This document shows, in pieces, positions 1 through 64,000 of a stretch of 64,000 bases of DNA. The number at the start of each line of letters is the position of its first letter. Positions within the stretch are counted from its first letter, which is position 1. The notes beneath the pieces are model-generated. The model saw nothing but the letters and a program-made list of their open reading frames with translations, was not told the DNA's origin and did no database searches. The position numbers were made by a program, and so were the translations under genes. Source of the DNA: a virus; the IMG/VR virus record IMGVR_UViG_3300027969_000060, positions 44,992-108,991 of that record. One strand, 5' to 3'.

Positions 1-1467
1 TGCGCTAGTGCCTGTACCGACAATGTTTGTGCCACTTAGGCCTGTAAATGTTTGGCCCGTTGCCGCCCATTTAACACCACTATTTAAGCGTGACCAGTAG
101 GTTAGGTTTGGTGGGGTATTGCCGGTGTGGTCAAGGATTGCTACATAGGTGTAACCGTTTAGTCTTACTACCTGGCCAACTTTATATGCAGTTGCATTTG
201 ACCAGTCGCCCTGGAAACTAAATCCAGTAGTAAATAAATCCCAATCAGAAATATAAGCAGTAGGAGTTTTATTAGTATTATTTGTTTTAGCTACGTATGC
301 ATATCCACCATAGGATACTATGTCACCTGGTTGGTAAACTTCTGAGCTTGACCAACTATTTTCAAATTCTAATCCGCCAACAAATATAACCCAGTTTGCT
401 TCTGCAAATGTACCGGAAGATGTATGGTCAGTTGTACAAATCCAAAGGTCTGCTCCAAATTTTACAATATCGTTTTTGCGATAGCGAACAGCGGCACCTG
501 TGATTGTAATTTGTGCTCCAACACTGCCTGTTGTTTGTGAAAAGTTTACAGTATATGTTCCGGTAGTTCCTGGGAATGTACCAGTTAACAATTCAGTAAT
601 AGTAGTTCCAGAGGTTACTCCAGCACCAGATAATACTTGACCAATAGATAAATGTCCAGATGATACTGCACTAACAGTTAATGTTGTTCCAGAAATATAT
701 CCAGTAACGCTGGCGCCTGATGACCAGTAACCTAAATATTTAATACCTTTATGGAACGGATCCCATAGCCCCTGATCTGCTTCTAAACCTGATGCAAGAG
801 TGGCGGCAGATTGATGGCCTGTATTACATACGTAAGTGATGCCACCGTATAAAATAACATCGTTTTGTTTGTAACGTGTATTAATAGTCCACTGGCCAAT
901 CCAATCAAATCCTTTGGCGTAAATATCCCATTTACTTAGGTCTTGTTCGAGACCATCAGAGTCAGTATTGTTAGTAGCTGAACTTGTATGCCCAGTATTA
1001 CAGATATAACTGATACCACCGTATCTAACAACGTCATCTGTTTTGTATCGAGTACCGGTAGTCCAGTCGTTCTTCCAGTCTAAACTTGCGGCAAATAAAT
1101 CCCATTTATTTTGATCTGCTTCCAAGCCCGCAGTTACTTCTGGGCTAGTACCAGATGTTGCTAGTACATTGCTTTGATGTCCGGTGTTACATAAGTAAAC
1201 TCTGCCGCCAAATCGTACTAGGTCGTTAATCTTGTAATATGTATCAGTATCCCAATCGCCCTTCCAGCTTGTGCCGTCAGCAATTTGGTTCCAACGTGTC
1301 GGACCATGGTTTAGGTCGACGTAGAAATCTGCATTGGCAGTATGTCCTGCTACGCAAACAAACGTCTTACCACCGTATCTTACAACATCGTCTTTTACGT
1401 ATGTTGTAGATGCACTCCAGTTGTTTTTCCAAACAAAGCGGATTCTACCTAGTTTAAATTCAGCCAT
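1..1467 (-). CDS. Virion fibre/appendage protein with tandem CBM5/12 (ChtBD3)-like repeats; C-terminus runs off the left edge; paralog of 1522..7443
   Basis: Not in the ORF track. ATG at 1467 (rc ATGGCTGAATTTAAACTAGGTAGA = [14 protein letters not shown]) with GGAG upstream, open to position 1. Repeated W-x4-Y-x3-D-x-V-x-(Y/F)-GG-x2-Y-x-C-x3-H units. Confidence 0.85.
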
Positions 1468-1493
1468 TCAATGCTCCGATTTTCATTATATTG

Positions 1494-1501
1494 TATTTAT
1501 T
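1494..1501 (-). promoter_or_regulatory. T4-type late promoter (AATAAATA)
   Basis: Close match to TATAAATA in the intergenic gap upstream of the 1467 start. Confidence 0.6.
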
Positions 1502-1521
1502 CATTTGTTAATATTGCTTTT

Positions 1522-4500
1522 TTACTTTCCTGCATCGCTGCCGCCAACGGAAAATCCGTGTGCAAAGAAGCTTTTAGCTAACATAGTTCCGTTAATACCT
1601 TTTGTCATTCTCATAGAGTTTCTAACAAATAGTTGTTGCTGGGTTGACGAGTAAATCCTATTAGGACCACCAACACCAAATGTACCTGCAACAATTGCGC
1701 CTGCTTGTGCATTTGCACCACCACCTGCAATGTTTCTAGCAATATAGGCTTTGATTGCTCTCTGAGTCGGGACAATACTATCACTATTTGCTGTAAAATA
1801 ACTATCAGTACTAAACTGTGTAATTACTACAGAGTTTGTTCCTAACTGGAATCCGCCAAGTGACAGTGTTTGTAGACCTGTTAAACTCAACTGATCTGCT
1901 GAAATTGTAACAATACCAGATGCTTGTTGTACCGCAAACAAGTTACCAACTTTAAAGTTGCCGTCTTGGTCTGTTGAAGTTTGGAATACTCGTCCTCCGT
2001 TATTTTCAGCAATTTGCTGGTATGGAAGTGCTGTATTAACATCAACATTTGGATAATTCGTCGTTTCTTTATTTCCAGTACCAATTAACAAGAAGTCATG
2101 TCCTGTAATACGGCACTGGCTATATTTTTGTCGAATATTGATACTTGTATTATGCTCAGGTGCTAATAAAATAGTCAACGGAGGACTTATTTGGAATTGC
2201 GCTTTATTTGCACCTAAGTCGGTAATAAGAACAATTCGATACTGATTAGGGTTACCGTTGATTGTTAAAGCGGCGCCTGGAGTTGGTAAAAATCCTAAGT
2301 TAGAAACTGTTAAGAATTTGCTAGGTTGATATATATCAGCATAGCCGTCTCCTGATTGAACTGTTATAACTGTTGTCGATGTCCTGTATCCTGTACCTCG
2401 ATTAACAAAAGTTGGATTTCCCAAGACCTTGTTACCTATTCGCGCTAGTGTTGTAACAAATGATGTTGGATTAGGATCAGTAACCCCTAGTGTAGCTGAA
2501 ATATATCCACTGCCGGGCTCTAACAGTTTAATAGCACTAATTTTATTAGAAGCTACAGTAGCTCGACCAAACGCCTGAGCTCCGCATGCCACGGCTAATC
2601 CGCTAGCCGACGAAGATACTACGGAAAATAGTGGAGTTGAGTTAGTATTACCAAATGCAACGCTTGCCCACGATCCAGACGATGATAAGGTACGTTGAGT
2701 CCATACAATACCGTCAGGACTAGATAGCGCGGTCGAAGTCCCGTTGCCGACTACTATAAAAGTTCCTTGGCCGTATGTAATTTGTTGCCAGGATGCTGTT
2801 ACAGGCATTGTGCTAGCTGTCCAAAGTTTGCCATCGAATGAGTATGCGGCTGCACTTCCTCCAGTGGAAATTGCAACAAATCTACCATTTCCCCATATAA
2901 CAGAAATCCAGTTTGACGAAGTTGGTAGCTGAACGTTAGTCTGCGTTATGCCGCCGTCTGTAGAATATGTTGTAAGCCACGTTGTTCCGTTGTCTAATGA
3001 GTATGTGGCAATATTACTACTTCCTGCAATAGCAACCCACACACCAATGTTACTGTATGCAATAGATTTCCAACTAGCAGTAGTAGGTAATGTTACTGCG
3101 CTCCATGTTGATCCATTAATAGAGCTTGAAGCAACTGCACTACTTGTAGTTTGTAAAGCAATATAATTATTATTACCCCATGCAATATCAGCGTGGCCGC
3201 CACCTAATGTAGTGTTACCCGAAGTCCAAGATGTACCATCAATAGAATATGCTATACTGCTACTATTAGAAGTTATTGCATAGAAAAATCCGCCGACAAA
3301 TTTTAGTTTTGCATACGTTCCGGTGGGCAAGGCAGTACCTGTAGTCCAAGCTGTTCCATTTAATGAATTTGCAGTTGCTCCTGTTGAGGTCATTGCAATA
3401 TATTTTCCGTTGCCGTATGTAACTGATACCCAGCCAGTAGTAGGTAATGTTACCGCGCTTGAAGAATAGCTTGGTTGGCTAAATCTAACACATGGCTCAA
3501 TTGAATATACGCTGGTTGAATCTAATAAGGCAACCGCCGGGGTGCCGCTAACAATATTTTGCCATCCTACTGCATGTACATCCATCTTTGTTCCATAAGT
3601 TTGTGTAGTTACTGATTGAATTGTTCCGCCAAAACTTGTAGATATTGAAAACTTTGTTGCTGAATAGTTTGTTGCAATTACATAATAAATTTGTCCTGCT
3701 GTTAAGCCGCCTAACATTCCGCCAGCTACTGTGGCCATTTGTCCCGAACCGTTAGTTAATGTTTTTACTGGACCTTGATAGGTATCACTAATAGTAATTT
3801 GATTTCCTATAATTGCATTAATAATATAATACGTTGCTCCACTTACAATTCCGCCAAATGTTGTTCCGGAAAACACAATTTGTTCTCCAATAACCATTCC
3901 TGCAGAGGAGGTTAGGGTTATTAAATTATTAGTTCCAGTAATTGTAATTGGTACTGCTTGACTACCAACTACTTGTGCTACACTAATTTGCCAAGTACTT
4001 CCGCTACCGGTTCCGGCATTATTAGCTGTGATGTATGTGCCGCTAGTTACCCCAGCCCCAGTCAAGGTCATACCAACTGCAACGGCTCCGGCACCCATTG
4101 AAACAACATATAATGTGTTGCCTGCAATATAAGCAGTAGTCATTGTAGCAATAGTACGAATAGTCTGGAAAGCAGTAGTATTTTGTTGAGTAGGAACAAA
4201 AACAATTGCACTGCCGGGAGTAAATCCAGCGGTTGTTGGTACATTAATTGTATTATCTATAGCGGAGGTAGACGACGATGTTTGTTGTGTAACACTTTCA
4301 TTGGCAATGGTTGCAATTTTACCAACAGCATCGTAGCCTGCAATGTATCCGTATTGTCCAACACCAGTACCAGATGTAACTATTAATCTCATACCATAGT
4401 AAGTAGCAAACGTATTTTGATCGTTACTTGCAATGGTAATTGTTTGAGTATTTCCAGCCTGTGCTTGGTTAACTGCGGTGATATATCCTAATCCACCTGC

Positions 4501-7443
4501 GGCAAAATCGCTACCTAAAATTCTAACTTCATATACTCCACCATCGCGGAACTCGTCACCGACTGCAATTGCGCCGGTTCCTGATCCGCCAAACGCATAA
4601 GTTACACCAGTATATTCTTGCCCAGCATTAGAATATTCAAATTTTAAAATTTTGTTAGTTGCTTCACCAATAAACGCGGCAGCAATCTGAGCTTGTTGAT
4701 TTCTGTTATTTACAGTTGCAGTGATTGGACTTTCTGTTGTATCATATCCTTCGGCAACGCAACCAAAATTTCCATAAGATGTGTTACCGTTAGTAGCACG
4801 AATACGTCCGCCGTCTTCTGCTAGGTAACCGCAATGGCCGTAATATGAGAACACTGATACTAATTCTGTTAATGATCCTGTTCCAGTACACCAAGCACCA
4901 ATTCCAGCAGATAAAATTGTTGTAAAGTCGTTAGCAACAATAGATTTATTACCACCGTTGTGTAATGTTCCATCAATCTTTACGCCAACACATCCTTGTC
5001 CAAACATTGATACGTTTTGGGCATAAGGAGATTTTGTAGTAATTTGCACTGATGTATCATTTGGGCCAGTGCCTGGATCCAGTGATACGTAAGCTCCCGC
5101 TGTTGGGCGTCTTGTTCCGTAACTATTAGGGCTACCTAATCCGCCAAGTAAACCAGTTAAGGTCATGTTTCGAATACCAGTTGCATTTGCAACTAAGAAC
5201 ATATTTTTAATTGCATCTCCGCCATACACATTAACTGTTTGACTAGTTGACTCAGATAAACTAACTGCGGCTGTACCGCCGTTAATGTTAGAAATTTTAA
5301 AACTTGTTGGAGTTATAGTTGAACCAATAACATAGTATGTTTGGCCAATTGTTAGTCCAGCAAATCCACCTGCTATAACAGCCATTGCTCCTTGAGCATC
5401 GGTTACTGCAAACGTCGGGCCGTTATAACTTGCACTAATTGTAATAGTTTGTGTTGCCGAGTCGTATGTTTTAATATAATATACTTGGCCTGAAACCAGC
5501 CCACCAAGACTTGCACCGTTAAACACAATAGTTTCATTTACATATAAATTAGCAACATACGCTAACGTAATTTTATTAGTTGAGGCAACTGTGGCAAGAG
5601 CTGTAGTAATTAATGTTTCAACTACAAACTGAATAGGATCGTTTGCTGATATACCAACAGTAGTGTTTAATGTAATTATTCCTGTTGCGCTACTTGATGC
5701 AGTAGCAATACAGTTAATAATTTTTGCTGGTTGGATTACTGTTCCGCGAAGTTCATCGCCTACTAGAGCAACACCTGCTGGTACCCTGATTGGCAATGTT
5801 TCACCGTATGTACCAGTTTTAATAAAAATTGTGGCAGGTCCAGCAACTTGACTACACGCATATTTTACAGTTTTCCACGGAGTAGATATTGTTGTACCGT
5901 ATGATGCAGTGTCAACTCCGGTAGGTGACACGTAATAGACCTTTCCAATAATTCCCCAATTATCCCATGACGGGATCGGCAGGTAATTGTTAGTACTGAG
6001 TGTTCTAGTCTTTAATAAATTTCCTTCACCACCAATAGGAGTTGCGGTCCACTGACTGTTGTTATAGGTTTGAATATCACCTTGATATTGTAATGTTTCA
6101 AACTGATCACCTCGAACATATATAACCCAATATATGTTTGTGGTATCTTGTGCTGGAGCTAATATTGCACCAGAAGTATGTTTAACAAGACAAATATAAG
6201 AAGTTGAATAATAAGTAACAACGTCGCCGACTACATATACTTGATCTGCGGCCCAGCCGCCGCGCCAGTACATACCTGGATTTACTAATTCCCATTTACT
6301 AGTATCTGTAGGTTCAATACTTACGCTATCCATGATCGCAACATACAAATATCCATCTCTTCGAATAAGGTCGCCAGTGCGATAATTACCAACCGAGGTC
6401 CAATCGCCCATTATGTTGTAATTTTTAACTACTAGTGTCCAACTGATTAGGTCGGTTGACGGAATATTATTAATATTATTTTGAACATTGCTTGTATACT
6501 GATATCCACCATATGTAACAACATCGCCTTTATCGTAAGCTATTGAATTTAACCATGCATTTGCAAATTCTAAGCCTGGAACCCAAATTTTAAAACTTGC
6601 TGTATCAAAAGTACTAGTCGATTGGTGTGCAACAATACAGATATATAAATCTGGTCCTTGTTTTACTACATCGTTCAACTTGTATCGTGTCAGTGCCTGC
6701 CACGTAAATTTGTAATCTATTCCAGTGTGTACAATTTCCCATTTTAAAATGTCAGGATCTATACCAACAGTTGCAGTTGCTCCGCTAATGTGTGCATCAG
6801 TACACTTATAAATAATCCCGCCGTATCGAACTACATCACTTAGTTTGTAACGAGTCAAAGGAGCCCAGTCAGTCTTCCAATCATTGGCATACAGGACTGC
6901 ATCCCAGTATGCTTGATGAGATTCAAGGCCGCCTGGGAACGATGTAGTAGATGAACTAGTATGACCAAAATTACATCTATAAATTGTTCCGCCGTATCGA
7001 ACTAGATCGTTTAATCGATAACGAGTATTAATGGTCCATGCTTTGAGCCAGTCGTCTGTGACTGCATAACGTGCCCACTTGCTTTGGTCTACTTCAAGTC
7101 CGCTGGCAATAGTTGTTGCTGAGGTATGGCTAGTAATACAAATATAGACAATGCTGTTATATCGAATATAATCACCAAGGTTATATAGTGTATTAGTTGA
7201 CCAAGTGTTCCTCCACTCGTAGCCGTCTAACCATAATTGCCATTTTGGCGCGGCCTCGTCTGGCGTTGTAGAAACATCAATATAATTTAAATCGGTATTA
7301 AAATCTGCAGACGAAGTATGCCCAACTAGACATACGTATGATTTACCACGGTAACGAACAATATCGTCTTTGGTATATGCCGTGTTGGTTACCCATGTAT
7401 CTTTCCATGTAAATCTAATTCGGTTTATCTTAAAATCTGCCAT
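1522..7443 (-). CDS. Large virion fibre/appendage protein: N-terminal CBM5/12-like repeats, pectin-lyase-like beta-helix region, BNR/Asp-box propeller-like region
   Basis: 1973 aa. W..nT.Y...D.VRYGG..Y repeats; YYVSPTG..G..PWKTVKYA start of a beta-helix; S-x-D-G-x-x-W repeats; C-terminal TDQDGNFKVG motif. Confidence 0.75.
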   Translation of the reverse strand: MADFKINRIRFTWKDTWVTNTAYTKDDIVRYRGKSYVCLVGHTSSADFNTDLNYIDVSTTPDEAAPKWQLWLDGYEWRNTWSTNTLYNLGDYIRYNSIVYICITSHTSATTIASGLEVDQSKWARYAVTDDWLKAWTINTRYRLNDLVRYGGTIYRCNFGHTSSSTTSFPGGLESHQAYWDAVLYANDWKTDWAPLTRYKLSDVVRYGGIIYKCTDAHISGATATVGIDPDILKWEIVHTGIDYKFTWQALTRYKLNDVVKQGPDLYICIVAHQSTSTFDTASFKIWVPGLEFANAWLNSIAYDKGDVVTYGGYQYTSNVQNNINNIPSTDLISWTLVVKNYNIMGDWTSVGNYRTGDLIRRDGYLYVAIMDSVSIEPTDTSKWELVNPGMYWRGGWAADQVYVVGDVVTYYSTSYICLVKHTSGAILAPAQDTTNIYWVIYVRGDQFETLQYQGDIQTYNNSQWTATPIGGEGNLLKTRTLSTNNYLPIPSWDNWGIIGKVYYVSPTGVDTASYGTTISTPWKTVKYACSQVAGPATIFIKTGTYGETLPIRVPAGVALVGDELRGTVIQPAKIINCIATASSSATGIITLNTTVGISANDPIQFVVETLITTALATVASTNKITLAYVANLYVNETIVFNGASLGGLVSGQVYYIKTYDSATQTITISASYNGPTFAVTDAQGAMAVIAGGFAGLTIGQTYYVIGSTITPTSFKISNINGGTAAVSLSESTSQTVNVYGGDAIKNMFLVANATGIRNMTLTGLLGGLGSPNSYGTRRPTAGAYVSLDPGTGPNDTSVQITTKSPYAQNVSMFGQGCVGVKIDGTLHNGGNKSIVANDFTTILSAGIGAWCTGTGSLTELVSVFSYYGHCGYLAEDGGRIRATNGNTSYGNFGCVAEGYDTTESPITATVNNRNQQAQIAAAFIGEATNKILKFEYSNAGQEYTGVTYAFGGSGTGAIAVGDEFRDGGVYEVRILGSDFAAGGLGYITAVNQAQAGNTQTITIASNDQNTFATYYGMRLIVTSGTGVGQYGYIAGYDAVGKIATIANESVTQQTSSSTSAIDNTINVPTTAGFTPGSAIVFVPTQQNTTAFQTIRTIATMTTAYIAGNTLYVVSMGAGAVAVGMTLTGAGVTSGTYITANNAGTGSGSTWQISVAQVVGSQAVPITITGTNNLITLTSSAGMVIGEQIVFSGTTFGGIVSGATYYIINAIIGNQITISDTYQGPVKTLTNGSGQMATVAGGMLGGLTAGQIYYVIATNYSATKFSISTSFGGTIQSVTTQTYGTKMDVHAVGWQNIVSGTPAVALLDSTSVYSIEPCVRFSQPSYSSSAVTLPTTGWVSVTYGNGKYIAMTSTGATANSLNGTAWTTGTALPTGTYAKLKFVGGFFYAITSNSSSIAYSIDGTSWTSGNTTLGGGHADIAWGNNNYIALQTTSSAVASSSINGSTWSAVTLPTTASWKSIAYSNIGVWVAIAGSSNIATYSLDNGTTWLTTYSTDGGITQTNVQLPTSSNWISVIWGNGRFVAISTGGSAAAYSFDGKLWTASTMPVTASWQQITYGQGTFIVVGNGTSTALSSPDGIVWTQRTLSSSGSWASVAFGNTNSTPLFSVVSSSASGLAVACGAQAFGRATVASNKISAIKLLEPGSGYISATLGVTDPNPTSFVTTLARIGNKVLGNPTFVNRGTGYRTSTTVITVQSGDGYADIYQPSKFLTVSNLGFLPTPGAALTINGNPNQYRIVLITDLGANKAQFQISPPLTILLAPEHNTSINIRQKYSQCRITGHDFLLIGTGNKETTNYPNVDVNTALPYQQIAENNGGRVFQTSTDQDGNFKVGNLFAVQQASGIVTISADQLSLTGLQTLSLGGFQLGTNSVVITQFSTDSYFTANSDSIVPTQRAIKAYIARNIAGGGANAQAGAIVAGTFGVGGPNRIYSSTQQQLFVRNSMRMTKGINGTMLAKSFFAHGFSVGGSDAGK

Positions 7444-7471
7444 TATCTACCTCAATATTTTTAATTTTGTA

Positions 7472-7479
7472 TATTTATA
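7472..7479 (-). promoter_or_regulatory. T4-type late promoter (TATAAATA)
   Basis: Exact T4 late consensus, overlapping the TAA of the upstream gene. Confidence 0.75.
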
Positions 7480-7834
7480 CGCCGCTTGGGTACTGGTATT
7501 TTGTATCTACTCTTACAACTAGTTGTCCGTCATCATCAATATAATAATACAAATTTCTGTTGTCCCAACGCATTTGTTCAAAATTTAAATTTTCAAAAAC
7601 TAGCTCGTGTATTGCATCGCGGCCCTCAAAGAAATCTACACCTACTTCAAAATCTGGATAGTTGCCGTCTGCTGTTCCGTCGTTGTTAATCTGAATACTG
7701 TCTTCTCTACTAAGTTGATTAACTCGTGTAAAATACAATACTCCGTCATCTGTTCTGCGTAGGGCATAAAAGTACTTGGGAGTATCTCCCAATACATCTT
7801 CTTGTGACCTGCCAAATTGATAATTGCTTGCCAT
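7475..7834 (-). CDS. Hypothetical protein (virion gene cluster)
   Basis: 119-aa ORF with AAGGAG RBS, packed between structural genes. Confidence 0.7.
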   Translation of the reverse strand: MASNYQFGRSQEDVLGDTPKYFYALRRTDDGVLYFTRVNQLSREDSIQINNDGTADGNYPDFEVGVDFFEGRDAIHELVFENLNFEQMRWDNRNLYYYIDDDGQLVVRVDTKYQYPSGV

Positions 7835-7845
7835 AATAAATCTCC

Positions 7846-8175
7846 TTAAACAATCTCGGCGTAACTAGCAATTAGATCAATGCTATTTGCCGTATCGCTT
7901 ACTATTGTCATTGTTGTACTTTCTGCTAGAATAATCTTTTCACCATTTGTTACTATCTTTGCACTAGTATACGGATCTATTACTAGTCCTTTGATATAGT
8001 ACCCGGTTACTGCGGTTGAATCAGTTATAGTGATGTCAACTATCACAACTTCGTCTGTAGTGTTTGCTAGATTGCAACCGATCAATGTAAATCTGTTGCC
8101 GGGACTAGTTTCTAATACATCAACAGGTGTTGTACCGATGTTCTTTGCTACTTTTGTTCTAAAGAATGATGCCAT
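7846..8175 (-). CDS. Small beta-rich virion structural protein; similar to 17290..17610
   Basis: 109 aa. N-x-T and K-I-I-L-x4 pattern shared with the 106-aa ORF. Confidence 0.65.
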   Translation of the reverse strand: MASFFRTKVAKNIGTTPVDVLETSPGNRFTLIGCNLANTTDEVVIVDITITDSTAVTGYYIKGLVIDPYTSAKIVTNGEKIILAESTTMTIVSDTANSIDLIASYAEIV

Positions 8176-8181
8176 AATTTT

Positions 8182-11100
8182 TTATCCAAATATGAGCGCG
8201 GAAGCAATACCAATCTCTGTTGCTTCTAAACTCGTTACGCCGCCGGATGCACCTGCAACACTTGACCAAGTTACTCCGTTAAATACTTCTACTAAGTTGT
8301 CGTATGTATTAAATCGAATCATTCCAATTTCAGGAACTGCAGGCCGATCATTTAATACATCACCGCTTGGAATAACTACACCATTAGAGCCCGCAATCCG
8401 TACATACCCTGTTCCTGTTTCGGAAAATTCTGTAATTGCTCCGCTTACAATATTAGTAATTGTATTGTTAAAAATCTTTAAGTTACCTAAGCGAACCCCG
8501 CCGGTACCTGTTGTTGTTAAATTAAGATTGCTATCTGCTAATACAGGTGTAATAGTATTGCTATATAAATCTAAATTAACTGTTTGAAAACGCTGGGTAA
8601 ACAATTTTGTACTGTCTATTGTTGCTGTTAAGTTACCGTCAGCATAAAAATAAAGTGTATTGTCGTTTGCGCCAGGGGTTGCTTCTGCAATAATCTTGGT
8701 ATTACCATCAACGTCTTGCAGGCCGCCTAATTTTACCCAATAACCATTATTATATCCTTCATACCTAGTTAGGTCTGAGTTATAACGAATCATACCGTTT
8801 GACGGAGTTCCTGGTTGTTGAGCAGTTGTTCCAACTGGAACTTGAATACTTTGATTACTATTAATTATTACACCGCCGGTGCCTTGTGGTACTAATGTAA
8901 TATTTGAGTCTGTAACAATGCTTTGTATATTGTTGTCGCTAAACTTAATGCCTTCTAATACAACATTGCCGATGCCATTGGCCCTTAATTCTAAATCTAA
9001 ATCTGTCACAGTTGTAGAAATTACATTATTCTCAAGTCTAATTTGCGATAATTGCAAATATGTTGAGCCGGTAATATTACCAGTAACTTGCGTATTACCG
9101 CTAGTAACAAAATTACCAGTTTGATTAATGTTACCAGTCTGCGTAATGTTGCCTGTAACTGTTGTATTTTTTAGATATGTAGTACCGCTAGTTACTGTAA
9201 GATTTTGAGTTACTGTTAAGTTTTGATCAATTTGTACATTGTTGCTTGGAATATAAATTCTTCCTGCACCTGCGGCAGTTAGTGTTAAATCATCATTTCC
9301 AATAGATGTACTAATTTGATTAGAATCAATAATTACGCCGTCAATTTCAGCACGACTTAAGAACGCTGTATTCCACCGTAATAAACTTGTGCCTAAATCA
9401 TAGAACGCTGTCAGTGACGGAATTAAACTACTGTCAATGCTAGCAACAAAATTAATAGTGTCAGTACTTTGATCACCAATAGTAATATTTCCGCCAATGG
9501 TAATATCGCCTGTAACATCTAAGTTACCTGTAACAAACGTATTGTTTTGTAAATTAATTACACCGTTGGCAGCAGTAACATCAATTTGCCCTGTGGTAGA
9601 ATCAATGTTATTATCGTGTATTCTGATATTACCAGTAGTAATATCAGTTGAAGTAATAGTTGTAGTATGTGTACCGTCAGTGAATGTAACACCGGTTAAA
9701 CTAGTAACAGTTAAGTTTTGATTGTTAAATAAAACTTCGCCAGTTTTTTGATTAATATAAAAATTGTCACCAACTTTGAAGTTTCCTTCATTGTCAACAC
9801 TAGTATAATAAATCTTTGCATCGTTTAATTCTACTACTTCATTAGCGGCAATACGATCGTTAGGATCGTTTGTTGATAGTTTTCCAGCACCTATGTATGC
9901 AAAGTTTTGTGAAATTAAGTAAGCAATAACACCGGGGCCGTCCCCGTACACCCCATAATTACCATAGACACTGGCTGATGCAATTGAACGAATCTCAGCA
10001 CCGAAGTCTGAGTAGTCGGCAAAGTCAATTAATGTTGCGGTGCCACCGGCACTAGTTCTTAAGTCTTGGAATGTAATGCCATCGTCTAAAATAGTTGTAG
10101 AATTATTGTTACCGTTAAAATGTAATAATAATACTGTTCCTAAATCGCCTGTCAATGCTGTAGTGGGCGCAGTAAACGTTGTCGTATATCTTGCTACACC
10201 TTTACTAATTTTTACATCGTCAATATAACCAGTGAATCCGTATGCTCCGCTGTAGTCAGCACCAATGCGTAATGGTTTGGTTGTTCCGTAGTCAGTTATG
10301 TCGGCCCAAGAAGAACCCGACTGTGTGCCATTTAAATATATTTTTGTTGAGGCGTTTCTTCTAACTAATGCTACGTGTGTCCAGGTTGACAACGATACTG
10401 TTGCGGCTGTGGTGATAGTTATAACGCCGTTTACATACAAGTACAGTTGATTGCTAGTATTGATAGCTAGATAAATTGATTTTTCAATAGCGGCTGATCT
10501 AAAATCAAATAGTGTTCGATATGTTCCGGCTGCTGTAGGATAAATCCACCCCTCAATAGTAAAGTCAGTTGCTGTTCCGTAGGAAGCGTCGTCAACAATG
10601 GTTGAATTTCCGTTGACTAATAATTTAGTATTAAAGTCGTCAACAAATGCTGTAGTAGTAGGAGTAAATGTTGCGGTATATCTTGCGGTATTGCTTACTC
10701 TAAAGTCATCAATATAACCATTAAATGCTGTTGTTCCGTTGTATTGAGCACCGACTACTAAGGGCTTTGTAGTTCCATAGTTAGTTGTATCAGTATAGGT
10801 AGCGGTAGATACCACACCATTTATAAAGAATCTTGTCACTCCACTAGCACGAGAGATAGCAACGTGATTCCAAGCATTATTAGTATGAGCATTACTACTT
10901 GTTAATACAAATGCGCCATTTACAAATAATCTTAAAGAGCCTGAACCGTTAGACTGAACAACAACGGAGTTTTCAGTTAGGGTTGTTCTTGTATCAAACA
11001 AATATTGTGTAGATACTGCTGTTTTATAGAACCAGCCTTCAATAGTAAAGTCCCCAGTTCCAAATCCATAATCTGTATCTGTAGCAAGACTAAGATAGTC

Positions 11101-13134
11101 ACCTGTACCGTCAAACGCAATACTACTGCCGCCAAACTTGCTTTGTGTTGCGCTGACTGCGGCGTTGCCGTTGACTGTAATTGTCTTAGGTAGTCTTGAT
11201 ATAGTTGACGGAAAAGCAAAGTCTGGTTGGGTTGCTATACTAGCATAATCGCCTGTGCCGTCTAGTGCCAAACTTGCCGTGCCAAATTTCTTAACTGCTG
11301 TGGAAAGTTTAGCGTTGCCTTGAGCGTATACTGTTTTTCCTGCACGGTCTGTAATTGTTTCAAATCCTAGTTGTCTGCCAGTAAGATTTACATAATTCCC
11401 GTCAATACTTGAAATAACACCGCTAGCTAACAGTGTTGAGCCGTTAGTATCATAGTAACTTACAGTATTTCCTACTGCCCAAGTACCCACTCTTGTATTA
11501 ATTCTTAAGTGTGTTTTACCTTGTTGTGCAAAACCATAATTATTTGATGATGCATACATACCGCGAGTTGCAAAGTATGTAAACGAGTTTAACCACTCAA
11601 CTCGAACGCCGTTAGTTGCGGTGATAGTATCAACACCCGGAGTAATAAACGTTGCGTTATGAAACAGCATACTTGCTTCTTTGCTTAGTACATTTGCGTA
11701 TGCCCCGTCAATATATGCGCCTTTACCTGCGTTACCTGCGTTAAATCCCAATGGGTCACTTAGGCTAGTTACTGAACCTTTTGTAATAACCGATACGTTT
11801 CGAATATATGGACTACGACTACTTACAGTTAATCCGCTAGCAAAACGGAAAGCGTATCCGTTATCTGGAAATACTCGTGTGCTACCATTACAACTAAATG
11901 TTAAGTTTGATAAGAAGATAGTACCGGTAGCTGTGCCGCCAGCATGAGTAACAGTTGTTATTCCTGTTAAGTAATTATAAGTTGCTGTAATAACAGCATA
12001 GTCAGTGCCGTTAACGTTAACTGTGCCGCCACTAGTATAAGTATGTGCAAACGGTGATGTTCCAGCATTAAATGTTACGGATCCGCTAGATGCACTAGTA
12101 ACTGTAAAATAATTTCCGTTGCTAAAGAAATCAGCAACAGTTAAATCTTCAATTGTAGTTTCGCCGTTTAATACAAATGCATCATTGTATTGAGTTGCAA
12201 CCGTTGGGACAATTTTAACTGCTCGAATACCAGCGCCTCGAACAGATATACCTACATTAACTATTAGAGGAAATTCTTCAGTATAAATTCCTGGATAGAT
12301 GTAAACTACATCACCGGAAGAAGCTAATGATAAAGCATGTTTAATTGTGAGTACAGGGTTATTTTCATGTAGTCCTGCATTGCTATCATTTCCTGCCTCT
12401 GCAACATAAATGATATTTCCTTGAGGTAATGCTAAATCAATACCATTAACAGTAATGCTATTTGAATTAAAATTAGTTGCTTGTATGTCGTGTATGTAGG
12501 CTGTTTTCCATGCTTGGGTAACACTACCTAAATCCCATTTAGGATCACCAATTGCATGACTTCCCGGGACTCCGGGATCACCAGCTTGCCATACTTCTGG
12601 AATTACATTACTATTAATATCTGCATTAAAAATAACGTTGTCGTTATTAGCACTTCCAATAGTAATATCGCCATCGGCTGTAATATTTCCAGTAGCGTGT
12701 AAATTTCCGTTAACAAGCATATCGCTGTTAACATTAACTTGTCCGGTACCTGAAGTATTAAATTCTAAGTCAGCGTCAGCATCAGTAGTTGATATTGCGT
12801 TAGTAGTAACTTGTAAATTGTCATTAACAAGTAATTTACCTTGATAAACTACTGGATTAGAACCACTAGGTTCTAAATTAATTGTTCCGTTAGAACTAGC
12901 AATTGTATCGCCGCTAATTGTAAATGTAGCAATGTCTGCTTGATTGTCTACTATTAAATTTGTAGTACGAGTTGTTCCGTTAACTTCTAGGTCGTGCCCG
13001 GGTGTTGCAGTATTAATACCAATACGGCCATTAACAACATCTAGATAAAGTAAGTTCGTCTCAAAAGCAAGATTCACACCTTCTCGAAGAAGGTTTGCCT
13101 TTAAGAGCGGACCCGTAATGCGACCAACAGCCAT
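8182..13134 (-). CDS. Tail/fibre-like virion protein with beta-helix region and two LamG/concanavalin-A-like domains
   Basis: 1650 aa. DFTIEGW, WxHVA, GYIDD LamG motifs occur twice. N-terminus MAVGRITGPLLKANL is shared with 13290..16493. GAGGAG RBS. Confidence 0.8.
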   Translation of the reverse strand: MAVGRITGPLLKANLLREGVNLAFETNLLYLDVVNGRIGINTATPGHDLEVNGTTRTTNLIVDNQADIATFTISGDTIASSNGTINLEPSGSNPVVYQGKLLVNDNLQVTTNAISTTDADADLEFNTSGTGQVNVNSDMLVNGNLHATGNITADGDITIGSANNDNVIFNADINSNVIPEVWQAGDPGVPGSHAIGDPKWDLGSVTQAWKTAYIHDIQATNFNSNSITVNGIDLALPQGNIIYVAEAGNDSNAGLHENNPVLTIKHALSLASSGDVVYIYPGIYTEEFPLIVNVGISVRGAGIRAVKIVPTVATQYNDAFVLNGETTIEDLTVADFFSNGNYFTVTSASSGSVTFNAGTSPFAHTYTSGGTVNVNGTDYAVITATYNYLTGITTVTHAGGTATGTIFLSNLTFSCNGSTRVFPDNGYAFRFASGLTVSSRSPYIRNVSVITKGSVTSLSDPLGFNAGNAGKGAYIDGAYANVLSKEASMLFHNATFITPGVDTITATNGVRVEWLNSFTYFATRGMYASSNNYGFAQQGKTHLRINTRVGTWAVGNTVSYYDTNGSTLLASGVISSIDGNYVNLTGRQLGFETITDRAGKTVYAQGNAKLSTAVKKFGTASLALDGTGDYASIATQPDFAFPSTISRLPKTITVNGNAAVSATQSKFGGSSIAFDGTGDYLSLATDTDYGFGTGDFTIEGWFYKTAVSTQYLFDTRTTLTENSVVVQSNGSGSLRLFVNGAFVLTSSNAHTNNAWNHVAISRASGVTRFFINGVVSTATYTDTTNYGTTKPLVVGAQYNGTTAFNGYIDDFRVSNTARYTATFTPTTTAFVDDFNTKLLVNGNSTIVDDASYGTATDFTIEGWIYPTAAGTYRTLFDFRSAAIEKSIYLAINTSNQLYLYVNGVITITTAATVSLSTWTHVALVRRNASTKIYLNGTQSGSSWADITDYGTTKPLRIGADYSGAYGFTGYIDDVKISKGVARYTTTFTAPTTALTGDLGTVLLLHFNGNNNSTTILDDGITFQDLRTSAGGTATLIDFADYSDFGAEIRSIASASVYGNYGVYGDGPGVIAYLISQNFAYIGAGKLSTNDPNDRIAANEVVELNDAKIYYTSVDNEGNFKVGDNFYINQKTGEVLFNNQNLTVTSLTGVTFTDGTHTTTITSTDITTGNIRIHDNNIDSTTGQIDVTAANGVINLQNNTFVTGNLDVTGDITIGGNITIGDQSTDTINFVASIDSSLIPSLTAFYDLGTSLLRWNTAFLSRAEIDGVIIDSNQISTSIGNDDLTLTAAGAGRIYIPSNNVQIDQNLTVTQNLTVTSGTTYLKNTTVTGNITQTGNINQTGNFVTSGNTQVTGNITGSTYLQLSQIRLENNVISTTVTDLDLELRANGIGNVVLEGIKFSDNNIQSIVTDSNITLVPQGTGGVIINSNQSIQVPVGTTAQQPGTPSNGMIRYNSDLTRYEGYNNGYWVKLGGLQDVDGNTKIIAEATPGANDNTLYFYADGNLTATIDSTKLFTQRFQTVNLDLYSNTITPVLADSNLNLTTTGTGGVRLGNLKIFNNTITNIVSGAITEFSETGTGYVRIAGSNGVVIPSGDVLNDRPAVPEIGMIRFNTYDNLVEVFNGVTWSSVAGASGGVTSLEATEIGIASALIFG

Positions 13135-13265
13135 GAGCTCTCCTCGTACCCCGTGTTACACGGTTAACCACCTTTGAGCTTGCGCTCGCATCCTAAATTT
13201 TACTTAGGCTCTTTGCGGGTTTACCACAGTCGAATATCGTAAAAACTTGGTCAGTTCTTACAGTA
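13135..13265 (-). promoter_or_regulatory. Structured 5' leader (candidate cis-regulatory RNA)
   Basis: At least 4 hairpins between the late promoter and the RBS, including GAGC-GCAA-GCUC and CCGUG-UAA-CACGG. Confidence 0.5.
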
Positions 13266-13269
13266 ATAG

Positions 13270-13277
13270 TATTTATC
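13270..13277 (-). promoter_or_regulatory. Late promoter (GATAAATA)
   Basis: Intergenic match to NATAAATA. Confidence 0.65.
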
Positions 13278-13289
13278 GGATTGGGCTTT

Positions 13290-16200
13290 TTAGCCTAGGA
13301 CAAGGCCCCATAAGTCCATAATATCAAGGACTTCGGAGAGAGGTGCGGCCCCTAAAGTACCAACGGCTGGGATCCAATTAGTACCGTCAAAAACTTCCAT
13401 ATAGTTTATTTGGCTGTTATATCTAACTTCGCCAAGAGCTGGAGTTAGTCTGCGTTGACTAGTATCACCATATGGAAATACTACTCCGGCGGTTCCTGTA
13501 AACTTTACATACCCTGTGCCTGTACTTTGAAGTGTTACTGCTCCTGCGGCAGTATTTGTAATACTGTCGTCTTTAAATAATAACCCGTTAACATTTATAG
13601 AGCCTGTACCTGTAGGTTGAAATACTGTATCAGAATTTGTAACAGGGTTGTTAATAGTATTTCCAGATAGTATAAAATTACCAACTTGCAGTACAGCATC
13701 TGACATCATAGTTGATGTAATAGTTGCTTTAAGAGCGTTATTAACAACAAATCTTAATGTGTTATCATTAGTGCCGATGGTTAATTCTGGAGTAATATAT
13801 GTATTTTTATCAGTGCTGTAGACGTTTACAAAACTTTCAGTTCCGGTAGACAAATAACCTTCGTATGCTTGAGTTGTGCTATTTTGTCTAATTTCGCCAG
13901 GTGCAGAAAGTACCTTTGTTGAGTCATTACTATAGGGTATTTTTAAATATTTTGTTGAGTTAACTACTACATTGCCTGTTCCATTAGGAGTAAAATATAT
14001 ACTTTTTTGACTGTTTGTAGTTGCACCAGTCCAGTTATTTGTAATAACATTATCTTTAATCTTTAACTTTTGGTCAACAATAATGCTACCGTTGTTATTA
14101 GCTACAACTTCTAAATCAGTTGCAGGCGCTATTGTAGTAATAATATTATTTTGTATTTTAATGCTAGGAACTTGGAAATATGATCCTGCTCCTAAAATAT
14201 TAATATCAGCATTACCAAACAATCCAGTAATATAAGTATCGCCAGTTTGTCCAATATCGCCAGTAAGTGTTAGTGTTTTTGGAGATAATATTGTTCCAAT
14301 TTCTACATATTGTAGACTGGTTGTACCGTTAACAGTTGCCGTTGTTCCGCCTACTGTTAAACTTTGATCTGCTTGTACATCTGTAGATGTTACTTTAACT
14401 GTACCTGTGCCCGCGGCAACAAATCTTAAATCTGTTCCGCTAGTTAACGTAGAAATTGTATTGTTAGTTACTTGTGTAACACCGTCAATGTCTAGTGTAG
14501 TTAAAAAAGCAGTGCGCCATATTCTAGGATCAATAAGATCGTTATTGCCTAATGAGTATGTTCTATCAAGTTTAGGATTGATATTTTGTGTTAGTTTTGG
14601 AAATACAGTAACTAAATCGTATTTTGTATCACCTAAGTATACATTGCCGTCAACATACGTATTGCCGGTTACTCCAATGTTTCCAGTTACAAATACGTTT
14701 GTGTTAAGATTAGTTGTACCGTTAGCGGCAAAAAAGTTTACTGGGCCTATTAACGACTGAATTTCATTATCGTGAATCCTGATATTTCCAGTTTGTATCT
14801 TTGTTGCATCAATAATAGTTTGGCCGTTAGGGCTATCAAACGTAATATTTCCGCCAGCTGTAAAACTAATTGACTGTGCATTAAATGTTACATTACCAGT
14901 TTGTTGGTCAACATAAAATACATCACCGACTCGAAAATTACCCTTATGGTCCATGCTGTCATAGTACAGCTGGCCGCCATTAATTGCTATGATTTCATTG
15001 GCTTGTAAGGTTAACTGATCGTCATTTTGACTGTCAGTGCCCGACCCAATATAACCAAAGTTATGTCCAATTAAGTATCCTAACGTGTCTGCGCCATCAG
15101 CTCTTGCGCCATATGTACCATATACGTTAGCTGATCCAATACTGCGCATCTCTGCGCCAAATTTTAATCCTAAACTAGCAAAACCCAGTGTACCTTGTGT
15201 TAAATTTATACCTATGTTGGCAAAGTATGTAAACGAGTTTAACCACTCGACCCGGGCACCGTTTGTTGCTGTTATGCCGTCGGCACCTGGAACAATAAAG
15301 GTCACGGCACTGAATAACATAGTTGCGGTGTTTGATGATGGGTCTGCTACACTGCCGTCTACTAATGCGCCTCTTCCTGCGTTAGGCGCCGTGTTAATAA
15401 CTGTTATGTTTAGAACATAGGGACTACGAGTAGTAGTTGTAAATCCTTGTGCTAATCTAAATCCGTAACCGGTATCATTAACGCTATCGTACTTAACTCC
15501 ACTAACTGCTAGATTGCTAACAGTTGTTTCTCCATTAAGCAAAAATGCATCTTTATCACTAGTTCCAACGGTTGGACTAATGGTAACTGCTCTAATGCCA
15601 GCACCACTTACACTAACACCTTGTGGTATAGTTAGCGGAAATTCTTCAACATACGTACCTGGAAATATTACAATGTTATCTCCGGCAACGGCTTGACTTA
15701 GAGCATATTTTATTGTTCTATAAGTTGCGTGTAAATGGTCTCCGTAATAAAGATCGTCACCATTAATGCTAACATAGATAGTATTACCTTGTGTCAACAA
15801 CATATCAATGTTGTTAACGGTCAACGTGTCTAAGGTTGTAGTATCAACTTCAATTGTATCAACGTATAACTTTTTCCACTGCTGACTAAGTTTACCTAAA
15901 TCCCAAAAGTTATCATCGTTGGGTATAAAATCACTGTTAATGTCGGCTTCAAATACTACATTGTCAGTGTTACTATCACCAATTGTAATAGTACCGTCCC
16001 AGGTAATGTTACCTGTTGCGTGTAAGTTACCATTGACATTTACCCTGTCGGTATTAAAAACTACTCGGCCAGTGCCATCGGCAGTTAATTCGATATGTGT
16101 ATCAACACTACGAGTAGTAATTGCACGATCAAACAGGGTTAACTGACTAGTACGTACTTCGTTAGCAGTTATTGTTGGGTTGCTGAGTTGGTCAGGTACA

Positions 16201-16493
16201 ATGTAAATCCTGCCAAGATCGTTTTGAATTTTGTAAGATACAAATCTTACATTGTCAAATTCGGCTTGAGTATCAACAAATAGTTCAGCATCACCGTTAA
16301 TGTACGGATTTGTACTGGTACGAGTAGTACCTACTACCTCTAATCGTTGAGAAGGACCTGCGGTGTTAACGCCAATACGGCCGTTACTAACATCAAGATA
16401 GAGTAGATCAGTTTCAAATGCAAGATCTGCGCCTTGGCGAAGTAAGTTCTTCGCCAACAGCGGGCCGCTAATTCTACCTAATTCTGCTCCCAT
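13290..16493 (-). CDS. Tail/fibre-like virion protein, paralog of 8182..13134 lacking the LamG insert
   Basis: 1067 aa. Collinear blocks shared with the 1650-aa protein (GNLHATGNIT, FxLNGETT, RSPY, GxRVEWLNSFTYFA, FGAExRSI). Confidence 0.8.
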   Translation of the reverse strand: MGAELGRISGPLLAKNLLRQGADLAFETDLLYLDVSNGRIGVNTAGPSQRLEVVGTTRTSTNPYINGDAELFVDTQAEFDNVRFVSYKIQNDLGRIYIVPDQLSNPTITANEVRTSQLTLFDRAITTRSVDTHIELTADGTGRVVFNTDRVNVNGNLHATGNITWDGTITIGDSNTDNVVFEADINSDFIPNDDNFWDLGKLSQQWKKLYVDTIEVDTTTLDTLTVNNIDMLLTQGNTIYVSINGDDLYYGDHLHATYRTIKYALSQAVAGDNIVIFPGTYVEEFPLTIPQGVSVSGAGIRAVTISPTVGTSDKDAFLLNGETTVSNLAVSGVKYDSVNDTGYGFRLAQGFTTTTRSPYVLNITVINTAPNAGRGALVDGSVADPSSNTATMLFSAVTFIVPGADGITATNGARVEWLNSFTYFANIGINLTQGTLGFASLGLKFGAEMRSIGSANVYGTYGARADGADTLGYLIGHNFGYIGSGTDSQNDDQLTLQANEIIAINGGQLYYDSMDHKGNFRVGDVFYVDQQTGNVTFNAQSISFTAGGNITFDSPNGQTIIDATKIQTGNIRIHDNEIQSLIGPVNFFAANGTTNLNTNVFVTGNIGVTGNTYVDGNVYLGDTKYDLVTVFPKLTQNINPKLDRTYSLGNNDLIDPRIWRTAFLTTLDIDGVTQVTNNTISTLTSGTDLRFVAAGTGTVKVTSTDVQADQSLTVGGTTATVNGTTSLQYVEIGTILSPKTLTLTGDIGQTGDTYITGLFGNADINILGAGSYFQVPSIKIQNNIITTIAPATDLEVVANNNGSIIVDQKLKIKDNVITNNWTGATTNSQKSIYFTPNGTGNVVVNSTKYLKIPYSNDSTKVLSAPGEIRQNSTTQAYEGYLSTGTESFVNVYSTDKNTYITPELTIGTNDNTLRFVVNNALKATITSTMMSDAVLQVGNFILSGNTINNPVTNSDTVFQPTGTGSINVNGLLFKDDSITNTAAGAVTLQSTGTGYVKFTGTAGVVFPYGDTSQRRLTPALGEVRYNSQINYMEVFDGTNWIPAVGTLGAAPLSEVLDIMDLWGLVLG

Positions 16494-16510
16494 AATTTAC
16501 CCCTATAGTG

Positions 16511-16518
16511 TATTTATG
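16511..16518 (-). promoter_or_regulatory. Late promoter (CATAAATA) inside an RBS-sequestering hairpin
   Basis: CCCC..GGGG stem at 16500-16521 encloses the promoter and pairs the GGGG RBS. Confidence 0.6.
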
Positions 16519-16526
16519 GGGAAATA

Positions 16527-17285
16527 TTATTTGTCAAAGCCTATCAATACAGTTATAGGTTTACCAATCATACTTAGATATTCTGGGTCTGATGTGAAAT
16601 TTAAATAATAACCAGTTGGCGCTGTAAATGTTATAGCATGTCCAGTAAGAATATTTCCACCAGTCACAGGATTGTTTAGTGTAACAGTAGTTCCGTTAGT
16701 TACAGTTGCAGTTGTATTTGGAAGCAAATACGGAGATCCAGTTACAGTTGACCCGTTAGGAATAGCCGCTGTACTTGTAAATGTTAAAGTGGTTGCGCCA
16801 GCATTTGAATCTGCGGTAGTAACTAGCCCTGCTGTTGGATTTTGATCTACAACATAGTTAGTGTTATAAATTTGAAATACGTTTTCAATAAACACTAAAA
16901 TATTTTGGCCGCCAAACTGTCCAGCACCCTGCCCACCTGTAGGCGGCACATTGCTTGATATGTTTGTTGGATCGTACATTGAATTTAACGGTCCATAAAA
17001 GTAACTATATCCATCTAACTGCCCTAGACTCTGCTGGATAATTTTGCTTGCTTCTTTAAATTTTATTGCTCGCCAAGTTGCCGAGCTTCCTTGATAAACT
17101 TCAACTTCGTCTGTGCCGGTATTGTATCTTATATTTCCAGAAATAGGTGAAGTAATAGTGCCAGTGCTTTTTGGCAATGTCATTACTGTGCTGTCTGCTA
17201 GTGTAAAATTGTTACTAGTGTCTAGCGCCACACGACTATCGTAAATTGCTCTACGGTTAAGTGTTAACGTTTTTAAAAATCTCAT
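16527..17285 (-). CDS. Putative virion structural protein
   Basis: 252 aa. G-x-IRYN...EVY motif like those in the neighbouring fibre proteins. Confidence 0.65.
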   Translation of the reverse strand: MRFLKTLTLNRRAIYDSRVALDTSNNFTLADSTVMTLPKSTGTITSPISGNIRYNTGTDEVEVYQGSSATWRAIKFKEASKIIQQSLGQLDGYSYFYGPLNSMYDPTNISSNVPPTGGQGAGQFGGQNILVFIENVFQIYNTNYVVDQNPTAGLVTTADSNAGATTLTFTSTAAIPNGSTVTGSPYLLPNTTATVTNGTTVTLNNPVTGGNILTGHAITFTAPTGYYLNFTSDPEYLSMIGKPITVLIGFDK

Positions 17286-17289
17286 TGTT

Positions 17290-17610
17290 TTATACCGCCA
17301 ATGTACTTACTGTTGCTGTTAACCCACTTGCTGAACAAATGGCTCTAACCTCATCTCCGGTTGCCAATACTAATTTTTCTTGGTCAAAACTAACAGTATC
17401 GCCCGCTGGAACTATCAGCGCATTAACAATCATATTTGATGAACTTGCAGTTGTTCCTGGACTTGGGACAGCGTATAATGTTAAAGTTCTATCAGCTACA
17501 CCTGTATTACAAACAATGATAGTAGTAACAGCTCGAGCGCCGGTACCTGAATCTAATTTGTCTGAGCTGCCTGCTGATGTTGCTGTAATTACTTTGTTAT
17601 AAATTGCCAT
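17290..17610 (-). CDS. Small virion structural protein
   Basis: 106 aa with AAGGA RBS; resembles 7846..8175. Confidence 0.65.
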   Translation of the reverse strand: MAIYNKVITATSAGSSDKLDSGTGARAVTTIIVCNTGVADRTLTLYAVPSPGTTASSSNMIVNALIVPAGDTVSFDQEKLVLATGDEVRAICSASGLTATVSTLAV

Positions 17611-17619
17611 GTTCTTTCC

Positions 17620-18645
17620 TTAAAATAGTATACTAAACAATAGTGCTCTATTCTTAGCTACTAGTTCGTCTGAGTTTCCGTAATTGGTAAAATATATACC
17701 TGTTTTACCTGGTGCTGGTGTTGTATCTGAATCTTTTGTATAAATTTTTGTTGAACCATATATTGCAGTCGGGCTTAACCCTTTATCGTCTAGTTGTAAT
17801 ACTGCATCAACTTCGAGAGTATCGGTAAGCGCACTTAGAATTAAATTATTTCCTATACTAACATTAGTGATAGTATCTTCAAATATGTTTATATTACTGA
17901 CAGTTACACCAGTAGCTGTTACAGAGGCTATTAAAGTGTGTGCAATTTCAAAATCAATGTGATTTCCGTATGCCCTAATTGATGATGTGGCCGCTGTAAT
18001 ACTACCACTAATAGGATAATAAAGTCGGTCAACGGTAGCAATACCGCCAGATGCCGCCACATAATCGTTAACATATTGTTTATTAGGTATATCGTTTGGA
18101 TCAATTATACGATCTTCGTAATTGCTTAGACCAACTGTAGAGTTAACAATTCTTAACTTAGTAAGACTGTTACCCATATCAAATACCATATCGTAAGAAT
18201 CTGGGGGGCTAATACTAGCTAGTCGGAGGCCGCTTAGGGCAGTATCAGTTGTTTGTAGTACAAAAGTTCCGTCTACCTGATCATTTAAAATTGGATCATA
18301 GTGGCTAATATTTTCGTCAAATAATAATTCAGCATCATATATTGTGCCAGAAGAGTGTGTGCGCTGTCCTCGATCAATCCTAATACCAGAGGTGCTACCG
18401 TTTAAGGTAACACCTACGTTTGGTTCGCCATTATTAAGGATAATGATGTTGTCAGCAATACTAGCGTTAGTTGATTCAATAGTAGTAGTAGTTCCTAAAA
18501 CGTCAAGATTACCGGTGATAACTACAGTACCACGAGGATTATACGGATCATCTAAATCAGCCGTACCAACATCTAGCCAGATTTTCCCCCCGGACTTTAC
18601 CTGTAATCTATAATTACTATCACTAACTTTTAGTATTCTTGACAT
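17620..18645 (-). CDS. Putative virion structural/fibre-associated protein
   Basis: 341 aa. ITGNLDVLGTTTT..DNIIILN..GIRIDRG motif typical of phage fibre modules. Confidence 0.65.
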   Translation of the reverse strand: MSRILKVSDSNYRLQVKSGGKIWLDVGTADLDDPYNPRGTVVITGNLDVLGTTTTIESTNASIADNIIILNNGEPNVGVTLNGSTSGIRIDRGQRTHSSGTIYDAELLFDENISHYDPILNDQVDGTFVLQTTDTALSGLRLASISPPDSYDMVFDMGNSLTKLRIVNSTVGLSNYEDRIIDPNDIPNKQYVNDYVAASGGIATVDRLYYPISGSITAATSSIRAYGNHIDFEIAHTLIASVTATGVTVSNINIFEDTITNVSIGNNLILSALTDTLEVDAVLQLDDKGLSPTAIYGSTKIYTKDSDTTPAPGKTGIYFTNYGNSDELVAKNRALLFSILF

Positions 18646-18660
18646 TTATTATCCTTAAGT

Positions 18661-18678
18661 TGGGGACCTAAGTCCCCA
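18661..18678 (-). terminator. GC-rich hairpin after the 397-aa gene (weak terminator or mRNA-stabilising stem)
   Basis: TGGGGAC-TTAG-GTCCCCA, with no clear U-tract. Confidence 0.45.
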
Positions 18679-18685
18679 TGCCTAA

Positions 18686-19879
18686 TTAAGCGTTTTCAAT
18701 CTGTACACGGTTACCAGATGCGGCTGCAAATGACCACTGAGCTGTTGTGCCATTGGCCACCAACCAGGTTGATTCATTATTTGTCCACTGTGTTAACAAT
18801 GCTTTGTGCGCTGTTAGTTTAGTTACAAAATATGTGTTGCCATTGGCGTCAGTTGCTTTGATATAAGCTTCAAACGTTGCTGGAGTATCGTCGGCTACTA
18901 ATTTACAAACTGCTGTACCGTCAGTTGTTTTAACTTTGTAACGACGACCTGAAGTTTGTTTAATAATATCACCAACACGAACTGTAGCTTCAGCATCAAT
19001 TTTAGCACGGATGATAATTGCATTTTCTTGATTAGTTGCTGAACCAACGTTGCCGCTGTCAGTTGTTAGAACTGCTGTAGCAACTGCGCCAGTGCCGCCA
19101 CTGAATGTTACTTGAGCGTCTACTGGACTAGTATAACCAGAACCTTTTTCTGTTACTGTAACACTTAGTAGACCCATTGTAATATCAGCTTTAGCACCTG
19201 TACCAGTTGCTGGGCTAATTGATGTTAGTGTACCTGCGGCACCTGTGCTTGGAAATGCTGTGTATGAACCAGCCACTGTTACTGTACCAAAAGAGTAAAC
19301 ACCCCATGTTAAGTTAAACGTGGCGCCGCTGCCGTCTGCGTCAATACCTGTGCCTTGAGCGGTTGTACCGCTGACCGGATTCGCTGGAACAGCGGCGTCT
19401 CTACGACCGTTTTGAGTAACTGTAAATGTTAAAATAGCGCCAGAACCGTCAACTGAGTCAACAGTAATGATTAACGACAATGGCCAACCTGCACCTTGCA
19501 TTGTAATAGTGTTGCCAGCTTCATAATCAACACCGCCGGCAACTTTAGCTACGGTTACTGTGACAACTGACGCAACTGGAGCACGAGCTTTAGTTGTTTG
19601 TGTACCTGTGTATACTTCTAAGATATTGCCTACGTCATATCCTGTGCCGTTCGCTGTTGTGGCAAACGATAATGCTTTATATCGTGTAGTACCTGTAACT
19701 TGAACACCGCCTGGAATATCCGGTGCGGCAAGTGTAACTGTTGGCGCCGTAGTCCAACCTGATCCTGCGTTAGATACTGTGTAACTTGCTACACCTTCGC
19801 CGCCAATCTTATTGTCTGATGTGCCTGTGGTACCGATGTTGCGGTTACCAAAATATTTTTTATTCAAACTACGAGCCAT
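18686..19879 (-). CDS. Thr/Gly-rich virion structural protein (possible head decoration/appendage)
   Basis: 397 aa with strong AAGGAG RBS and its own late promoter; GSGY/W beta-strand repeats. Confidence 0.6.
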   Translation of the reverse strand: MARSLNKKYFGNRNIGTTGTSDNKIGGEGVASYTVSNAGSGWTTAPTVTLAAPDIPGGVQVTGTTRYKALSFATTANGTGYDVGNILEVYTGTQTTKARAPVASVVTVTVAKVAGGVDYEAGNTITMQGAGWPLSLIITVDSVDGSGAILTFTVTQNGRRDAAVPANPVSGTTAQGTGIDADGSGATFNLTWGVYSFGTVTVAGSYTAFPSTGAAGTLTSISPATGTGAKADITMGLLSVTVTEKGSGYTSPVDAQVTFSGGTGAVATAVLTTDSGNVGSATNQENAIIIRAKIDAEATVRVGDIIKQTSGRRYKVKTTDGTAVCKLVADDTPATFEAYIKATDANGNTYFVTKLTAHKALLTQWTNNESTWLVANGTTAQWSFAAASGNRVQIENA

Positions 19880-19901
19880 TTTATTTTCTCCTTAAGAAAT
19901 C

Positions 19902-19958
19902 ACGGCGTTCTAGGCCGTACGCGGTTGCTGTTCCGCATAAAACTTACCCTGTGTAAGT
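19902..19958 (-). promoter_or_regulatory. Three-hairpin 5' leader
   Basis: Stems ACUUAC/GUAAGU, GCGG/CCGC and ACGGC/GCCGU lie in tandem before the RBS. Confidence 0.45.
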
Positions 19959-19967
19959 CATACAATG

Positions 19968-19975
19968 TATTTATG
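19968..19975 (-). promoter_or_regulatory. Late promoter (CATAAATA)
   Basis: NATAAATA match just after the stop of the oxygenase gene. Confidence 0.65.
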
Positions 19976-20443
19976 CTAGGTATCAAAGTTAAAAGCCATG
20001 CTTATTCTGTCTTCATCAGAGTTGTTAGCTAGTACCCGATGTTCTATTCCAGCTGGGGCAATTAAAAGTAAACCTTCGTACGGAGTAATAGATATTACTT
20101 TATCGTTGTGTTTAAATTCTATATTTCCGCTACTCTCAGGAATCTGTATATAAAATACACCTATACTACTTGCCCCACCATGACTGTGCCATCTGTGATG
20201 AGCATTTTTAGGACTTATATTAAACCAAACAGCGGTAGGCGTACTAGTTGCATTTGCTGTTGAACAACAATTTTTTAAAAAATTATCAATCCATTGTATT
20301 TCTTTGGTGTTTGAATATTGCTTAGATTGCCATCCTAAAATGTTACTTCTTAAACGAGGAGTACTTTTATTTTTTAATTCGTAGATGTTTTCAAGTAGTT
20401 CTTTAGGAAATACAAGGTCATATTGTTTAATTTGATCTAGCAT
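19976..20443 (-). CDS. 2OG-Fe(II) oxygenase superfamily protein (TIGR02466-like)
   Basis: WFN...HxxHxH...GVFY...PAGIEHRV...RISMAFN motif pattern. Confidence 0.8.
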   Translation of the reverse strand: MLDQIKQYDLVFPKELLENIYELKNKSTPRLRSNILGWQSKQYSNTKEIQWIDNFLKNCCSTANATSTPTAVWFNISPKNAHHRWHSHGGASSIGVFYIQIPESSGNIEFKHNDKVISITPYEGLLLIAPAGIEHRVLANNSDEDRISMAFNFDT

Positions 20444-20462
20444 ACAATATTTAACTCAAGAG

Positions 20463-20484
20463 AAAGGGCTCCGAAGAGCCCTTT
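20463..20484 (-). terminator. Rho-independent terminator after the major capsid gene
   Basis: AAAGGGCTC-TTCG-GAGCCCTTT with a cUUCGg loop, followed by U-rich bases. Confidence 0.8.
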
Positions 20485-20505
20485 AATTGCTTGGATAAGT
20501 TTAGA

Positions 20506-21675
20506 TTAACTGAACTTAACTGCGCCTGAGGTAATATCAACTTTACCTAAGTAGTCAGCCGCGTTACCTAAAGATGACGCAGTGTTTGACAACTCAACAT
20601 AACCATAACGTGTCATGAATGATACGACTGGTTCAAATGTTGATGGATCTAACACAACACCAGAACTCATTAGAGGAATGTATGGGCAATAGAACGCTGC
20701 CGCATCAGACTCTGATGAACCTTTGTAACCGATCAACACTGCTGTTGCATCGTTTGCGTATGTGTTAACATAGATCTTCATTGCTGAATTCAATGTACCA
20801 ACAAACTTAGTGTTTGTAGGTGCTTCGAATGTACCTTCTGTTGTACGAGCAAATGCGCTTGTAGTAGCAGATTGTAGAATTGTTAAAGCAAATGGACTTA
20901 CTACTGCCCAGTTACCAGCACCGCGACGTGTACGTTGTGCGATCAAGTTGCTTACGCGATTGATCTGAACAGCTAATGCGGCATGCTCATCACCAACGAA
21001 TGTTGCTGTACCAGATACTTGTGACTGGTCATAAGTTTCTGATGCTGAACCAGCTAAAGAAGCTAGGGAACCTAGAATCTCTTGGTCGATTTCAGCAGTG
21101 ATTTCTTGTGCTAAAGCAGCCATAACTTCTGCTTCGATGTCAATACCTTGTTGGGCTTGTGCATCTTGAGCAGCCTCGAATGTCCAACGTGCAGACAACT
21201 TACGAGTTTTAGCTTCAACTGTTTGCTTCAAGATTTGAATGCTCATACGCTTACCAGCCGCACCTTCTAGAGTTGCTGTGCTTGTAGCTTTTGAACCTGG
21301 ATCTTGATCGTTACCAGAATAACCAGCGGCGATCTTGAATGGGCTTAGTGCCTCTTCACCAGCTACTACGCCGTTACCGTTATCTGCATAACGTACACGT
21401 AATGTATGGATTTGACCAACTGGGCCAGTCATTGGTTGTACACCAACTAACTCGTTAGCAATAACGGTTGGCATAACGCGACGGATCACTGGAAGGATCA
21501 CGCGATTTAGTGTTGCGACGTTGCCGGCAGAAGTGGCACCAGCTGTAGGTGATTCCATCAAATACTTGCGAGTATTTTCTAGTGTAACACCCATTACTGA
21601 TTTTTTAGTGCCTTGTAAGCCTTCTAATAGGGCTTCTTTAGTTTCTGCCCAACGGCCATTAAGTAGTTCTGACAT
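20506..21675 (-). CDS. gp23: Major capsid protein (T4 gp23-like)
   Basis: VIRRVMPTVIANELVGVQPMTGPVGQI, KTRKLSARWT, EITAEIDQE, FYCPYIPL, FMTRYG signatures. Confidence 0.97.
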   Translation of the reverse strand: MSELLNGRWAETKEALLEGLQGTKKSVMGVTLENTRKYLMESPTAGATSAGNVATLNRVILPVIRRVMPTVIANELVGVQPMTGPVGQIHTLRVRYADNGNGVVAGEEALSPFKIAAGYSGNDQDPGSKATSTATLEGAAGKRMSIQILKQTVEAKTRKLSARWTFEAAQDAQAQQGIDIEAEVMAALAQEITAEIDQEILGSLASLAGSASETYDQSQVSGTATFVGDEHAALAVQINRVSNLIAQRTRRGAGNWAVVSPFALTILQSATTSAFARTTEGTFEAPTNTKFVGTLNSAMKIYVNTYANDATAVLIGYKGSSESDAAAFYCPYIPLMSSGVVLDPSTFEPVVSFMTRYGYVELSNTASSLGNAADYLGKVDITSGAVKFS

Positions 21676-21686
21676 TTAATTTCTCC

Positions 21687-22784
21687 TTAAAATTTTAGTC
21701 CAGCAAGGCGACGGATATCAACGATATTGCTATCACTCTCGCTGCTACGATTGCTGTTGGAAACTTTGTTTCCGGTAATTTCTTTAGCCTCTACTAGTGC
21801 CTGTTTCTTCTGCGGAGCTTTACCACCAGAAATAACTGATGGAAGATACTTGTCAAAACTTTCGTTTAGTCGAGTAGTTTTTACACTCTCCATTAATTCG
21901 CTCATGATTTCACGTTGCTCACTGTTAAGTGGAGCAAGCAATTCATTCATGATTTGTTTACGCTCTTGCGACTCTTTTAGTTTCGCAATTTCTGCTTGTT
22001 TACTTTCTACTAGAGACAATGCTTGCGCGGCAGCGTGGGTAGCTTCAGCGATTGCTAGCTCTTTTACGTCTATGACTTTGAGTAATTTTGCAGTTTCTGA
22101 TTTCTCAGATAGGTAACTAGTTTGATATTCTGAAGCAAAAGCTTCGAATAACTTACGACCGAAGTCGTTACGACGAGCTGCCTCAATGTCTTCTTTCAAG
22201 CTGTTTAGTTCGGAATTTAATCCTTCACTAACAACGCGATCGACTAGACCAGCGGCACGTTCAATAAACTGTTGCTTAACTTTTTTAAGCTCTTCACGTC
22301 CTTCACGGACTAGACGAACTTTAGTTTCAGCTAAGTCTTGTTTATCTTTGTAAAACTCTGTAATTTCTTGAGCAAGGGCTTCTACAACAAAATGTTCTAA
22401 TGCGCCAAACTTAGTAACCATTTCCATTTGATTTTCATGTAGCTCGGATACTTCTGATGCTAGTTGGCGAGTAACGAATTGCTTCAATACTGCGCTTTCT
22501 GTTTGCATCTTTTGAGCATACTTGACTTTCATTTTGGATAATTGTTTACGGTCATCAGCAAATTCAACAAGCTCAGCAGATAAATGATCTGTAACCATAC
22601 GGTCAACAGCTTCAATCATTGTGTTCTTGTCGTGCTCATACTTCTGAGCAAACTCTTCGCGTAATTGAACTGCGACTTCCTCACGAGCTTCGCTAATGCG
22701 ACTCTCAAAAGCCTGTTCAATGGATTCCTTGATCTCTTCAGAAATCACATTGTTTTCAAATAAACTTTTTAGTGCATCCAACAT
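21687..22784 (-). CDS. gp22: Prohead core scaffold protein (gp22-like)
   Basis: Glu-rich coiled-coil protein between the protease and MCP genes. Confidence 0.8.
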   Translation of the reverse strand: MLDALKSLFENNVISEEIKESIEQAFESRISEAREEVAVQLREEFAQKYEHDKNTMIEAVDRMVTDHLSAELVEFADDRKQLSKMKVKYAQKMQTESAVLKQFVTRQLASEVSELHENQMEMVTKFGALEHFVVEALAQEITEFYKDKQDLAETKVRLVREGREELKKVKQQFIERAAGLVDRVVSEGLNSELNSLKEDIEAARRNDFGRKLFEAFASEYQTSYLSEKSETAKLLKVIDVKELAIAEATHAAAQALSLVESKQAEIAKLKESQERKQIMNELLAPLNSEQREIMSELMESVKTTRLNESFDKYLPSVISGGKAPQKKQALVEAKEITGNKVSNSNRSSESDSNIVDIRRLAGLKF

Positions 22785-22797
22785 GTGATTCTCCTTA

Positions 22798-23424
22798 TTA
22801 TTGGAGTTTGCTTATTATACCTAATAAGCTCTCTTTGAGATATTTTTGTGCTTTAGGATCACCTTTGACCTCTTGCGCTATGCGTAAGGCACTTAATCCC
22901 CCTCGACTATTCATCAAGTGTTCATAAATTGGTGTAGGATATGCTCCTGGAGCACTAGGTTGAGCCACCATATCTACTGTGATGATCTCAAAATCTGATA
23001 CTTCACCGGAGCCGTCATCTTTGACGTTACCGGATCCGCGACTGCTAACTCCTAATTTCACTCCGCTTTCCAGCATTGTGCGAATCAGTTGTCCCATTGG
23101 TGTAGGTAAAATTTTAAGTTTACCGTAACCGTTAGGACCGTCCATCCACATATTTGTTATCATGTGTGATACACGGTCCAGGTTAATTTTTAAATCGTCT
23201 GGATGATCTACTTCTCCGAGAACACTATAACCATTTTGAATCTGATCGTTTAGGGTTTTGACAGCCTTGCCAATCTCATTCACAGGGTAAACACGCTGGT
23301 TAGCGTTGCGTATACCGCCCTGGATGCAAATCCCGGACATGTATAAATTTTTACCATCTTTATCATCAGATTCAACGATCATGTTTGCTTCGTTGAAGCT
23401 TAGATTCTCTCGGAGGTATTTCAT
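22798..23424 (-). CDS. gp21: Prohead protease (gp21-like)
   Basis: NANQRVYP, GEVDHP, GVSSRGSG, DMVAQPSAP motifs. Confidence 0.95.
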   Translation of the reverse strand: MKYLRENLSFNEANMIVESDDKDGKNLYMSGICIQGGIRNANQRVYPVNEIGKAVKTLNDQIQNGYSVLGEVDHPDDLKINLDRVSHMITNMWMDGPNGYGKLKILPTPMGQLIRTMLESGVKLGVSSRGSGNVKDDGSGEVSDFEIITVDMVAQPSAPGAYPTPIYEHLMNSRGGLSALRIAQEVKGDPKAQKYLKESLLGIISKLQ

Positions 23425-23427
23425 AGA

Positions 23428-24258
23428 TTACTTACGTGATCCAATTAGACTCTTTCTATCTGGAGCTGTGTCAGCGGAACCTTTACGTTCTGCACCGTGA
23501 CCTGGCTCTTTCTTTTTAAATGCTGTTTTACCAGCATTTGCACCTGGCTTATTAATGTTACCACCATCTTGAATAGATGTTGTTGGCTTTAATAGTCCGC
23601 CTTGTGTGCCGCCTTTCTCTGTTGAGAAACTCTTAGCAATATTAGCAGTTGTACCGCCCATATCGTTCTTACCAGCTACAGCTGAACGTGTATTAACACC
23701 ATTGTCGCCGTGCTTTGGAGGGCTAATTTTGTTAACATATTCCATCATGTTATCTAATTCATCTGCACCACCAAACTCGTCGCCGCCCATTTCTGGTTCT
23801 GCGCCAAACTCGTCACCGCCCATATCGTGCTCTTCGCCTTCTTCGCCAGCCATTAGCTGTTCAAATTCAGCTTTTAATTCGTCTAGTGCGTCTTCTAGGT
23901 CCATAACACGATCTTCCATGTCACCACCTTCTTCACCTTCTTCACCGTCTTCTTCGTCACCTAGGTCGCCGATCATGTCGTCTGTAGCATCGCCACCAAC
24001 ATCATCTTCGCCGTCGTCTTCGCTATCATCTGCGGCATCGTCGGTTCCGGTATCATCTTCTTCGTCATCCGCTGACTCTTCGTATTCGTTTTCGCCGTCT
24101 ATGGATTCTTCTTTTTCTTCGTCTTCGCTATCTAAAAGACTTTCATAAATTTCGCGGCTTTTTGCAACTACGATATTATGGAAAATCTCTTTTGCTGTTT
24201 CTTGATCTTCATTGATCAACGCCTCTAGCATGGCTTCAAATTGGGTACGATCAGTCAT
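23428..24258 (-). CDS. Highly acidic prohead core protein (positional equivalent of gp67/gp68)
   Basis: D/E-rich centre and basic C-terminus; lies between portal and protease. Confidence 0.6.
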   Translation of the reverse strand: MTDRTQFEAMLEALINEDQETAKEIFHNIVVAKSREIYESLLDSEDEEKEESIDGENEYEESADDEEDDTGTDDAADDSEDDGEDDVGGDATDDMIGDLGDEEDGEEGEEGGDMEDRVMDLEDALDELKAEFEQLMAGEEGEEHDMGGDEFGAEPEMGGDEFGGADELDNMMEYVNKISPPKHGDNGVNTRSAVAGKNDMGGTTANIAKSFSTEKGGTQGGLLKPTTSIQDGGNINKPGANAGKTAFKKKEPGHGAERKGSADTAPDRKSLIGSRK

Positions 24259-24297
24259 TGTTTATCTCCTGTGATTGATGGTTACAAGGCTGTATTA

Positions 24298-24305
24298 TAT
24301 TTACA
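24298..24305 (-). promoter_or_regulatory. Late promoter variant (TGTAAATA) for the core/protease/scaffold/MCP operon
   Basis: TAAATA core about 40 nt upstream of the 24258 start. Confidence 0.5.
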
Positions 24306-24368
24306 CTTTACTTTAAAAAGTGGTATAATATAGCCGCAAAACGACTCGTTTTTAAAAATGCGTGTTAT

Positions 24369-24608
24369 TTATGCCGGCGGCGCCGCTGGGGCCGCGTACA
24401 TACTATGTATAAAACCTAATTCTCTTTCTTGATCTAGTATATGAGCTTCACTGCTCTTTCTTAATTCGTTAATTTGGCGAAGTGTTAATCGTGTCTTACG
24501 AGTATCTTTGCGATGCATTGTGGTAGAGTCGCGGTCAGGCGAATAACGTAAGTCATTTGCTGTCCGTCTTGTATCAGGATCAATATAAAACAATTCGCGA
24601 AGTATCAT
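24369..24608 (-). CDS. Hypothetical head-associated protein, probably leaderless
   Basis: 79 aa. CATAAATA lies 5 nt upstream of the ATG. Confidence 0.7.
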   Translation of the reverse strand: MILRELFYIDPDTRRTANDLRYSPDRDSTTMHRKDTRKTRLTLRQINELRKSSEAHILDQERELGFIHSMYAAPAAPPA

Positions 24609-24613
24609 ACGTG

Positions 24614-24621
24614 TATTTATG
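24614..24621 (-). promoter_or_regulatory. Late promoter (CATAAATA)
   Basis: NATAAATA match overlapping the portal stop codon. Confidence 0.6.
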
Positions 24622-26341
24622 CAGTTGGTACTGTTGCAGGGGCCCCGCCAACTGGAGGTGGTGCGGCGCCTTCTGTGCCTGGAGGTAAGTCACCTTCAAT
24701 GTCTTCCGGAGCACTCATATCGCCTGCGGCTCCGAGGTCGCCTTCGATACCTGCGGCACTTAGACCTGCTGAACGTAATTCTCCGGCGGCATCAGTATAA
24801 GTAGGCTCACCTTTTCCGTTCTCTTCAGCCCACATGCGTTCGTTTTCTGCTACTTCTTCGTCATTTAGACCTAAGAAACGCTTAAGAGCAAAGCGTTTTG
24901 ACATAAACGGAACTGCTTGAATGGTGTTAAATGTGTTAATACGTTCTGCGTCAAGCGCACTTTGACGTGTTGATGCAAAGTTTAAAGGCGGATTAAACTT
25001 TAATTCAAACAAGTTTGCATCAAGATTTAAACCTTTACTGTACATAAACATCTTAAACTCTTCATCAAACATATGTGATACTAGAGCTTGCAAGCGTTCG
25101 CAGTACTTGTTAAAACGTAATTCTTGAATGTATGCTGTACCAACACGGCCGTCATTATAACTTGCTTGACTATCGTCTGCGCCTGTTGGCAGATAGCTCG
25201 ATGGTATACGTAAACCGCGGAATAATTTGTTAGTAAAGTACTTTAAGTCATCAATCTCACCTAGGTTAGTACCGCCTGGTAGTGTTTCAACTTTTGATCC
25301 ACGACCTTCAGCAGTTTGCGGAAAGAAGTAGTCTTCGTTGATGCTTAAAGGATTGTAAGCGGAGTCTATGACATTTTGTCCACCACCCGTTTGACTTGGT
25401 ATGCGGCGTTGGTGAATTTCATTTTTGACACGCTCAACGAATGCCATAGCCATGTGACTTGGCATATTGCCCACGTCAATATGAAATACTCTACGCTCTG
25501 GAGCACGTTGTATACGATAAATTAGAATCGCATCTTCTAGTAGTTCTTTTTGCTTGTAAACTTTAAAGATATTTTCTAATAAACTGTTACCGAATGGGTA
25601 GTTGTTGTCTAATCCTTCACTTAAACTTAAATGAATAACATGTTCTGCATTAATAGCATATTCAGTTTCTGTTGTTCCAAACCTACTACTGCTAGAAGGA
25701 ATGCTTGATCCCTTTTGAGCACCACCTGCACCAAACGGACTTGCGCCACCAATGCCACCACCTTGCCTAGTATTGATGTTAGGAGTTATTTGTGTAGCAA
25801 CTAAATCCATAAAGTTGGGTGCTAGATCTTTAACAACATATTGTTCAGGCTTCTTGCCTTCACTTTCGTTAACAATAACCTTAACTAATTTACTTGGATC
25901 TACATAAGTCCACTTTTGATTTTCAGGGTCGCGAATAAAAAATGCATCACCGTACTTGAACGTGTTACGCATAATACGGAAAATACGTGTGTCAAACTTT
26001 TGCAGTTTGCACCATTGTTGCATGTATTCGCCTAGAATTTTAATTTCTGAGTTAGTGGCTTTGTGGCGCCACTGTACTGTAAATGGAGTTTTGCCGTCTT
26101 TTAGTTTTTGTGTACAAAATTCAGCAAGAATATCTAGTGCCGCGTTAACTTCTGGATCAGCATCCATAGTTTCATATTGCTGATAACGTTCAATTCTATT
26201 AGGACTGCCAGAATATACATCGGGGAGATAGCTACTATAGTTAGATTTAGCTGGACCTGCTTTAGCTAAAGAGTTTGAACTAGAAAGAGGACTTAAAGAA
26301 GTGCCAGTTGGTACTGGTGTAAAGAATTTTTTCCAGCTCAT
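24617..26341 (-). CDS. gp20: Portal protein (gp20-like)
   Basis: LLEDAILIYRIQRAPERRVFHIDVGNMP, EDYFFP..EGRGSKVETLPGG, DDLKYFTNKL motifs. Confidence 0.97.
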   Translation of the reverse strand: MSWKKFFTPVPTGTSLSPLSSSNSLAKAGPAKSNYSSYLPDVYSGSPNRIERYQQYETMDADPEVNAALDILAEFCTQKLKDGKTPFTVQWRHKATNSEIKILGEYMQQWCKLQKFDTRIFRIMRNTFKYGDAFFIRDPENQKWTYVDPSKLVKVIVNESEGKKPEQYVVKDLAPNFMDLVATQITPNINTRQGGGIGGASPFGAGGAQKGSSIPSSSSRFGTTETEYAINAEHVIHLSLSEGLDNNYPFGNSLLENIFKVYKQKELLEDAILIYRIQRAPERRVFHIDVGNMPSHMAMAFVERVKNEIHQRRIPSQTGGGQNVIDSAYNPLSINEDYFFPQTAEGRGSKVETLPGGTNLGEIDDLKYFTNKLFRGLRIPSSYLPTGADDSQASYNDGRVGTAYIQELRFNKYCERLQALVSHMFDEEFKMFMYSKGLNLDANLFELKFNPPLNFASTRQSALDAERINTFNTIQAVPFMSKRFALKRFLGLNDEEVAENERMWAEENGKGEPTYTDAAGELRSAGLSAAGIEGDLGAAGDMSAPEDIEGDLPPGTEGAAPPPVGGAPATVPTA

Positions 26342-26344
26342 TGT

Positions 26345-28714
26345 TTATCCTATAGTAAATCTATTATCAGCGGCTGATGCTAATTGATTATTTCCGCTCT
26401 GTGCAATTTGGTTTCCTTCTTGCAATAGTCCACCCATTCCTGCCACGCTAGTATTTAACTTTTCTAGTAGCCCTGCAAGCATATCTTGATTCGGTAAACC
26501 TGTTGGAACAGCCGCTTCTTGTGTTGCCGGCGCTGGGCCTGTTTCTGTCTGGGCGGCCTTAGTACCTAATTCCGATGAAAGACCAGCAGTCATACCTTTA
26601 AGGCCGCCAAATAAACCGTCTGTGCTTGGCATTGACATGTTAGACAGCGGTTTAAACATATCTGTCATTCCGGAAGTAAGTGGTTTAAACATGTCCGGGC
26701 CAAACTTACCAGCAACTCCTTCTAGAGTTTTACTAACATCGGGCATCTTAATATCACCCATCATCTTAGTAATATCTGGCATTTTACTAAAATCAGGCAT
26801 CTTAATATCACCCATCATCTTAGTAATATCTGGCATTTTACTAAAATCAGGCATCTTAATATCGCCAGTTTTGTTAATTCCAGTTTCACCAGGCATTCCG
26901 TCAATTAATTTACCAACAACTGTATCTAGTTGATTTTGCATTCCGCCTGCGGCATCTTTTGGAGCTGTTGATTCTTTCTTTTTGCTAGAAGCACCGGACA
27001 TTTTTGATTGTAGTGCTTCACCAATAGCAGTCCATTGCTTTTTATTAGAAACTACTTCTTCCCCGTCTAATTGCACCATCTCCCCATTAGGATCAAATTT
27101 TTCTAGGGCTTCCATCCAACCTTTAGGTACACCTTGTGTTTCTTGTTTTACATTTCCAAGTAAATCATCTAAACCTGGACTACCTCCTAAACGTACACGA
27201 GGCGTTGGTTTTTCTACCGGTGTTCTAACTTCTGTTGGAGTTGCTTCTTGTCCTGTTTTTGCGGCTTTGGCGCCTGGCATCATTAATACTGCTTTACTAA
27301 AGTTGTCTACTGCACCTGAAAATTTCTCATAGCCTGCGGCCTGCAGTTTGTTAAAATTATTTCTAGCGGCAATATCAGCAGCCACAATATTTTGAAATGC
27401 TTCAGTTCCTGGTGCTTTTGCTCCGTCTGGTGTTCGACCTGAAGCATTTGCAGCCATTTGGCTTGCTTGAAAGTCTCTAACTGTTTGTACTGAGCCTGCT
27501 GTAGTAGGGCCTCGTTGTCCTAATTGCTGTGCGCCTGTTGATTGCAACTGTAAACGTGACAGTTCTTGTCCTGCAATTCTACGCATTGATTGGCCAACCG
27601 CATCATCAGTGTATTTTTGAGACTGTGCTTGCGCGGCAAATCCGCCTGGACCTTGCTGACGCATGTAAGCATCCATATTATTTTTAGCCAGTTGAAGTCG
27701 TTGTTCTCCTTCTTTTCTCTGTTCTTCTGTTTTAGCGTTTCTTAATGCTAATGCGGCTTCACCTAATGCAGTACCTGCAGGCCCAATAGCACTTAAATTA
27801 TTGCCGGCTTTTTCAGTCACTACACCCATGGCAAATATTTCGTCAATAGAACCTTGAAGTTCACTTCCTAAATCCCCGGTGACATTTTTTAATGCTCTAT
27901 ACGAGTCATTCAGTTCTTTGCCGCCGGACAACAATGCCAAATTCACATCCAAGTCTTCTGATCGAACTGCATTTTCTCTCATCAGCTGGTCTGTAGTTTT
28001 ATTGGTAACGGCAGCATTGTTTAACATTGCCATTGAAAATTCACCAACACTCTTAATAGCTTCTTTTCTTGATTTCTCATCTTGCAATCCAAGATTTTGA
28101 CTTCTTATAAGAGCATTAGTAGCTATCTCATTGATCTGTTCAGGAACCATTCCCATACTTTCAAACATCTTGCCAGGTTTAGACTCTCTAAAATCTTTCT
28201 GGAATGCTAAAAGCTCTTTGGCTGCATCTACGTTATTAGATGCTAAACCAGTCATTGATCCCTGTACTTTTGCTAACTGCGTCTGGAAGTGTTGGACATT
28301 TCCTCCGCTTTCAGCTAGTTTCTTACCCCAGTCGGCAGTTTGACCTGCAGATAACATACCAGACCCAATCATCGCCTTTTGCATGTCTACGGTGCCCATG
28401 AAACTATTTTTCATGGCATCAAAACCAGACTGGACTCCTAGTACATTACCAGTCATCTTGCCTAATCCTGCGCTAACCCCTTCTAGTACTGATCCAACTG
28501 CACTACCACCTTTTCCGGCACGTTCAAATCCTTTCACTACACTGTCAACAGCCCCGTTAACATCTTTGGCATTTGCTCCGGTTATGCTGGCGCCGCCACT
28601 ACCCCCCGGACTGCTGCCGCCAGGAGTGTTCCGTAGAGCGGAGGCAAATGTACTTGCTTGACCAGTAAGCAAATCTTTCATTTGATCGTAGGTAATTGGG
28701 TTGGCACCTGACAT
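26345..28714 (-). CDS. Tape-measure-like protein (putative)
   Basis: 789 aa, helical and rich in A/G/M/Q. Divergent from a chaperone-like frameshift locus. C-terminal F.P.G..V.L.GEE.V motif resembles tape-measure C-termini. Confidence 0.55.
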   Translation of the reverse strand: MSGANPITYDQMKDLLTGQASTFASALRNTPGGSSPGGSGGASITGANAKDVNGAVDSVVKGFERAGKGGSAVGSVLEGVSAGLGKMTGNVLGVQSGFDAMKNSFMGTVDMQKAMIGSGMLSAGQTADWGKKLAESGGNVQHFQTQLAKVQGSMTGLASNNVDAAKELLAFQKDFRESKPGKMFESMGMVPEQINEIATNALIRSQNLGLQDEKSRKEAIKSVGEFSMAMLNNAAVTNKTTDQLMRENAVRSEDLDVNLALLSGGKELNDSYRALKNVTGDLGSELQGSIDEIFAMGVVTEKAGNNLSAIGPAGTALGEAALALRNAKTEEQRKEGEQRLQLAKNNMDAYMRQQGPGGFAAQAQSQKYTDDAVGQSMRRIAGQELSRLQLQSTGAQQLGQRGPTTAGSVQTVRDFQASQMAANASGRTPDGAKAPGTEAFQNIVAADIAARNNFNKLQAAGYEKFSGAVDNFSKAVLMMPGAKAAKTGQEATPTEVRTPVEKPTPRVRLGGSPGLDDLLGNVKQETQGVPKGWMEALEKFDPNGEMVQLDGEEVVSNKKQWTAIGEALQSKMSGASSKKKESTAPKDAAGGMQNQLDTVVGKLIDGMPGETGINKTGDIKMPDFSKMPDITKMMGDIKMPDFSKMPDITKMMGDIKMPDVSKTLEGVAGKFGPDMFKPLTSGMTDMFKPLSNMSMPSTDGLFGGLKGMTAGLSSELGTKAAQTETGPAPATQEAAVPTGLPNQDMLAGLLEKLNTSVAGMGGLLQEGNQIAQSGNNQLASAADNRFTIG
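26742..26863. repeat. Exact 54-bp tandem repeat (about 2.3 copies) encoding DFSKMPDITKMMGDIKMP
   Basis: Unit ggcatcttaatatcacccatcatcttagtaatatctggcattttactaaaatca starts at 26742, 26796 and (partially) 26850. Confidence 0.95.
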
Positions 28715-28739
28715 AAATTAAATCCTGAAAAAGTACGTA

Positions 28740-28747
28740 TATAAATA
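28740..28747 (+). promoter_or_regulatory. Late promoter (TATAAATA) for the gp26-like gene
   Basis: Exact consensus. Confidence 0.7.
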
Positions 28748-28758
28748 AGCGTATGTTA

Positions 28759-28766
28759 TATTTATC
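28759..28766 (-). promoter_or_regulatory. Late promoter (GATAAATA) for the tape-measure-like/portal operon
   Basis: NATAAATA match, face-to-face with the 28740 promoter. Confidence 0.65.
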
Positions 28767-28777
28767 CGGAGTTTAAA

Positions 28778-29605
28778 ATGGCCCAAAATCCACTACAGCA
28801 ATTCTTTCGTCAACCAAAAATTTATATTAAGTTTCCTTCTGAGGGTGCTTATACTAAACCAGGTGTACTACAAGGTAATACATCAAATGCACCCGTGTAC
28901 GGCATGACTGGCATGGACGAAATTTTAATTAAAACACCCGATGCGTTAATCAGTGGTGAAAGCACAGTTAAGGTTATAGAAAGCTGTTGCCCTATTGTTA
29001 AAAACGCATGGGAAATAAACAATCTTGATGTTGAAGTATTGCTAACTGCAATTCGTATTGCAACCTACGGTGATGTTATTACAATTACACATGTATGCAA
29101 TCATTGTAAAGAAGAAAGCGATTACGAATTAGGACTATCTAAACTAATTGAACATTTTGGTGATATCAAATACGACAATCAAGTTGTATTAAAAGATGTA
29201 GTAGTTAGATTGCAACCGTTAACGTATCGTCAAGTTACAGACTACGGGCTTAAGAATTTTCAATTACAACAAAAGTTAAAACAAATTGCGACGGTTGAAG
29301 ACGATGAAGATCGACAAAAACAAATATCAGCAATATATGTTGAATTTGCTCTATTGCAAAATGAAATTTATAGTGCTAGTATTGAAGCAGTTGAAGCAAA
29401 TGGACAAGTAGTTAGCGAAAAAGCATTTATTAACGAATGGTTAGTTAATACAGATAAAGTTTCTATCGACAAAGTCCGTGCTAAAGTCGATGAAAACAGA
29501 GATCGGTGGAAAAATCCACCGCAGACGGTTACTTGTCCTGAATGTAGTGGAGAAAACACAATATCTATTGAATTGGACCATTCAGATTTTTTCGCCAACG
29601 CCTAA
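28778..29605 (+). CDS. gp26: Baseplate hub assembly protein / tail assembly chaperone (T4 gp26-like), with two CxxC zinc-binding motifs
   Basis: R-x-P..I..PS.G, MT..DE, L.AIRIATYG, CNHC and CPEC motifs; ends in ..DFF. Confidence 0.7.
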   Translation: MAQNPLQQFFRQPKIYIKFPSEGAYTKPGVLQGNTSNAPVYGMTGMDEILIKTPDALISGESTVKVIESCCPIVKNAWEINNLDVEVLLTAIRIATYGDVITITHVCNHCKEESDYELGLSKLIEHFGDIKYDNQVVLKDVVVRLQPLTYRQVTDYGLKNFQLQQKLKQIATVEDDEDRQKQISAIYVEFALLQNEIYSASIEAVEANGQVVSEKAFINEWLVNTDKVSIDKVRAKVDENRDRWKNPPQTVTCPECSGENTISIELDHSDFFANA

Positions 29606-29826
29606 TTAGGTTATCGGTTGAAGATACGATAGAGTACTTGATTAGGCTTGACAAGCAGGTTAAACAATTCAAAGAAGAGCTGTTTAGAGTAAGTTGGTAT
29701 ATGAGGGGTGGTGTATCTGCTGTCGATCTCATGTACTTGTGGAGTTACGAAGATCGACAGTTGATGTATGCAACTATTGAAAGCAATATAGAGCTTGCTA
29801 AATCAACTGGCAAGCCGTTTATCTAA
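29587..29826 (+). CDS. gp51-like C-terminal extension, probably expressed by -1 frameshift from the gp26-like gene
   Basis: The -1 frame is open from the slippery T TTT TTC (29587-29593) to TAA 29826. The track start (TTG 29638) lacks a clear RBS. Confidence 0.6.
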   Translation, partial: FFRQRLIRLSVEDTIEYLIRLDKQVKQFKEELFRVSWYMRGGVSAVDLMYLWSYEDRQLMYATIESNIELAKSTGKPFI

Positions 29827-30816
29827 TTACTTTGCCTTCTGTCTTTCTTTTTCCATATCCGCTAGCGTTCTTCCTGCTTGCGGTACGTTAGCAAATCGTG
29901 GATCAATTTTAAATTCAGCACGACCAGTAGGAGAAGTTACAATCTCAGGTCTTGCTGATATTGGTAGTTGTTTGTTAGCAGGCCCTTGACCAGCTGTTGG
30001 ATTTGTTCCTTGGCTAGTTGAATCTTTAGCAGTTTGTCCTTGTGTGTCCGCGGCGGAGTCAGCATCTGCTTTTGCTGAATTATCTGGAGTTGCTGGGCTG
30101 TTATCTTTGATGCCAAATATTTTCTTAAACTTATCTACAACTGCAATACCTGCATCACCTAATGTTTGGTCAATCATACAAGCGCCAATGATTTCTGCAA
30201 CAGTATTTTTACCAGATTCTGTATTTAAATAGGCCATTAATCCAACGGTAGCGGCGCTGTCTAAGTTGCTTAATAGTTTACCTAGGTTAGCAACTGGTGC
30301 ATATGGGACTAGTCGCATACCTACAGTTAATTGTGTCCAACCTGTGGCTAACTTTAGTGTACCAAATAAAACTGTTGAGGCTGCAATCTGCCCAACGAGT
30401 GTTGCCATACGCTGTTGACGGTACTGCTGATATTTCTCTGGGGTCCACTCGCCTTTTTCAACCATTGCAACAGCATCTTCCATGTCGTCCCAATAGTCAT
30501 AGGCCATCTTACCTAGTCCTAAACCTTTTAACACTAATAGCAATCGACCAGTGGCCTTATTAAAGGTAGCAAATCCGTCCTTAGTTACTTTTCCACCTAC
30601 ATCTGCAATCTTTCCTTTAGGAATTTTACCACCTTTACTTGCTGTAGCTACGGCATCATCTGCACGACCACTAGCACGTTGAGCTAATTTTAAAATACCT
30701 TTACCAACAGGTTCTAGTACTTTACCACCCGTTCTTCCAATTATATTCATAGCAGCCGGGATAATTCCCCCAAACTCTTTTAATTCACGTTCTGTTAGTA
30801 GGTCGTTAATTCTCAT
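29827..30816 (-). CDS. Hypothetical late protein, possibly an internal head/ejected protein
   Basis: 329 aa. N-terminus MRINDLLTE resembles a propeptide with L-x-E sites; hydrophobic helices; late promoter and GAGG RBS. Confidence 0.6.
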   Translation of the reverse strand: MRINDLLTERELKEFGGIIPAAMNIIGRTGGKVLEPVGKGILKLAQRASGRADDAVATASKGGKIPKGKIADVGGKVTKDGFATFNKATGRLLLVLKGLGLGKMAYDYWDDMEDAVAMVEKGEWTPEKYQQYRQQRMATLVGQIAASTVLFGTLKLATGWTQLTVGMRLVPYAPVANLGKLLSNLDSAATVGLMAYLNTESGKNTVAEIIGACMIDQTLGDAGIAVVDKFKKIFGIKDNSPATPDNSAKADADSAADTQGQTAKDSTSQGTNPTAGQGPANKQLPISARPEIVTSPTGRAEFKIDPRFANVPQAGRTLADMEKERQKAK

Positions 30817-30835
30817 TTGTATTTCCTCAGTAAGA

Positions 30836-30843
30836 TATTTATC
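30836..30843 (-). promoter_or_regulatory. Late promoter (GATAAATA)
   Basis: NATAAATA match upstream of the 329-aa gene. Confidence 0.65.
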
Positions 30844-30851
30844 TACTACTT

Positions 30852-31316
30852 TAAGAAGAACTTGCGTTCTTCTGTTCTTCGCTAACGCTCGAACTTACTG
30901 TCTTTCTTTTAATTATATTATTAAACGCGAAGCGTTAAGATATTATCTAGATTGTTCAGTCACACTTAGCCCTTGCGGGCTAAAATTGAACATTATCTGA
31001 GTTGAGCAGTTCACTTAGTGTTTGCACTACAAGCATATTGCTAGCTTAGGCGGTCATCCGGTACCTAATCGTGCTGTCTTATATGACGGCGGGCCTCTAC
31101 ACATACACTAACACATGCAGAGCCGTGGGCTGTTAACCCTCTTTTAGCCTTGGAAATACACACTTACAAATCAAACCGGTTATAATTTAGGCATATCCGA
31201 TCAACGTCCTGTAAAGGATAGTGATTTGCTACTCTACGCCAATTAGAGTTCCTTGCCGCCACACATCAGAGCGGATTTAGGGCACTATACTATCGCCGGT
31301 GCGGGCTTATTTGGCG
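30852..31316 (-). ncRNA. Candidate large structured non-coding RNA directly downstream of the GIY-YIG gene
   Basis: About 470 nt with no ORF. More than 10 stems, GCAA tetraloops, nested long-range helices, and G-U pairs that only work on the minus strand. Confidence 0.6.
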
Positions 31317-31760
31317 TTATTTTGCCTGGTTTTCTTGGAGTCGTTTAATATGCGAACCGTGTACACGTACTTGAATATGACCGTTATAATATTCATTTGA
31401 TTCTAATACTCTACGTGAAAATTGTTCGCGAGCCTCTATGTAACTACATTCTGCCTTGGATTTGCAGTAAAACAGTATTTCTCTTGTGAAGTTTTCTTTG
31501 CCTAGTGCGTCTATGTCTGTTTGAAGATTAGGACTGCTACCATAGTATTCCTGCCAGTCGCTGTCAATTTTACTTCTAATCTTCTTTTTTTTCTTAGTGC
31601 CGTTTTTAAGTTTTACAGTTTTATATGAGGTTTTAGAGAATTTAGCAAGTTTTTTGCCTATGTACATGCGCCCGTTAGTTATATTGGTGATGATATACAC
31701 GAATCCTATACAGTCTTCGGGTAAAATTTCTACGGTTTGGGATTGATATAACCACGTCAT
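31317..31760 (-). CDS. Stand-alone GIY-YIG nuclease-domain protein (Seg-like)
   Basis: GFVY-x-ITN-x3-GRMYIGKK, YYGSS, F-x-REIL, E, YYN motifs; 147 aa with no additional DNA-binding domain. Confidence 0.85.
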   Translation of the reverse strand: MTWLYQSQTVEILPEDCIGFVYIITNITNGRMYIGKKLAKFSKTSYKTVKLKNGTKKKKKIRSKIDSDWQEYYGSSPNLQTDIDALGKENFTREILFYCKSKAECSYIEAREQFSRRVLESNEYYNGHIQVRVHGSHIKRLQENQAK

Positions 31761-31765
31761 GCAAG

Positions 31766-32029
31766 TTAGTTATCACTATCAGTTCCCTCCCGAGCTTCCT
31801 TTTGAGCCTTACGTTTTGCCTTTTGTTTTTCCCAGTCTACGTCTTTCCACTTGCGCCACTCTTGCACATGTATACGTCGAGCAGAGCATATCCTACGAAT
31901 TTCACTCATCCAGAACCGAACGTCCATCCCTGCACGTTTGGTACCTTCTGCTAGCCAACGTTGATTTGCCTTAAAGTATTCCTTAAAAGCATCCATTAGT
32001 TGTGAGTGTAATTCCTCGTCCTGGTGCAT
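31766..32029 (-). CDS. Small basic helical protein, histone H1-like Hc1 family (putative DNA-binding)
   Basis: EGTKRAG..VR..MSEI..IC..RR..VQE resembles the Hc1 pattern KGNKAAG.RAR..L.E...L.K..R..IQE; K/R-rich tail. Confidence 0.5.
   Translation of the reverse strand: MHQDEELHSQLMDAFKEYFKANQRWLAEGTKRAGMDVRFWMSEIRRICSARRIHVQEWRKWKDVDWEKQKAKRKAQKEAREGTDSDN
31767..31774 (-). promoter_or_regulatory. Late-promoter variant (GATAACTA) 6 nt upstream of the GIY-YIG ATG
   Basis: One mismatch to GATAAATA; spacing matches the other leaderless cases. Confidence 0.4.
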
Positions 32030-32529
32030 TATCCTACCTTATAGTACGCAACGCCATCTGTTGCATGTATTTTAATTGATTCTCTATGTCTAGGGAGCTC
32101 ACTCATTCCTATGTTCAGTGGTAACATTAGATCAGTTTTATCTAATGAAAAATAAACTTTCTTACAGCCAAACGCCTGTGTTGATTCATGTACTACACGA
32201 TGATGCGGATGACCGTATTCACCTTCTTCATTGTGTGTTAATATTAAATCGTAGCCTATTGTTGCTCTACGCAGAGCCCTGATAGCATCAAACTTATCCC
32301 ATGTGAGCAAACTATCCGTACCTAAATCCCTGCCGTGATCTTTGAATCCTAAAAACTCAGTATTAACACCACGCTGCCGCCAGTACCTAGCAATTTCACG
32401 ACCACGCTTGTGCCAGCGCCAACAGGTTAGATACACAATGTTCCATTCGTATTCTGGATGTGCATCCATAAACGCACTGGCAAATATAACACAATCATCC
32501 GGATGAGCTACTAAGGCAATTGCTTTCAC
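32029..32529 (-). CDS. PIG-L/LmbE family N-acetylglucosaminyl deacetylase
   Basis: AHPDD metal-binding motif and THN..GEYGHPHH motif. Confidence 0.85.
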   Translation of the reverse strand: MKAIALVAHPDDCVIFASAFMDAHPEYEWNIVYLTCWRWHKRGREIARYWRQRGVNTEFLGFKDHGRDLGTDSLLTWDKFDAIRALRRATIGYDLILTHNEEGEYGHPHHRVVHESTQAFGCKKVYFSLDKTDLMLPLNIGMSELPRHRESIKIHATDGVAYYKVG

Positions 32530-34304
32530 TCTGTGACCTCAAGATCAGTAGCGTATGATGTAAAGCCATTTTCTTTAATAACTCTAAGTACATTGTTAAC
32601 ACGACCAATTAGCTCGTCTTTGTGGCTGATTAAGAAAATATTTTTCTTACGTTCACGTCCCATCTTTTTAAGTACACTGAGCGCACTTTCAACACCGCTG
32701 GCATCTAATCCGTTATCAATAAGCTCGTCAACAAATAACAAGTTAATGCTTTGATATAGGCTTTCCCATACATCGCGGAATGCCCATGATAATCCAAGAA
32801 TAAGTCTATTTCGTTCCCCTCGACTTAGATTATCAAAATCTAAATCTTGTCCTAGTTGGGTAATTTCAACAGTGAGATCGTTTTGGAATACAACAGTATG
32901 CGGTAGTCCCATGCGATCAAGATAATAGGTTAACCTATTATTAAGGTATGCTAGGTTTTGATCTATGATCTTCTTACGAATAAACGAGTCTTTTGAAGTT
33001 AGTAGCTTCAATAGAAACTCTTGGTGGTCTTTTAAGCTAGAAAGTTCATTAACACGATCCCATGTAATTTCTTGCATGGCGGTGTCTGTTAATTCATCGA
33101 TCTGCTCTTGATACGGATCTGTTTCACCTGCCTTGATAGTCAGATTTGTTTCTAATGTTTTAAGATTATTTTGATGTTTAAGTGCTTGTTCAACAGTGTC
33201 ATAATATGTTTCGGGCCGTCCACTAAGCTCACCGATAGCAATAATTTCTGTTGTAATTTTAGCTAGGTCAGCAACAACTTTATTGTGATACTGTTGTGAT
33301 TCTGCAAGATGCTTAGTAGCTTCGGCAGTCATTTCTTCATGTTTATGATCGTGAAGTTCTTGTTCACAAGCGTGACATTTTTTGTCCTGCAATTTAGCAA
33401 GCTCGCTAGAGTACTTTTTTACGCTTCGCTCCGCTTGTGCTGTCGCGCTATCTAACGTAGCTCTCTCCTTATTCAGGCTCTTTAGCTTGGCTGTCTTTTC
33501 ATCAAACTCTTTAAGTTTAGCATGTTTAGCAAGCTCTGTATCAATGTCTACATTTTCTAATTCAATAATAGCACGACCAATTTTTTCAAGATCTTGATCG
33601 TGTTGATGGTTCCATGCATTTTGTCTTGTTAACAATGCATCAATACTTTGTTGTATTTTTTCATTAGCTTTTTTTGACGCTTCGATATTTGCACTTTCTT
33701 GTATAATACTATCTTTAGTTTGTCGGATTAGTTCTTTAAGTGTTTCTGCTTTCTCACTGAGCAAGGTAATACCTAACAACTGTTCAATGATAGCACGTTG
33801 GTCCGCAGCCTTCATAGACAAAAACGGCTCAGTATAAGTGTTAAGTGCAACCACGTGCTTGAACATGTCGTGACTCATACCTAGCAAGTCATCTAAGTCC
33901 TTTTGTGTCTCACGCATATCGCCCTGAGCATCGTCGGTTTCTTCTGTTTCTTGTTCCTGATCGTTTACATAAAACTTCATAAGAGTAGGCTTGCGCCCAC
34001 GCTCAACACGATAGACAACGCCGTCTTTTTCAAAAGCTAGTGTAACCAACATATTTTTATTATTAATTTTGTTGATTAAATTATCTTTCTTAATATTAGT
34101 AAGTGCATTACCAAACAGGGCAAAACTTAATGCATTTACAATGGTTGTTTTTCCCGTGCCATTTCTACTTCCGCTATCATCTCCGCCTTGGTCTAAGTTT
34201 TCCCCTAGCACAAGTGTTAAGTTCTCTTTTGTAAAATCTACAGCTTGGGTTTGATTACCCACGCTCATAAAATTCTTAACAGTTAAATTTTTAATTTTAA
34301 TCAT
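32526..34304 (-). CDS. gp46: Recombination ATPase subunit (gp46/SbcC/Rad50-like)
   Basis: NGTGKTT Walker A, CHAC zinc hook, LSRGE signature, LLFVDE Walker B, ISH. Confidence 0.95.
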   Translation of the reverse strand: MIKIKNLTVKNFMSVGNQTQAVDFTKENLTLVLGENLDQGGDDSGSRNGTGKTTIVNALSFALFGNALTNIKKDNLINKINNKNMLVTLAFEKDGVVYRVERGRKPTLMKFYVNDQEQETEETDDAQGDMRETQKDLDDLLGMSHDMFKHVVALNTYTEPFLSMKAADQRAIIEQLLGITLLSEKAETLKELIRQTKDSIIQESANIEASKKANEKIQQSIDALLTRQNAWNHQHDQDLEKIGRAIIELENVDIDTELAKHAKLKEFDEKTAKLKSLNKERATLDSATAQAERSVKKYSSELAKLQDKKCHACEQELHDHKHEEMTAEATKHLAESQQYHNKVVADLAKITTEIIAIGELSGRPETYYDTVEQALKHQNNLKTLETNLTIKAGETDPYQEQIDELTDTAMQEITWDRVNELSSLKDHQEFLLKLLTSKDSFIRKKIIDQNLAYLNNRLTYYLDRMGLPHTVVFQNDLTVEITQLGQDLDFDNLSRGERNRLILGLSWAFRDVWESLYQSINLLFVDELIDNGLDASGVESALSVLKKMGRERKKNIFLISHKDELIGRVNNVLRVIKENGFTSYATDLEVTE

Positions 34305-35314
34305 AGGCTATTGTAAATTGCTAAAAGCGTATTCTTATCAAACTGGTCAGAGTCAATATTAATAAGCTGACTAGACACAATTTGATCTACTGATTCAAAT
34401 GCTTGAATATCAATACTTGTATTGATTTCTGCATCTTTCTTTTCAGCAATCAATGTAAGTTCACGTATTTCATAATCTGAAATAAATTTTTCTTTAATAA
34501 AACTAGCTTCTTCATACGTGATATCAATATCTAGTGTAACACGTAAATGTTGTTTAGGTTTAATAATTGTACCGGCTTCGTCAATAAGCTGGCTTAGTTT
34601 AACTGTACGGAATGTAGGCTGTGCAGGCCAGCTATGATATTCTGGTTCACCACCCCATTCCATAGTCATCATACCGCGGTCATCATCCCATGCATCTGCA
34701 TAATTGTGCGGAAACGCATTACCAATATAAATCATGTTACGTTGTTGTTGGCGTTTATGAAAATGTCCGCTAAATCCTAGCTCATAACCTTTAAAACTAT
34801 CTAGTTGGATCTCTCCGTGATCTGGCATTTGTACCATTGCGTTCATAAAAAAGCTAGGCAATTCAAAGTGCCCAAATATATACTTGCCACCTTTCTTGCC
34901 TATTGATCGCCATTCGTCCCCAACGAGCCAAGGACATAGAGTAACGTCACCAATAGTAGTGGGCTCGTGTACCACAATGATGCCAGGAATATACTTTCCG
35001 AATTCAACGCTGTGGATGTCCCGCTTATCTTTGTAGTAAAGATCATGATTACCAGGAAAGAAATAAAACTTATCGAAAGCCTGTCCCAGTTTCTCAAGGG
35101 CTCTAAGGCTATAGTCCATAGTAGTAATATTAAGACTGTTACGATTGTGATGCCAATCGCCCATAAAAATTCCAACATCACATCCTTCCTCCTTGGCTTT
35201 TGCAATGTACCAATCTACAAAGTCTTCGCAGTCTTGATTATGTGTCGAACTATTGGATTTTAATCCAAAGTGAATATCTGTAAAACACGCTACTTTTTTA
35301 AATAAATTACTCAT
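34301..35314 (-). CDS. gp47: Recombination nuclease subunit (gp47/SbcD/Mre11-like)
   Basis: TDIHFG, GDWHH, GNHD, GHFE, SGHFH metallophosphoesterase motifs. Likely start is ATG 35314 (MSNLFKK). Confidence 0.95.
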   Translation of the reverse strand: MSNLFKKVACFTDIHFGLKSNSSTHNQDCEDFVDWYIAKAKEEGCDVGIFMGDWHHNRNSLNITTMDYSLRALEKLGQAFDKFYFFPGNHDLYYKDKRDIHSVEFGKYIPGIIVVHEPTTIGDVTLCPWLVGDEWRSIGKKGGKYIFGHFELPSFFMNAMVQMPDHGEIQLDSFKGYELGFSGHFHKRQQQRNMIYIGNAFPHNYADAWDDDRGMMTMEWGGEPEYHSWPAQPTFRTVKLSQLIDEAGTIIKPKQHLRVTLDIDITYEEASFIKEKFISDYEIRELTLIAEKKDAEINTSIDIQAFESVDQIVSSQLINIDSDQFDKNTLLAIYNSL

Positions 35315-36140
35315 CAGTGCCTTCTGCATTATGACGTTTCAATGCCGCTTCGTGTTCTCCTGCACCCGTCCTTGAGTAACTAGGATTCATGCCATTCATT
35401 TCAAGGATGTCATCACGAATATTTTGATTACGCTTTTCAATATTGATAACACGAACAAAACTATTAGTCACAGCCGCAGTAAAATAAGCAAATGGATTAT
35501 CCGATTTACTTTCATCAAATTGTAAACCAATCTGTGTCAACTGTAAAATAGCTTGCCCCTTCATTTCGTCATTATAAGTGTAGCCACGAACGTTACCGCG
35601 AGTAGCATACCTCTCACATAATTTTAACATCATTCGTGCTAAAGTTGGAGTAATTTGGCCTGCATCTTTATCAAAATGACCTTTATCTAAAGTACCCTTC
35701 CAATGACTCTTGCCTACGCAGATTAGCTCATCTTCATCGTTGTATTTCCAATGCTGAAATGGTGGAAAGTTAACTTTATCTCGTCCGTCTGCAACTGTTT
35801 TAGGATTTTTTTTACGTATAGTATTCAATGGAATGTGGTCAAACGTCATAATTCTAAAGACTACATCAGTCTTTTGTATTTTTTTATAATCAACCTCGCA
35901 GTCAGCTTGTTTTACTTTTTCGCCTGCTTTTTTACGAGTACTGTATTCTAAATCACCTATTCTCTTTGCCTGATTTCTTTTAGCTTCGGCTATCGTACGT
36001 ATGTTTATTTTGTCTATATTTGGTAAAATAATGTCGTATTGATGATATTTTGGATCAGTAAAACTGCAATATGAACTCTTTGATCTGTGTATTTCTAATA
36101 ACATATCCTTGTTATTTAGGTAATTAACTTTTGCTGTCAT
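35307..36140 (-). CDS. gp55: Late-transcription sigma factor (gp55-like)
   Basis: YLNNKD N-terminus, RGYTYNDEM, FDESKSDNPFAYFT, IEK motifs; T4-like 55-47-46 order. Confidence 0.85.
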   Translation of the reverse strand: MTAKVNYLNNKDMLLEIHRSKSSYCSFTDPKYHQYDIILPNIDKINIRTIAEAKRNQAKRIGDLEYSTRKKAGEKVKQADCEVDYKKIQKTDVVFRIMTFDHIPLNTIRKKNPKTVADGRDKVNFPPFQHWKYNDEDELICVGKSHWKGTLDKGHFDKDAGQITPTLARMMLKLCERYATRGNVRGYTYNDEMKGQAILQLTQIGLQFDESKSDNPFAYFTAAVTNSFVRVINIEKRNQNIRDDILEMNGMNPSYSRTGAGEHEAALKRHNAEGTDE

Positions 36141-36162
36141 TAATGATTTCTCCGGATGTACT

Positions 36163-36191
36163 ATTATAAACTACGCGGTTAATAAAGTCAA
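36163..36191 (-). promoter_or_regulatory. Sigma70-type promoter TTGACT-N17-TATAAT driving the gp55-47-46 operon
   Basis: -35 at 36186-36191, -10 at 36163-36168, 17-bp spacer. Confidence 0.8.
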
Positions 36192-36198
36192 ATAAATA
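36191..36198 (+). promoter_or_regulatory. Late promoter (AATAAATA) for the baseplate operon
   Basis: NATAAATA match 20 nt upstream of 36219. Confidence 0.65.
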
Positions 36199-36218
36199 CT
36201 TGCCAAAGGGACATAATT

Positions 36219-37199
36219 ATGGCATTGAATGTACAAAATTTATCAAGCACTATTTCGGCAACAACTGCTACATTTGGGGCAGTTTCAAGCGCCGTTAATA
36301 CGGTTAAGAATTTAGGAGTTGGTAGCCTACAAGACAATCTACTAAGCGGTACAGGGCTAGCGGCAGGAGCAGAAGCGATCGGTGATGTCATGGGTGCCCT
36401 CTCAAGTTTTGGTGGTGGCGATGCCGGCGCAAATGATTGGCGTGTAAGACTAAGCCTGCCTAACTGGGTTAGTTTTAAAAGTAGTGCAGTTTTAAAACCA
36501 TTGAAAGAAGCGGGCGGGTTAATATTTCCTTATACCCCTCAAATTAGCATGAGCACAAGTGCCAAATATACTGCCATTCCAACTATACACAGTAATTATA
36601 CATTCCAAGCATATCAAAATAGTGATCCTGGAGAAATTAAAATTACCGGAGCATTTAACGTAGAGGATAGTTCGCAAGCGTTATATTGGATTGCTGTAGT
36701 ACACTATCTACGTAGCGTTTCAAAAATGTTTAGCGGAAACGATCCAAAAGCAGGTAACCCTCCTCCTATAGTAAATCTTAATGGTTATGGTGCGTATGTT
36801 TTTAAAAATGTTCCTGTGATTATTAAATCTATGAGTCTTGATCTTCCACAAGAGTGTGACTATATTAGTTGTGATGTAGTTGGTAGTGCCGCTGGAGAAA
36901 TTGCAGGTATTGCAGATAGTATTGGCGGCCTTGCAGATACACTTGGCGGAGCCTTACCGTCACTGGGCCCTATCACAAGCACGATAAGTAGTATAGCAGG
37001 CGGCGTGGGGCAAGTAGCAAGCCTATTAGGTAGTTTTGGAGTAGGTGGAAGCACTAGTGGCGGAGTTGCCCACGTTCCGACGAAGAGTTCAATTACAGTG
37101 ACACTAATGCCTGCTTACAGTAGAAACTCAGCACGTAACTTTAGTCTTGATAGATTTGTTCAAGGCGGTTATATGAATAACGCAACAGGATACGTATAA
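36219..37199 (+). CDS. Baseplate/tail-tube junction protein (gp48/gp54-like, putative)
   Basis: GLIFPYTP and GNPPPIVxL.GYG..VF.NVPV motifs; first gene of the baseplate operon. Confidence 0.6.
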   Translation: MALNVQNLSSTISATTATFGAVSSAVNTVKNLGVGSLQDNLLSGTGLAAGAEAIGDVMGALSSFGGGDAGANDWRVRLSLPNWVSFKSSAVLKPLKEAGGLIFPYTPQISMSTSAKYTAIPTIHSNYTFQAYQNSDPGEIKITGAFNVEDSSQALYWIAVVHYLRSVSKMFSGNDPKAGNPPPIVNLNGYGAYVFKNVPVIIKSMSLDLPQECDYISCDVVGSAAGEIAGIADSIGGLADTLGGALPSLGPITSTISSIAGGVGQVASLLGSFGVGGSTSGGVAHVPTKSSITVTLMPAYSRNSARNFSLDRFVQGGYMNNATGYV

Positions 37200-37200
37200 T

Positions 37201-37503
37201 ATGTCTACAATTTACTCAAGTGTTAGTCCTTGGTATACAACTTCTATTAAACAAAATTATCTAGACGTATTAAAAATTCGACCAGTAGCAGCCGCCACCG
37301 ATGATATTTTGTACACTATAGATGCTAAGTTTAATAATAGACCAGATTTACTTGCTTATGCATTATATGGTGATGCCGCACTATGGTGGGTTTTTATCCA
37401 ACGAAATTTGGATGTACTACAAGATCCAATTTTTGATTTTGTCGCCGGAAAGAAAATATATCTTCCTAAAGAAAGTAATTTACGATCAGTGTTAGGATTA
37501 TAA
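37201..37503 (+). CDS. gp53: Baseplate wedge protein (gp53-like, LysM-like)
   Basis: RPDLLAY.LYG...LWWV...N....DP..F..G..I..P motif. Confidence 0.8.
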   Translation: MSTIYSSVSPWYTTSIKQNYLDVLKIRPVAAATDDILYTIDAKFNNRPDLLAYALYGDAALWWVFIQRNLDVLQDPIFDFVAGKKIYLPKESNLRSVLGL

Positions 37504-37504
37504 T

Positions 37505-39727
37505 ATGGGAATACTTGATTCAGTAACATCAGCTACAACTGCTGTCAGCGGAGCAGTTAATAGTGTAACAAATTTAATAGACACAGGTCCTGCATCTGCG
37601 CTGTCAAGTATAGGAAGCAGTATTAGCGGAGCATTGGGATCAGTTACTGGTTTATTAAACAGCCTTGGCGGTAGTAAGCTACCGTTGCCCAATATATTAT
37701 CAAAATATACTACTTACAACTATATTATAAGTCTAGGAGTATTAACTGAAAAAGATATAAATTTTCCTGATACAAATTATATGGCTGGAAAATCATTCCC
37801 ATTAATTTGTAAAAGTGCAAATGCAGACCCGTACAATCGTGTACAAACTGCGTATGGAAAATTCGACTTCTTTATAGATAATATAATCTTACAACACCAA
37901 ATGGGTTGGGACAAAAATAATAACAGCAATGTTACAAATATAAAATTTGATTTGACCGAACCATTTAGCATGGGTATGTTTTTAATTGCCTGCCAAACAG
38001 CCGCCTATCAATGCGGATGGAAAAACTACAGAGATGCACCTTACGTTATTAAAATTGAGTTTCGAGGAAACAACCCGGGGTCGATGGTTACAGTTCCAAA
38101 TACAACAAGATATATTCCTTTAAAATTAACAAACACCGCAATGACTGTTAGTGAAAAAGGTGCAAAATATGCTTGTAGTGGTATTGCATGGAACGCTAGT
38201 GCGTTTAGTACAAGAACTGCAAATCTTTCAACAGACACCTCAATCAAAGGAGCAACAGTACAAGAAGTTTTGCAAACTGGACCAAAAAGTTTACAATCAG
38301 TATTAAATGCAAGAGAATTAGAGTTAAAAAAAGATGGTACTGTAGAAGAACCTGACGAGTATATTATTTTATTTCCAACAGATCCTGCAAGCTCTGCAAC
38401 TCCTGCAGGCGCCGGCGATAGTGCTGAATCAACAGATTCAGCTACCACATCAACATCAACAACATCAACTGGCGGTAGCGGAAGTTTAGAAGAAAAACTT
38501 GGAGTTTCTAAAAGTAAAATTAATAACACACTAGTACAACCAGACGGCGTATGTAATGCGTTAGGTAAAGCAAGCATGGGATACGGATTAGATAAACAAG
38601 GCGACCCTGCATTTGGCTCAGAGCAAAAAGTATGGGATCCTACCAATAAAGTGTGGATACGGGCAAATGCCAAATCTGCTATAACTGAAGGTGAATTTCG
38701 ATTTGCACAAGACTCAGATATTCCTAATGCTATTAACCAAGTATTATTAAAAAGCGATTATCCAACCCAAGCACTTGATGTAGCACAAGTAAATGCAGAA
38801 GGATTAAGACAGTGGTGGCACATTGATACTCAAATTTATACTAAAGGCGGCTCAGAAAATTTGAATACTGGTACAAAGGCACGATTAATTGTTTATAGGG
38901 TATTGCCTTACGAAGTTAGCGTTGCATCAACTAATCCTCCAAATACAGCCCCACCGGGTGTTGATAATCTTAAAAAGCAATCAGTAAAAGAATATAATTA
39001 CATTTTTACTGGAAAGAATACAGAAGTTTTAAGATTTGATATTAAATTTAATGCGGCGTTTCAATCATCGCTTGCATCTGATAACTTTAAAAGAGGTCAG
39101 GGCGTACAAACTGCAGAAACTGATAGCACATCTACATCTGAAAAAGACACAGACATTGAGTTGCCAAAAGGAAATTTACCTTCTGATAAACTAGGCGTTA
39201 TACCAACTACTAGTAACCGTAAGAAAAATATAACCTCTACAGACGGGCAGGGCGGAGGTGGAGAGGAAAATGAAGTTACTCGTGCTGCCAGGATATTTCA
39301 TGATGCAATAACTAGGGGTAATGATATGTTAAGTTTGAATATGGATATATGGGGAGATCCTTATTATATTGCACAAAGCGGCCAGGGTAATTACACATCT
39401 AAAGCTACATCATTTAAAAATTTAAATTCCGACGGAACAGTAAACTATCAAAACGGTGAAGTATATGTTACTGTTAATTTTAGAACTCCCATTGATATTA
39501 ACCAAGCAACTGGCCTTTATAAATTTTCTAATAACTCAGCACCAGTTGTAGCATTTAGCGGATTATATAGAGTTACAAATGTTACAAGTACTTTCCTAGG
39601 CGGGTCTTTTAAACAGACGTTAAAAGGCCAGCGCATGCCACAACAAGAGAATCCAAATGTTGGCACAAAAGAGCAAACGTATTCTATCAGCAATAAGAAA
39701 CCTTCGCCTCCAGATCCAAATGAATAA
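37505..39727 (+). CDS. Baseplate hub protein (gp27/gpD-like, putative)
   Basis: 740 aa between the gp53-like and gp5-like genes; I.GDPY and SGLYRVT.V.S.F..G.FKQTL motifs. Confidence 0.6.
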   Translation: MGILDSVTSATTAVSGAVNSVTNLIDTGPASALSSIGSSISGALGSVTGLLNSLGGSKLPLPNILSKYTTYNYIISLGVLTEKDINFPDTNYMAGKSFPLICKSANADPYNRVQTAYGKFDFFIDNIILQHQMGWDKNNNSNVTNIKFDLTEPFSMGMFLIACQTAAYQCGWKNYRDAPYVIKIEFRGNNPGSMVTVPNTTRYIPLKLTNTAMTVSEKGAKYACSGIAWNASAFSTRTANLSTDTSIKGATVQEVLQTGPKSLQSVLNARELELKKDGTVEEPDEYIILFPTDPASSATPAGAGDSAESTDSATTSTSTTSTGGSGSLEEKLGVSKSKINNTLVQPDGVCNALGKASMGYGLDKQGDPAFGSEQKVWDPTNKVWIRANAKSAITEGEFRFAQDSDIPNAINQVLLKSDYPTQALDVAQVNAEGLRQWWHIDTQIYTKGGSENLNTGTKARLIVYRVLPYEVSVASTNPPNTAPPGVDNLKKQSVKEYNYIFTGKNTEVLRFDIKFNAAFQSSLASDNFKRGQGVQTAETDSTSTSEKDTDIELPKGNLPSDKLGVIPTTSNRKKNITSTDGQGGGGEENEVTRAARIFHDAITRGNDMLSLNMDIWGDPYYIAQSGQGNYTSKATSFKNLNSDGTVNYQNGEVYVTVNFRTPIDINQATGLYKFSNNSAPVVAFSGLYRVTNVTSTFLGGSFKQTLKGQRMPQQENPNVGTKEQTYSISNKKPSPPDPNE

Positions 39728-39736
39728 AGGCCTTAC

Positions 39737-41176
39737 ATGAGTGATCAAACAAAAAATTCAGAATATGCAGGGTCGGCGAAACCAACCCCAAATGCAGGCC
39801 CGTACCTTGCTAGGGTAATCGGCCACTTAGATGACAAATATATGGGGTCTCTTGAAGTTGAAATATTACGAGATATTAGTCCCGGAGCTACTGCCGAAGG
39901 TAAACCTATTAGGGCAAAAATGTTAACTCCATTTTTTGGAACAACCTTCTCTGGAACCCCACAAACAGAAAATAACACCTATGACGAAACACAAAAGTCG
40001 TACGGCATGTGGTTTGTGCCACCTGATGTAGGTAGCCTAGTTATGGTAATTTATGTAAGGGGAAACTCTGCTGATCCTTACTGGTTTGGATGTATTCCTA
40101 GTGAAGGCATGAATTTTAGCGTTCCTGGTCTTGCGGCAACTGAGTACGTGGTAGAGGGCGGTGGAAGAATACCGGTAGCTGAATTTAATAAAAAAGCAAA
40201 TTCGCAAGTACAAGATGCCACAAAAATTAAAAAACCTCGCCATCGTATTGCTGATGTTTTAGAAACACAAGGATTGTTAAAAGATGATACTAGAGGTATT
40301 ACTACTAGTTCTGCTCGCCGAGAATTTCCTAGCGCAGTATTTGGAATTAGCACTCCTGGCCCAGTAGATAAAAAAGGTCCTAGTGCAAAACAAGGAAAAG
40401 TAGGAGAACAAGCAAACGTTCCTAAAAGTAGGTTAGGCGGAACAACGCTGGTAATGGATGACGGCGATGATAAGTTTATTCGTAAGACATCTGCAGAAAC
40501 TGGACCGCCAGAATATATAGGTAAAGAGTTAGGTAACTCTGGTGGTGATCCTGGAATTCCTCATAACGAATTATTCCGTATCCGTACTAGAACCGGACAT
40601 CAGATTTTACTTCACAATTCAGAAGATTTAATCTACATTGGTAATGCCAAAGGCACTACTTGGATTGAAATGACAAGTAATGGAAAGATTGATATCTATG
40701 CTAAAGACAGTGTAAGTGTCCATACAGAAAATGATATAAATTTTACTGCTGATAGAGATATCAACATGACAGCTAAAGGTAATATTAATTTTAATTCTAC
40801 CGGTTTAACAAACTTGTCATCAACTGGTAATTTTAATATCAACTCAGCAGGCGCGGCAAATATAACAGCCGCAGGTGCAAGCAACATTAATGCCGGCACT
40901 CACACTGAAACCGCTGGTACTATTAATATGAATGGCCCGGTTGCCGCCAAAGCAGTTAAGGCTCCTAAAGCAGTTCGAATACCGACTGCAGAACCATGGA
41001 AGGGACACGAAAACTTAGATCCGGCGCTATTTACGCCAGCAAAAACAAAAGCAGTTGTTCCAGCAGCCGGCGCAAATCCAGTAGAGGCAAAAATTCCAAC
41101 TCCTGAAAAATTTGGAAAGTATACAACTGAAACAGATACCTTTGCTAATGTAAAAGGCCCAGAACCACAGGAATAA
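39737..41176 (+). CDS. gp5: Central spike protein (gp5/VgrG-like OB-fold plus beta-helix), without a lysozyme domain
   Basis: SYGMWFVPPDVGS.V.V OB-fold, RIRTRTGHQI, repeated I/N-x-x-A beta-helix. Confidence 0.75.
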   Translation: MSDQTKNSEYAGSAKPTPNAGPYLARVIGHLDDKYMGSLEVEILRDISPGATAEGKPIRAKMLTPFFGTTFSGTPQTENNTYDETQKSYGMWFVPPDVGSLVMVIYVRGNSADPYWFGCIPSEGMNFSVPGLAATEYVVEGGGRIPVAEFNKKANSQVQDATKIKKPRHRIADVLETQGLLKDDTRGITTSSARREFPSAVFGISTPGPVDKKGPSAKQGKVGEQANVPKSRLGGTTLVMDDGDDKFIRKTSAETGPPEYIGKELGNSGGDPGIPHNELFRIRTRTGHQILLHNSEDLIYIGNAKGTTWIEMTSNGKIDIYAKDSVSVHTENDINFTADRDINMTAKGNINFNSTGLTNLSSTGNFNINSAGAANITAAGASNINAGTHTETAGTINMNGPVAAKAVKAPKAVRIPTAEPWKGHENLDPALFTPAKTKAVVPAAGANPVEAKIPTPEKFGKYTTETDTFANVKGPEPQE

Positions 41177-41180
41177 CACT

Positions 41181-41621
41181 ATGTCAAATTCATCATTATA
41201 TAACAAAATTGTATTACCAGCCGCTAATAGAAACGAGGACATTACTTCGCAGATGTATAGAGGTTTCAGTACTATCAGCGCCGACGCCGAAAACTTTAGT
41301 CTTTATGATCTTAGTTTGATCAAACAAGATTTATTGAACCATTTTCATGTGCGCCAAACTGAACGGTTAATGAATCCTGAATTTGGCACTATTATTTGGG
41401 ACTTATTGTTTGAGCCACTAACAGAAGAATTGAAAATGTTGATAACTGAAAATGTTAATGATATTATCAACTATGACCCACGAATTAGGGCAGAACAAGT
41501 GACAGTAACGGCATACGAAAGCGGCATTCAAATTGAGTGTTTACTAACCTACTTACCTTATAATATTAGTCAAGCAATGCAACTACGCTTCGACCAAGCA
41601 AATGGTTTATTAGCACTATAA
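41181..41621 (+). CDS. gp25: Baseplate wedge subunit (gp25-like)
   Basis: IKQDLLNH...ERLMNPEFG..IWDLLFEP...YDPRI motif. Confidence 0.9.
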   Translation: MSNSSLYNKIVLPAANRNEDITSQMYRGFSTISADAENFSLYDLSLIKQDLLNHFHVRQTERLMNPEFGTIIWDLLFEPLTEELKMLITENVNDIINYDPRIRAEQVTVTAYESGIQIECLLTYLPYNISQAMQLRFDQANGLLAL

Positions 41622-41642
41622 TGTATGCACATAATTTTATTC

Positions 41643-41650
41643 GATAAATA
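41643..41650 (+). promoter_or_regulatory. Late promoter (GATAAATA)
   Basis: Upstream of the gp6-like gene. Confidence 0.65.
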
Positions 41651-41668
41651 TTAATATTAGGATACCCC

Positions 41669-44600
41669 ATGAGCGCAACTGATAGACAAAACAGATTACT
41701 TGTAGCAGAAGATTGGAAAAAAGTCTACCAATCATTCCGTAACGCAGATTTCCAAAGCTATGATTTTGAAAATTTGCGTCGCACTATGATCGATTATATC
41801 CGTCAGAATTATCCTGAAGACTATAACGATTATATTGAATCTAGCGAATATCTTGCGCTTATTGATTTAATTGCGTTCCTTGGGCAAAGTATTGCCTTCC
41901 GTGTAGACTTAAATGCTCGTGAAAATTTCTTAGAATTAGCAGAACGCCGCGAATCAGTATTGCGTTTAGCAAGGATGCTTAGTTATAATGCAAAGCGTAA
42001 TATTCCAGCTCAGGGATTGTTAAAGTTTGCTACTGTTCAAACATCACAAAACGTGATTGATAGCAACGGTCGTAATTTATCTAATCAAGTAATTACATGG
42101 AATGACCCAAGTAATGATAATTGGTACGATCAGTTTATTAAAGTAATGAACTCTGCATTTATACAAACTCAACAGTTTGGTAATCCTGCTGACAAAGCAA
42201 CTATCTATAATATTCCCACAGAACAATACAGATTTAATGGATCAAACACTGATGTTCCAGTGTATAGTTTTACAAAAACTGTATCGGGTCGATCAATGAA
42301 TTTTGAAATCACTAGCACTACGTTTGCTGGAGAAAATTATATCTACGAAGAAGCTCCAAAGATCGGTAATCGTTTAGCATGTGTTTATAAAGATGACGGC
42401 CGCGGCCCCGGCAGTCGATCATCTGGATTCTTTTTAAATTTCACACAAGGTACATTAAACACTGGATCGTTTACTGTTAACCAACCAAACTCTAACGAGT
42501 CGATTGATATTGAGTCAACTAATATTAATAATAATGATGTTTGGTTATATCGACTAGACCAGAATGGCCTTGAAGCAGAAAAATGGACTAAAGTTCCTGA
42601 CTTTGAAGGAAATAATGTCATCTACAATAGTGTTAATAAAAATATTAGAAATATTTATGGTGTAGTTACACGAGCCGGCGATGCAGTTAGTTTAGCGTTC
42701 AGTGACGGGACATTCGGCAACAAACCATTAGGCACATTTAGAGTATACTATAGAATTAGTAACGGATTGTCATATACTGTTAATGTTCCGGATATACGTA
42801 GCGTCTCTATATCAATTCCCTATTACAGCGCATCTAATCAATTAGAAACATTGACAGTTTCTTTAGCGTTGGCATCAAGTGTTGCTAATGCAGATGTATC
42901 TGAACCCAGCGACAGTATTAAAGCCAATGCACCCGCAACATATTATACACAAAATCGTATGATTACAGGCGAAGATTATAATATTAGTCCGTTATCTGCA
43001 ACAACTCAAGTAGCAAAAATTAAATCAGTTAACAGAACAAGTAGTGGTATTAGTCGATACTTTGATCTTGTTGATCCAACAGGCAAATACAGTTCAACAA
43101 ATTTGTTTGCCGATGACGGAGTAGTTTATAAAGAAGAATTTAATAGTCAAACTAGATTCTCATACGCTAATAAAACAGACATTGAAGGTATTATATACAA
43201 CACAGTATTTGATATTTTAGATAGTGCAAATTTAAGAAACTTTTATTATTCAAAGTTCATGGTGTATATTACATCTAGTCTTAATATTATTTGGAATAAA
43301 ATTACAACTGATACCGGAATGTCCACAGGCCATATCGGAGATGCTAATGACGGCACAATTTATAAAGTTGGATCTTACACTTCAACAGATTTAAAATACT
43401 TAATGCCCGGTGCATTGGTAAAATTCATAGCACCGACTGGATATTATTTTGATACAACAAACAATAATGCATTAGTTACAATAACTATTCCGGCAGCGCC
43501 TGAAACAAGTTCTTATATATGGGCTGAAGTAATATCTGTTGCCGACGACGGTACAGCCGCAGGTAAGGGAGTGCTTACTAGTGGGTTTGGGCCAGTTAAA
43601 TTAAATAGGATAGTTCCGTCAACATCAGTAATAACACAAATTATACCTAAATGGAGAACAGTTGTTGAAAGTACAACAATTACTTCGATGATTGATTTAA
43701 TATTTGCAAACAAGCCGTTTGGTATTCGATACGATCCAACGCCATCTCCTACTCCAGGCTGGAAGATAGTGTTTGAATCAAATTTAAATATAATTTCAAA
43801 ATTTAGTTTAGGTAAACAAGGCGACATTTCCAACCAGCAACAAGATGCCAGTTGGATGTTATTGTTTACAACAGATAACGAATACTACACTATTACTAGT
43901 AGAGAGCAACGCTACCTATTTGAAAGCGATGCCCAAGTACGATTTTACTTTGACAGCAACAACAAAATTTATGATAGTAGATCTAATTCAGTTGTTAAAG
44001 ATAACATCAATATATTGAGTATTAATACTAAACCTAGAAATACACTTTCTTTTACTAATAATTTAGTATGGGATGTTGTTTCAGAATATATTGGTATAGA
44101 CGGATATGTTGATACTAAAAAATTAATAGTATCGTTTGCTGATAGTGATGATAATAGTGTTGTTGACGATCCAGAATTATTTTTAAATATTGTTGATCCA
44201 CCTTCTGTGGCAGAAACAGACCTAACTATTTTAAAAAGAACATATATTTTACAACAGAAATATCTAATTAGCCAAGGGCAAGAAGATTACAAGTATGTTA
44301 ATAATTCTAATGATAAAGTTAAAATACTACCTACTGAAAATGATGCATATACATTTACTGGCGGGTTAACATACTGGGCTGATAGCCAGTATTTTTATTT
44401 TGTAGATACTGGCGTTGTTAAACAATTAAATTTAACACTTGGAAAATTAATTCCAAGTTTAGATTATAAAGTGTTTGTTGGTAGAGATAATTTAAAATTC
44501 CAATACACCCATAGTGCAGATTATGAATCAAGAGTTGATCCGGGCGCAAGTAATATCATTGACATATATGTTTTAACAAAACGATACGACACACAATTTA

Positions 44601-45178
44601 GGCAGTGGCTATCTGGTGCAATTACTTCTAAGCCACTACCACCGAGCTCGGATGAATTATCAGATATTATTTCTCCTACGTTAGATCCTATTAAATCTAT
44701 CAGCGATGAAATAGTGTATCATCCAGTAAGTTATAAAATTTTATTTGGGCCACTTGCAGATGCAGATGTGAGAGTATCTTTTAAAATTGTAAAAAATTCA
44801 GGACAAGTAATTTCAGATAACGATATTAAGTCAAGAGCAATTACAGCTATTAATCAATTTTTTGCTTTAGAAAATTGGGAGTTTGGCGATACGTTTTATT
44901 TTACAGAATTATCAACCTATGTGGTAAATCAATTAGCCCCATATGTTTCTAATTTTGTTATAGTACCTAGACAGTCTGGTCTTAATTTTGGTAGTTTATT
45001 TGAAATTAAATCAGCAAATGACCAGTTGTTTGTTAACGGAGCATCAGTAAACGATATTGATATTATCACAGGAATTACATCTAGTGCAATCAAATCAGTT
45101 AGCGGAACACTGATTAACTCAACAGCAAGCGGACAACAAACAGTAACAAGCTCAACCTACGGATCAACAAATGGCTGA
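41669..45178 (+). CDS. gp6: Baseplate wedge protein (gp6-like)
   Basis: DFENLR..MIDY, ENFLELA.RRESV..LA..L.Y, FSDG.FG..P, APA.YYTQNRMITGEDY motifs. Confidence 0.9.
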   Translation: MSATDRQNRLLVAEDWKKVYQSFRNADFQSYDFENLRRTMIDYIRQNYPEDYNDYIESSEYLALIDLIAFLGQSIAFRVDLNARENFLELAERRESVLRLARMLSYNAKRNIPAQGLLKFATVQTSQNVIDSNGRNLSNQVITWNDPSNDNWYDQFIKVMNSAFIQTQQFGNPADKATIYNIPTEQYRFNGSNTDVPVYSFTKTVSGRSMNFEITSTTFAGENYIYEEAPKIGNRLACVYKDDGRGPGSRSSGFFLNFTQGTLNTGSFTVNQPNSNESIDIESTNINNNDVWLYRLDQNGLEAEKWTKVPDFEGNNVIYNSVNKNIRNIYGVVTRAGDAVSLAFSDGTFGNKPLGTFRVYYRISNGLSYTVNVPDIRSVSISIPYYSASNQLETLTVSLALASSVANADVSEPSDSIKANAPATYYTQNRMITGEDYNISPLSATTQVAKIKSVNRTSSGISRYFDLVDPTGKYSSTNLFADDGVVYKEEFNSQTRFSYANKTDIEGIIYNTVFDILDSANLRNFYYSKFMVYITSSLNIIWNKITTDTGMSTGHIGDANDGTIYKVGSYTSTDLKYLMPGALVKFIAPTGYYFDTTNNNALVTITIPAAPETSSYIWAEVISVADDGTAAGKGVLTSGFGPVKLNRIVPSTSVITQIIPKWRTVVESTTITSMIDLIFANKPFGIRYDPTPSPTPGWKIVFESNLNIISKFSLGKQGDISNQQQDASWMLLFTTDNEYYTITSREQRYLFESDAQVRFYFDSNNKIYDSRSNSVVKDNINILSINTKPRNTLSFTNNLVWDVVSEYIGIDGYVDTKKLIVSFADSDDNSVVDDPELFLNIVDPPSVAETDLTILKRTYILQQKYLISQGQEDYKYVNNSNDKVKILPTENDAYTFTGGLTYWADSQYFYFVDTGVVKQLNLTLGKLIPSLDYKVFVGRDNLKFQYTHSADYESRVDPGASNIIDIYVLTKRYDTQFRQWLSGAITSKPLPPSSDELSDIISPTLDPIKSISDEIVYHPVSYKILFGPLADADVRVSFKIVKNSGQVISDNDIKSRAITAINQFFALENWEFGDTFYFTELSTYVVNQLAPYVSNFVIVPRQSGLNFGSLFEIKSANDQLFVNGASVNDIDIITGITSSAIKSVSGTLINSTASGQQTVTSSTYGSTNG

Positions 45179-48100
45179 TAGTATTAATCCAAACAATAAA
45201 AATCAATCTGCAAATTTCCTTCCTCGATTTTATAGAACCGATTCGAATAAGAAATTTACGCAAGCTACTGTTGATCAGTTAATACAAAACGGTACAGTTA
45301 AAAAGATTAATGGATTTATTGGTAGACAGAATGCTAAAGCATCTACTGCTGATGATATTTTTATTAATGCAGTAACTCCTAACAGGCAAAATTATCAATT
45401 AGAGCCAGGGTTAGTTGTAAAAGATACATTAGACAATGTAACGTTTTTTAAAGATTATCAAGACTATATTAACCAACTCACTGTTTTTGGTAGTAATACA
45501 AAGAATCACTCAGTTGTAAACGAACAAGAATTTTATTCTTGGGATCCACACATCGACTGGGATAAATTTGTTAACTTTCAAAATTACTACTGGTTACCGT
45601 TTGGTCCTGATGTTATTAACGTTGCAGGACAACAACAGGCCATCACTAGTACATACACAGTAACTCTTGAGTCTGAAGGTGATAGTTATGAATACATATT
45701 CACACCTAATGGAATAACCCGTAATCCAACACTAACATTATTTAAGGGACAAACATATACGTTTGACATTGCAAGCCCCGGAAATCCTTTTAGTATTAAA
45801 ACACAGCGAACCGCCGGCACGTTAGATAGATACCAACCGTACGGAATAACTAATTTTGCAGTCGAGCAAGGCACAATTACTTTTACAATGCCTCATGACG
45901 CTCCGTCTGTTTTATACTATGTTAGCGAAAGCGACATTAATCTAGGTGGAGTTATTCATGTTAAGACAATTGACGAAAACACTAGAATTAATGTAGACAC
46001 TGAAATTTCAGGAAAGAAATCATATACACTTCCTAACGGCACGCCACTTAGTAACGGCATGAAAGTTAAATTTATTGGAAACGTTAGCCCTGAAAAATAT
46101 GCGTCCGGAGAATTTTATGTTGAGGGTGTTGGCGCAGAAATTAATTTAATTAAGGAATCCGATTTAGAATTAATTAGTGCATATACTACATCTGAATCGG
46201 TGTTGTTTGATACAACACCATTTGATAATTTACCGTTTAGTGATGCAACTGCATTTGCTGGAACCCGCGATTATATTATAATTAATAGAGCAAGCCCTGA
46301 CAGAAATCCATGGACACGTTACAATCGTTGGTTCCATAAAGATGTTATAAATGCAAGTTCTACTTATAACAACAAAGTACCAAATTTAGACCAGACTGCT
46401 AGAGCAGTCCGACCTATCATTGAATTTGAAGCAGGATTGAAATTATTTAATTTTGGATTAACTGCAACTATAGATGTTGATTTAATTGATAATTATACTA
46501 CAGATGTGTTTTCTACAATTGAAGGTGCATTTGGTTACAATGTTGACGGCACCCCATTAGTTAACGGCCACCGAATTTTATTTACGGCTGATACTGACGA
46601 GTTTGTAAAAAATAAAATTTACCGTGTTGAGTTTATTGACGTCCAGCGTTTAAATTCTGGTAGTAGACAAATCCATTTGGTTCTAGAAGAAGAACCAATT
46701 GAGTATCAAGTTGCAATTATTAAACAAGGTGTTATTAATCAAGGACAATCGTATTGGTTTAACGGATCAACATGGATTAAAGGACAACAAAAAACTAGTT
46801 TAAATCAAGCCCCTCTCTTTGATATTGTAGATAACAATAAAGTTAGCTACGGAGATACTAGTATATATGAAGGGTCAACATTTGTAGGAACTAAATTATT
46901 TTCTTATAAAGTTGGTTCAGGAACTAGCGATACTAATTTAGGATTTGCACTTTCTTATAAAAATATTAACAATATTGGTGACATTGTTTTTAATTTTAAT
47001 ATACTAACTGACACTTTTCGATACAAACAATTAGTAGATGTTATTACGGTTAATACCGACATTGGATTTTTAACACGTATCTCTCCAGAAACACGTATTA
47101 TAAGTTATACTAACGGATGGAAAAAATCAGAAGTCACTGAATACCAAGCTGGCGTTAGAATTTATAAAAATACATACAAGACAATAAGTGGCAAACAAGT
47201 ACAAATTTTAAATAATTTTGATATTGACACATTTGACAATAAAGATGATTTAGGTGATTTAGTAGTTAAGGTATACATTAACGGTATTCGTTTAGATAAA
47301 GAATTCTGGGATGTTGTTTCCGGCCCTGTTTATAAGAAAGTAGTATTGACTACTAATATTAAGCCAGCAGATGTATTAACAATTAAAACTTTTGCAAGAC
47401 AACCAATTAATCAAAATGGTTATTATGAAGTTCCGTTAAACTTACAAAATAACCCAATGAATAATCAGATAACTGAATTTACATTAGGTGAAGTAATTGA
47501 CCACGTTGGATCAATTGTTGATAATCTAAATAACTTTAACGGTAGTTATCCTGGCGCAGGTAACTTAAGAGACTTAGGTAATACTACTGCTTACGGTACA
47601 AAATTTGTACAACATAGCGGACCTCTAGGCTTATCATTGTATCACATTACAAGCCAAGAAAATAACATTATTAAAGCACTAGATGAATCTAAAGAAGATT
47701 ATAATAAATTTAAAAGAAACTTTATATCAATCATTGATACAATTGGGATACACGATACAAACCCCATAACCCAAGTTAATTTAATTTTAAAAGAAATTAA
47801 CAAAGATGTTCCAAAGACATCGGCTTATTATTTTAGTGATATGGTTGGTTCAGGCGCCAACATATATAATTCTTATACAGTAATTGATTATAGGATAAAA
47901 ACATATCCATTAAGTGCAGTATTTAATTTAGATGAATTATCAAATAAAGCAGTATATGTTTATTTAAATGGTACTCAGATGTTATTTGATAAGGACTATA
48001 CATTTAACGATCAAGGGTATATTGAAATTACAGATGGCGTTAATTTACAAAATGACGATACTATTACTGTTTACGAATATGAAAATACCGACGGATGCTT

Positions 48101-51100
48101 TATTCCACAAACGCCTACTAAATTAGGAATATGGCCAAAGTATGAACCAAAGATTTTTGTTGATACAAGTCTTATAACACCGAGAACAATGATACAAGGC
48201 CACGATGGCAGTTTAGTGTTATCATATGGCGATTACCGTGACGATTTAATTTTAGAATTAGAAAAGCGTATCTTTAATAATGTCAAAGTAAAATACGATA
48301 CAACTATATTTAACATACACGATTTTGATCCTAGTTATGTTAGAACAACTAATTACAGTTTAGCAGATTTTAACGAAACATTAGCCCCACAATTTTTTAA
48401 ATGGACGGGATTAGTTAACAAAGATTTTACTAAGCCGTTGTCGTATGATAAAATTAATCCATTAACTTATAATCACAAGGGGTATGCGGCACCAGATGGT
48501 AGGCAAATTCCTGGCTACTGGAGAGGAGTATATCGATGGATGCTAGACACTGACCGCCCTAATAATGCACCATGGGAGATGTTAGGGTTTACCTTAGAGC
48601 CAGTGTGGTGGACATCAGTGTATGGCCCAGCCCCATATACAAGTGATAACAAGATTTTATGGCAAGACCTTAGTGAGGGATTGGTAAAAGAACCAGGCAA
48701 GCCGGTTGTTCAATTAACAAAATATGTTAGACCTTTTTTACTAGATCATATTCCTGTTGACGAAAACGGGAATATAATTAGTCCTATTGATGCAGGCATT
48801 GCTAATGGTAGTGGAATTGAAAACAATGCTGATTATGTATTTGGTGATGTAAGCCCGGTTGAATCAGCATGGCGCAGAAGCAGTTATTATCCTTTTGGAT
48901 TTTTATCTACTATACTACTATTGTCCCCAGCTAAAGTGATAGGACTAATATTAGATAGATCAAGAATTATTAGAAACTTAACAGGCCAGTTAGTTTATAA
49001 AGATACTGGATTAAGGATCTCTCCAGCATCTGTAGTATTACCGAGCATTTATTCTAGTACAAGTAGAGTGCAAACTGCCGGTTTAATTAATTATATTGTA
49101 GACTATATACTCAGTGATAATTTAAGATCATATAATGCATTTCAGTATAATTTAAAAAATATTAACCCCCAACTAAGTTATCGACTAGGTGCGTTTACTA
49201 GTAAAGAAAAATTTAATTTCTTACTGGATAGTAAATCAGCAACAAGCACCGGCGGAATTTTTATACCGCAAGAAGATTTTGATGTAATTTTAAATATAAG
49301 TAGTCCTGTTAAAAAAATTACTTATAGCGGTGTAATTATTACGCGGTTACCAAACGGATACGACATAAAAGGTTACAGCAAAACACAACCGTATTTTAAA
49401 TATTATCCATATCTTAAAGATGGCCCAACAATTAATGTTGGTGGTATTTCTGAAGAATTTTCATCTTGGACAGCTAACCAGCAATATGCATCCGGTAAAA
49501 TTGTAAAGTATAACAATCGCTATTATAGAGCAAATTCAACTCACCTAACTATTGATGTATTTGAACCTAAATTTTACCAGGCGCTAGCAAGTCTTCCTGT
49601 TGTCGGCGGTCGAGAAGCAACCCTTAGAACAGTATGGGATCGAACAACGGTAATAACAATTCCATATAGTACTAAATTTAGAACTGTACAAGAAGTTGTT
49701 GACTTTTTGTTAGGCTACGGCGAATGTTTAAAAGACCAAGGATTTATATTTGATAATTTTAACACAACATTAGAAGCTGTAACTAATTGGGAAACTAGCG
49801 CAAAAGAATTCCTATTCTGGACAACTCAAAATTGGGCTAGCAGTCAAGACAAGTGGCAAGATTGGCTTCCAAATGTAGAAACTAAGTATCAAGAAATTAT
49901 AAAATACAATGGAGAATACTATCAAGCTATTCGACTTAGTCCTGGATCTTCAATCTTTATAGATGATGATTTTGAAAAGTTAGATGGGTTATCTACTGTT
50001 GGTAGTAGTGTTATTAGTTTAAGTCCGGCGGCATATAGTGTTAATTTCTCAGTGCCATATACAGTAGTTGATGATATTAAAAGTGCTTTTAACGGTTACG
50101 AAATTTTTAAAGTTGACGGATCACCAATTGCCCCTACCTTTTTAAATTCTTACAGATCTGATAATGCGGTAAGTTATACCCCAGACGGTTCAGACGGTAT
50201 ATTTGGTGTATCATTTTACCTTGTGCAAAAAGAACAAGTTATTCTTCTTAAGAATACTACAATGTTTAACGATACAATCTACAATCCAGAAAGCGGATAT
50301 AGACAAGAGCGCATAACAGTTTCTAGTTATGTAAGTACTGGCTGGTACGGTTCTTTTGATGCTCCTGGATTTATATTTGACCAAGCTAAGGTACAAGAGT
50401 GGGCACAGTGGACTGACTATGCATTGGGTGATATTGTTAAGTATAAAGAATTTTATTATAGTGCTAAGTCTCAAGTTCCGGGAACTGCAGAATTTAATGA
50501 TGTTAGTTGGATTAAACTAGCAGGCAAACCTAAACCTGCCTTGTTGCCTAACTGGAGCTATAAAGCAGAACAGTTTAACGATTTTTATAGTCTAGATAGT
50601 GACAATTTTGATGTAGGCCAGCAAAAAATGGCTCAGCATTTAATTGGATACCAAAAACGTCAATACCTTGAAAACATTATTAAAGATGATGTTAGTGAAT
50701 TTAAATTCTACCAAGGTATGATTATTGAAAAGGGTACACAAAACGTTTTAAATAAATTGTTTGATGTACTGAGTGTTGAAGGCGAAGAAAGTTTAAAATT
50801 CCACGAAGAGTGGGCAATTCGAGTTGGACAGTATGGCGCAAGCTCTGCATTTGAAAATATTGAATTTATTTTAGACGAATCACAATTTAAAAACAATCCT
50901 CAAGGTTTTGAACTAGTAACCTCAATCGATCCTGAATTATCTGATTTTATTATCCGCCAGACTTTTAATGATGTTTATTTAAAGCCAGTAGGATATAACA
51001 ATAATCCATGGGCTACTGTTAAAAATTACAATCCTTATTTACGAAGTCCTGGTTATGTTCGAGCTAATGAAGTTAGTGCAGTTTTAAAAACTATAGAAGA

Positions 51101-54100
51101 TATTGCAAATGAAGATACTGCAAATATTAATAATGGTGATTATGTTTGGGTAGGATTTGCACCTAAACCTAAAGACTGGGATGTCTTTAGATATACTCCT
51201 GCATCTTTTGAAGTAGTAAATGCAACCCATGTTGGAGCAGACCAAGAAGTAATCCTTGAAATTAACAAGTTAGCAACCTTGATGCCCGGCACTTACTTAG
51301 GTATTGAACATGTATCGTTTAACGGGTTTTATAAAGTTAAAAGTTCTATCCTTAACACAATTATTTTAGAATATACACAACCTGATTGGCAGGAATTTGT
51401 TCCGGGTACTAGTGTTCAAGTGTTTATATTAGAATCAAAGAGAGTAGGATCAATCGATCTTGCGGACACAGTATTCACTAAAAAAATTAACACCGGTGAG
51501 TTATTATGGACTGACAATTCCGGTGATGGACTATGGGCTACTTGGGAATATAATCCAGTATATCAGAAAACACAATTAAAATCTCAAGCACCTACTAAAG
51601 GGTTAGGCTTTGGTCAAACAATAAGTTTAAACAAAGCCGGATCAGTGGCGGCAGTATCAACAAATACTGGTGAGATTAGCATTTTTAGCAAAGATAATCC
51701 TAGTGTACCTTGGGTTCAAAAGCAGACAATTGCTAAACCGGTTATATCAGATAATGAAAAAATATGGAACAGTATTACTGTATACTCTGTAAACGATATT
51801 GTGTTTTATATAAATTCTTGGTACGTTCCAACACAGACAGTACCATTAAATACTCCGCCGGCAACTAATTTAGATTATTGGGATCGGGTTTATTATTCAG
51901 ATATTACTGCAATGTCCTCAGATGGTACTTGGCTTGCAGTAGCAAACCCAACTGCCTCAAATGTATTAACTAACGAAGACGGCACAGTAGGAAGGTTAGG
52001 AACTCCGTCGGAGTTGACAAAACAAGGAGTTGTATCTATCTATAAAAGAGATAGTAACGGAGTGTATTCTTTAGTCAACACGTTTGTAAGTCCAGACCCA
52101 ACCGACAATGAGCTATTTGGATCTGCACTATCATTTGGTAATTCTGTGTTATTTGTTTCGGCAATTGGGAACGACAATCAAACAGGCCGCGTTTATCAAT
52201 TTACTTACGGGCAAACTGTGTACGGAACTGCATTGTATAATCCAATAGGTAGTTTGGATACCGTAATTAAAGTAACCACTACTGCCGGTGTTGCGCCGGG
52301 AATGGAAGTAGTTGGCGCAGGATTTACACGCGGGCAGGTTGTTGAAGAAGTACAAAGTCCTACACTACTAAAGCTAAGTGCCGCACCAGATTCGGAGCCA
52401 AGCGGCCGATTGAAATTTGTAATAACTGATTGGAGTTACGAAGATTTATTTGGATTCTCTATGGGAGAAACTGTTGGATCACAATTTGGTTTTAGTTTAG
52501 ATGTTAGCAATGATTCTTCTACACTAGTAGTTTCAGCACCTCAGGATAAAAAAGTATTTGTTTATCAAATCATACCAGATGCAATGCCGATACATGATCA
52601 GACTATAACAGGTGATGATTTAGAGTTTGGATATAGTTTAACAATTTCTGATAATGCAGAGTACGTTGGAATTTCATCAATATTAGCAGACAATACTAAG
52701 GTAGATCAAGGTGCAGTATACATTTATAAAAAATCTAATGATGAGTATACCATTACCCAGTCACTAACAAATATTGCACCTGAAGATGCAGGATATTTTG
52801 GTAGCAAGATTTCCTTCATGAACAATTATAATACATTGGTTGTTTATAGTGCTGCCGCAAATACATCGGTGGCGACAACTTTTGATGCTAGCGAAACAAT
52901 ATTTGATGACAAGTTAACATCATTCTCAACTCAACACAAAGATAGTGGCCGTGTTGATGTGTATGACAGATACAACAATAATTGGGTGTTTAGCGAAAGT
53001 TTGCCAATGGATAATACAGCCGATGACCGATACGGTTACAGCGTAGCAATTGGAGCTAACCATGTATTTGTTGGTGCACCTAGTGCAATTGACCGTACAA
53101 AAGCTGCCGGCGTAATCTATGAATATAGCAAGTATGAAAATAGATACAGTTGGGAAATTTTACATAAAGAAATTAAAAAAGTAGATTTAACTAAAATTAA
53201 ATCAGCATTCTTATACAATAAAGAAACCAACAAGTTAATTACATACCTTGATGTTATAGATCCAGTACAAGGAAAAATTCCAGGTATTTCTGAACAAGAG
53301 ATCAAATATAAAACATTTTATGACCCAGCAACTTATAGTGTTGGTAATAGTGCAGTTAATGTTGATGACGGTATGGCTTGGACTAAAGAGCATGTTGGCG
53401 CATTATGGTGGGATCTAAGTACTGTTAAATTCTTAGATAGTCACGACAATGACACTGTTTATAGAAATAGTTCTTGGAATACATTGTTTCCGGGTTCGAG
53501 CATTGACATATATGAGTGGGTAGAATCATCTTTATTGCCAGCAGGTTGGAATGCACAAGCTGACACTGATACTGGAATAACACTTGGCATCAGCGGCACA
53601 ACCTTATACGATAATTCAGTGTATAGTGTTGAGAAAAAATATGATAATGTAAGCAAGTCATTTAGAAATACATATTTCTACTGGGTTAAAAATAAAGCAA
53701 CAGTTCCAAACATTGCTACTAGACATATATCTGCACAAGATGTATCAGAGCTAATTGCAAACCCACGTGGACAGGGATATAAGTTTTTAGCAATTACTGG
53801 AACTAATTCTTTTAGCCTTGTAAACGTTAGTCCGTTGCTAGAAGACAATAATGTGGTATTATCAGTACAATACTGGATAGCTGACCACCAAAATCAAAGC
53901 GTACATAGTCAGTGGAAAATTATCAGTAGAAACCCAACTACTATATTGCCTCAAAGCATTGAATTAAAATGGTTTGATAGTCTATGTGGTAAGGACGAGC
54001 AAGGACGACTAGTACCTGATCCAGTGCTAGCACCAAAAATTAAATATGGTGTTGAAAATAGACCTCGCCAGAGTATGTTTGTTAATCGATTTGAAGCCTT

Positions 54101-57100
54101 AAAACAACTATTTGAAAAAGTAAACATTGGTTTATCAACCGAACAGATCATAGGCCAAAAGAATATTAGTTTATTAGAATCGCATGACCTTGAGCCGAAT
54201 ATCAATTTAGGATTATATGATGTAGTATTTGATACCGATGCTGAGTTACGTTTTGCAAACGTAGGAAGATTTAAAATAGCAGAATTAATACCAATAATTG
54301 TTAATGGTGCAATAACTGGAGTTACTATTGTTTCAAAAGGTAATGGTTATGTTAACGCACCATATGTTGATATATCAGGCAACGGCGTAGGGGCTAAAAT
54401 AAAAGCAATTATTAACACTAGAGGACAAGTCACAGGTGTAACAGTCATCACATCGGGTGAAGGGTATACTGATGCAACAATTATGACATTGAGATCCTAC
54501 TGTGCATTAGTGCATTCTGATTCTCAAGCATTAGGCACATGGAGTATATATTCATATGATCTTTCTACATTCCAATGGTCTAGAATTCGATCACAAAGCT
54601 ATGATACTAGAAAATACTGGAATTACATTGACTGGTATGCAACGGGATATAATGCATATTCTCTAGTAAATTATTCAGTGCAAACTTTTGTAGAATTAAA
54701 TGCAGTAGAAACCTCAATTGGACAGCTAGTTAAAATAAATTCTACAAGTGAAGGCACCTGGCTATTGCTAAGAAAGTATGCCGACTCAATGTCAGTAGAT
54801 TGGACACAAAGTTACGAAATTGTTGGAGTTCAAAACGGAACTATACAATTTAATTCTTCATTGTATACTTTTACTAACACAAGTTACGGATACGATGGTT
54901 CAGTGTATGACGGAAATATATTTGACAATTCTGCATCTATTGAGCTTAGAAATATTTTAACTTGTTTAAAAAATAATATTTTAATTGATACACTACGCCA
55001 GCAATATTTAGATTTATTCTTTTCTTCAGTTAAGTATGCATTTGTTGAACAAAATTATATTGACTGGATTTTTAAAACAAGTTTTGTAAAAGCTCAGCAC
55101 AATGTTGGCGAACTTAAACAACCGATAACATACTCTAGCGATAACCTAGCAGATTTTGAATCATATGTTTCCGAAGTCAAACCTTATAGAACAAAAGTTA
55201 GAGAATATGTTAGTTCTTACTCTAAAACTGATAAGAGTCAGTTGTCTATAACTGATTTTGATATACAACCAGTATACTATGACGGTGCATTACAAGTAAT
55301 TGATGCTAGAGTAATAGATGATGTTATCCAAGTAGAACAAAACGCATTAATACAAGAATATCCGTGGAAGCACTGGGTTGACAATGTTGGATACACAGTA
55401 ACTGAAATTAAATTAGTTGATGGCGGCTCTGGATATCGTATGGAACCAGTTGTAAGATTTTCAAATATTTCAGGTAGCGGTGTTAGTGCTCGAGCATTAA
55501 TAGCCAATGGAAAAGTTAATAGAATAATTTTATTAACAAAAGGTTCTGGATATCTAAAAGCACCCGTTGTACTAATAGAAGGTGGATTAGCAGAAGGCGG
55601 AGTCTCAGCTACCGCAGTTGCAATAATTGGAGATAGCCTTGTCCGTTCTAATTTAATTAAAATAAAATTTGATCGACTAACACAAAATTATTTTATCACA
55701 CAATTAGAAGAAACCGAAACATTTGTAGGAACCGGAAGTCGTTTACAATTTCCATTAAAGTGGGCACCTGACGTAAGGATCGGTAAAGCAGTAGTTACTG
55801 TTAACGGTGTAAGCGTGTTACGGGATGATTATAAATTAAAAATAGTAAAATCAACAGCTAGAGGTTATACATCTTATGCAGGATCAATCACTTTTGACAA
55901 GGCCATTGAGAAAAATATTGTTGTAGTTGTAAATTACATTAAAGATTGGTCATTATTAAATGCCGCTGATCGTATCCAATATTTTTATAACCCATCATCG
56001 GGTGACATTGGTAAAGACTTGTCTCAGTTGATGACAGGTGTTGATTACGGCGGCGTAATTATAAACGGATTAAGCCTAGTAGAAACTGAAGGATGGGATA
56101 GTGTACCATTTAATAATGACAAATGGGATAGTGCAGACTCTACGTTCGATGATTACATTGTTACAGTTGCAGCCAATACACACTCCTTTACATTACCATA
56201 TATTCCCAAAGCTGGTACTATAATTAACTTGTATTATATCAAACAATACAGCGTAGAATATGTGTCAAATGGTGTTATTCTCGATTACCAATACGATCCA
56301 TATGCTACATCGTTATCAGTATATGTTGATTATACAATTACTACTACCGCATTAAACATTAAAGGTAATACAACATTAATCATTCCTAACACTAGCGTAG
56401 TTAAAGAAGGGGATGTTGTAACAACGGCATTATCCGGAGTGTTTAGTTATGGTACACGAGTAGAAAGTATTGTTAATGGCACAACGCTGAAATTAGATCA
56501 AATTTTGTTTGATGACATTGCCAGTGGAACTAACATTACATTTAGAAAACCGTTAGTGAAGAATATTGACTATACAATTAATGTTATTGGTTTATTAACA
56601 CTTACCGAAGCCGCTACCAATAATTCTACTATAATAATTACATCACCTCTAGACTCTATTCGTTTAGATGATCCAGAATACAGTTCTGTTAGTTTAGGTG
56701 ATTGGCTACCAAGCAATAGTTATATAGTTGGCAATGTTGTTACTGTTAAAACAAATAGATATGTATGTAAAACAGTACACACCTCGTCCCAGGACTTTTT
56801 AACAGATACATCAAGCAAGTGGAGATTAATAACTCCGACAGCAATTATTGATACATTTGTTGGAAACGACGAAGACGATACAATTACTATTGATGGTTCT
56901 TACCAAGTAAATGCAGGTGATAAGTTTATCTTACGTAAAAATACTAGCGACGGTAGTATTAAACCTCAAGAAAATGATTATGACACAGCATTAATTGGCG
57001 GCGACTTAGCTTACCAAAGTGCAACCGGTCTTCGCGCAGAAGACATCATCGTCGACGGTGACGGCTTTGTAACACCAACAAGTAGTCCGGCAACTGAAGA

Positions 57101-59354
57101 AGTTGTTCCGGGACATGTATTTGATGCAGTTTCAATTAAGGTATATGATAGGCCAACAACTGGCTCAGCGAATATTAAAGTTAATAACTATGTTGCTGAC
57201 GGAATCACATACGAATTTAATATTGGTCAACAAATTAACAGCAGTCAAGCAGTAATTGTAAAAGTAGATAATGAAATTAAAGATGTACGCCGCACAATTT
57301 TAACACCCCCACCGCCAACAACTATCGGTGATTACGATGTTAATTTTGTTAACGATAAGATAATATTCAATGTTGCACCGGCAGCAAAACAAATTGTTAC
57401 AATTTATAGTTTTGGATTTAGTGGAACAAACATTTTAGATCTTGATTATTTTGTTGGTAATGGCACTACACAAGAATTTATTACTAAAGCGCCGTGGCTG
57501 TCAGACCTTACTTCGTTGGTATATATTGACGGGGTTCCTACATCAGTTGAATTATTTGAAACAGATCTAAGTTATGAAAGTAATAAACGAACAGGTTTAC
57601 GATTTAATGTTCCACCACCAGCTAATTCAATAATTAATTTTATTGTGGTTAGCGGAATAGAACAAACATTTGCAATAACAACAACTGAAAAAATTGCTAC
57701 TGACGGTCGAGAAAATCTTGGTCCGCCTCCATTAAGCACCCCATTAGGTACTTCGACTTATTCTTTAGAAAATAAAATAGGTGATTCTAAACCTGTAGAA
57801 TCTAATATGATTGTTAGAGTAAACCAAGAAATATTACCAGCGGCAAACAACAGTTATTATAAAGTTGGCGGAAAAAATGGACAACAATTAACTTACATTA
57901 TTGATGAAAATAAATTTAAACCTTATACATTAAATATTACAGACATTGTAGTTTATGTTGGTGATGTCATGTTACGTTTAGGTCCAGATTTTACAATTGA
58001 TCTAAGCATAATAAATGTTAAAATTAACCGCCGTGTACGAGATTTATATTTAGGACAGACATTGGTTGTAAGTATAGTTCCAAATAGAGATAATTTAGGA
58101 CAAAGTTATATATATTTGCCAGGTGTTAATAATACCCAACCACGAATTGTATTCAACCAAATATATACAGAATCTGATACCGTTGAAGTTATTAGTTCAT
58201 ATAAACATGACGTGTTAGATATCCAGAGAACTACTGTAACTGCAACTACTGATATTGTAGCAACTCCTAATACTTTAGAATATTACAATTATGTTGGAGT
58301 TACTAACGGTGTTATTAAATTAGATAGAGCAGTTATTGATGAGCGTTATGTTTGGGTAACTAAAAATAATACATTATTAACACCAAGTATAGATTTTAAA
58401 CTTACTTCTGATAAACAATTTGTTAAATTAGCAGATGAACCCAACATGGGCGATGAAATTTCCATTATGACATATAGTAACAATGTGCTAGTATCTGGAA
58501 TTGCATATATGCAATTTAAAGATATGTTAAACAGAACACACTTTAAGAGATTGAGTGCTAATAAACAAACGCAACTGTTACGAGATTTAAAATACAATGA
58601 TGTGGAAATTTTCCTAATTGATGCTACTAACTTTGATTTGCCTAATAAATTAAATAATAAACCTGGCGTAGTTGAAATACGAGGCGAACGCATTGAGTAT
58701 TTTGAAATTACTGGAAATATTTTACGTCAGCTCCGCCGAGGAACATTAGGAACCAGCACCCCATTAGTACACAACGCAGGTGCATTTGCTCAAGATATCG
58801 GGCCAGGCGAAACTATACCTTATACTGACACTCTAACTATTGACAACGTTATATCAAATGGAACTAATACTGTAAACTTAACATTTGTTCCTGGAAACTT
58901 TGATACAACATGGGAATATTTAGGAACATCAATGTCCTTAAGTAAATCATTGGAACTAGCAAAATCAGCTGTTGAAGTATTTGCAGGTGGGATTCGATTA
59001 AAGAAAAATCCGTACAAAGTTTATAGTGTTGATGTTCATCCAGAAAGTCCCGAAGGTGATGTTGAGTTTGACGAAGAGTTTACAGTTAACAATATAACAA
59101 AAACAGTTGAGTTAACAGTGCCTGTTGCGTTTGGTACTCGAGTTACTGTAGCAAAACGCACCGGCATTGCGTGGGACTCAACAAGAAATATTTTATATAC
59201 TGATAATAAGGTTGCTGGATTCTTAAAAGCTGAGCCCGGCATTTGGTATACTAGTATGAAACAGATAAGTACTGTTACACCAATCATTACAACTTCTTTT
59301 GATAGTACATCAACAGGGTTTGACAGCACAACTATAACATTTGATCAAGGATAA
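45171..59354 (+). CDS. Giant baseplate-associated structural protein (gp7-position, multidomain)
   Basis: 4727 aa directly after gp6. WDPxIDWDK.VNF..YYW, FG-GAP-like propeller repeats, CBM-like W...Y..GD.V repeats, VKPYRTKVR motif. Confidence 0.7.
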   Translation: MADSINPNNKNQSANFLPRFYRTDSNKKFTQATVDQLIQNGTVKKINGFIGRQNAKASTADDIFINAVTPNRQNYQLEPGLVVKDTLDNVTFFKDYQDYINQLTVFGSNTKNHSVVNEQEFYSWDPHIDWDKFVNFQNYYWLPFGPDVINVAGQQQAITSTYTVTLESEGDSYEYIFTPNGITRNPTLTLFKGQTYTFDIASPGNPFSIKTQRTAGTLDRYQPYGITNFAVEQGTITFTMPHDAPSVLYYVSESDINLGGVIHVKTIDENTRINVDTEISGKKSYTLPNGTPLSNGMKVKFIGNVSPEKYASGEFYVEGVGAEINLIKESDLELISAYTTSESVLFDTTPFDNLPFSDATAFAGTRDYIIINRASPDRNPWTRYNRWFHKDVINASSTYNNKVPNLDQTARAVRPIIEFEAGLKLFNFGLTATIDVDLIDNYTTDVFSTIEGAFGYNVDGTPLVNGHRILFTADTDEFVKNKIYRVEFIDVQRLNSGSRQIHLVLEEEPIEYQVAIIKQGVINQGQSYWFNGSTWIKGQQKTSLNQAPLFDIVDNNKVSYGDTSIYEGSTFVGTKLFSYKVGSGTSDTNLGFALSYKNINNIGDIVFNFNILTDTFRYKQLVDVITVNTDIGFLTRISPETRIISYTNGWKKSEVTEYQAGVRIYKNTYKTISGKQVQILNNFDIDTFDNKDDLGDLVVKVYINGIRLDKEFWDVVSGPVYKKVVLTTNIKPADVLTIKTFARQPINQNGYYEVPLNLQNNPMNNQITEFTLGEVIDHVGSIVDNLNNFNGSYPGAGNLRDLGNTTAYGTKFVQHSGPLGLSLYHITSQENNIIKALDESKEDYNKFKRNFISIIDTIGIHDTNPITQVNLILKEINKDVPKTSAYYFSDMVGSGANIYNSYTVIDYRIKTYPLSAVFNLDELSNKAVYVYLNGTQMLFDKDYTFNDQGYIEITDGVNLQNDDTITVYEYENTDGCFIPQTPTKLGIWPKYEPKIFVDTSLITPRTMIQGHDGSLVLSYGDYRDDLILELEKRIFNNVKVKYDTTIFNIHDFDPSYVRTTNYSLADFNETLAPQFFKWTGLVNKDFTKPLSYDKINPLTYNHKGYAAPDGRQIPGYWRGVYRWMLDTDRPNNAPWEMLGFTLEPVWWTSVYGPAPYTSDNKILWQDLSEGLVKEPGKPVVQLTKYVRPFLLDHIPVDENGNIISPIDAGIANGSGIENNADYVFGDVSPVESAWRRSSYYPFGFLSTILLLSPAKVIGLILDRSRIIRNLTGQLVYKDTGLRISPASVVLPSIYSSTSRVQTAGLINYIVDYILSDNLRSYNAFQYNLKNINPQLSYRLGAFTSKEKFNFLLDSKSATSTGGIFIPQEDFDVILNISSPVKKITYSGVIITRLPNGYDIKGYSKTQPYFKYYPYLKDGPTINVGGISEEFSSWTANQQYASGKIVKYNNRYYRANSTHLTIDVFEPKFYQALASLPVVGGREATLRTVWDRTTVITIPYSTKFRTVQEVVDFLLGYGECLKDQGFIFDNFNTTLEAVTNWETSAKEFLFWTTQNWASSQDKWQDWLPNVETKYQEIIKYNGEYYQAIRLSPGSSIFIDDDFEKLDGLSTVGSSVISLSPAAYSVNFSVPYTVVDDIKSAFNGYEIFKVDGSPIAPTFLNSYRSDNAVSYTPDGSDGIFGVSFYLVQKEQVILLKNTTMFNDTIYNPESGYRQERITVSSYVSTGWYGSFDAPGFIFDQAKVQEWAQWTDYALGDIVKYKEFYYSAKSQVPGTAEFNDVSWIKLAGKPKPALLPNWSYKAEQFNDFYSLDSDNFDVGQQKMAQHLIGYQKRQYLENIIKDDVSEFKFYQGMIIEKGTQNVLNKLFDVLSVEGEESLKFHEEWAIRVGQYGASSAFENIEFILDESQFKNNPQGFELVTSIDPELSDFIIRQTFNDVYLKPVGYNNNPWATVKNYNPYLRSPGYVRANEVSAVLKTIEDIANEDTANINNGDYVWVGFAPKPKDWDVFRYTPASFEVVNATHVGADQEVILEINKLATLMPGTYLGIEHVSFNGFYKVKSSILNTIILEYTQPDWQEFVPGTSVQVFILESKRVGSIDLADTVFTKKINTGELLWTDNSGDGLWATWEYNPVYQKTQLKSQAPTKGLGFGQTISLNKAGSVAAVSTNTGEISIFSKDNPSVPWVQKQTIAKPVISDNEKIWNSITVYSVNDIVFYINSWYVPTQTVPLNTPPATNLDYWDRVYYSDITAMSSDGTWLAVANPTASNVLTNEDGTVGRLGTPSELTKQGVVSIYKRDSNGVYSLVNTFVSPDPTDNELFGSALSFGNSVLFVSAIGNDNQTGRVYQFTYGQTVYGTALYNPIGSLDTVIKVTTTAGVAPGMEVVGAGFTRGQVVEEVQSPTLLKLSAAPDSEPSGRLKFVITDWSYEDLFGFSMGETVGSQFGFSLDVSNDSSTLVVSAPQDKKVFVYQIIPDAMPIHDQTITGDDLEFGYSLTISDNAEYVGISSILADNTKVDQGAVYIYKKSNDEYTITQSLTNIAPEDAGYFGSKISFMNNYNTLVVYSAAANTSVATTFDASETIFDDKLTSFSTQHKDSGRVDVYDRYNNNWVFSESLPMDNTADDRYGYSVAIGANHVFVGAPSAIDRTKAAGVIYEYSKYENRYSWEILHKEIKKVDLTKIKSAFLYNKETNKLITYLDVIDPVQGKIPGISEQEIKYKTFYDPATYSVGNSAVNVDDGMAWTKEHVGALWWDLSTVKFLDSHDNDTVYRNSSWNTLFPGSSIDIYEWVESSLLPAGWNAQADTDTGITLGISGTTLYDNSVYSVEKKYDNVSKSFRNTYFYWVKNKATVPNIATRHISAQDVSELIANPRGQGYKFLAITGTNSFSLVNVSPLLEDNNVVLSVQYWIADHQNQSVHSQWKIISRNPTTILPQSIELKWFDSLCGKDEQGRLVPDPVLAPKIKYGVENRPRQSMFVNRFEALKQLFEKVNIGLSTEQIIGQKNISLLESHDLEPNINLGLYDVVFDTDAELRFANVGRFKIAELIPIIVNGAITGVTIVSKGNGYVNAPYVDISGNGVGAKIKAIINTRGQVTGVTVITSGEGYTDATIMTLRSYCALVHSDSQALGTWSIYSYDLSTFQWSRIRSQSYDTRKYWNYIDWYATGYNAYSLVNYSVQTFVELNAVETSIGQLVKINSTSEGTWLLLRKYADSMSVDWTQSYEIVGVQNGTIQFNSSLYTFTNTSYGYDGSVYDGNIFDNSASIELRNILTCLKNNILIDTLRQQYLDLFFSSVKYAFVEQNYIDWIFKTSFVKAQHNVGELKQPITYSSDNLADFESYVSEVKPYRTKVREYVSSYSKTDKSQLSITDFDIQPVYYDGALQVIDARVIDDVIQVEQNALIQEYPWKHWVDNVGYTVTEIKLVDGGSGYRMEPVVRFSNISGSGVSARALIANGKVNRIILLTKGSGYLKAPVVLIEGGLAEGGVSATAVAIIGDSLVRSNLIKIKFDRLTQNYFITQLEETETFVGTGSRLQFPLKWAPDVRIGKAVVTVNGVSVLRDDYKLKIVKSTARGYTSYAGSITFDKAIEKNIVVVVNYIKDWSLLNAADRIQYFYNPSSGDIGKDLSQLMTGVDYGGVIINGLSLVETEGWDSVPFNNDKWDSADSTFDDYIVTVAANTHSFTLPYIPKAGTIINLYYIKQYSVEYVSNGVILDYQYDPYATSLSVYVDYTITTTALNIKGNTTLIIPNTSVVKEGDVVTTALSGVFSYGTRVESIVNGTTLKLDQILFDDIASGTNITFRKPLVKNIDYTINVIGLLTLTEAATNNSTIIITSPLDSIRLDDPEYSSVSLGDWLPSNSYIVGNVVTVKTNRYVCKTVHTSSQDFLTDTSSKWRLITPTAIIDTFVGNDEDDTITIDGSYQVNAGDKFILRKNTSDGSIKPQENDYDTALIGGDLAYQSATGLRAEDIIVDGDGFVTPTSSPATEEVVPGHVFDAVSIKVYDRPTTGSANIKVNNYVADGITYEFNIGQQINSSQAVIVKVDNEIKDVRRTILTPPPPTTIGDYDVNFVNDKIIFNVAPAAKQIVTIYSFGFSGTNILDLDYFVGNGTTQEFITKAPWLSDLTSLVYIDGVPTSVELFETDLSYESNKRTGLRFNVPPPANSIINFIVVSGIEQTFAITTTEKIATDGRENLGPPPLSTPLGTSTYSLENKIGDSKPVESNMIVRVNQEILPAANNSYYKVGGKNGQQLTYIIDENKFKPYTLNITDIVVYVGDVMLRLGPDFTIDLSIINVKINRRVRDLYLGQTLVVSIVPNRDNLGQSYIYLPGVNNTQPRIVFNQIYTESDTVEVISSYKHDVLDIQRTTVTATTDIVATPNTLEYYNYVGVTNGVIKLDRAVIDERYVWVTKNNTLLTPSIDFKLTSDKQFVKLADEPNMGDEISIMTYSNNVLVSGIAYMQFKDMLNRTHFKRLSANKQTQLLRDLKYNDVEIFLIDATNFDLPNKLNNKPGVVEIRGERIEYFEITGNILRQLRRGTLGTSTPLVHNAGAFAQDIGPGETIPYTDTLTIDNVISNGTNTVNLTFVPGNFDTTWEYLGTSMSLSKSLELAKSAVEVFAGGIRLKKNPYKVYSVDVHPESPEGDVEFDEEFTVNNITKTVELTVPVAFGTRVTVAKRTGIAWDSTRNILYTDNKVAGFLKAEPGIWYTSMKQISTVTPIITTSFDSTSTGFDSTTITFDQG

Positions 59355-59357
59355 AAG

Positions 59358-60263
59358 ATGGCGCAACAACTTATTCAAACAGGAATATCGGCAAATGACG
59401 GGAATGGAGATACTCTTCGTATTGCCGGCACAAAGATCAACGAAAACTTTACAGAGTTGTACGATTCTGTCTACACATTACCAACAGCAGGTGTTGGTAG
59501 TGGTGGAACATTAGGGGGTGTTAAAGTAGACGGCACCACAATTACAGTTACCAACGGAATAATTACTGCTAACTATACCACGTATACATTACCAACTGCT
59601 AGTACAACTGTATTGGGCGGAGTTAAGATCGATGGAAGTACTATTACATTAAATGGCAGTAATCAATTAGTATCTACGCAGTACTCATTACCGGTTGCTA
59701 CTACCTCCATGTCAGGCGGAGTTAAGATTGATGGAAGTACTATTACTATTTCTAACGGTGTAATCACTGCCAACTACACAAATTACACATTGCCGATAGC
59801 AACAACAAGTGTGTTAGGTGGCGTTAAGGTGGACGGAACCAGTATTTCAATAACTGATGGGGTCATATCGTCCAGTGTGCCAACAACGTCAAGGACAACC
59901 GCTAGTGTAACTAGCGCAAGTTTAACAGCAGGATCTAGCGGAACATATACAATAACTGGATTTAAGGGATATGCATTATTAAAAATACAAACTAGTTCTG
60001 CGGCTTGGGTAACATTATATACTGACACTGCGGCTAGAACTTCAGATTCGTCAAGATCGGAAGCAGTTGATCCGTTGCCAGGATCAGGGGTAGTTGCAGA
60101 AGTTATTACAACTGGAGCAGAAACTATTGTAATTAGTCCGGGTACAATTGGTTTTAGTAATGAAGGAACGCCAACAACTAGTATTCCTATCAAGATTGTT
60201 AATAAGGGTGTATCGTCTACTACAATTACAGTAACATTAACTGTATTAAAAATTGAGGATTAA
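59358..60263 (+). CDS. Fibre protein with gp9/gp10-like N-terminus and four LPxA-x-GGVKxDG repeats
   Basis: G..ANDG.GDTLR.AG.KINENF.ELY N-terminus; tandem YTLPTA..GGVK(V/I)DG units. Confidence 0.75.
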   Translation: MAQQLIQTGISANDGNGDTLRIAGTKINENFTELYDSVYTLPTAGVGSGGTLGGVKVDGTTITVTNGIITANYTTYTLPTASTTVLGGVKIDGSTITLNGSNQLVSTQYSLPVATTSMSGGVKIDGSTITISNGVITANYTNYTLPIATTSVLGGVKVDGTSISITDGVISSSVPTTSRTTASVTSASLTAGSSGTYTITGFKGYALLKIQTSSAAWVTLYTDTAARTSDSSRSEAVDPLPGSGVVAEVITTGAETIVISPGTIGFSNEGTPTTSIPIKIVNKGVSSTTITVTLTVLKIED

Positions 60264-60264
60264 T

Positions 60265-61923
60265 ATGTCTGATTTAATAGAATATATTGTAACTGCTAAA
60301 ACAATGGAAGATGCTACATCTTTGCTTGACGATATGGAAACGTTAGGCGGCGATTTATATATTCCTGATAGACAAGTTGTTGTTACTCAACGTAGAGAAA
60401 TTAGTAGGAACACGCATTTTCTTATTACCGAAGACGAAGCCGAACAATTGCGTAACGATCCGCGAGTATTGGCAGTAGAACAATTGCCAAGTGCATTAGG
60501 ATTTGAAGCACTACCACATTGGACACAATCTGGTAACTTTGAAAAAAGTGCAACTATCGATACTAACGATAAAAATTGGGGATTATATAGAGTTACTGCC
60601 GGTACACCTTTATCTAATTGGGGAACCAATGGCGCATTTACACAAACAACGCAAACAGTTTCTACAACCAGTTCTGGTAAAAACGTTGACGTTGTAGTAG
60701 TTGATGCTCACATAAATTTTAACCATCCGGAGTTTGCTGTCAATACTGATGGAACGGGTGGCTCAAGAGCTATACAATATAATTGGTTCCAACATAGTGC
60801 AAGTTTAGGATATTCTACTACTGGCACATATAGCTACACAAGTATTTCTAGTAATCACGGAACTCATACTGCCGGAACTTGTGCAGGAAATACCCAAGGA
60901 TGGGCTCGAGATGCAAACATTTATAATATGGAATTTAATTATGCAGGCGGCAACGGCCCACCTGGCTCCACCATTGACTGGTCTGTATTCATCTTTGATT
61001 ATATAAGAGAGTTTCATAAAAAGAAATCAATAAATCCAGCTACTGGAAGACGTAATCCGACAGTGTGCAATAATAGTTGGGGATATTCATATGGTAACAT
61101 TTCTCTCAGCGGAATTACATCGGCAACTTATCGAGGAAATACTACAGCAGTTACAGGAATAGATGCAACTAAAAAAACTACCTTAGAAGCTAACGGTGTA
61201 CCAGTGCCCGCCGGCACTTATCTTTACAGAATGCCTGCAAGATATGCCGCTTTAGATGCCGACGTTGAGGATGCAATTGCTGATGGAGTGATAGTAGTAG
61301 TTAGTGCAGGTAACAGCTATTGGCCAACTGCAATAACATCATCTCAAGATTATAATAATAGTATGGTAATTGGCGGCGGCACATATTATCATTCTAGAGG
61401 ATCTTCACCAAATAGCGATAATGCAATTTCGGTAGGGGCAACCGATACGGTAACGCAAGAATATAAAACAAATTTTACTAATTATGGATCTAGAGTATCT
61501 ATTTACGCCCCAGGTAAAAACATTGTTAGCGCAGTATACGATACTACTGCCGCATCAGAGTTTGGCATTACACTAGCAAATGATCCAAGAAACTCAAGTT
61601 ATAAATTAGGATCTATTTCAGGAACTAGCATGGCAGGACCGCAAGTTACTGGATGCCTTGCTTGTTTGCTAGAACAACAACCAACATTAACCCACGCTGA
61701 AGCATTATTATACTTAATTTCATCTTCTAAAAAATCACAGATAGCGTCAACAGGCGGCGGCGCCGGCGATTATACATCACTGGGTTCGGAATCAAATAAC
61801 AGATATTTGTTTTATAAATTAGAACGACAGCTAACGGGCAATGTTTCTTCCCAAAATACTTATAAACTTAGAAGTGCAACAGGTGCTGTATACCCTCGTG
61901 TACGGGTAAGAAGTAGGGGCTAA
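60265..61923 (+). CDS. Subtilisin-like S8 serine protease with N-terminal prodomain
   Basis: Catalytic D (VVVVDA), H (HGTHTAG), oxyanion N (SAGN), S (GTSMAGP). ATG 60265 has a GAGGA RBS. Confidence 0.92.
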   Translation: MSDLIEYIVTAKTMEDATSLLDDMETLGGDLYIPDRQVVVTQRREISRNTHFLITEDEAEQLRNDPRVLAVEQLPSALGFEALPHWTQSGNFEKSATIDTNDKNWGLYRVTAGTPLSNWGTNGAFTQTTQTVSTTSSGKNVDVVVVDAHINFNHPEFAVNTDGTGGSRAIQYNWFQHSASLGYSTTGTYSYTSISSNHGTHTAGTCAGNTQGWARDANIYNMEFNYAGGNGPPGSTIDWSVFIFDYIREFHKKKSINPATGRRNPTVCNNSWGYSYGNISLSGITSATYRGNTTAVTGIDATKKTTLEANGVPVPAGTYLYRMPARYAALDADVEDAIADGVIVVVSAGNSYWPTAITSSQDYNNSMVIGGGTYYHSRGSSPNSDNAISVGATDTVTQEYKTNFTNYGSRVSIYAPGKNIVSAVYDTTAASEFGITLANDPRNSSYKLGSISGTSMAGPQVTGCLACLLEQQPTLTHAEALLYLISSSKKSQIASTGGGAGDYTSLGSESNNRYLFYKLERQLTGNVSSQNTYKLRSATGAVYPRVRVRSRG

Positions 61924-61954
61924 CGTTCAATTAAACTAGCAGATTATGGCACTA

Positions 61955-61962
61955 GATAAATA
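61955..61962 (+). promoter_or_regulatory. Late promoter (GATAAATA)
   Basis: Intergenic NATAAATA match. Confidence 0.65.
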
Positions 61963-61982
61963 TACTATAAAGAGAGAGCATT

Positions 61983-62597
61983 ATGCAGAGTAAAGATACA
62001 ACGGGAATACACTTAGAAGGTCATATTAAAATACATGATCCAGAGTCTGGCGAGATTTTTATCAATAAAAGAAATGCTGTCCACTATGAAAATATTAGTA
62101 TTGCACTAGCACAAAGTTTAGCTAACAGCGGCCAGGGATTTATTTATAAAATGGCATTTGGTAACGGCGGAACAGCAGTTGACCCAACTGGTATTATTAC
62201 TTACTTAACTCCCAATAGTTCTGGATCAAATGCCAGTTTATATAATGAAAGCTACACTAAGGTTGTAGATGACAGATCTAGCACAAATTCTGATCCGACA
62301 AGAAATTACATAGAAACTCGACATGTTACTGGTACAAACTACACTGACGTGTTTATTACTTGTTTATTAGACTACGGCGAACCAAACGGCCAACAAGCAT
62401 TTGATAATACTAATAATAATGAAAGTTCATTTGTTTTTGATGAATTAGGTTTAAAAAGTTTTGACTCGACAGGAACAACTGATGGGCTATTGTTAACTCA
62501 CGTTGTTTTTCACCCTGTATTAAAAAGTTTAAATCGATTAATACAAATTGATTACACCGTTCGAATTCAGAGCTTAACTGGCTTAGTTGGAGTATAA
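61983..62597 (+). CDS. Putative baseplate/virion structural protein
   Basis: 204 aa. M.FGNGG, FDELGL, LLTHVVFHPV.KS.NR.I.IDYT motifs; late promoter upstream. Confidence 0.65.
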   Translation: MQSKDTTGIHLEGHIKIHDPESGEIFINKRNAVHYENISIALAQSLANSGQGFIYKMAFGNGGTAVDPTGIITYLTPNSSGSNASLYNESYTKVVDDRSSTNSDPTRNYIETRHVTGTNYTDVFITCLLDYGEPNGQQAFDNTNNNESSFVFDELGLKSFDSTGTTDGLLLTHVVFHPVLKSLNRLIQIDYTVRIQSLTGLVGV

Positions 62598-62598
62598 C

Positions 62599-64000
62599 AT
62601 GAGCTATAAAGTTCAACATACAGAAACCACAAATCCAAGTAAGCCACCAATTATTGTAGAAGACCAATCTCTTAATACAGATACAAGTGTTACATTTGTG
62701 GGCAAGAATTATCCAGGATATTCAAGGGTCATTGGTGAAAACTTTTTACATTTATTAGAAAATTTTGCAAAAAACACTGCACCAGTAAATGCAGTTGAAG
62801 GTCAGTTGTGGTATGATAATAGTCCCGGTGTTAATTTATTAAAAGTATATGATGGAACACAGTGGACCGCAGCCGGCAGTGTTAAAAAAGCAACAACTGC
62901 ACCTAGCGTTGGTATTGTCGGAGACTTATGGGTTAATACAAATACCCAACAACTCCATGTGTATTCTGGATCAAATTGGTTATTAATTGGCCCTCAATAT
63001 AGTTCGGGAGCTAAAACAGGTCCTGACGTAGAAACTATTGTTGATATTAATAATATTGATCATAGTGTAATGACATTGTATGCTAATAATTATAGATTAG
63101 CAATATTGAGTAAAGAATCTTTCACTCCTAAATTATTAATTACGGGATTTGAAACGATTGGTCAAGGTTTAAACATTAGTACAGTTGATACTACGAGTAC
63201 AAGTTCACCTACAAAATTTTGGGGAACAGCCAGCAAAGCCGACGCATTAGTAATCAATAACGCAACGGTTGCTGCCGTAAACTTTTTAAGAACAGATGTA
63301 TCAAGCATTACAAATGCTACAATTGGTGTAAGAGCTAACGGCGGCATTACAGTTGGAAGTGACCTAAGTTTTAACGTTGCAACTGATGCGGCATCAAACT
63401 CAGCAGTTTTATACTCTAAGGCTAGTGGTGGTAATCTTGATATACGTTTAACTCAAACAAACGGTACAATTACAAACGTAATCCGTGTTGATTCCACTAA
63501 CAGAGTTGGTATTAACAATACTGCTCCACAAGAAGCATTAGATGTTACTGGCAATATTATAGCAAGCGGAGATGCTACAATCGACGGCGAAGTAACAGCA
63601 ACTACTTTAAATATTAATTCAACATCTACATTTACAGATGATATTTCAACATACGGTCAAACATTAATTAATTATTTAGATATTGATGGGAACCCTACAA
63701 CAGCCGCAGTAATATTACCCGGTAATAATACAGCTGATGCATTGTATGATATTGGTTCAGTCACCCGTAGGTTTAGAAACATTTATGCACAAGAGTTTGT
63801 AGGAAGTTTTAACGGTGCATTTACAGGATCATTATCAGGAAGCATTACCGGATCAGCCGCAAAACTTTCAAGCCCAACGACATTCCAATTGTTAGGAGAC
63901 GTATCAAGTGATGCAGTATCCTTTGATGGACAAACTCCACAAACAGGATATCCACCAGGCGTAATTAAATTTACAACAACAATCAATCAAAACTTAATTA
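62599..64000 (+). CDS. Tail fibre/baseplate-attached protein (partial, runs off the right edge)
   Basis: Not in the ORF track. ATG 62599 (MSYKVQHTE...) with GGAG RBS; GKNY.GY...GENFLHLLENFA...P...EGQLWYD motif; open to the window end. Confidence 0.8.
   Translation, partial: MSYKVQHTETTNPSKPPIIVEDQSLNTDTSVTFVGKNYPGYSRVIGENFLHLLENFAKNTAPVNAVEGQLWYDNSPGVNLLKVYDGTQWTAAGSVKKATTAPSVGIVGDLWVNTNTQQLHVYSGSNWLLIGPQYSSGAKTGPDVETIVDINNIDHSVMTLYANNYRLAILSKESFTPKLLITGFETIGQGLNISTVDTTSTSSPTKFWGTASKADALVINNATVAAVNFLRTDVSSITNATIGVRANGGITVGSDLSFNVATDAASNSAVLYSKASGGNLDIRLTQTNGTITNVIRVDSTNRVGINNTAPQEALDVTGNIIASGDATIDGEVTATTLNINSTSTFTDDISTYGQTLINYLDIDGNPTTAAVILPGNNTADALYDIGSVTRRFRNIYAQEFVGSFNGAFTGSLSGSITGSAAKLSSPTTFQLLGDVSSDAVSFDGQTPQTGYPPGVIKFTTTINQNLI

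What the first reader, a model, noticed from the sequence alone, without database searches (positions are those of the whole stretch)
30852..31774. Minimal GIY-YIG nuclease followed directly by a ~470-nt structured RNA: candidate nuclease-ncRNA system
Seen: this is by far the largest gap in a densely coding window. It starts at the GIY-YIG stop codon, is richer in GC than other gaps, and folds almost end to end on the minus strand. Stems include GCAC/GUGC, CCGCU/GGCGG, ACUCUA/UAGAGU and GCAAAUCA/UGAUUUGU (31166-31229, enclosing UCCU-UUAC-AGGA and GAUCGG/CCGGUU). Others are GGGUU/AGCCC, an 11-bp CUCUGCAUGUG/UAUGUGUAGAG helix with four G-U pairs (31095-31122), UUAGG..CGG-AUGA-CCG..CCUAA and UAGUG/CACUA. 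AGAU..UGUUCA/UGAACA.AUCU encloses UUAGCCC-GCAA-GGGCUAA, and the last stem is AGAAGAAC-GCAA-GUUCUUCU. The G-U pairs and GNRA loops favour the nuclease strand. The nuclease is only a catalytic domain with a basic KKKKIR insert and no NUMOD/HTH module. A late-like promoter 6 nt before its ATG could give one transcript of ORF plus RNA. Known: compact nucleases paired with an adjacent structured RNA (IscB-omegaRNA, TnpB-reRNA, HEARO) exist, and GIY-YIG genes often sit in group I introns, but no interrupted host gene or P7/R-S intron core is evident here. Inference: an RNA-associated or RNA-guided GIY-YIG ribonucleoprotein, or an unclassified large phage ncRNA.
Basis: partly seen in the sequence, partly recalled or inferred. 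Interest (0 to 1): 0.88.

Follow-up and report, generated by a model that had tools for sequence, protein, structure and literature searches.

The report
Full-length twin-box Polynucleobacter-1 phage RNA
The 500-base gene-free gap behind a small nuclease gene of this uncultured freshwater T4-like phage encodes a real, knotted non-coding RNA of about 460 bases; its first third is the catalogued orphan motif Polynucleobacter-1, the rest shows one 7-letter word twice, and the nuclease looks like a fixed neighbour rather than the RNA's partner.

Summary
ORF 31317-31760(-) is a catalytic-domain-only GIY-YIG nuclease. The 500-nt gap behind it is the largest in the window.

The gap encodes a conserved RNA of about 460 nt on the nuclease strand. 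On 99 relatives, 87% of 110 proposed pairs form and 73 pairs carry compensatory changes. Two pseudoknots covary.

Positions 31164-31307 match Rfam RF01718, Polynucleobacter-1 (68.9 bits, cut-off 37), an orphan motif of 2010 already noted to lie behind one gene family. The other ~310 nt match no Rfam family. They hold two identical 7-nt words, AGAUAAU at 30998-30992 and 30948-30942. At least 15 different words occur across relatives, and the two copies are identical in all 150 loci where both were parsed.

The RNA-guided-nuclease reading is not supported:
- The GIY family occurs in 508 cultured phage records; the two neighbourhoods inspected lack the RNA.
- A PD-(D/E)XK nuclease replaces it before the same RNA in 8 of 113 loci.
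- Five loci have no such gene upstream, and extra ORFs can intervene.
- GIY residues track the words less than control proteins do.

Function remains unknown. This scan has reported the same family on many other genomes.

The parts
31317..31760 (-). GIY-YIG nuclease gene, 147 aa, catalytic domain only with a basic beta-hairpin insert (phrog_447 / 'T4-like GC 213' family)
   Evidence: Pfam PF19835 E 1.4e-32; phrog_447 E 9.5e-37; AF2 model with I-TevI Z 8.0; 508 cultured phage records hold relatives
30853..31312 (-). Full-length structured RNA, about 460 nt, from just after the GIY stop codon to the 3' hairpin
   Evidence: DNA conservation spans exactly this block in relatives; 110 pairs, 87.2% paired against 73.6% shuffled and about 40% slid, 73 pairs compensatory
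31164..31307 (-). 5' domain = Rfam RF01718 Polynucleobacter-1. Helices: P1 31302-31298/31286-31282; P2 31274-31268/31263-31256; P3 31248-31244/31236-31232; P4 31228-31223/31172-31167, enclosing 31217-16/31209-08 and 31202-31197/31179-31174
   Evidence: cmscan 68.9 bits (cut-off 37), E 1.6e-12, model positions 1-141; helices 1-12 covary
31088..31149 (-). Middle domain: junction helix GGC 31149-31147 / GCC 31090-31088; hairpin GGG 31139-31137 / CCC 31129-31127; long hairpin 31124-31113 / 31104-31092
   Evidence: Helix 15: 12 of 12 pairs with changes on both sides, 92% paired. Helix 14: 4 of 4 compensatory
31015..31111 (-). Pseudoknot 1: loop UUAGUGU 31111-31105 pairs with ACACUAA 31021-31015
   Evidence: 86.8% paired against 20-47% slid; 7 of 8 pairs compensatory, e.g. 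CG:78/UA:21 and GC:81/AU:17
31053..31087 (-). Pseudoknot 2: GUCAU 31087-31083 pairs with AUGAC 31057-31053, inside the near-invariant GGUACCGGAUGACCGCC core
   Evidence: Helix 17: 97.7% paired, UA:51/CG:48 and GC:57/AU:37
31024..31074 (-). Helices GCAC 31074-31071 / GUGC 31027-31024 and UUAGG 31069-31065 / CCUAA 31050-31046. A lineage-specific 15-nt insert hairpin lies at 31045-31031
   Evidence: Helix 18: 4 of 4 compensatory, 95% paired. Helix 19: 97% paired. The insert is seen in only a few relatives
30992..30998 (-). Twin box 1, AGAUAAU, preceded by ACUC
   Evidence: Identical to box 2 in 150 of 150 parsed loci; at least 15 different words; parallel covariation AA:74/GG:63 and others
30966..30983 (-). 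Hairpin UUAGCCC-GCAA-GGGCUAA between the two boxes
   Evidence: Helix 23: 3 pairs compensatory, 83% paired
30942..30948 (-). Twin box 2, AGAUAAU, preceded by AUCU, 50 nt after box 1
30924..30936 (-). Small hairpin AACGC-UUC-GCGUU
   Evidence: Helices 25-26: GC:64/UA:16 and others; the outer pairs are weak
30895..30923 (-). A/U-rich linker, variable in length and sequence
   Evidence: Alignments A1 and A2
30855..30894 (-). Two 3' hairpins: 30894-30891/30877-30874 with inner GC-GUUA-GC, and the terminal GAAGAAC-GCAA-GUUCUUC at 30872-30866/30861-30855
   Evidence: Helices 27-30: all pairs compensatory, 90-97% paired. The terminator scan did not call it, as the U tract is short
30836..30843 (-). 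GATAAATA, T4-type late-promoter-like motif 20 nt before the ATG (30816) of the next, hypervariable gene
   Evidence: NATAAATA lies within 260 nt after the 3' domain in 86 of 170 loci; conserved column block in A1. The promoter role is inferred

Best explanation
The gap is a gene for a stable, independently folding phage non-coding RNA of about 460 nt. It is the full-length form of the Polynucleobacter-1 family, which earlier notes of this scan call the 'twin-box RNA'.

It lies on the minus strand at the 3' end of the gp46-like / PIG-L / 87-aa / GIY-YIG gene string. It ends in a covarying hairpin just before a late-promoter-like motif of the next gene.

Three domains locked by two pseudoknots form a conserved scaffold. 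The scaffold shows the same 7-nt word (AGAUAAU here) twice, each copy after an invariant tetranucleotide (ACUC or AUCU).

Most likely mechanism (inferred, not shown): the two words are single-stranded specificity elements that base-pair with two copies of one complementary sequence in an external nucleic acid.

The GIY-YIG gene is a syntenic neighbour with a job of its own, probably a structure-specific DNA nuclease of the recombination module (also inferred). It is not an obligate partner of the RNA.
For: Known family. RF01718 scores 68.9 bits over the full model. The same family scores 73-121 bits, 20-35 nt after the GIY stop, in 13 of 20 relatives.

Real structure.
- On a structure-blind MAFFT alignment of 99 sequences, 87.2% of cells pair, against 73.6% shuffled and 37-44% slid.
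- 73 of 110 pairs have changes on both sides. The covariation score is 0.391 against 0.154, reached by 0 of 500 shuffles.
- Pseudoknot 1 has 7 compensatory pairs. Pseudoknot 2 is 97.7% paired with UA/CG and GC/AU swaps.
- G-U cells outnumber A-C cells 724 to 216, which fixes the strand.

Twin words.
- The two copies are identical in 150 of 150 parsed loci, across at least 15 words. Rare words include ACGAAAU, AUAGCAG, AUGAAGA and AGUUGAA. ACAUGAA occurs in more distant relatives that the RNA profiles did not detect.
- Nearly any letter is tolerated provided both copies change. This fits base-pair reading better than a fixed protein site.

Independence from GIY.
- Among 113 non-redundant loci found through the RNA alone: GIY adjacent in 88, GIY with an extra ORF between in 5, PD-(D/E)XK (PF24608 / phrog_244) in 8, neither nuclease found upstream in 5, contig end in 7.
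- In L129 the complete RNA (RF01718 at 114.9 bits) starts 10 nt after a PD-(D/E)XK gene.
- In L100, L217 and L218 the RNA lies upstream of GIY on the other strand.
- GIY relatives occur in 508 cultured phage records. The Melnitz locus (scanned with Rfam and with the RNA profiles) and the P-HM1 locus (profiles only) lack the RNA.
- GIY-only contigs of 119 and 67 kb lack the RNA core motif.
- GIY alignment columns share less information with the box letters (top 0.11-0.57) than gp46 (0.30-0.70) or baseplate (0.28-0.67) columns do.

Operon position. The upstream ORFs overlap or abut one another.
Against: No transcript ends or abundance are known. Metatranscriptome contigs from four studies cover the ORF and the RNA of relatives. 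They cannot show a separate stable RNA, and they may include DNA.

The 3' hairpin lacks a long U tract and was not called as a terminator.

The external target of the words was not found, so pairing with a nucleic acid is an inference from the pattern of variation. A co-evolving dimeric protein is not excluded.

Of 106 assessable RNA-seeded loci, 101 (95%) still have a small nuclease gene of one fold or the other upstream. That could mean functional coupling rather than synteny alone.
Confidence: 0.55

Rival explanations
1. RNA-guided or RNA-associated nuclease. The small nuclease binds the downstream RNA, and the twin 7-nt words direct cleavage, for example of both strands of an inverted-repeat site.
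For: A small nuclease gene lies upstream on the same strand in 101 of 106 assessable RNA-seeded loci. The words are freely variable, as guides are. The nuclease has no DNA-binding domain of its own, and it has a basic hairpin insert.
Against: Two unrelated folds occupy the slot: GIY-YIG and PD-(D/E)XK. The GIY family occurs in 508 cultured phage records, and both neighbourhoods inspected lack the RNA. GIY-only contigs lack the RNA motif. Extra ORFs are inserted between gene and RNA in 6 loci, and three loci have the opposite orientation. GIY residues do not track the words. No complementary site was found nearby.
Confidence: 0.08
2. Replication-origin primer RNA. The transcript re-pairs with the template strand of its own gene, and a word in the RNA can pair with the DNA complement of the other copy. 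This forms a persistent R-loop next to the A/T-rich linker, which primes DNA synthesis. The idea comes from earlier notes of this scan.
For: Identity of the two words, rather than complementarity, is what pairing with the DNA complement of the sister copy would demand. A variable A/U-rich stretch follows the boxes. The locus sits beside recombination and replication genes (gp46-like).
Against: The cumulative GC-skew minimum lies near 36-37 kb, where the skew changes sign, not at 31 kb. An ordinary co-transcriptional R-loop needs no second copy. A sigma-70-type scan gave promoter matches only at chance level; T4-type middle promoters were not scanned for. The elaborate conserved tertiary scaffold is not explained.
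Confidence: 0.12
3. Protein sponge or scaffold. A dimeric RNA-binding protein, from the phage or the host, reads the two boxes. The RNA sequesters it or assembles it.
For: Two identical sites lie about 50 nt apart, each after a conserved lead-in (GUGA..AYYY). The box variant GGAUGAU resembles GGA-type protein sites; this resemblance is from memory only.
Against: Words as different as ACGAAAU, AUAGCAG and AGUUGAA would require a reader that re-specifies at nearly every position. None of the three neighbouring proteins tested tracks the words closely.
Confidence: 0.15
4. Cis-acting element: a 3' UTR stabiliser or processing signal of the nuclease operon, or a leader or riboswitch of the downstream gene.
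For: It sits at the operon's end. Weinberg et al. scored the motif as possibly cis-regulatory.
Against: A late-promoter-like motif lies between the RNA and the next gene. The upstream gene varies (GIY, PD-(D/E)XK, RNase H, others) while the RNA stays. About 460 nt, two pseudoknots and twin words exceed what a stabiliser would need.
Confidence: 0.1

Closest known systems
Polynucleobacter-1 RNA motif (Rfam RF01718; Weinberg et al. 2010, Genome Biol 11:R31, PMC2864571)
   Same: Window 31164-31307 matches the whole 141-position model above the curated cut-off. As that paper's supplement states for most members, it lies downstream of one gene family (GOS11034, 'possible homology to PSSM2_218'). Function is unknown in both cases.
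   Different: The catalogued motif is only the first third. Here the conserved, covarying RNA runs about 310 nt further, with two pseudoknots and the twin words. The paper found it in no purified phage; this copy lies in a T4-like phage contig. The upstream family is identified here as a GIY-YIG nuclease.
IscB/TnpB omega-RNA and HEARO-type nuclease-RNA systems
   Same: A compact nuclease gene sits next to a large structured RNA that carries a variable short sequence.
   Different: The effector fold differs (GIY-YIG or PD-(D/E)XK, not RuvC/HNH). No transposon ends were apparent in the flanks (not searched for). The variable word is internal and duplicated, not a terminal guide. Co-occurrence is not obligate. 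No Rfam hit to HEARO or other families at E<=10.
Free-standing and intron-borne GIY-YIG homing endonucleases of T-even phages (I-TevI, Seg proteins)
   Same: Same catalytic fold (I-TevI Z 8.0) and Pfam SegE_GIY-YIG. The gene sits in an intergenic slot where another nuclease type can replace it.
   Different: There is no DNA-binding domain. No group I intron hit and no split host gene. The family is near-universal in cyanomyoviruses and highly conserved (73-87% identity where gp46 is 52-86%), unlike sporadic homing genes.
Large ornate bacterial and phage RNAs (GOLLD, ROOL, OLE; Kretsch et al. 2025, PMC12286853)
   Same: Large, elaborately folded RNAs of unknown biochemical function. They are phage-associated and were found by comparative genomics.
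   Different: No sequence or model match. This RNA is smaller. Whether it oligomerises is untested.

Membership tests
Rfam RF01718 Polynucleobacter-1 | Covariance-model score at or above the gathering cut-off (37 bits) over the full model | tested here: met
   68.9 bits, E 1.6e-12, model positions 1-141 of 141, window 31164-31307(-)
Rfam RF01718 Polynucleobacter-1 | Helices of the model kept by compensatory change in relatives | tested here: met
   Helices 1-12, e.g. AU:66/GC:28, CG:59/AU:22/UA:15, CG:56/GC:36
Rfam RF01718 Polynucleobacter-1 | Location downstream of the GOS11034 / PSSM2_218-like gene family (Weinberg 2010 supplement) | tested here: inconclusive
   It lies behind the phrog_447 / 'T4-like GC 213' GIY-YIG family, which is widespread in cyanomyoviruses. 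Identity of that family with GOS11034 or PSSM2_218 was not checked directly
GIY-YIG nuclease superfamily | Profile match and fold | tested here: met
   PF19835 E 1.4e-32; I-TevI Z 8.0, PD-T4-3 Z 6.8, EndoII Z 5.1, UvrC-N Z 4.9
GIY-YIG nuclease superfamily | Conserved catalytic Tyr / Tyr-x-Gly / Arg / Glu / Asn | tested here: inconclusive
   Y22, Y33, G35, R93, E109 and N126 are invariant in 47 relatives. Their assignment to catalytic roles is by analogy only
RNA-guided nuclease systems (IscB/TnpB-omegaRNA, HEARO) | Obligate co-occurrence of one effector family with the RNA | tested here: not met
   PD-(D/E)XK replaces GIY in 8 loci, 5 loci have neither nuclease upstream, and the GIY family is widespread, with every inspected locus of cultured phages lacking the RNA
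RNA-guided nuclease systems (IscB/TnpB-omegaRNA, HEARO) | Protein co-evolves with the RNA's variable part, or a matching target exists | tested here: not met
   GIY columns share less information with the box letters than controls do. No complementary site lies within +-3 kb
Group I intron carrying a GIY-YIG ORF | Intron core (P3-P9) and an interrupted host gene | tested here: not met
   No Intron_gpI match at E<=10. The flanking ORFs are complete and unrelated
R-loop replication origin (T4 oriF/oriG, ColE1 RNA II type) | Promoter, unwinding element, persistent RNA-DNA hybrid, origin activity | not testable with these tools
   Only indirect evidence: the GC-skew extremum is at about 36-37 kb, not here, and sigma-70-type promoter matches are at chance level

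The most novel reading that the evidence does not exclude
The RNA is a programmable twin-guide. Its two identical 7-nt words base-pair with two copies of a complementary site, for example the two strands of an inverted repeat or the sister copy in its own template DNA. They thereby direct a nucleic-acid transaction, either cleavage by the adjacent small nuclease or R-loop priming of replication. That would be a class of guide RNA not described before.
Probability: 0.07. Interest if true: 0.9.

Novelty: new variant of a known kind. Interest (0 to 1): 0.62.

Why it matters
Polynucleobacter-1 has stood in Rfam since 2010 as a 141-nt orphan motif from short environmental reads. Here it turns out to be the head of a phage RNA of about 460 nt, with two pseudoknots. 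The family occurs on hundreds of freshwater T4-like phage contigs. More distant relatives, apparently marine, also carry a twin word.

Its most unusual feature is two distant 7-nt words that drift freely yet always stay identical. This is identity covariation rather than complementarity. It points to an unknown reader and gives a concrete handle for experiments.

The work also gives a clear negative result: the adjacent nuclease is not shown to be guided by the RNA, and several tests argue against it. Any claim of a new RNA-guided system should therefore wait for biochemical evidence.

Tried and rejected
- blastn of 30700-31900 against 50,697 cultured phage records: no match.
- Rfam at E<=10 on 30600-32000: only RF01718.
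- ARAGORN on the window: no tRNA or tmRNA.
- Sigma-70 promoter and terminator scans: at chance level; the 3' hairpin was not called.
- Late promoter before the GIY ATG: 1 of 69 relatives has NATAAATA.
- First register of pseudoknot 1, shifted by one base: only 25% paired, which served as an unplanned negative control. The corrected register gave 86.8%.
- A long-range AGC/GCU helix proposed by RNAalifold was dropped as unsupported.
- Reverse complement of the word within +-3 kb: no fixed position.
- Any G-U-tolerant partner inside the RNA: counts equal the shuffled-word control.
- Metatranscriptome contigs of four studies: they cover both the ORF and the RNA of relatives, and they show no ends and no levels.
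- Foldseek against PDB: nothing at E<=0.001.
- phmmer against PDB sequences: nothing significant.
- GIY relatives in 'genomes': all lie on MAG or single-cell contigs of scattered taxa, as expected of mis-binned phage DNA, so no host can be inferred.
- My first gap list wrongly showed a 564-nt gap at 62598-63161. It is covered by an ORF that runs off the window's end.
Full report
**What is at the locus**

The window is part of a 109-kb IMG/VR contig of a T4-like phage. On the minus strand the genes follow one another without gaps: a gp46-like SMC/Rad50 ATPase (32526-34304), a PIG-L family deacetylase, an 87-aa basic ORF, and the 147-aa ORF at 31317-31760.

The 147-aa ORF is a GIY-YIG nuclease.
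- Pfam PF19835 matches with E 1.4e-32 over residues 3-129.
- It belongs to phrog_447, which is mis-named 'NAD synthetase'.
- An AF2 model (pLDDT 87.5) is closest to the I-TevI catalytic domain (Z 8.0, rmsd 2.8, 82 residues aligned). PD-T4-3, T4 EndoII and the UvrC N-domain follow.
- It has no second domain. The K-rich stretch sits at the tip of a beta-hairpin insert.

After its stop codon comes a 500-nt ORF-free gap (30817-31316). This is the largest gap in the window; the next is 155 nt. Its GC content is 43%, against 38% elsewhere.

**Part of the gap is a known RNA family**

Rfam RF01718, Polynucleobacter-1, matches 31164-31307 on the minus strand. The score is 68.9 bits against a cut-off of 37, and the match covers the full model. 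Nothing else in Rfam matches, even at E<=10.

The only paper in the library that names the motif is Weinberg et al. 2010. Its supplement says:
- most members lie downstream of genes of family GOS11034, with possible homology to PSSM2_218 of cyanophage P-SSM2;
- the 3' half is not always detected;
- no purified phage carried it.

So the link to an upstream gene family was already noted. The gene was not identified there as a nuclease, and the RNA was known only as a 141-nt piece.

**The RNA is far longer than the catalogued motif**

More than 595 viral contigs encode close relatives of the GIY protein. In these, DNA similarity runs from the ORF through the whole gap to about 30835 and then stops. 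The flanking genes stay syntenic at the protein level. Alignments of 50 and 99 downstream regions show conserved blocks and visible compensatory changes across the whole ~460 nt.

I tested a structure derived from RNAalifold plus two hand-placed pseudoknots on the structure-blind MAFFT alignment A2.
- 87.2% of 10,702 cells form standard pairs, against 73.6% after shuffling and 37-44% when partners are slid.
- 73 of 110 pairs change on both sides.
- The covariation score is 0.391 against 0.154, reached by 0 of 500 shuffles.
- The long hairpin 31124-31092 has 12 of 12 compensatory pairs.
- Its loop (31111-31105) pairs with 31021-31015, with seven compensatory pairs.
- GUCAU 31087-31083 pairs with AUGAC 31057-31053, inside the almost invariant GGUACCGGAUGACCGCC core, with UA/CG and GC/AU swaps.
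- A one-base mis-registration of the first pseudoknot dropped pairing to 25%. This shows that the test can discriminate.
- G-U cells outnumber A-C cells 724 to 216, so the RNA is on the nuclease strand.

The RNA ends in two covarying hairpins (30894-30855). The GATAAATA motif (30843-30836) follows, 20 nt before the next gene's ATG. That motif recurs in half of the relatives. Its role as a late promoter is inferred.

The local UAGUG/CACUA hairpin is replaced by the pseudoknot and a long-range helix. UGUUCA/UGAACA is not general.

**The twin words**

Mutual information over 143 sequences brought out pairs that covary in parallel rather than as complements. Examples are 30998/30948 (AA 74, GG 63) and 30994/30944 (AA 92, GG 46).

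These pairs belong to a 7-nt word that occurs twice, about 50 nt apart, each time after an invariant tetranucleotide. The arrangement is ACUC-AGAUAAU and AUCU-AGAUAAU, flanking the hairpin 30983-30966.

In every one of the 150 loci where both copies were parsed, the two words are identical. At least 15 different words occur, and divergent members carry words as different as ACGAAAU, AUAGCAG, AUGAAGA and AGUUGAA. ACAUGAA occurs behind more distant GIY relatives, apparently marine, which the RNA profiles did not detect.

No complementary partner that follows the word exists inside the RNA or within +-3 kb.

Because almost any letter is tolerated, I judge base-pairing with a nucleic acid more likely than a protein site. 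This is an inference.

**Is the nuclease the partner?**

I collected loci through the RNA's core motif alone, so this set is not biased by the gene. Of 113 non-redundant RNAs:
- 88 have the GIY gene directly upstream;
- 5 have GIY plus an extra 257-356-aa ORF in between;
- 8 have a PD-(D/E)XK nuclease instead (Pfam PF24608; phrog_244, annotated as a resolvase);
- 5 have neither nuclease upstream;
- 7 are cut by a contig end.

Further points on independence:
- In L129 the full RNA (RF01718 at 114.9 bits) starts 10 nt after the PD-(D/E)XK stop codon.
- In L100, L217 and L218 the RNA lies upstream of GIY on the other strand.
- The GIY family is present in 508 cultured phage records, 329 of them Synechococcus phages. 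The best match is the OM43 phage Melnitz at 51% identity.
- Neither the Melnitz locus nor the P-HM1 locus has the RNA.
- Nine of 69 GIY-seeded loci lack the RNA, and the 119-kb and 67-kb contigs among them lack the core motif altogether.
- The GIY protein's alignment columns share less information with the box letters than the gp46-like and baseplate controls do.

Together these results argue that the nuclease slot is a syntenic position in the recombination module, one that two unrelated nucleases can fill. The RNA is a neighbouring gene.

One caveat remains. 95% of assessable RNAs still sit behind a small nuclease of one kind or the other, so functional coupling is not excluded.

**Expression and other readings**

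Contigs from four freshwater metatranscriptome studies cover the ORF and the RNA of relatives, and one contig bridges both. Contigs give neither ends nor levels, so this is only weak support for transcription.

Earlier notes of this scan suggest a replication-primer reading. It would explain identity of the words through pairing with the sister copy's template DNA. Against it, the cumulative GC skew turns at 36-37 kb, where the skew changes sign, and not at the RNA.

A cis-regulatory role for the downstream gene is unlikely, because a promoter-like motif lies in between.

**Relation to earlier notes of this scan**

The same family has been reported many times on other genomes, as 'twin-box' or 'extended Polynucleobacter-1' RNA. 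My results were obtained independently before I read those notes, and they agree with them. They add three things:
- the unbiased tally of upstream genes;
- the full-length RNA behind a PD-(D/E)XK gene;
- the negative test for co-variation between the protein and the words.

**Verdict**

The gap holds a real, large, knotted phage ncRNA. Its head is a known orphan family, and its body and twin words are uncatalogued. Its function is unknown, and the RNA-guided nuclease idea is not supported.

Noticed in passing
window 19877-19958 (-): Rfam RF02980 freshwater-2 RNA, 72.4 bits (cut-off 49.9), full model. It lies in a 96-nt gap and is another orphan environmental RNA motif in the same phage.
   Followed up: no
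window 29827-30816 (-): The gene after the RNA (329 aa, no Pfam or PHROG hit) is hypervariable. Only 4 of 80 syntenic loci give even a 25-29% tblastn match, although its start MKI..E.I and the promoter-like motif before it are conserved.
   Followed up: partly
window 32029-32529 (-): A PIG-L family deacetylase gene (PF02585, E 4e-11) is wedged between the gp46-like gene and the 87-aa ORF. It gave no tblastn match in any of the 80 syntenic loci, so it looks like a lineage-specific insertion.
   Followed up: no
window 31031-31045 (-): A 15-nt extra hairpin (GCUAGCA-AUAU-GCUUGU) is inserted in the RNA. Only a few close relatives share it (L002, L039, L083, L128, L170).
   Followed up: partly
L109 4369-5259, L110 8190-9017, L122 10375-11148, L154 536-1606: ORFs of 257-356 aa with no Pfam family are inserted between the GIY gene and the RNA in several relatives. 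This slot appears to be a hot spot for gene gain.
   Followed up: partly
L100 4311-4462; L217 and L218 around 2119-2253: Divergent copies of the RNA core lie upstream of the GIY gene on the opposite strand. In L100 the two words differ at their ends (AGCGAAU against UGCGAAG).
   Followed up: no
L016-L018, L035, L051, L056, L061, L078: These GIY loci lack the RNA, yet they share another homologous non-RNA segment downstream of the gene. Its content was not examined.
   Followed up: no
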